Shown here in pieces: positions 1 through 64,000 of a stretch of 64,000 nucleotides of DNA. The translations under genes and the position numbers were made by a program. This stretch comes from Hormiphora californensis (Eukaryota > Animalia > Ctenophora). The notes under the pieces are model-generated. The model worked only from the letters and a program-made list of their open reading frames with translations. It had not been told where the DNA came from and searched no databases. How positions within the stretch are numbered: position 1 is the first letter of the stretch; every line of letters begins with the position of its first letter. The stretch spans positions 434,001 to 498,000 of the forward strand of contig CM035352.1 in NCBI GenBank assembly GCA_020137815.1, written 5' to 3'.

Positions 1-196
1 AGACTCTCTCAACATCCTAGTGAACACCATTTTTAATTAAGCTAATAGGTTAGTGAGACACAGCTTTCATCCTTATCCTCTAACACAGGGCTTCACCACT
101 ACCAAACATGGGATAAACATCTAACGGTAACAAAACTCGAGAAATATATCTTGCTGGTCCAGTTAACAGAAATTAACTATTACTGATTAGAACCGG

Positions 197-474
197 AGCA
201 AAGCAAAGCTAGCAGGCCGACTAGGATAAATCCAGCGTCGGGGGTGCTGATATCCCTTTCAATGGCATTTTAGCCACGGTCCTTTCGGTACAGATTTCTT
301 TGCATCATAGCCGGGTGCTAAACCCCACAACAGACGCACTCGTGTCACTTTCGGGTCTCTCAAGAGAGACCCTACCAATCATAGCTTGGTGGACTATACG
401 ACATGCGCTAGACCAGGATCGAACCTGAACCTAGTGCGTGAGAGGCGAGTGTACTAGCCACTACACCAGTGATG
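197..474 (-). mobile_element. tRNA-derived SINE (Val/Glu-like head)
   Basis: Minus strand reads CATCACTGGTGTAGTGGCTAGTACACTCGCCTCTCACGCACTAGGTTCAGGTTCGATCCTGG: A box TGGTGTAGTGG and B box GGTTCGATCC at tRNA spacing, no proper acceptor stem. About 200 nt of body follows, ending in a (GCTTT)n-like tail near 197-210. Confidence 0.7.
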
Positions 475-622
475 TAACACCATGGACCACCCTGCCACCA
501 AAGAAACAGAAACGAATGTTGATAAGAATTTATTGATAAGAATTTATATTTCTATTATTTGCAGTGTTGACTGCAGATGCCGTGCGAAAAGCATGATGCA
601 GCTGTAATATTAAAATTTACAT

Positions 623-817
623 GGGTGAGCCAATTTGGGTCCGGAGTCCGGACGCAACCACTGAACCGTTTTGGCTAATCCAAAGTTTATCGGATAGGAA
701 ATGTCAAGGCCTAACCCCAACCCAAACCCCAGCCCTAAACCTACTTTGGCTCTAACCCTTAAAAAACCGTGAGTGCTGACTGGTGACACTTCAAACACCC
801 AGATTTTAACGCTGGCC
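623..817. mobile_element. degenerate MITE related to the MULE-type family at 1004-1280
   Basis: Ends in ACCCAGATTTTAACG, as does 1004-1280, and has an internal CCCTAA-like tract. No clean TSD. Confidence 0.45.
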
Positions 818-1003
818 AAATTTTTAAAACCCCGGCCCCGGCAACTGAGACCTGTCAAACAAATAAAGCTAATTTAAATTATGCGTCGCAGTGTATTGTA
901 ACGCGCGATCAAATGGTAAAAATGTTGCCAAAAACTATTTTTCTTAGGCCGCGCGCTGAAAATTTTTAAGCTGAGTTATATTTTTGGTCAACAATCTCGC
1001 AAA

Positions 1004-1280
1004 GGGCGCGATTATAATTAATCTGGGTGCCTTGCAGCCTGTTTACAGGTGCGCGCTACCAAAAGAGTACACTTAGACCGACTTTTTCTAAACGGCTATA
1101 GCCACGCAACCACATGGCCAATTTGAGTAAACTAAACGGTATCTGTTAGAGAATCGATAGCCCTAACCGATAACCTCAAACCAAACCCTAACCAGACCCT
1201 AACGGATAGCCCTAACCCGTCGCGCGCGCCAAAACTACGAATTGTTAGCAATGAAAGGCACCCAGATTTTAACGTTTTCC
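1004..1280. mobile_element. Mutator(MULE)-type MITE, family A copy 1
   Basis: Imperfect TIRs (GGGCGCGATTATAAT..CTGGGTGCCTT / AAGGCACCCAGATTTTAACGTTTTCC) flanked by a 9-bp TSD TCTCGCAAA (995-1003, 1281-1289). Confidence 0.85.
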
Positions 1281-1599
1281 TCTCGCAAACTTTCATTTTC
1301 CCCGCTTGCGCCGGGTGGGAAGTGCGGGGTAAGTGGTAACCAGTGAATGCCGGCGTTCAGCCAGAGACAGATACAGAAGCCTTTTACAAAAAGCATAGGG
1401 GTTAAGAAATCTGTTATCTGCAGCAGATATCTTAATATTTTTAGCATGACTACAAAAGTGTCCCAAGGGTCCAAGTTCAATTGAACTGTTCATCTCTGTT
1501 AAGGATGAAGGACCAAAGCAATACTTGAAAAAAACTGTTGCTGATATATTTTGTAAATATTGATTCTATTCCATCGTGATTAAGTAATGACTAAAAACT

Positions 1600-1708
1600 G
1601 AATTTGGTATGTCAGAAGAACGTGTCCGTTTGTCTCATGAGGCCTCATGACGTGCCTCATGAGGCTTCATGATACAAACGGACACGTTCTTCCGACTTAA
1701 CCTGAATT
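1600..1708. mobile_element. short palindromic MITE-like element
   Basis: Arms GTCAGAAGAACGTGTCCGTTTGT / ACAAACGGACACGTTCTTCCGAC around TCATGA repeats form a ~110-bp hairpin. Confidence 0.55.
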
Positions 1709-1753
1709 TTAGCTATTGTCATATATATATGATGATTGATGCCTTTGTATTAA

Positions 1754-2091
1754 CAGCGTGAGTGGAAACAGAATTGAACACGCTTGATGTAGGTAGTAGA
1801 CCATAAATCTCCGAGTATTTTCCATTTTTCCCGCTCTCAAAAGACAGATGTTTCGCTGTGTTATATTTGTTACCAGTAGGGGGAAACTGTCTCTGCAATT
1901 GCTCTCTATCATACACACGTTCGGGCATGCACATTGCGCACACATAGTTTATGAGAGATTCCCCCCACTGGTAACCACAGATATAACACAGCGAAAAATG
2001 TGTCTTTTGAGAGTGGAAAAAGGGAAAATACTCGGAGATTTATGCTCTATTATATCAAGCTTGTCCAATTCTGTTTCTGTCCACTCTCACT
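1754..2091. mobile_element. non-autonomous TIR element (Kolobok-like family)
   Basis: Long imperfect inverted arms. The terminus CAATTCTG...GTCCACTCTCACT is shared with 32304-32530 and ~48815-48954, where it is followed by TTAA. Confidence 0.6.
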
Positions 2092-2111
2092 ATCACCTTT
2101 CCCTAGGATTC

Positions 2112-3397
2112 ATGTTGTATCGGTATGTGTTCATAACGGTGGGAGTGTTACTGGCACTCACCTCCATCTTCTATTTATGTGATAGTAACAACACTACCCC
2201 TCCTCCACTCTATGTAACACCCTCGAGGCCGGGGATGCGTCCCAGAGGTCGTCCCGTTCTCTCAAGGAGCAATGTCCTCACTGTTAACGCAACCGATTGT
2301 TACTTATCCAGTCACCCGGGCAGTCAGGTCAGCACGCTAAAATGCTCTGATACCTCCCTCACTTGTCACCAGAAGATCTTTACTAGCTCAACTTGCCCCC
2401 CTAAACTGATAAAGGAACACTCGAGGGAGTGCCCGGAAGAAAAAGAGTTCCACCTGCTTATGAGGAACAGGGGAGACTGGGTGAAAAAGCAGTGCCAAAA
2501 GTATACCAGTCACGAACCAATGGCGAAGGAGATGTTTTACTATCAAAATGTTGGGAGAAGCGGGTTTCTGTGGTGCCCTGTATATAAAGCGGGTAGTTCC
2601 AGTACTAATGCTCACCTGTGCCCGCTATATTATGACGATACGACCTGTCATGACAGATCAAAGAACACTGCCATTATGTGGAGAGTGCGTGAGGAATTCA
2701 AACCTTTTTATGCCAGCTCGGCAACCCCTTCCTTACTGATCGTGCGGCACCCCTTTGAGAGACTTCTCTCCGCCTTCAGGGACAAGATACAAACGCCTGA
2801 CCCCACTGAGCCATATATCGGCCCCATATTCGATAACGCAATAGGACCTCATCGCCCAATCCCGGCTCAGCTAATTCCACATAAAAAGCTACTTTTAGAA
2901 CAGGCAGTAGCGGAGGTAAAGGATTTTTTGAGTGTGAAGCAGCAGCAGAAGGGACAGTATCTGTACCTGAACTCCTCCCACAACCCCTATGTGAAAACCT
3001 ATCTCCGCAACGTTTCGAAGAATTTGTCCGGGGCGTGCTGATGGGATGGACTAATGAACATTGGTCGCCTGTCAGCACCTATTGTGCTCCATGCGCCAGG
3101 AGATACACCTACATTCTACACGTCGAGGAATTTGACTGTGAGTTTGAGCGGTTTTTAGAAGTTATAGGGGCTCCTGATTCTGTTCACGGGGAGAGGAGTG
3201 CATATGTGGAAAACAATAAAAATCCCGCCCGATCGGGGAAAAATAACTCAGACTTTTACGAGTATTTTGCAACCCTTCCTGAAAACTTGTTAAACGCTCT
3301 GTTTGACTGGTACAAATATGATTGTGAGTTGTTTGGTTATGACTGTGAAAAGACACTATGTGAAATAGCCGAGTGGAAAAAGGCAGCACTCGTGTGA
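2112..3397 (+). CDS. Golgi-type carbohydrate sulfotransferase (Sulfotransfer_2, CHST8-14-like), single exon
   Basis: N-terminal TM anchor (YVFITVGVLLALTSIFYL), 5'-PSB WCPVYKAGSS, 3'-PB VRHPFERLLSAFRDK, then NEHW..C.PC and YKYDCELFGY in the second ORF. The frame break at ~2995-3015 is repaired by removing one base from each of two homopolymers (NPYVKPISATFEEFV). Confidence 0.9.
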
Positions 3398-3690
3398 CAA
3401 TTAGTTTTATAAAAAAACAATTTTTATAGCACCCTTGTACTGCTGCTGGTTGGTTTCTGCCATATTAATTGACGAATTAATTAATATTAATCATACACTA
3501 TAAGTCTAGCAATCCTGTGATTCTGAACGAATTAATTGATGTTTTTAACTCAGAGAAATAGAGTTACATATTATATATGAAAGTATTTGATTACATGTAT
3601 TTTATTACTGACTTTCAGGGCGGAATATACCGTGTGGGGCAATAGAAACCCCCCTAGACTAACATCGTTCCAGATATCGTAAAGAGCTTG

Positions 3691-3790
3691 GTAGTAAGTC
3701 TATGAGACAAATAAATAACTTGGTGCAGTAATTCTATGAGACAAATCAATAACTTGGTACAGTAAGTCTATAAGACAAATCAATAACTTG
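3691..3790. repeat. ~34-bp tandem repeat x3
   Basis: Unit GTAAGTCTATGAGACAAAT(A/C)AATAACTTGGT(G/A)CA. Confidence 0.8.
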
Positions 3791-4452
3791 ACAAAAATTG
3801 CAGACCTTTAGCACAACGAAATAATACAACTGTATTTTGGACGCTAGACCTCTGGCACAAAATTCTTTATTGACAGGAATGACCATTGTCATTCATTCTG
3901 AAAAAGATCATTATTCGGTCCAGTATTCAAGCACTTATATATGTGGGTATCAATAAGCTTTCCAACGTGACCAATATTTTATTGCCCCACAGTCCACACG
4001 GTATGTCAAATTTACATTCAATTGTGTAAATTCAGATTTAAAAATACTGCTAATTCTGACCTGGATTGCTGCGTTTTAAGCATTTGTTTAACATAAGTTA
4101 CGAATCATATCCATCTGCATGTATACAACCCTAGCGGGTTAACTGCTAAGAGGTAGCCGTTGAGCATGTTTCTTGATGGACCTGAAGAATCTTCCCTATC
4201 TACATATTGCACAGGTACCAGTAAGTCGGCTTAGGATGCCTATAATTACATACAAATGGGGTGAAGTATGTGACTGTGTCGCCGAGAGAGAAGGAAATTC
4301 CTTAGGAAGGATCTCAATAAAAAGGTCAAGTGTTTATAAAATAAACTTCATGGACATAATAAAATTTGTAAAAGTCAGACACACTCATTTAAGTCTTATG
4401 AATTTCTATTAGCTAGCACTGCTAGGTTATAATATCAAACTTGATAAACAGT

Positions 4453-6691
4453 TTATTTTGTGCATGGTCCAATGCTACCAGTGAGTGAGCCATCAATAGA
4501 GTTACAGTAACTTCCGGAATTTCCTGTCAACGTATATCCCTCATTACAGGTCGCCTGAAATTGTTAAAATGTGTTTAATTGCAGTATACGGGCATTTGAA
4601 CCAATATAAATGCATAATATAAACGTATACAACATGACAGTGTACGTACCTCTAGCCAGACCCAGCTATCGCTGGAACCTGGGTTGGGATTGACAACTGA
4701 GCCGTTGTCAATTGTTATCTTGCTGCAGGGGTCCTCTTTGCAGGTAGGCGATGTGCCGCTAACTTCCTTCTCTGCGCTACAGTAACTGTATTCGTCACCT
4801 CCATCTTTCACAAAGCTAGTGATATCGAGTGTTAATGATGGATTTTACTAGGTCATTGGTATTTATATATAGGTTCTTACCCTTGGTTGCATTCTAGGAT
4901 CCAGTAGGTAGCAGAGCCGTATGGGTCGGTCCATTGTCCGTTAGAAACTGCCTCAAGAGGGCATCCGCTATAATCACCGGTCCCACTGATCTCCTCTGCC
5001 TCAACAACCTCTTCTTTCTCCTCCTCCTCCTCCTCAACATAGATCTCAGGTTCTTCCCCCTCACTTCCATACACTTCCTCCTCCTCCACCACTGTTTCCT
5101 CTTGAGAGTTGGGTGTACAGGTGGGCACCTTATCTATCACTCCAGAGTTACACCAGATCCATGCCTCAGCGTTCAGTGTATAACCGTCATTGCACTGGGA
5201 GGATATACATAATATCAGTTAACAATGCACTGGAAGATATAATATCAGTTAACAACAAGTTATTTAGTCTTGTTACTAGTTAACACTATTTTGATAACGC
5301 ATATTTCTAATGGCGGCTAAAAACTTACAGAGATGTAGACCCAACCAGCCATATCATTTTGAGGTGGCTCTATGGCACCATTCTCAATAGGGATCTCACT
5401 GCACTTTCTCTCGCATGTTGGAAGCTCGCCAGTAATCATACCTGCAACAAGAGTGTTATCTTCCGGGAAACGTTATAAGTCATTATAACAAATGTGGAAG
5501 TACTATACAGGAAGTATCGTCACCTTGAGCATCGCAATACACGTAATAAGATCCTTTGAGGTTAAATCCTTCAGTACATTGAACATATCCGTAGTTAGAG
5601 GGTTTCATATCAACCATTTTACCGTTCTTCACCTCCCCCCGACACTCACTAGCCGTATCTTCAACAACGTCCGAGATATACTTTGAATACTCGTATATTT
5701 CCTCTGTCACCGTCCTATAAATGTTGTTTTAAATCGTTTGTGTGGATGTTGTGAATGTGTGAAGTAGGTTGATGATGTCTACATCAGTGTAGTGCATATA
5801 ATATAATACTCGTTCTGTGCATTAGTAGTTAGTGTATAATTATTCTTTGATGGATGTTCTGTGGCTACAACGAAAGTTCGGGGGGTCTGGTCCGATTGGG
5901 TACAACAAGTTCCCAACTTACTTAGAAGTTACTGAATAGTTGTAAGTTTTAACTCTAAACTCACTCGTATGGTTCGTACGTTTCCTCATATGGTTCGTAC
6001 GTCTCCTCGTATTCTCCCTCATTCCCCCGGGTTTCCTCGTATTCCTGTCCAGTTGTCTCAGCAACGGTTTCAATGATCTCGGTGAAAACTTCGCTTCCCT
6101 CAGCGACCTTGGTGCATACACCACAAGTAGCAGGACAGTAAAGGGACATGAGGTCGCTGTGGGCGTCGCAGAAGCCTTCAGCGGCCCATGCGCCACATGA
6201 CTCTTCCGTGTCAACACAGGGTTCTGGGAATAGAGGTGCGTTAGTTACACACATCAGGACTCGACCAATAGAGGTGCGTTAGTTACACAGATCAGGACTC
6301 GACCAATAGAGGTGCGTTAGTTACACACAACAGGACTCGACCAATAGAGGTGCGTTAGTTACACACAACAGGACTCGACCAATAGAGGTGCGTTAGTTAC
6401 ACACAACAGGACTCGACCAATAGAGGTGCGTTAGTTACACACAACAGGACTCGACCAATAGAGGTGCGTTAGTTACACACAACAGGACTCGACCAATAGA
6501 GGTGCGTTAGTTACACAGATCAGGACTCGACCAATAGAGGTGCGTTAGTTGCACACAACAGGACTCGACCAATAGAGGTGCGTTAGTTACACACAACAGG
6601 ACGACTAATTCCGATCAGTCTTACCTCCGCTGCTGATTGCCACAGATTGGGATAGTCCCAAGCAAAGGGAAAATAGGACAAATAGTATCAT
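4453..6691 (-). CDS. secreted protein: signal peptide + ShK domain + acidic linkers + ~4 Sushi/CCP-like domains (7 exons)
   Basis: Exon 1 MILFVLFSLCLGLSQS (6691-6625). Exon 2 CVDTEESCGAWAAEGFC...YCPATCGVC (6223-5965). Later exons carry repeated NG...C..G(F/Y).L.G...C...G..PTC motifs. GT-AG boundaries; TAA at 4453-4455. Confidence 0.8.
6229..6603. repeat. intronic minisatellite, 38-bp unit x~10
   Basis: Unit AATAGAGGTGCGTTAGTTACACACAACAGGACTCGACC. Contains ACTAAC (branch-point consensus) on the gene's sense strand and fills almost all of intron 1. Confidence 0.95.
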
Positions 6692-7065
6692 GGTACACTG
6701 GAGAGAGGGCGAAGTGCTGTTTAACAACCACGCAGAGGCTGTGTGTTAAAGTGAGTTTGCCAATGGGCGACCTGCAAGCCTCTAATTGGATTATATGTCG
6801 ACTGCACATGTTGTGTGTGTGTGTGTGTGTGTGCCGGATGTTGAGAATTATTTTGCGAAAAGGTACCTACAAACTAATTCACTTGTCAGAAAAAAAATTA
6901 TTTAACAAATAGCACAGAAGATTTACACACGTTAAATGTCTCCGCACCGCCCGCAGGAGGAATTGTTTTTGTAGCAGTATTTTCCGGGAGTGTCATCCAC
7001 TGGTGGATGGTGTTTAGATAGTGTGCACTGTAGTAGTGTGGCTGCACCTGGCTGTGGCATTCCAC

Positions 7066-10000
7066 CTAGCTGACCGCAGTGCTCGCACCAACTCTCTGCA
7101 TGGTCATGGGGGCGAGACTCTGCCAGTTCTCCGCCTCAACGTCGTACCTAAAAAGGAGTGGTTAACTGGTTATAGTGAGGGTTAATTAGAAAGCAATTAG
7201 AACTTGCCTCTGTGCGATTGAACAAGCAGCAAGGGGCGCCGAGCCGTCACTTCCTCCTAGCACATAGAGAGTGTTTGCAACGGCAACCAGGGAGGCTCCA
7301 CCCACTGGATTTGATAGGGCTGGCATTATACTCCACTGTCCTGTGGCCGGACTAAACCTAGAGGTGTGTAGATTAAACCCGGGGTGAACATTTTGAAAAG
7401 AGGTGTGTAGATTAAACCCGGGGTGAACATTTTGAAAAGAGGTGTGTAGATTAAACCCGGGGTGAACATTTTGAAAAGAGGTGTGTAGATTAAACCCGGG
7501 GTGAACATTTTGAAAAGAGGTGTGTAGATTAAACCCGGGGTGAACATTTTGAAACAGATAGTGTAAACAACTAAAAGGAAAGGTATGTGGTTTACACTCC
7601 TTCCCTACCCTTAAAACAGATCTTTCTTCCCGACTTATTGTTCTTACCTCTCTACAGTATATATTTTATCTGATTCCCTGAGGCTAGCTCTATCAGTTCC
7701 TGGTAACCCACAGATGAAAATGAAGTCCTTCACAACAGCAGCACCAGGACACCATCGGGGTCTTATTGTCGGTTGTAGTTCTGTCCACCCATTAGAAACT
7801 GGGTCATATACCTCCAGGGACTGTTTTGCGGAAGAATGGAACCATCACTCCCTTTATTTGATCGTATTATTTTTCCGTAAAGCTTACTATGTGAATGCAA
7901 AGTGCACATATATATATATATATATTGGTCAGTAAAACAAATATTTGTATAAGTATGGCACTTTTGGTCTACTGCTGCAGCTAAACCGGAAAGACGTGTC
8001 AAGACGTGTTTTTACTGGCAGGTACAAGAAAACCTGCGACCCACTAAGATTACCTGGGCGAGGTTGCTAAAATCTGCAGTGTTGCCACAGATACTGTAAA
8101 GAAGCCCGCCACATTCTACCATGGGAAACTCCATTCTGTTTCTGTTCATGTTGCGGCACTTCTGCCATATCATCGTAGTGGGGTCAAACCTGGCAGTTAT
8201 AAGTTAGAAATAGTGTGTGACAATTTAGTTGAAATCCATACTTTTCGAAGGAGCATTGTAGATCCGAACCATTCCAGCCTCCCCCCACGTAGATCTGTCC
8301 ATCAAGGATGCACACGCCAGCTTTAGTGGTTGCACTTCTCAGGGAGGGCACCTTCTCCCAAACACCACTTGAAATGTGAAGTCTATGCACTAACTTGCCG
8401 GGCTGACCTAATAGCAGGGAAACGTATTACATCTTTAGAAAATCCGTGGTACCCCGGTGTCACAGTTCACACCAACAACTACACATGTTTACCGGAAGCG
8501 TCGGTTCCTCCAATAACATAAAGGTAACCGCCCACACTCGCCAAACAGCCCACATGCGGCTCTGAGCTCATGAAATCAGGCTCTGTCTGCAAGGCCCATT
8601 CTCCGTGCACAGAATCAAACATCTCTAGTTTCAGTCTCGGGTTGGAGAGCTCTGCTAAACTCGCACCTGGATTTGAGTGTGATTAACTATGACTGGTAAC
8701 CGGTATGATAAGTTACAAAACAGTGGATAATTTAACAGTTTCAAACCTGCTCCACCAGCTACATAGATCTTTCCTCCAAACATTCCATGCCGCCACACTG
8801 GTGAAGATTTTCTGCCGTTAGGAGGGAGCTTTCTCCAATGTATGGCAGCCCTGATCTCTTCCTCGCAAAGGCGCATGGTTATATCCCCTGTGAGACCCTC
8901 TAGATACTTTAAAGGGAGGAGAAGATACCGAACTGTTGCCAGAATCTTCCTTCGCACTTCCTTAAATTAAATTTCATTTCAGTAAAACACTTGCTAAGCA
9001 AATCTTGCTTCCTAAAGTCAGCTAACATATACTATAATATGTGAGCTTTACCTCTTCTTTTTCTGAAAGTTCTTCACTCTCTCCATCTGTATCCTCCTCC
9101 CCCTCTTCGACCGCTTTCAAATCTCTCAGTAGGTTATTGTGCCCTAACCATGCCATAGCACCCTGCAAAGAAGACAGTGGTTGGATACTTGACACACTTG
9201 AGAGGGTGTCTTCACCTGAAGGACGGGTATCTCTGTTTTCACGTTCAGCTCGTCACTAGCTAGTAGATCGATCACCTGGTGAAGAGAGGTATTATTACAA
9301 CCGATGTATCCGATTATAAAGTTATTATAGACATCACTACCTGTTAACCTCACTAGCTGTTAACCTCACTAGCTGTTAACCTCACTAGCTGTTAACCTCA
9401 CTAGCCGTTAACCTCACTAGCTGTTAACCTCACTAGCCGTTAACCTCACTAGCTGTTAACCTTACTCACCTGGTGAGGCGGAGCTGAGAGGAAATCTACA
9501 CTCTTTACAACTTCAGTAAACTGAGCAGATACCATCTTCAGAGCAGCATCGTACAGAACCTAGTGGGGTTGTATTGTTAACTTACATAATGAGTTCAAAC
9601 CGTTCATACCGTTTGTAATAACGCGGGAAACACGGAGATCGTGCAATCAATTCAGCAAAATGAGGATTGAGGGGTAACCTAATAAAATGGGGTAACCTAA
9701 TGAAATGGGGTAACCTAATAAAATGGGGTGCCATACCTTATTCCTGTGTCTATCTCCAAGCCGGAGAGTGTACAGGGAGTTGTAAGGTGTGAGAGATCGG
9801 AGCAGGAACTTGCAGCAGAGATCCACTGCTTCAGACATTACGAACAGGTCGGCAGCGTAGAGAACGTGCTCAACCATCTAGTAATGGGGGGGTGGGGGAT
9901 GAGAGAAAGATAATATTTAAAAAACATAGCTGATATCCACCTGGTGATCTAGAAGTATCTCTCCAGTGTAAATGTATTGAATGAGTAGCTCTCCCGCACC

Positions 10001-10393
10001 AGCATCCACTCCCTGAATCTCTATTGGCTCTTCTTGGGCTGTTTCACGGAGACCAGAGGTGAGCATTGCTAGAGAAAAAGGGGAATATTTTAACAGCACT
10101 TGTCTATTTTCCGCATCAATTTCTCCATTTGAATATTAGTAGTTCTCTGTGTTTCTTACCTGCAAAGTATTGACTTCCTGCTGATAGAACTACCTTGTGA
10201 GACCTAATGAGTTTCTCCCCTCCAAATACAATGCTAACATCTGTATGTAGCTCCTCGTCCCACAGAGTCTTTAGGTGTTTTAACATCTAGTGAGATACAC
10301 ACTGTAGTTTCATGGGTGTGATGGGGTAATTAGCCAAATCTTTACCTGGGTTCCATGAGCATCTGAGTACATGACAACTGAGGAGCTATCCAT
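7066..10393 (-). CDS. Kelch-like protein (BTB-BACK-Kelch), multi-exon
   Basis: BTB segment (...YLQAMLTSGLRET...LLIQYIYTG), BACK segment (LLASDELNV..E..V), several Kelch repeats (IYVAGG, LYVIGG, IYVGGGWNG, YDVEAENWQSLAPM). ATG at 10393, TAG at 7066-7068. Confidence 0.88.
7360..7555. repeat. intronic minisatellite, 39-bp unit x5
   Basis: Unit AGAGGTGTGTAGATTAAACCCGGGGTGAACATTTTGAAA abutting a splice acceptor of the Kelch gene. Confidence 0.95.
9340..9465. repeat. intronic minisatellite, 16-bp unit x~8
   Basis: Unit CTGTTAACCTCACTAG next to a Kelch donor site. An 18-bp x3 repeat also occurs at ~9670-9728. Confidence 0.9.
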
Positions 10394-10410
10394 GACCTAT
10401 AACATATATG

Positions 10411-10617
10411 TATAATAAGCCAAAAACTAATTGAAATTAGTTGGCGGGAAAGGTGACCCACTTACACCTTTTGCTACTGCCGGGTATCACCACGAACTCT
10501 CATTCTATCCCTCGGTATCTCAATCTCTCATTTTTCGAGGGTAACTTATTCCTGTTCGTTCTATCCTTCTCTCTCCTCCCTGTCTCCCTCTCTCTCTCTC
10601 TCTCTCTCCTCTCTCTC

Positions 10618-10653
<36 letters not shown>

Positions 10654-10670
10654 CCTCTCTCTCTCTCTCG

Positions 10671-10719
<49 letters not shown>

Positions 10720-39726: not shown

Positions 39727-40472
39727 GGGATCCCTAAAAAAGTTCAGTATTTACACAGAGTTTACACAGTCTTTATAGTCGGATTTTTTGAAACTGTCAC
39801 CCCCCTAAAGGTCCTCCCAAACTATTATGTCCCTTGCTGCGCGCGACCGGATTTTAGACAGCCATAGATCCACCCCCTGATGGGATAGAGACTTGAAATT
39901 TGTTTTGTGAGGAGATCTTGTCGAGTTCTTCCTACAAAACAAATTTCAAGTCTTTATCTCATCAGGGAGTGGAATTATGACCGTGGGAAATTTCACAAAA
40001 CCCGAGTGAGGGACATAGTAGTTTGGGGAGTACTTTAGAGTTTTCAAATTTCTTTAAATGACCATAAGTCCGGTTCCTGATGAGATAGAGACTTGAAATT
40101 TGGAAGTTACGAAGATCTTGCTAAGTTCTTCCGAACCTCCAAATTTCAAGTCTCTATCTTATCAGGAACTGGAGATATGACAAATTTTGTTATTTCAGGG
40201 GGGTGACAGTTTCAAAAAATCCGAGTATACTCAGTCGTTACACCCAGAGCGGCGCGTGCTGCGCACAGTGGCTTTTTCCAAGAAAATATTGGATTGTGTG
40301 CTGCACAAATGACAAAATTGAGCGCTGCGGCGAAAAAAGTTTCCGAAAACGCTGCAAATCGAGTGCGAAAGACGCAGTCGTTACACCCAGAGCGGCGCGG
40401 GCGCTCTGGGTGTAACGACTGAGTAAAGACTGTGTAAACTCTGTGTAAATACTGAACTTTTTTAGGGATCCC
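39727..40472. mobile_element. TIR element with nested Tc1/mariner-type MITE (40230-40423)
   Basis: GGGATCCCTAAAAAAGTTCAGTATTTACACAGAG TIRs. The inner element CTCAGTCGTTACACCCAGAGC.../...GCTCTGGGTGTAACGACTGAG has a TA TSD. Internal AAGTCTCTATCTCATCAGGAACCGG motifs are shared with 36740-36950, 38140-38220 and 40525-40745. Confidence 0.75.
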
Positions 40473-41398
40473 TATCCCGCGGCCAGCAACGTTTGCCAAC
40501 CATGATGATTTACTAAAAAGGGTAAAGTCGGATTTTTTGAAACTGTCACCCCCCTGAAATTACAAAATTTGCCAAATCTCCGGTTCCTGATGAGATAGAG
40601 ACTTGAAATTTGGAGGTTCGGAAGAACTTAGCAAGATCTTCATAACCTCCAAATTTCAAGTCTCTATCTCGTCAGGAACCGGATTTATGGTCATTTGCGA
40701 AATTTGAAAATACCCAGGGGGGTGACAGTTTCAAAAAATCCGATATTACTCTCGACGCTTCGGAGGTTGAACGTCCTTCTGGAGACTGGAGCACCGTGTA
40801 TTCAGAGTACATGGTCTGTGAAGAAGGAGGCTTTCTGTGTGACAACTGTGTCAATCCTGTGTAAAAAATTTACGAAATCGGAAATTACAAGGCTAGTGTT
40901 CCCTGAATATGAGATTTAAGGGAATAGCCGCCACTGAAACCTGAGATCTCAGTGGAAAATAGCCGTGGGCTGAACTTGAGGTTCAGGCACGACTGTTTAC
41001 CCCCTTTGTATCCATATTGGTGACATAGACACCGTGCGCGACCAAGATTGAGCTCAATCTCGGTCGCTGCGCGACCTCGATCTCGCACGCACTAGGTGTC
41101 AATGTCACCAAGTATCCATATAGCGCCAAATTTCCCTACCTTCTAGTGTTAGAAACTGTACTGACATTAGTTAATTGACAGGTGATGTGCTGCTTAGTGA
41201 TGTGCTGCTTAGTTAGGCTCAATTTCTAGTCGTTGTTATCTCAACTCATCTCATACTTATCAATGGCTGTCTTGTGCCGCGACCCCATCTGAGCGCACTG
41301 TCGGGCACTCAGATTGAGAATCAAATGGGGTATGGCACCGCCATACAGATAAATTCGGGGGAAATAGGTTCTAAAAGAAAGAACTTGAAACTGTGTAC

Positions 41399-41492
41399 CA
41401 GGAACCGACCGAAACAAGTAAACAACCAATCAGAACTCGTTATTAAGGTCACGTGACTGGTTATCAGCCAATCAGGGACCAGTCGGTTCCTG
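41399..41492. mobile_element. hAT-type MITE copy 2 (inverted)
   Basis: CAGGAACCGAC...GTCGGTTCCTG with 8-bp TSD CTGTGTAC. Confidence 0.88.
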
Positions 41493-42431
41493 CTGTGTAC
41501 TTTTTGAAGTGGAATCTTTTATGAAATTGAAGCATTCCACTTCAAAAGCTAGTACATAGTCAATTGACTTGCTCATGCCCTGGTCCTCTTTACTTACAAC
41601 TCGTGCGTGTAGCGCACTAAAACGAAGCCCACGTAGTGGGTTGTTTTGTTCAAACGAAGCCCGCATTGTGGGCTGAGTGACGGCGCCACCAACCTCTTTA
41701 CTAAGAACAGTTTTATCAATTCTGAGAGTGCATTAGGATATTCTTGCATTACGATATTTTTCCATGCATTTCTTAACATTTTACAATTAATGTGAGTAAA
41801 ATATAATTTACCTACCCAGTATCCTAGAATTTCACAACCTGCAGTGGATTTGCATATATATGCTAGAGAAGGCTGAACAAGAGAGATTTTTTCTTAGAAA
41901 CCACAAGCTGAAACTGGGAAAGTTTTCTGTTAAGTTCAAAGCAGGTCCACACATCTGCTTCTCTGGATCCTGTGAATCACTTAAAACAGCTTTGTTCTCT
42001 GGCTCGATGCACAAAGCAAGAACAGCACACATTTTTTATTATTTTTTTTCACAACTTGCAATGGATTTTAATATTAATATGCTTTTAATATTAATATGCT
42101 AGAGAAGGATTAACAAGGCAAGGGACATTTGAGACACACATTGTTTCCTTGAATCTCGGTCTGCTCTGCGTGATCTGGTTTAACCAATCAGAGCAGCCCT
42201 TTATATTGCACAAACATACCGTGCACTTATAGCTCCCGGTTTGATGTAAGAGGACATCTTGAGATGAAGAATTCTAAACGGTTTTTTTCTCTGTCCACGA
42301 AGAAAGAGATCTGTGCCTAAATGGCCGGATGATAATGGATGAGGATCGGCCGCGACCACTAGTGAACTCGTCTATTACTTATCGTTCTCAAAGGGAACAG
42401 TTTATCAATTCTGATATATATATATAATATA

Positions 42432-42602
42432 CAGTCGGACCCCGATTTACCGGGCCCCGATTTACCGGAACCCTGATTTACCGGGAGGATAAACTTCCCC
42501 CGATATGGAAAAATAACGGTATTTGACCCCGATATACCGCGCACCCCGATTTACCGGTCAAAACCCTTTCCCCGAGGATCCCGGTATATCGGGGTCCGAC
42601 TG
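42432..42602. mobile_element. pogo/Tigger-like MITE
   Basis: TA|CAGTCGGACCCCGAT...ATCGGGGTCCGACTG|TA with internal CCCGATTTACCGG repeats. Confidence 0.85.
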
Positions 42603-43317
42603 TATATTATATATAATAGTTATAATCTTTGAAATTGGATGGTTGTTACAAACCACTCTATTTAGTCCAATACGTATCTCTCGTTATGCTGTTTAACCGT
42701 TCTCCCATTACCTACCCAATCTTGAGAGAGAGAGTTATCCTGTTTATACTCGTCTTCCTAGATCGCTTATTCATGCCCAACTATCTTGTTGAGTAAGTAA
42801 CAAGTAAAGTTTCATCTGAATCACTGTCATTGCAGTAGATAATTGATGTTACGTAGCTCGAGAGTACTATTAAACACTACAAGCAGCCTCATAACGTCAA
42901 AAATAAAAGGAAACAGTTTATGTTTGACAACAAAATATAATGGATAATTTGTTTTAAATATATCTACATGCAACGAACGTTCTCATTTCGACCAAATTAA
43001 AATCTTATCTCTAGATTAATGTCAGTCCGCTCAAATCTTAACCCACTACAGGTAGCTGCTACAGTAATCTCCCCTGTTGTACAAGTTGTTGAGCAAGGCA
43101 ATAATTTCCCTTAACATATTGCCATGTTCATCGCTATACACAAAAAGTTGAGGAAACGGAGTGTTGCAAGAGTTTGAGTGAGCTGTATTAAAGCATTATC
43201 ACGCAACTATTGTATTAAGGTTAAAGAATTTAATACTAATTGTATATTGTTCGAAAGGTGACACAAAACCTGTCTGGCCATCGTCCAACCTTCCGGCATG
43301 CATGCTGTATTATCTCA

Positions 43318-46300
43318 TCAAGCCTTGCCTTCGCTCATGACAGTAACTGAGCATAGGCTCAGTGGTGCCCCGGTAGTGAGGGTAACTCCAACGCGGCCAC
43401 CAGTTGGTTTTCTTGGTAACGGAATGTGATACCACCACTTCGCTGAAATAATGTGCGGTTAGACTATAGAGGGGGGAGTGTCTTAACCCTGTCATAGTTT
43501 TATGATGATATATTTGATATCGCACTGCATTATTATAGATCAATTAGGGAGGATTTACATTTTGCCAAATTGCCAAACGTCGCTTTGCCGTTATACGCAT
43601 TTTTATATATGTAATATGTTATATTTAAATGCCCTTTGAAGCCAATTCAAAAGAGCATTTCAAATTACTAAGGTGTACGGCCTGGAACTGTTTGTTCCGC
43701 TAAATACACCACCAAACCCAATAGTGCACCTTTTAATTTTATTTTTGATTACTTTTGTGTCATGAATAGACTAGACGGCAAAGGGTTAGCTGCCGTCTTG
43801 CCAGACCCCGTTTGATTCTCATCGGGTCGGCGCTGCCAGGTAGTTGATTAAATCTGATTTACCCCATGACAGTTATCTACTCAATATCAGATGTAGGTCA
43901 TAGTAAAATTTAGAAGTTAAAGACTGGGTAAGGGTTTAAGTGAACTTGTTACATGTCTCGCCAACAGAATACCAATATAAATTCTGCACTTCCCCTAACC
44001 AAAAGTCTTAGCCTTGAGACCTTGAAGTGGGGTTAAACTTATTACATGTCTCGCCAAGTAAATACTGATCCTGCACAACCTTATACCTCAACAACATTTC
44101 CATGCGCAGTTTAATAGGATTTAATAGATTCGATAATAGACAGGGGTGACACGAAACACTTTGTAACATGTAACACGCACAAAAAGTTTTCTGCACATGT
44201 TACAAAGTGTTACAAAATGTTACATATTTTATATGACTTAAAACCGGTCCGTACACCCGATTTTGAGCTGATATGTTGTATAAAACACCATGAAACAGTG
44301 TCTTAGGTTCAGCCAAATACAAATATGTAAAGTATATTTCAGTATTTGACGTTGGAAAAGTATGTTTTTGTAACACTTTGTAACAATTTGTAACCACGTC
44401 TACTCATTTGTCCAGCCGGAAGGAGAAAACAAAACTTCCTCACTGATATGCGGCTAATAAACAATCAACCGATCCTTATTCTCAATTTGAAACACTATGT
44501 AACACTTATAAGTGTTACATAGTGTTACCTGTAACGTGCACAAAATTTAATTGCTAATCTGAACAAGATTGTCTGCGTTATTTTCTAACCTAACGTTCGC
44601 GTTGAATTTTCCTGCTGCGAAGCTGTGAAAAAAAGGAAATAATGGAATAATTGATAAGCTACTTACTTGGTTCATATTTAATTGTGTACACATGTTCTTG
44701 ATCAACAAACACGTTCGCTCCATCGATTCTTTCTGCACATTCCCTCCTGTCACATAAATGAATATTCAAAAATCATCTGAATATATTCAGGTTGATAAAG
44801 GTGTATGAACTGAATGGTCTAGATTAATGAAGATACAATTCAGATACTACTCTAGTTATTCTACCCTCCCATACAGTGAATTGAGCAATCACTGGTGAGA
44901 TTCAAATCAATCCTCAGTGAGTGTGACAATTGGCAATGTCTGGGTATTCAATGCATCTTGACAGCATATTATCACTGCGCTGGCAAGCGCAAAGGTGGCC
45001 CCATCCAACCCCCCGAAAAAAATTCCCCCAAAAAACGGCCCGCTTGCTCACAGCGTATATATAGTTATTTCATACTTTTAGCCCATTTTGGCACTTTTTG
45101 AGTGGCCATAACTCCCGAACCGGATGAGCTAGGAAGCTGAAATTTTGTACTCAGAAGCTTCTTGTAGACATCTATCGATGGTAAAAATTTCAAGTGGCTA
45201 GCTCTTTTTGTTCAAAAGTTATAACACCACCCCCAAAACAGAAAATTCAGTGTGGGGATAACTAGGTTGATACATATATACATACATAGATACATGTATA
45301 GACGCTTTGTTACCTTCCGTTTGGTCCCAGTTTGAGACGAACCAGACATCGTACGACCTTAAACCAAGCGGCAATCGACAGATAATTGTCTCGTGCATGT
45401 ACCCATTCTGGTGACGACTCTTCATCTTGCCTATGACACGCGCAATGACGTCACGAGTGATGTCATTGCGCGAGACCGACTAACTTTTTTCAAACGTCTC
45501 TAGCACCCTTGAGACGTGTTCCGATTTTTGATTTGACAAAAAATCGTTACCGGCAAATCGTCTGAACTTTCAGATACTATATAGCGAATTTTCGTAGCTC
45601 ATCATTTTGAGCCCTTAAATTGCGTCGGAAGTCAAAAATTTGACGAAAAATTCAGCAAATTGAACGTTTTTCTAGCAAAAGCTCCCTTTCCTGACCACTG
45701 CGGTCAATGATACTTTACAAGCTCCTTCAGGGTATTCATTCAAAATATATTGTGATGCAATTACGTCGTTACGACGTCACTAATTACGTCAGATGATGTC
45801 ATAATGACGTCAAAATTACGATTTTCACAGAAATTCGTCTCGTTTCTCATATAACACATCATTTTGACAATTTTACATCATGAAATAATGTCATACTGAC
45901 ATTAGAAACCAAAAAGGGACCTAAATTAAGCCAAAAACTAATTGGAATTAGTTGGCGGGAAAGGTGGCCCACTTACACCTTTGCCTGATGCCGGGTTTTA
46001 TTTTAAAATGTATCAGGGATATAAGAGGTGAGTGAAATAGAGAAAGAGAAAGAAAGGGTGAGAGAGAGAGATTGAGATACCGACGTGACGTGAAGAGAAT
46101 GACAGTTCGTGGTACCCGGTAGCAGCGAAAGGTGTAAGTGGGCCACCTTTCCCGCCAACTAATTCCAATTAGTTTTTGGCTTAATTATATATATTATTAT
46201 ATATTATATGCTGTGTTACTTGTGTGATGGTTTCGCAAGCTGCAATGTACCACTCTTTCCAAGGTACAGCTGAATTTGGATGTATTAATGTAGGAAAGTA

Positions 46301-49300
46301 GCTTATGATTGTAAACTTATTTAGAAACTTGACACCGCACGTTAAATTGTCACAACTTTATATCGCTTACATATATATTTTAATACTAGTCTTTTGTGCG
46401 TATTTTACGTCCAAACAGAGCGCCACACATAACGCGTTGAGATAACTCAGCATTAAGTTGGCTATAATAAAACCCCTCTCCGCTTATACCCTTAGAATAT
46501 GAATCGTTCGGACGGTTTAAAGTAAGACGGATACCTGTTTAGAATATTTATCTCGTTGATGATATGCCTTCCTTGAAGATCAACGAACCACCATGCGTTT
46601 TTATTATCCTTTTTGTTATCAGTGTGGGTCGTATTACCACTAGGCGGGAAGTGATTAGTATTAACTACTATTAATTAGCATTAATTATAAACTATGTACT
46701 TATTATAAAATGTAAATAAGAGTCATGCGTGTCAAGGCTCTATCGCTCCTGAGTCCAAACTAAAGTGCCTCAAGCAATTAGGAATCTTTTTAACGATCAA
46801 GATTTTTTAATTAACCATTTTAGTATTATTTTCAAAATTCCTAATTTCCATACCTGTCATATGTGTTGTTTTCATTTCCATTCACAGCTCTGTTGGGGTC
46901 ACCACCACATGCTATAGAAGACTGTTGACACGGCTTCTTGTGGGCTATTTCTGTCAGTGCGGGTCCTGATTTATAAAATGTATATTAATTATAGATAAAT
47001 ATTAAGATAACATTAATATTAATTAGGGGATTGGGGTAGGGCTTAATATTAATTGCATTATGTATCCATGTGCCGTGTTTCCTTGCCTTCATCTTCAGAG
47101 GTTCATGTGATCTGATCACTTTTAATGAGAATTGAGAATACTGTCACCTTACACAAGAACAGATGAGTTGTATTATGATCTTTCATTTATCGCTCTATAA
47201 AACTAGGCAGTGAAAGATTACATGTAGCAGGAGGGCGCCATGACGTTCTAAGTGATTAAGTTCAACCAACCCCAACCACACCATGTACCAACCCCAGCAG
47301 TCTGGCACCATGGTTTTCTGCATTGGCATACCAACAAGTATTGTTTTCATTTCATTTCTAAAATCATCAATATTTGCTTAGGAACGGGGCGCTTAGGAAG
47401 GGAGAAGAGAGGGCCGGAATCAACTTAGGGTTGTAAAATATGGACAGGGGTACTGCAGTACTAAAACATATACACTTTCTTTTGTTTATCGGGGGTGTAG
47501 TTCACTATTATTAGTCACCTCGTGTTGCAATTACTTCGTAGATAAACTATTGAAGCTGTTTCTATGTTAGATTACTTTCGTTCAACAAGTTATGGTGGTC
47601 TTTGAAATCATTTCAAGTACTATGATCTAAAACTCGAACAGTTGCACAATTCCGATTAATTATGTCATCACTTTTTAAAAGCAGTGGGTTCTATATTTCT
47701 TCCGAGAAAAAGAAAAGTGATCACAGTGCACTGTGATCATTTCTCTTCATAGCAAGTAACGTTTATATACTGTCGGAGCTTTTCATTGCTGATTGCGTGC
47801 TATTGGCTCGTTTTACTTATACTACCTCCTCTAAATGATTCGGTACCGAGCCCTTTTAACCATCTCTAGAAGCAGTATGTGGTTGTAGCTATTTATAATT
47901 CATTGATATCATTATATGTTTCTCTTTTTATTTTCATAATTCATCCACCTTCGATATTCAATTATTTTTCCTATATAATGGCTCCTAGAAACGTGCGATA
48001 TTGAGACTGTGCTAATACCTGTTTCCCCGGTACCAAAGACTTCAACTTGAGCAAGTGAGAGAGGTGCACCTGTCACCAAAGCCACTGTTATCGACTTAGA
48101 ACAGTAGTTGCCGGCGTCAAACTCGTACATCTGTTTTCCACCTGAGGAAATATTTTACATAATTTACAGCGGGATCCTAATTCCTAAATAGACTAAAATA
48201 TACTAAAATAGACTAAAATTTCACTCAGAGTAAAATATTTTTTAGGTAAATATTTCAGGCTTGGACTAATAATTGCCAAGCTAGACTGCCTTTCGCACGC
48301 AAATGTAAAGGGAGGGTTAAAACATAACAAACTAATAACACATGTCCAAAAAATAGGGAGTCTCGACTGAGAGACAGACGTGAGAAAGTGGGAGGATTGG
48401 TGGTAGTGGGGTGTAGTGCAGTATAGTGGGGCAATCTAATCGCACTAAATTCACTGCGACACTGCAATGTACTATTGAGTGTCCAGTGGTACACTGGCCA
48501 CTACCCACCCCATTCTCCTTATGCCTTCTTTGGGTGTACGGGAATCTGTCGTTTGATACTGTATCAACTACTTATTGCGTTAAATTTGATAATCTATAGT
48601 TATCACATGTCCACATGAACACCAAAAGTGAGATCGTACGTCAACGACAATATGACACACACACACACACACTGAAGTTCGAATCTTGAACCATAATGAC
48701 CTGATTGATTAGCCAAAATTGCCAAAAACTGTGAAATTGATCCATTAGGCAGTTAAGTTTGGATATTGGGTGAAGGAAACGATTTCAACTTCGGTGTGTC
48801 TCCCCTCATAGTGTGACAGTTTCTGCCCCCTGGTAACAAATATAACACAGCGAGGAATGTGTCTTTTGAGAGCACGAAAAAGGGAAAATACTCAGAAAGT
48901 TATGCTCTTCTACCTTAATCAAGCTTGTCCAATTCAATTTTTGTCCACTCTCACTTTAAATTTTATATAAATCTTGCAGTAGTATGACCCGTACCTAAAT
49001 CTCAAGGTGGCTAAAATCGCTCCGCATCTTTTTTTACTCTACCTCTACCAATCTGGCAATCTAAGGGGAAGGGTTACTTTAAATTTCGTATAACTCGCAA
49101 GGTGGCTCTGCCTATCCCAATCTAAGGGGAAGGATGTCAGCCTAGAATATAAATACACATTACTCTAGAAATCTCTCAAAGGACTTTAAAATCAAGGCGT
49201 GGTGGTTATGAACGTCGGCCCCCGTAAATTGTTATTTTATATGGGCAGCTTGATCTTATCATCCTTCCAAGCCAATCAAATGCTACAGCAATGATTGCTA

Positions 49301-52300
49301 TCAATTTTCACTGCCTGTCGAAAGCTGTCCAGGACAGCCTGTCCTGTATTTCTGATAACTAGTAACAAAAACCAATCAAATTGGTTTTGATAACTCGGGG
49401 CCTAAAGGCGTCCGGATGTGACCTTTAGTAGGTTTACCAGCTACAATAGTCTTGACGCCTTTTTGGACTCTCCTGTACAACTTACAAGTGATCCTTTTTA
49501 TTACCAACATGAGAGACAACAGTCTCTCCTCTAACGTATAGCAGCCTCTGATTCATTAATTAAAATACTGATCTCAGATGATATGATTTTCACTTACGTT
49601 GGTAGCGGATGTTGCCTAGTTTGTTCTTGTTTAGCATTACAGCCGCCCAATCGATCCTCTCAGCACACTCCTCTCTGTTCCAAACCCGGACCGTTTTGAT
49701 CTTGTACCACGCGCCCAGTTCGCAATGCCACCATGCAACACCGCCGTGCTTTGCCTTGTCTTCACCGGGTTTAGTGTGGGTAACTCCGTGACTGAAAAAT
49801 TAAAATGAGCTCTGTAGAATTGTAGACATCGCTTTCATATTTCGATATTAACGACTTATAAGTATGTACATATTATACTTATTTTGGGGGGGGGTTCAAC
49901 CCTAAAAATTTCCATTGATACCCACTTTTTTGGCAAATGGAAATTTTATTTTGGAAATTTTTAGAAATTTTTAGAAATTTTTGGAAATTTTTGGAAATTT
50001 TTAGAATTTTTTGGAAATTTTTAGAAATTTTTAGAAATTTTTAGAAATTTATGGACAATGGAAATTTTTGGAAGTTTTTAGTAAATGGAAATTTTTAGAA
50101 ATTTTTAGAAATTTTTAGAAGTTTTTAGAAGTTTTTAGAAACTTTTAGAAGTTTATATAAGTTCGTCGGTAACCCAATTCCAAGGTAATGACATGTAATC
50201 TATGCATGTTTTCGACAGTAAGTTAGTACTTATTCTCGCTATATCCCTTATCGAGTTTAAAAAAGAGTTTAAGTTTCTATATTGTATGCTAAGAAACCTG
50301 ATCTACTACGGTATTAAGCATTAGTCATGGTAAAAGGACCCGTCCGAAGGAATATTTAAAAGTAAGTTACCAAATAGCACCTTATATAAGTACATAAGGT
50401 ATCTTGTGCTATTTGGTAACTTACTTTTAAATCAGTTTTCGAGACGTCCGCGTCCTTAGTTGTCCAATGAAGCTATGATTTCTGAAGAAATTGTACGGAT
50501 TGCCCAAAAATATATGATATCGATGTCTTATCTATCATTCAATAACTTATTGATGCTCAGTTGTCACAAGAGGTAAGGAAAAGGAACCAGTTCTTCGACA
50601 ACTGTGTTTATATATTTTCAAGTTTTTGTTAATTTTTCTTTTCTTGGTCAATGGAAATTTTTGGAAATTTTTAGAAATTTTTAGAAATTTTTGGAAATTA
50701 ATGGAAATTTTTGGAAATTTTTAGAAATTTTTGGAAATTTTTAGTACTAAAAACTTCTAAAAATTTCTAAAAACTTCTAAAAATTTCTAAAAATTTCTAA
50801 AAATTTCTAAAAATTTCCATCGATACCCGGATTTTGGCAAATGGAAATGGAAATTTTTAGGTTGAACCCCCCCCCTATTTTATCGAAAAATGAAAGCTTT
50901 TAACATATATTTAGTGCACTCAACTGCAACACGGTCAGTATTATAATGGAAGAAACAGTATATATATTACTGTTTCTTCCATTAAATACCGGCTATAATA
51001 TAGGTGAATAATATTATATGGTGAGCACGTGATACTATGACCATTTATGGATTACTACTAAATTAGCACATACTACGTGATACATCACTTGGTTAATTTA
51101 TGTAGTTACTTTGCAAGTCGGAGATTTGCATACGCTGTAAGAGCACCATAATGATATAGGGACACATAATTAACATACTGCGTTATCACTGGTTATGGTA
51201 TGGTATGACACACCGTGACCCCCATAATTCGTAAATCACGTCCTGTGTGTTGCGCGACTGTGTGAAAATAGTGAGTTTTTTCGCCATAACCTAACCTAAC
51301 CATGACCTAACCTAACCACGACCTAACTTTTTATAAGAAGATAGATAAATCTATTCGATTTCGGATTTTCTTCCTTCAGACTTCCTACCAATGGCAGAGA
51401 TCACGTCCGGGCCGGAGAGGGGGGGGGGTAGAGAGATAGAGATAAGTTAAAGAGGAGAAAGAGACATATATCAGAGAAGGTTAGAGGACAATGAAAAAAT
51501 CCGGAAACGGCAATGGCGACAGTTTCAAAACAGAAGGGGTTTTTGGCAAAATTATAACAAAAAGGTACTTACTGGTCATACACTCCATCAGTATTGCCAT
51601 CCACTGCTCTTTCAGGTTTTCCTCCGCATGCAACAGAAGACTGATAAGTGGGCTTCCTTAAGGCCAGATTTTTTAGTCCCTGAACTGTAAAAACACGGAT
51701 TATTATATAATATCACATTGATGTCACGCCGTCACGGAGGGGGGATCAAATGTTAAATAACACTGTTCACAGCAACGGGAACCATGTGTGTTTAGGTCCA
51801 TGTGCATTGTGCATACTCTTCCAGACTATGATGACAAGTCAACATTTTATTGGGGACTCCTATTCCCTAATTTGGCCAAATTTAGTGGATATTAAGCATT
51901 TCTTTTTTGCTGCCACGCGATTGCCTGATTGAATGGACAAAGTGCGTTGCCCCCTGATTTGAAACTCTTTGTCAATATTTTAAAATGCGTGGTTTTAAAA
52001 TCTTATGAGTTGTACTTATCTTATCATTGACAGCTTTTATCTTCCCACGCCATGATTGAGACATTTTCGTTTAACTATCGCTATCATTTACTGCGTGTTC
52101 TCACTCCCTGACACTAAATCTAGCGAGCAATGAACGGCACTTCCGATGCATCTACCAATAGATTCCGACACGTTGTGGAAGGGTTTTCTGAAAAGGTCGT
52201 CTTCTATTCCTGGGCAGACAAGCTGATTGCAGTCATGCTATCTGGTTGCTTAGCTGCGGGAACTCCTCTCAACTTCCTGTCTCTGGTCTACTTTGGTCGG

Positions 52301-55300
52301 TGCAGGACAAAGGAGTGGTGGGTGCTAAATCGACTCTACACGCTGATATCACTCACTGATGCCGCTACCTGCCTCTCTATTACCCCCGTCCTTCTCTCGC
52401 TAATTAGCGACAGGGAGCCCATGCTGTTTGAATATCCGTGGGTGTGTCAGGTTTGGGAGCTTGCATACAACTTCCTCCCCTCATTCTCCATCTTCCTTGT
52501 AGCCACCCTCGCCATTTCCCGATCATTGCGAATCATCCGGCCCTACGAAAGTGTATCCATCAATGCGGTGATAATTTCCGTTGTTGCATACACAGCTTTC
52601 CTGTTTACAGTTACCGCCCTCAACTACGTTTTTGAAAGCCGGTATTATGTCTTGGAAATCGGATTCTGCATTGGCGTTGCAGGGAAAAGTATGGAACACG
52701 CTCACTTTAAGAACTTTGCTGTTATGGCACAAATTGGAGTCCCTTCAATCATTGTGTTCGTGTGTTTCATCATGTCTCTTCATCGAGTTCGACTCCTCAA
52801 TTCCAACTCGTTACGCTCCCGGAACATCAAATACCGAGTATCTCTGACCATCACCCTCTTCACCGGTATCTTCCTGGTCTGCAACACGCCTCTCTTCCTT
52901 AACACCACCATCCTATTGGTGGCACAGTGGATCACTGGGAAGTTCCCTGCTAAAATCTACGGGAGCCCCTTCATGGCTAGCTACAGTTGGCTCTTAGCCA
53001 AGATCCTGTTCCCCGCCCTCAACAGTGTCCTCAACCCCATTCTATACATAGCCCGGATAACCGATTTTGGGCAGTGGATCCGGGGGAAGAAAGAAACTAG
53101 CTCGACGAAACGTGAAGAGTCTGTTAAACTCTCGGGACAGGAGTGAGTGAAGGTTGAGGTATTTGAACTGAAAGGTTGAGTTGGTATTTGAACTGGAACA
53201 AGAGTTGTTGGCTGGACTACTTTTCTGAAGAGTTGGGGACAGTTTAAAATATCCGTTTTGAACTTAAGATGGGAAACATTAGGAAGTCAGAGTGGGCTGA
53301 GCTGGTATTGCTAAGTTATGTATTCAGAGGACAGAATCGAGTATACGACCCATACGAAGGACACGAGAGGAATAGTTCTAATTATCAGATGATATGATTG
53401 TCGGCTGTAAGTGTTTTCATTATGCTGCCCCAAATACAGAGATTGTAAAACTTATGCTGCAACTGTCTATATAGTTTGTTAAAAAGTTTAAAAAAACTAA
53501 ACTTTGTGTTTTACCTGAGCCACCGCTTCCTTTAGTTGAAGGTTGAGTTGAAGAGCTCTCAATGGTGACAAACTCCCAGGCACTTGCTTTGTCCCGATTC
53601 ACCTGCCAACTTCCATTTGGTTGGGCGGACAAGTATTTTTTATGAAAGGACTTGATCATTTTCTTACCGCCCTGATTTGGGACGTCCTGTAAGGTGAAGT
53701 GCTCCCAGCCCAGTGCTTTGTCTCTATTCCACTGGAGAGTCCCGTTTGCCTGGGCTGAAATATTCGATTTAGAATTCAAAAGAATACATAAAAATACATG
53801 ACAAAAAGTAAAATGGAAAAGTAAAATTTAATTCTTGCTCTGAACTCATTATTCAAAAAGTAAAATATGAGTACTCTACAAGGATTAACGGTATTTAAAA
53901 CTGCACACCTACCTGAGAGATATTTGCCGGCTGATGATCTGAAAGCCACTACACCATCTTTAATCTTCACCATGAAATATTCACTATTGTCATGCTCTGA
54001 TGGCTTCAAGTAGTGCCCATGGTGACCTTTGATCTTGATACCTATAACAGTGAGAATGACGTGTTGTATCTCTTTCACAACGATACTTCAAAGTTCAACC
54101 CACTTCATTGTTTTATAATTTATAGCGAGGTAAATCTAGGTTAGTGATTTAACTCTCGTGAATGAGAAAAGGCACATACCTCCTGCTGGAGCAGCGGCAG
54201 GGGGAGGGGCCGGGGCAGCCGCAGGAGGAGGGGCTGGAGCTGGAGCTGGTTTGGGTTTGGAAACAGGTTTCTTTGCAGATTTAAATCCACCACTCACATC
54301 TAAAAAGTTGTTTCTTTGAGAGTGATTTTAAAAGGAAGGGAGTTATGCAATCTCTATCGAGGTATGGCAGGTTGTAGAACTATATATCTCATGAGATATT
54401 GAGATAGGTATTTAATATGATTGTAAGCTCCTATATCCTAAATCATACTTATATGGTTGGATTTTGCAAAGATGGTTAGGGATTACGTTTAGATGTTTAT
54501 GGATTTCGACTAATCGCTCATACCAAGATTAAGTTTGTTAGCAATTTCGAGAAGAAGGGCATCGCCTTTTTTAGCGATCTCATCTCCTTCAGCTCCCCTA
54601 AAATCCAGCCATAGTTTTCCAGCAGTTATGACACCTAACCACCCGCTCGCCCGGTACTCAGATCCATTTTCCATTCGCTGTTGAACCATCACAGGTACAA
54701 TCTGAGGGAAAACGATGGCCATGGTAGTCATAATATGATATCGTATATAGTAGAGAGTTCAGAGTTGCATGTAAATTTAAGAAATGGTGGTTATAGGATT
54801 TTTAAAACTAGTAAACCCGTTCGCCCTACGGGCGAATTTCGGGGAAATGGTATTGGTAGCTGGAATAGGGAACACTGACATCATCAGTCTAACTAATGAC
54901 ATGCACTATCCCATCTTAAGTAACGGTACCTTAGAAGGAGCTCAGGCGGGATCGCTGCGAGTTTCTGGTTTCAGAACGTCAAATGATGATCCGGCGATCA
55001 AAGTTATAAAAGAACTTACTATTTCGTCTGCTTGCAGTATTCATCTGCCTTAATCTCTGAGATTGATCATCGGTTCTGTTTAACCTCTAACGTCTTGTTC
55101 GTTCTCTCTGCACTTCTTTTGGTGATGCTGCATTTGAACCCCTCAGTGTATGGAAAAGTAGAGAATAGCGGTGAGATCTTGCGTGAATAACTCCAATTGT
55201 CGCTGTCGTATATCAAGAGTTGTTGAAGAGAGCATATAATTAGCTGGAACAGTGAAACAGACTAAAGCAAGATCAAATGCACGTGCACGTGCAGTATAAC

Positions 55301-56727
55301 AGTAGCAACCATGCCATTGGCAACGGCTCCGACTCCTGGCCCCACTCCAATAGTACTCCACAGTTCACCTCTAGGCTCTAAACCTGCACGTGCTAAATGC
55401 CATATAAGGTAAAAAACGTTACACTGGATTTCCCTATTTGCTTTAATAATAGTATGATTTGGATAATTGGTTCGAGAATAACTAATATAATTTGAGTCAT
55501 AATACCTGGACTCTTCGATCTTTAGCGTAGTTCAATTCCAGCTCACACGCTTCTGAGGATTGATAAGCCTCTGTCATAAAGGGGCAAATCACCATCGCAT
55601 TTTCGACGCCTTTTGCCATTGCAGCGTTGATATTCCCTGTGGGAGGTTTCAGGTTATTAAATTTTACAAACCGAAAGTTCGGTTTGTCCACCGAGGACAA
55701 CTGTATAACTACAAAATTGCACAGTTGATTTTCTAGAATCAGATTAGCCACACTCCACAGTATGTTGCTAAGCAGTTATATACCAAAACTCTACCCCCTC
55801 CCCCCTCCCCCCGCACGGAAACTCTACCTCTCACCTGTTACTCCACCCTTTACGTCCATCCAAACGGGAAGACCTTTACTCTCAATGTACTCATACACAG
55901 CAATAACCAGTTCCTGGACTCCCCAATTGTAAGACAACATGATATGGCTCTCCCCCAGCTGAAAATAGTCATGTCTGTGATATGAAATGTGTCACATGAA
56001 CTATAAACTATTTAGTATTTACTAGTAAACCCGTTCGCCCTACGGGCGAATTTCGGGGAAATGGTATTGGTAGCTGGAATAGGGAACACTGACATCATCA
56101 GTCTAACTAATGACATGCACTATCCCATCTTAAGTAACGGTACCTTAGAAGGAGCTCAGGCGGGATCGCTGCGAGTTTCTGGTTTCAGAACGTCAAATGA
56201 TGATCCGGCGATCAAAGTTATAAAAGAACTTACTATTTCGTCTGCTTGCAGTATTCATCTGCCTTAATCTCTGAGATTGATCATCGGTTCTGTTTAACCT
56301 CTAACGTCTTGTTCGTTCTCTCTGCACTTCTTTTGGTGATGCTGCATTTGAACCCCTCAGTGTATGGAAAAGTAGAGAATAGCGGTGAGATCTTGCGTGA
56401 ATAACTCCAATTGTCGCTGTCGTATATCAAGAGTTGTTGAAGAGAGCATATAATTAGCTGGAACAGTGAAACAGACTAAAGCAAGATCAAATGCACGTGC
56501 ACGTGCAGTATAACAGTAGCAACCATGCCATTGGCAACGGCTCCGACTCCTGGCCCCACTCCAATAGTACTCCACAGTTCACCTCTAGGCTCTAAACCTG
56601 CACGTGCTAAATGCCATATAAGGTAAAAAACGTTACACTGGATTTCCCTATTTGCTTTAATAATAGTATGATATAGTTTACAAGTATGGTGAAATAGAAT
56701 CTTACCTTCTCTCGTAGAGTTTGACAT
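43318..56727 (-). CDS. cytosolic TIR (TIR_2 type) + Pro/Ala linker + fascin-like beta-trefoil + F-type lectin domain + degenerate second F-type lectin domain (11 exons)
   Basis: Exons 56727-56706, 55958-55835 (HIMLSYNW..VWMDV), 55636-55506 (AMAKGVENA..YQSSEACELELNYA), 54701-54524 (IVPVM..GWLG..WLDF), 54299-54180, 54041-53913, 53754-53515 (KYLSAQ.NG....NRDKA..WE x2), 51684-51573 (NLALRKPTYQSS..RAVDGN), 49791-49598 (THT..AWW..LG..VWNREECAER), 48141-48019 (LSLAQVEVFG), 46965-46854 and 43442-43318. Intron phases are consistent after removing one homopolymer base at ~55953 and one at ~46870. Confidence 0.82.
44968..46187 (-). mobile_element. Helentron-associated (HINE-like) element, uninterrupted copy
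   Basis: Reverse copy of 10411-13371 lacking the 1.56-kb insert; same subTIRs and terminal hairpin. Confidence 0.78.
49886..50875. mobile_element. foldback-type element with 10-bp subrepeats
   Basis: G9-TTCAACC...GGTTGAA-C9 termini, TATTTT on both flanks, arrays of TTTTT(A/G)GAAA, internal hairpin at 50353-50432. Confidence 0.75.
52130..53146 (+). CDS. rhodopsin-class GPCR, intronless, nested antisense in an intron of the TIR-lectin gene
   Basis: Seven hydrophobic segments; GTPLN (TM1), SLTD (TM2), C at the TM3 start, LAISR..I..P (DRY equivalent), CNTP (TM6), LNSVLNPILY (NPxxY). Confidence 0.92.
   Translation: MNGTSDASTNRFRHVVEGFSEKVVFYSWADKLIAVMLSGCLAAGTPLNFLSLVYFGRCRTKEWWVLNRLYTLISLTDAATCLSITPVLLSLISDREPMLFEYPWVCQVWELAYNFLPSFSIFLVATLAISRSLRIIRPYESVSINAVIISVVAYTAFLFTVTALNYVFESRYYVLEIGFCIGVAGKSMEHAHFKNFAVMAQIGVPSIIVFVCFIMSLHRVRLLNSNSLRSRNIKYRVSLTITLFTGIFLVCNTPLFLNTTILLVAQWITGKFPAKIYGSPFMASYSWLLAKILFPALNSVLNPILYIARITDFGQWIRGKKETSSTKREESVKLSGQE
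54808..55457 (-). mobile_element. 650-bp non-autonomous Helitron, copy 1
   Basis: A|TC...hairpin TTCGCCC-GTA-GGGCGAA...CTAG|T, no TSD; lies in TIR gene intron 3. Confidence 0.92.
56022..56671 (-). mobile_element. 650-bp non-autonomous Helitron, copy 2
   Basis: Appears identical to copy 1; lies in TIR gene intron 1. Confidence 0.92.
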
Positions 56728-57086
56728 ATCTCAGGGGTGAAACTCATTGGTGCAACCAAAATACCTGTCCGAAGTAAAACAGTCACGATCAGACGGGTTA
56801 ACCAATGGTCGATTAAAACAGTTCAGCGCCTATCCCCCGGTTATTCTAACTATGTTCTGGCTGAAAAAAGCAAGATCTCGGACAAATACTACAACAAACA
56901 GTATGTAATAACACGTGAGTAGGTTAGATGAAAGATCTCAAACAGTAAACATAAAAACTGAAGGAAATCGTTACGTAATACGTAGGCCGAGGCGTAGGCG
57001 TACTACGCAAGCAGACATTTTAACAAGGACCCCATGTGTGAAGTAGACCACTTTTGTATTGTTTCGGTAACGTGCGAATAACAAGC

Positions 57087-57167
<81 letters not shown>

Positions 57168-57179
57168 TAGAGAGAGAGA

Positions 57180-57230
<51 letters not shown>

Positions 57231-57615
57231 TTGTCCGTTGTCCCTTTCTCAGTTCGAATAATGTGTATACATGGGGGAATTCTAAGAATATAAGGCTCTC
57301 TCTCTCACATGGAGATATATGATCTATACACATGCCAAAAACAACATCAAGAGCTGTATCAACATTAGAGTGTGATTCACTGTATACTGACACTAAATAA
57401 ACATAATATCGTCCGAATAATAGGCAGCAGTTAGTACAAACTAAATAATATGAATATGAATAGGTCGCCTATTGTGATGCATCCAGAGAGCTAGTTGGAA
57501 TAGTAGTGTGTGTGTGTGTGTGTGTATATAATACCTACACGCATACCTACAAGGTCCTTGGCTTCCAATCGAAGCAGAGAACTGAGGAAAATGTACCACG
57601 TGTAGATAGAAGCGT

Positions 57616-57703
<88 letters not shown>

Positions 57704-58566
57704 CTCTCCATCTCTAACTGGACGTCCATTATAACCACAGCTACATTGCTCTCCCTATACGCTCCATTATAATGGACATTTGCGGATCTATTATCTCTCC
57801 CGTGTTGCAGTATAGTGCTTGTAGTGGAGATACGGTAATGGCGGATACCGTTAGAAGATCACTGTAAAGTACTACTACAGCTCCACCAGCCAACTGGCAA
57901 CACCTAGATACACAAAACAAGGGGAAAGGGATGGTAGATCGGCAAGTCTTCAGTCTTTATGCGTGTACGTGGCCTAATGAGCCCACCCTCCCTCTCTCTC
58001 TTCCACACACTCCGTTGGATACCATGACAACAGTCACGCAAGCTCACAAAGCAGACTATCACTCGCATCTTAGAGGTTATAATGTCAACAAACATCCTTC
58101 TTCCATGATACACTGAGACTGCTAAATGTTTTACTAAGCTCGGTTCCATGGTCCGATGAAAAAATGTGAGCGCACAAAAATTGGTCTCTTTCTGCACATC
58201 ACAACTATAATAACTATGAAGTATGAAGACTATGATGCTATTTCAGTGTGCCGCACAGACTGATCAAATCAGTGTGATCGTGATGAGATATCTTTTAGAC
58301 TTTTGTATCTGATATTGGATTTACACCATGATCATAGTAATATACCCTTTTTCACTAGATTGTATACAAGACCCTGTACCACATGTACCACCATCATTAT
58401 CATCACTGTTTATACTAGCTGTACTGGTCTTTGCTATTCAAGATTTTTCTTAAAGCAAAAGGATTTCGACCATTAACGACAATGTAACATCTCTAATGTA
58501 ATGCAATCGACCACAAACATAACGTTAGGATCCTTTTACCATCTAGACACCAAAAATAAGCAACAA

Positions 58567-59305
58567 AAATTAGGGCAAGTCGGTAGAACTTCGACAGAAT
58601 TTAGGGCAGCCGGCAGGTCAATTTAGGGCATGTCTGAATTTAGGGCAGGGGGTCCTCCACGAACAGGTCTGAATACTAAGCATGTGAATGTGATTCGAGG
58701 AAGCTTATTAGCGGTGTGAGGCAATACGAGATATGGAACATGATTCAGGGAAGCCAATCACTAATCAGGAGTGTTTTTCCCTCAGAAAAAGTGAGATGAA
58801 TTGAAAGACTGCAGAGCGAACAGAGAGGGGTCTAGGGTCTAGGGATGAAAGCGATAGAAACCTTCCCCGAATCGTATCTCACATCGTCTAACACTCCTGA
58901 TTGGCTTCCCCGAATCATGTTCCATATCTCGTATCGTCTCACACCGCTAATAAGCTTCCCCAAATCACATTCACATACTTAGTATTCAAACCTATCCTAA
59001 ATTCAGACCTGCCCTATATTCGGTAAGCGGACTCTAGTGCTAAAATTACGAAAAGCGAACTCGAGATTTCGGCCGTTAGGCCGGAAACGAGAGTTTGCTG
59101 TGCCTCTATACTCATTTAGAAGTGTTAGGGCCGTTATTTGGGTTCGAGTTTAGGGGTTAGTGTAAAGGTTAGGGTTAGATATAGAGTCCTCCTTGGGTTT
59201 AGATATAGAGTCCGTTAGCACTAGAGTCCGCCTACCCTATATTCAGACCTGCCCTAAATTGACCTGCCCTAAATTCTGTCGAAGTTCTGCCGACCTGCCA
59301 AAATT
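58567..59305. mobile_element. inverted-repeat element containing a nested MULE-type MITE (59022-59236)
   Basis: Outer arms GTCGG.AGAACTTCGACAGAATTTAGGGCAG / CTGCCCTAAATTCTGTCGAAGTTCT.CCGAC. The inner element GGTAAGCGGACTCTAGTGCTA...TAGCACTAGAGTCCGCCTACC has an 8-9-bp TSD (C)CTATATTC. Confidence 0.75.
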
Positions 59306-60362
59306 AGATATGACACATCTCATTATTATAATATGGAGCTATCAGCTTAAGTAGGTTGTATTTAAGAAATTTTCAAGTTCTAGAATACTTTTGGACCTGT
59401 AAAGATTAACAAAACAGATCTGGACAAAGACGATTCGAAATATGTATCGCTGCCGCTTGTAGTCGCATTACCGTAATGGAATTATAGTAATGAGACGCAG
59501 ACTTTGCATAACGCACGGCAAAAAGTGCATTTGTCAGCACGTACTAGCGCACTGATTGGCCACGGTTGCGTGTCTTTATACCGTCCCACTACAAGCGACC
59601 GGGTATGATAGGAATTTAAATACACGTTTCACAAATAAAATATGCTTTCAAGGGTATCTACAGAGGAAAAGTGTTTATTTGACCAGCAGCCTGACTGATT
59701 GGTGCCCCGCTCTGTGCTCTACTGCCTGCTACAACACCCGATCGACCCGGAACTCCCAGTCTCGCGTCCTCAGACGGGATACCCATTGTCCGAAAGTGGG
59801 TCACAACATTGGTCATGACTTTTGTGACTTCTGATTTCAAAGTGTTCCCGCTGGAAAGTTGGATGAGAGGGTTAGCAAAACTGTTGAGATATGCACAGAA
59901 GTTGTATGCAGCATAGAAGTAGGTCTGTTCGATGCCGGCCTGCAAATGGTAAATTGGTATTGGATAAAGTAGTATTAATTTAAAAAAATCCCCCAGAGAT
60001 TACCATTACCATTTGAGATATGAGGGCGTTAAGGTTGCTGTTGATCTTCACGTTCATAATCAGGTTCTTGAAGTTATGAAAGATAATGAGGGAGAAGCAG
60101 ATGAAATACCAACCAGTCATCAACATCAGGGATATCACCTACAAGACGTTAACTATTTAGTTATTGGAAACACAATCAATACATTTGATCACCAATGAGG
60201 ACTCGATCCGGGGATTTGTTTGAATTAAGAAAACATACCACTTTTTTGCTAAGAATCTGGGATTTAGGATGACTGCCCTTCTGCTTAATCCACGTTTTCT
60301 GAAACATGTCAATTTTGCCACTAAATTAAGCTAATTAATCTTTCTGAGAATTCGTCTCTGAA

Positions 60363-61012
60363 TCATACTATTATTAAAGCAAATAGGGAAATCCAGTGTA
60401 ACGTTTTTTACCTTATATGGCATTTAGCACGTGCAGGTTTAGAGCCTAGAGGTGAACTGTGGAGTACTATTGGAGTGGGGCCAGGAGTCGGAGCCGTTGC
60501 CAATGGCATGGTTGCTACTGTTATACTGCACGTGCACGTGCATTTGATCTTGCTTTAGTCTGTTTCACTGTTCCAGCTAATTATATGCTCTCTTCAACAA
60601 CTCTTGATATACGACAGCGACAATTGGAGTTATTCACGCAAGATCTCACCGCTATTCTCTACTTTTCCATACACTGAGGGGTTCAAATGCAGCATCACCA
60701 AAAGAAGTGCAGAGAGAACGAACAAGACGTTAGAGGTTAAACAGAACCGATGATCAATCTCAGAGATTAAGGCAGATGAATACTGCAAGCAGACGAAATA
60801 GTAAGTTCTTTTATAACTTTGATCGCCGGATCATCATTTGACGTTCTGAAACCAGAAACTCGCAGCGATCCCGCCTGAGCTCCTTCTAAGGTACCGTTAC
60901 TTAAGATGGGATTGTGCATGTCATTAGTTAGACTGATGATGTCAGTGTTCCCTATTCCAGCTACCAATACCATTTCCCCGAAATTCGCCCGTAGGGCGAA
61001 CGGGTTTACTAG
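60363..61012 (+). mobile_element. 650-bp non-autonomous Helitron, copy 3
   Basis: A|TC at 60363 and CTAG|T at 61012; near-identical to copies 1 and 2 (one visible substitution). Confidence 0.92.
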
Positions 61013-61028
61013 TATTACTAAGTTATGC

Positions 61029-61491
61029 TTGTAGTGGGAAAACGGTTTTGGTCTGAAATACGGTAAGAAGACGCGCAAGCGTGGCCAATAGTGAACCATA
61101 ATAAAGTTCAAGAGCGCCCAAGAGCGCATCCCATCCAAGAGAGACCAAAATCAAGAGCACACCACAATCAAGAGAGACCAAAATCAAGAGCACACCACAA
61201 TCAAGAGTGCGCTCTTGAATTGGTCTCTCTTGATTGTGGTGCGCTCTTGATTTGGTCTCTCTTGATTTTGGTGCGCTCTTGAATTTGGTCTCTCTTGATT
61301 GTGGTGCGCTCTTGATTTTGGTCTCTCTTGGATGGGGTGCGCTCTTGGGCGCACTTGGACGCTCTTGAACTTTATTATGGTTCACTATCGTCACGCTATG
61401 ACGTGCTGAACAGTGAACAAATTATGCACTTGCACGTTACGAAAATTCTGCGTCTTCTTACTATACTTTAAATACGGTATCTCCACTACAA
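61029..61491. mobile_element. TIR element with nested palindromic MITE (61089-61388)
   Basis: Outer CTTGTAGTGG/CCACTACAAG. Inner ATAGTGAACCATAATAAAGTTCAAGAGCG inverted arms with CAAGAGAGACCAA subrepeats. Confidence 0.7.
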
Positions 61492-62454
61492 GTAGTTGTT
61501 GTGCAACTCCGTGAGGAGAGTAATGATATTCAAAGCTCATTATTGGGATAACTCACATTATAACGAAGAATCAGATACCGGGCGATGGTAACATTGCATC
61601 CTACAATAACCGTTAGAGAACATATCATTGGTATTGGACCAAGGACTGCACTGTAGATCAGAGCCTGCTTAGAGTCTTGAACATCATAATAAAAGTCACA
61701 GATACTCCACCTGTACAGGGGATGATGTACAATCCTTTAGTTATGATGGTTTACACTGTACAAAACAGTATCCTTTAGTTGGTTATTTCCATCCTTTAGT
61801 TGGTGAATGTCATACGTACCATTCAAAGAAGGAATAAGTGGCGGTCTTGAAGAAAAAGGGAAATGATGCGAATATTCCTCCATAGGCATAAACCAACACA
61901 CAAATCATAACCGTCTGAGAATGGTTTAAGAAGGGGTTTAATCGCCATTAATGGCGCTTCTCAGAGACTTCATTGTCTGGGAATCGGTTTTTAAAGGGCT
62001 TTAATCATTATTGACGGAGAAGATGATTCCTTACTAGACAGACAATTCCTAATGAATAAACTAAGAAATAATAAGCTAAGTTGGAGACTGGCAAAAGGGT
62101 TTAATCATTATAATGCATTATAATGCATTTAACCATTATAATGCATTATTGTCTGCAATCTGACAATGGCTTTTACACCGAATTATTCCTTGATTCAAGG
62201 GTGTCACGCAACTAGTAACTACCGAATTATTCCTCCTACAATCCTTCATATAATATAAATGGGCTATTACAACCGCTACATATTTTGCACTCCAACTTGT
62301 ACTTTTATACGTTACAAACTCACGAAAGGTTTGGTGGTTGCAATAGATGTGTCGTGGGGGTAGTAAACAGCTCGAACTCGAAATATCCCCGAGAGACTGA
62401 GCAGCATGGGGGTAGTTACCATATTCCAGTTCCATAGCCATCCAGCCACATGAC

Positions 62455-63034
62455 GGTGTGCGGACTCTAGTGCTACACTCTAAGTCTAAAGAGGACTCTA
62501 TATCTAAATTTAGATTTAGATAAAGAGTCCAAATAATTCTAAACTCTAGGAGGACTCTTTATCTAAAAAGTCTACACAGGGCGGACTCTTTATCTAAAAA
62601 GTCTAAACAAAGTGGACTCTATATCTACATAAATCTAAATTAGATATAGAGTCCGCCTTTCGCCGCGAACTCGAGATTTCGGCCGTTAGGCCGGAAACGA
62701 GAGTTTGCTCTACCCCTATACTAATTTAGAAGTGTTAGGGCCGTTATTTGGGTTCGAGGTTAGGGTTAGGGTTAGTGTTAGGGTTAGGTTTTGGGTTGGG
62801 TTAGGATTTTAGACATAGAGTCCGGGTTGGAGGATTTGGCGCCAAAATGTACTAGAGGACTCTATATCTAAAAAGTCTACACAAGGCGGACTCTTTATCT
62901 AAAAAGTCTACACAGGGAGGACTCTTTATCTAAACTTTTTTCAAAATCTAACTGTAGATAAAGAGTCCGTTTTTAGATATAGAGTCCGCCTTGGATTTAG
63001 ATAAAGAGTCCGTTAGCACTAGAGTCCGCCCACC
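62455..63034. mobile_element. MULE-type MITE family B inserted in a GPCR coding exon
   Basis: GGTG.GCGGACTCTAGTGCTA TIRs, 9-bp TSD CCACATGAC (62446-62454, 63035-63043), internal GGACTCT(A/T)TATCTA subrepeats and a TTAGGG tract. Confidence 0.9.
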
Positions 63035-64000
63035 CCACATGACATGCACACGTGTTAAAAAGCACAGGTCTACCTGTAGTCGAGATGGATCGGGCTAGAC
63101 GTTGACCCTTCTAAAATAATCGACGGGAGGGGGATCTATCTGGTAGTTTAAGTGTCTAGTCTGTGGACTGTAAGAATGCGTTTTACAGATATCTCAGTGG
63201 GTATTGTGTGATTTCAAACTCACCTAATACAAGAAATATGCCAGAGTAGATTGCTACAGTTGAGGTTATGAGATCTGTAATGGTCTCAAATATAGCTATC
63301 ACGTAGTATGGTTTGGATCGACCCAGCCGAATGAATGCCGTAAGAGCTATGAAGTTGAAGGACAAACCGAAAACTCCCATCAACAGATGAAGCTGAAATA
63401 AATGGGGGTCAAGTTCTTAACATGATGTTGGACTTCGCAAAATTTTATTGGCACTTACCGCTGATGTGATGGATAAAACGTTTTGTTCTGCTTTAAGTTA
63501 AACTTCAAACTGTCATATATATATATATATGGGGGGGGGGGGGTGACACGTAACGCTTTGTAACATGTGCAGAAAACTTTTTGTGCACGTTACATGTCAC
63601 CCCCCCCCCCCCCCCCTCATATGGAGGAGCGCGTGAGAGCAGTGTTCAGAGCATTGGTTAGCCAAGCTTGGCAGACCTCAAGTAAGACCTGTATGGCGGC
63701 GCCATACCCCATTTGATTCTCAGATGGGTCGCGGCGCCAGACAGAGTAAGACCACTGTATCTCCACTCACCACTCCCCAAGTAATATCAATATAGTCCAG
63801 ACACATCATCGTAGTGGATGTTGAATTAGTATCCATATCGCAATAGTAGACATGACAATCCAGAAATACATATTTTTGGCTCAGATCAGTCTTGTACCCT
63901 CTAGCACAGTTCTTAACCAGATTAGTCGTACACTCATTTCGAGAGACAAATGTGGCTTCACACCCATTCATTGATCTGTCATACTGAAACTGAACGCATT

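What the first reader, a model, noticed from the sequence alone, without database searches (positions are those of the whole stretch)
43318..56727. TIR + fascin-like beta-trefoil + F-type lectin protein: candidate cytosolic glycan-sensing NADase
Seen: phase-consistent exons join an N-terminal TIR_2-type domain (SY.W, VWMD, S..CELEL.YA, retaining the Glu at the position catalytic in SARM1 and in plant and bacterial TIR NADases), a Pro/Ala spacer, a fascin-type trefoil (KYLSAQ.NG...NR...WE repeats) and a fucolectin/FTP domain. The lectin keeps AVDGN and the His/Arg/Arg triad (THT-x-NREECAER, with a longer loop and loss of the vicinal CC). There is no signal peptide or TM. Established: F-type lectins are normally extracellular fucose binders, and enzymatic TIRs are activated by clustering. 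Inference: multivalent glycans (cytosolic microbes or ruptured vacuoles) could cluster the TIR, with the trefoil binding actin or glycan. I do not know this architecture from any described receptor, and the ORF track shows it only as unconnected fragments.
Basis: partly seen in the sequence, partly recalled or inferred. Interest (0 to 1): 0.85.

Follow-up and report, generated by a model that had tools for sequence, protein, structure and literature searches.

The report
Comb-jelly TIR protein fused to lectins
This is one real 14-exon gene of a comb jelly that joins an immune-type TIR signalling domain to three sugar-binding domains with no secretion signal; it is conserved in two other comb jellies but has never been studied, so it is a good candidate for an intracellular sugar sensor in animals that lack Toll-like receptors.

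Summary
On the minus strand, 14 GT-AG exons (56747 to 43318) with matching phases and no internal stop give a 604-codon reading frame. The order is a short N-terminal helix, a TIR_2 domain, a Pro/Ala linker, one beta-trefoil and two F-type lectin domains.

All 14 exons map in order onto annotated but uncharacterised proteins of Mnemiopsis leidyi (633 aa) and Bolinopsis microptera. So it is one gene, despite a 1.8-kb intron that holds an antisense 7TM receptor ORF.

- The start codon is at 56747, not 56727.
- There are two FTP domains, not one.
- The trefoil carries the Trp-Glu sugar-site motif of bacterial CBM92 modules, and so probably binds glycan, not actin.

New context: the only close TIR paralogue in this genome is fused to galectin repeats, and that fusion is also conserved in Bolinopsis. 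This makes a small ctenophore family of TIR-lectin proteins.

The TIR glutamate, the lectin His/Arg/Arg triads and two trefoil Trp-Glu sites are conserved. There is no signal peptide or membrane segment.

NADase activity, sugar binding and activation by clustering remain inference. No RNA data could be laid on the window. Plants have an analogous TIR-lectin class (PP2-A5). I found no description of one in animals.

The parts
56706..56747 (-). Exon 1: start codon at 56747 and 14 codons (MSFTPEICQTLREK); phase-0 donor
   Evidence: Sequence read; phase check; aligns to residues 1-14 of P0161 and P0162; forms an N-terminal helix in the orthologue model
56021..56672 (.). 653-bp transposable-element copy inside intron 1
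   Evidence: Identical repeat pair; at least 40 near-identical copies genome-wide, 489 first-look candidates
55835..55958 (-). Exon 2: TIR part 1 (beta-A MLSYNW ... VWMD..GGVT)
   Evidence: TIR_2 profile positions 1-33; 71-76% identical to the orthologues
55506..55636 (-). Exon 3: TIR part 2 with FMTEAYQSSEACELELNYA; the second Glu of CELEL is the conserved alpha-C glutamate
   Evidence: TIR_2 profile positions 35-77; 81-84% identical to the orthologues; Glu invariant in all ten relatives
54807..55470 (.). Second copy of the 653-bp transposable element, inside intron 3
54524..54701 (-). Exon 4: TIR part 3 (IVPVMVQ ... SGWLGVITAGKLW ...)
   Evidence: 66-70% identical to the orthologues; 51% to the TIR-galectin proteins
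54180..54299 (-). Exon 5: Lys/Pro/Ala-rich linker; symmetric phase 1-1
   Evidence: low-confidence disordered segment in the orthologue model
53913..54041 (-). Exon 6: beta-trefoil lobe alpha (no Trp-Glu motif) and the start of lobe beta
   Evidence: Weak Fascin and FRG1 hits; maps to P0161 residues 221-273
53515..53754 (-). Exon 7: beta-trefoil lobes beta and gamma with GWEHF and AWEFV
   Evidence: CBM92 structures 7zoi/7zoh at E 3e-3 with the Trp-Glu positions aligned; motif table; 529 relatives in the protein library
52130..53146 (+). Nested antisense 338-aa ORF with seven hydrophobic segments and an NPxxY-like motif (7TM receptor), inside intron 7; not part of the TIR-lectin protein
   Evidence: no Pfam match; nested intronic genes are common in this species (PMC8527503)
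51573..51684 (-). Exon 8: FTP domain 1, part a (LKNLALRKP ... AVDGN); no in-frame ATG
   Evidence: 77-83% identical to the orthologues
49598..49791 (-). Exon 9: FTP domain 1, part b (THT ... WW ... NREECAER; His/Arg/Arg triad)
   Evidence: F5_F8_type_C_2; FBP32 3cqo at E 1.2e-4 and AAA 1k12 aligned
48019..48141 (-). Exon 10: FTP domain 1, part c (GAPLSLAQVEVFG)
46854..46965 (-). Exon 11: FTP domain 2, part a
46535..46639 (-). Exon 12: FTP domain 2, part b (TTHT ... WW ... ILN)
   Evidence: F5_F8_type_C_2 at E 6e-5
44667..44746 (-). Exon 13: FTP domain 2, part c (R|RECAER; the intron splits the Arg motif)
43318..43442 (-). Exon 14: FTP domain 2, part d, and the TGA stop

Best explanation
Shown: the stretch is a single protein-coding gene of a ctenophore. 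Genome size, scaffold number and GC content point to Hormiphora californensis.

The gene encodes about 604 residues in this order: an N-terminal helix, a TIR_2-class TIR domain, a Pro/Ala/Lys linker, one CBM92/fascin-like beta-trefoil, and two tandem F-type lectin domains. It has no signal peptide or membrane segment. The same architecture is kept in Mnemiopsis and Bolinopsis. A paralogue with the same three-exon TIR carries galectin repeats instead.

Inferred: the protein stays in the cytosol. Its four to five sugar sites (two His/Arg/Arg fucose-type sites and two Trp-Glu trefoil sites) bind multivalent glycans that do not normally face the cytosol. These would be the surfaces of invading microbes, or lumenal glycans exposed on ruptured phagosomes or endosomes. 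Binding crowds the N-terminal TIR domains together. The assembled TIRs then signal, most likely by cleaving NAD+ into ADP-ribose-type messengers through the conserved alpha-C glutamate.
For: Gene model:
- 13 GT-AG introns, consistent phases, no internal stop.
- Collinear, gap-free mapping of all exons on P0161 and P0162, which carry TIR_2 (58 and 53 bits, cut-off 28), Fascin/FRG1 and F5_F8_type_C_2 above cut-off in the same order.
- The FTP1a exon has no in-frame ATG, and no plausible start or signal-peptide exon lies between it and the trefoil exon.
- Nested intronic genes are frequent in H. californensis: 2357 of them (PMC8527503).

Cytosolic location: no hydrophobic N-terminus, and the maximum 19-residue hydropathy is 1.56 or less. 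The canonical vicinal Cys-Cys of secreted F-lectins is lost.

Binding residues conserved across the three species: the THT...WW...NR.EC.ER motif in both FTP domains, and WE.F in trefoil lobes beta and gamma. In CBM92 this Trp stacks on the sugar and the Glu hydrogen-bonds O3/O4 (PMC11039641).

Folds in the orthologue model:
- The TIR has pLDDT of about 90.
- The trefoil matches fascin at Z 20.3 and CBM92-B at Z 19.6.
- The FTP pair matches striped-bass FBP32 at Foldseek E 4.6e-15.

TIR: the glutamate is invariant in ten family members, including TIR-NB-ARC and SAM-TIR proteins. It lies in the predicted alpha-C helix.

Paralogue: TIR + Gal-bind_lectin is found in this genome, in Bolinopsis P0155, and on a cDNA-sized contig, P0156.

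Literature: many non-TLR animal TIRs with this glutamate make cADPR when expressed in E. coli (bioRxiv 10.64898/2026.04.20.719644).
Against: - No transcript evidence for this species. The one listed run held none of the exons.
- No enzymatic, binding or localisation data exist.
- The Trp found four residues before the catalytic Glu in SARM1 and plant TIRs (from my own knowledge) is Ala, Ser or Asn in this subfamily.
- Some TIRs keep the Glu without activity.
- No solved TIR matched by sequence, and the fold-search lists were filled by trefoil hits, so the TIR active site was never compared with a known NADase.
- One trefoil lobe has lost its Trp-Glu.
- F5/8-type-C-like folds can bind lipids, and fascin-like trefoils can bind actin.
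- Lectins without signal peptides, such as galectins, can still be exported.
Confidence: 0.45

Rival explanations
1. Same gene and same lectin targeting, but the TIR is a non-enzymatic scaffold. Glycan-driven clustering would recruit other TIR proteins by TIR-TIR contacts, as in the MyD88/TLR type.
For: The aromatic residue four positions before the Glu is missing. TLR2 and IL-1R9/10 keep the Glu without activity. The genome holds a few other TIR_2 loci that could be partners.
Against: Ctenophores lack TLR and MyD88-type partners according to PMC11797021. The Glu is invariant across distant members of the subfamily. Most tested non-TLR animal TIRs with the Glu were active.
Confidence: 0.25
2. 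The C-terminal domains bind something other than glycans, for example actin through the trefoil (as in fascin) or membrane lipid through the discoidin-like FTP fold. The protein would then be a cytoskeleton- or membrane-anchored TIR adaptor.
For: Fascin is the top structural match by a hair (Z 20.3 against 19.6). The Pfam Fascin and FRG1 models score above cut-off in the orthologues.
Against: There is a single trefoil, whereas fascin needs four. The CBM92 sugar-site Trp-Glu is kept in two lobes in all three species, and sequence identity is highest to CBM92 (23-29% against 16-21%). The fucose-binding His/Arg/Arg triad is kept in both FTP domains. The paralogue's partner is a galectin with the canonical H..R / N / W..E.R residues.
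Confidence: 0.12
3. The protein is exported by an unconventional route and acts as an extracellular agglutinin; the TIR would have another role there or none.
For: F-type lectins are normally extracellular. Galectins leave cells without a signal peptide (established knowledge).
Against: TIR domains act in the cytoplasm in all known systems. The disulfide pattern of secreted F-lectins is not kept. The TIR is the best-conserved part of the protein, at 66-84% identity.
Confidence: 0.05
4. There are two adjacent genes (TIR-trefoil and FTP-FTP), separated by the 7TM gene.
For: The 1.8-kb gap holds an opposite-strand ORF. After exon 7 the frame stays open for 30 more codons and could end there. No RNA evidence was available.
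Against: Orthologous proteins in two species run straight from the trefoil into FTP1, and the window's exons 7 and 8 abut at P0161 residues 351 and 354. The phase-1 donor meets a phase-1 acceptor. The FTP part has no start codon or leader exon.
Confidence: 0.03

Closest known systems
Arabidopsis TIR-lectin two-domain proteins (PP2-A5, PP2-A8; TIR + Nictaba/PP2 lectin)
   Same: An N-terminal TIR followed by a C-terminal lectin, with no signal peptide or TM, and a defence-related role. The TIR catalysis and sugar binding are also still uncharacterised (PMC10329053, PMC12355970).
   Different: The lectin fold is unrelated (Nictaba beta-sandwich against F-type lectin, beta-trefoil and galectin). 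The TIR belongs to the plant clade. This is an independent fusion, not homology of the whole protein.
F-type lectins: eel agglutinin AAA (1k12) and striped-bass tandem FBP32 (3cqo)
   Same: Sequence and fold homology, tandem arrangement, and the His/Arg/Arg fucose triad within the HT...WW...NR..C.ER motif.
   Different: No signal peptide, one Cys in place of the vicinal Cys-Cys, a longer loop between THT and WW, and fusion to a TIR.
CBM92 ('bacterial fascin-like domain'), CpCBM92A/B (7zoi, 7zoh)
   Same: A single beta-trefoil of about 125 residues with a WExF motif at the end of each lobe. Structural match Z 19.6, rmsd 1.7 A, 23-29% identity.
   Different: Only two of three lobes keep Trp-Glu. 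The host is an animal, whereas the CBM92 paper found the family almost only in bacteria. The module is not appended to a glycoside hydrolase. Its ligand is unknown.
Fascin (actin-bundling protein)
   Same: Beta-trefoil fold (Z 20.3). The Pfam Fascin model scores above cut-off in the orthologues.
   Different: One trefoil instead of four, 16-21% identity, and it carries the sugar-site Trp-Glu motif.
SARM1 and other TIR NADases (plant TIRs, bacterial ThsB, TIR-SAVED)
   Same: TIR_2-class domain with the conserved alpha-C glutamate. Weak PADLOC hits to ThsB and SAVED-TIR. A sensor module is fused to the TIR.
   Different: No ARM or SAM domains, the TIR is N-terminal, the Trp before the Glu is absent, and activity is untested.
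Cytosolic galectins as sensors of damaged vacuoles (galectin-3, -8; established knowledge)
   Same: Lectins without a signal peptide that would meet glycans only when a compartment breaks or a microbe enters. The paralogue of this gene is a TIR-galectin fusion.
   Different: Mammalian galectins recruit autophagy adaptors and carry no TIR. Here the lectin and the effector are one polypeptide.

Membership tests
TIR_2 (PF13676) TIR domain | Match to the family profile above the curated cut-off (28 bits) | tested here: inconclusive
Single exons score 19.5 and 24.7 bits on consecutive profile positions 1-33 and 35-77. The orthologues P0161 and P0162 score 58.2 and 52.6 bits, and the window exons are 66-84% identical to them.
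TIR_2 (PF13676) TIR domain | Flavodoxin-like alternating beta/alpha fold | tested here: met
   The AlphaFold model of orthologue P0161 gives residues 1-160 at pLDDT of about 90, with beta-A 19-23, alpha-A 26-41, alpha-B 58-67, beta-C 69-76 and alpha-C 84-95. This was tested on the orthologue, not on the window protein.
Enzymatic (NADase) TIRs | Conserved glutamate at the start of helix alpha-C | tested here: met
   The motif S..C..E[LA] is invariant in the window, the own-genome paralogue and eight relatives. The Glu lies in the predicted alpha-C. Its equivalence to SARM1 E642 or the plant catalytic Glu rests on motif knowledge, not on a computed alignment.
Enzymatic (NADase) TIRs | NAD+ cleavage that depends on that glutamate | not testable with these tools
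   This needs expression and LC-MS, as done in bioRxiv 10.64898/2026.04.20.719644.
F-type lectin (fucolectin, FTP) | Homology to solved F-type lectins | tested here: met
   Window exon 9 against FBP32 3cqo gives E 1.2e-4 and against AAA gives 0.07. Relative P0073 against 3cqo gives 2.4e-16 and against 2j1r gives 3e-12. The orthologue model against 3cqo gives Foldseek E 4.6e-15.
F-type lectin (fucolectin, FTP) | His/Arg/Arg sugar-binding triad | tested here: met
   THT ... NREECAER in FTP1 and TTHT ... NR|RECAER in FTP2, aligned to NRGDCCGER of AAA and FBP32. The triad is kept in P0161 and P0162.
F-type lectin (fucolectin, FTP) | Vicinal Cys-Cys and a secretory signal, as in the classical family | tested here: not met
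   There is a single Cys at that position. There is no hydrophobic N-terminus.
CBM92 / bacterial fascin-like domain | Beta-trefoil with a WExF motif in each of three lobes | tested here: inconclusive
   The fold is met (Z 19.6, TM 0.86-0.88). The motif is present in lobes beta and gamma (GWEHF, AWEFV) but lost in lobe alpha, and the same holds in both orthologues. Sequence E-values are 3e-3 for the window exon and 1.8e-13 for relative P0073.
Fascin (actin bundler) | Four tandem trefoils that form the actin-binding sites | tested here: not met
   Only one trefoil is present.
SARM1 family | ARM - SAM - SAM - TIR architecture | tested here: not met
   No ARM or SAM domain is present, and the TIR is N-terminal.

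The most novel reading that the evidence does not exclude
Ctenophores, which lack Toll-like receptors and MyD88, have a small family of one-polypeptide cytosolic glycan sensors: TIR-galectin and TIR-trefoil-F-lectin. In these, binding of foreign or wrongly exposed glycans directly switches on a catalytic TIR that makes NAD+-derived messengers. This would be an animal counterpart of plant TIR-lectins and a fusion of the 'galectin danger sensor' and 'TIR enzyme' principles.
Probability: 0.3. Interest if true: 0.8.

Novelty: new variant of a known kind. Interest (0 to 1): 0.62.

Why it matters
How the earliest-branching animals sense microbes is an open question. Published surveys find no canonical TLR or MyD88 in ctenophores and list only zinc-finger, EF-hand, lamin-tail, FN3 and death domains as TIR partners (PMC11797021).

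A conserved TIR fused directly to lectins, in two versions, gives a concrete and testable candidate receptor-effector. One recombinant protein can be assayed for sugar specificity and for Glu-dependent NAD+ processing.

It would also extend F-type lectins and CBM92-like trefoils to an intracellular role in animals. And it would show that TIR-lectin fusion arose independently in plants and animals.

Tried and rejected
- **RNA evidence:** the only listed run (X1) held none of the exons, and its single contig touched an intron repeat.
- **Metagenome scan with P0073:** found nothing.
- **Trefoil exon against 1.84 billion representatives:** 529 trefoil proteins. None of the top 150 had a TIR and only P0073 had an FTP domain. 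The orthologues surfaced only with a word-based search that used an alignment carrying the window's exons.
- **Sequence search of solved structures for the TIR:** nothing with exon 3, P0155 or P0159.
- **First AlphaFold run (TIR-galectin P0156, 12 rows):** the TIR came out at pLDDT below 50 and was unusable.
- **Fold searches of the 633-residue orthologue model:** the lists were filled by trefoil and FTP hits, so no TIR neighbour was obtained.
rejected on phase.
- **Tandem duplication as the cause of the 1214-nt repeat spacing:** rejected, because the repeat is a dispersed 653-bp element.
- **Independent start exon for the FTP half:** none found.
- **Supplement of PMC11797021:** the domain table for the TIR2 genes is cut in the stored copy, so I could not tell whether the Mnemiopsis orthologue is among its 15 TIR2 genes.
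- **Joined 604-residue model:** never searched or folded. The orthologues served as proxies.

Full report
**What organism**

The window is G000:C3:434001-498000 of a 110,691,255-base assembly in 45 records, and window GC is about 42%. Published figures for the cydippid ctenophore Hormiphora californensis are 110.6 Mb, 44 scaffolds, 43.1% GC and 13 chromosomes of 6.4-10.3 Mb (PMC8527503; PMC11797021 Table 1).

The best protein relatives are from Mnemiopsis and Bolinopsis. I take the species as very likely H. californensis. This is an inference.

**The observation**

Pfam on single exons gives TIR_2 positions 1-33 and 35-77 on successive exons, weak Fascin on two exons, and F5_F8_type_C_2 on two lectin exons. 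I read every junction from the sequence and then checked them by script without building the joined sequence.

The result is 14 exons and 13 GT-AG introns. All phases match, there are no internal stops, and the CDS is 1815 nt, which is 604 codons plus TGA at 43320-43318.

The linker exon and the two trefoil exons are phase 1-1, and each FTP exon set also starts and ends in phase 1. That is the pattern expected of shuffled domain exons.

The ATG at 56747 uses the same donor in phase 0 and gives MSFTPEICQTLREK.

**One gene or two**

The weak point of the model was the 1830-nt intron between trefoil exon 7 and FTP exon 8. It contains a 338-aa plus-strand ORF with seven hydrophobic segments and an NPxxY-like motif. 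Four results settle the matter.

1. The phase-1 donor at 53515 meets a phase-1 acceptor at 51684.
2. Exon 8 has no in-frame ATG, and no ATG-initiated mini-exon with a hydrophobic leader and a phase-1 donor lies in the gap.
3. Nested intronic genes are a known feature of this genome: 2357 of them, carrying 12% of exonic bases (PMC8527503).
4. The decisive result is a word-based search with an alignment carrying the window's exons. It found P0161 (633 aa, GenBank 'hypothetical protein ACHWQZ_G005866', Mnemiopsis leidyi) and P0162 (555 aa, RefSeq 'uncharacterized protein LOC134812224 isoform X3', Bolinopsis microptera).

Both proteins carry TIR_2, Fascin/FRG1 and F5_F8_type_C_2 above Pfam cut-offs in the same order. 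All 14 window exons map on P0161 in order and end to end. Exon 7 ends at residue 351 and exon 8 starts at 354, and exon 1 maps to residues 1-14. Identity is 66-84% in the TIR, 34-50% in the trefoil and 49-83% in the lectin exons.

The joined 604-residue model itself was not searched or folded. The orthologues stand in for it.

No RNA of this species could be laid. Expression here is therefore unproven.

**Introns and transposons**

The 100% identical repeat pair spaced 1214 nt apart is not a local duplication. It is a 653-bp dispersed element with at least 40 near-identical copies, out of 489 first-look candidates. One copy sits in intron 1 and one in intron 3. Without them these introns would be about 95 and 140 nt long.

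**The domains**

*TIR.* The three TIR exons are 51-72% identical to the TIR of TIR-galectin proteins and 34-58% identical to TIRs of TIR-NB-ARC and SAM-TIR proteins. The motif FM[ST]..Y..S..C..E[LA].[FY]A was found in nine of the ten sequences examined. The own-genome paralogue ends it in T instead of A but keeps the glutamate, so the glutamate is invariant in all ten.

In the AlphaFold model of P0161 (33-row alignment, TIR pLDDT about 90) this Glu lies in helix alpha-C, just after beta-C. That is where catalytic TIRs have it (motif knowledge).

The residue four positions before the Glu is Ala, Ser or Asn in this family. It is Trp in SARM1 and plant TIRs (my knowledge).

PADLOC gives only weak ThsB and SAVED-TIR hits, and no solved TIR matched by sequence. 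A 2026 preprint reports that many non-TLR animal TIRs with the Glu make cADPR. It also reports that TLR2 and IL-1R9/10 keep the Glu without activity. The Glu is therefore necessary but not sufficient.

*Trefoil.* The window exon hits CBM92 structures 7zoi and 7zoh (E 3e-3), with its two Trp-Glu pairs aligned to theirs, and does not hit fascin. Relative P0073 hits CBM92 at 1.8e-13 and fascin at 5e-8.

By structure, fascin (Z 20.3, 16% identity) and CBM92-B (Z 19.6, 23% identity) are tied. Foldseek gives TM 0.88 and 29% identity to CBM92-A.

CBM92 is the former 'bacterial fascin-like domain'. Each lobe ends in WExF, the Trp stacks on a glucosyl unit and the Glu binds O3/O4. It prefers beta-1,6- and beta-1,3-glucans, and it was reported almost only from bacteria (PMC11039641).

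In the window, lobes beta and gamma keep GWEHF and AWEFV and lobe alpha has lost the motif. The same two-of-three pattern holds in Mnemiopsis and Bolinopsis. A single trefoil cannot act like four-trefoil fascin.

*F-type lectins.* There are two domains, of 3 and 4 exons. Exon 9 aligns to FBP32 (E 1.2e-4) and to eel agglutinin, with NREEC-AER opposite NRGDCCGER. Both Arg residues and the His of THT are kept in both domains and in the orthologues. The vicinal Cys-Cys is reduced to one Cys, and the THT-to-WW loop is longer. The orthologue model's top Foldseek hit is the tandem F-lectin FBP32 (E 4.6e-15).

*Location.* The N-terminus is not hydrophobic, and the highest 19-residue hydropathy (1.56 or less) falls in a lectin core strand. 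So there is no signal peptide and no membrane segment.

**A family of TIR-lectin fusions**

The genome has few TIR_2 loci, about five. The only close paralogue of this TIR is at C5:1580283-1581136. It has the same three-exon structure. A 426-aa ORF that is Gal-bind_lectin (E 1.8e-22) follows it.

The fusion is real elsewhere. Bolinopsis LOC134821743 (P0155, 656 aa) and P0156 (654 aa, on a 2161-nt and so cDNA-sized contig) both carry TIR_2 and galectin repeats. The first galectin domain keeps the H..R / N / W..E.R sugar residues.

P0073, from a metagenome, has FTP-FTP-P/A-linker-trefoil in a different order. These modules therefore travel together.

**Mechanism**

Shown: the architecture, its conservation, the conserved candidate active-site and sugar-site residues, and the absence of targeting signals.

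Inferred: the protein is cytosolic. Its four to five sugar sites bind multivalent glycans that reach the cytosol only with microbes or after vesicle rupture. This concentrates the TIR, which then signals, most likely enzymatically. The galectin-bearing paralogue makes the glycan-sensor reading more coherent, because galectins are the classical cytosolic sensors of exposed lumenal glycans (established knowledge).

I give the whole chain about 0.45. Rivals are a scaffold-only TIR (0.25), non-glycan ligands (0.12), export (0.05) and two separate genes (0.03).

**Comparison and novelty**

The nearest described analogue is the plant TIR-lectin class (PP2-A5, PP2-A8). These have an N-terminal TIR and a cytoplasmic Nictaba-type lectin, no signal peptide, and a defence phenotype, and their biochemistry is still open (PMC10329053 and PMC12355970). 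Their lectin fold and TIR clade differ, so this is a parallel invention.

Within animals I found no description. Full-text searches for TIR with F-type lectin, fascin or galectin gave nothing relevant. The survey of ctenophore TIR2 proteins names only zinc-finger, EF-hand, lamin-tail, FN3 and death domains as partners.

The orthologues do exist in public databases as uncharacterised proteins. I class the finding as a new variant of a known kind (a TIR fused to a sensor module), with interest 0.62.

Noticed in passing
window 54807-55470, 56021-56672 and about 60361-61013 (G000:C3:494361-495013): A 653-bp non-coding dispersed element. It has at least 40 copies, most of them 99-100% identical, out of 489 first-look candidates, so it looks very recently active. 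Two copies sit in introns of the TIR-lectin gene.
   Followed up: partly
window 52130-53146 (+): An intronless 338-aa ORF with seven hydrophobic segments and an NPILY motif, probably a class-A-like 7TM receptor. It is nested antisense in intron 7 of the TIR-lectin gene. It has no Pfam match, and its exact sequence is not in the protein collection.
   Followed up: partly
G000:C5:1579700-1583200 (L011 from about 8800, L014 to 2150): A second TIR-lectin gene. It has a short first exon (MDFGTVLEALIDQ), the same three TIR exons, a Lys-rich linker, and a 426-aa exon of galectin repeats. Orthologues are P0155 (Bolinopsis), P0156 and P0153.
   Followed up: partly
P0073 (318 aa, JGI metagenome contig of 1351 nt): A relative with the modules in another order: end of FTP1, FTP2, P/A linker, then a trefoil with all three WE.F sites. 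It starts just after the position of the window's intron 9. What lies upstream is unknown.
   Followed up: partly
G000:C11:4587434-4590405; also C6:3886017, C1:7623934, C4:6713581, C8:2737285: A tandem array and scattered copies of the same CBM92-like trefoil in this genome. None of them has a TIR or FTP domain nearby within 20 kb on C11. The CBM92 paper reported the family in only one animal genome.
   Followed up: no
G000:C1:4042210-4057594: A cluster of at least nine FTP-like domains in large open frames, apparently a separate F-type lectin gene array.
   Followed up: no
P0162 (Bolinopsis isoform X3): This isoform ends in ...NILNRSMVV, exactly at the position of the window's intron 12 (inside the NR|RECAER motif). 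That suggests intron retention or an alternative 3' end that truncates FTP2.
   Followed up: no
window 57084-57227 and 57617-57715: Long (TC)n and (GA)n microsatellites form an inverted pair about 400-470 nt apart, just upstream of the gene.
   Followed up: no
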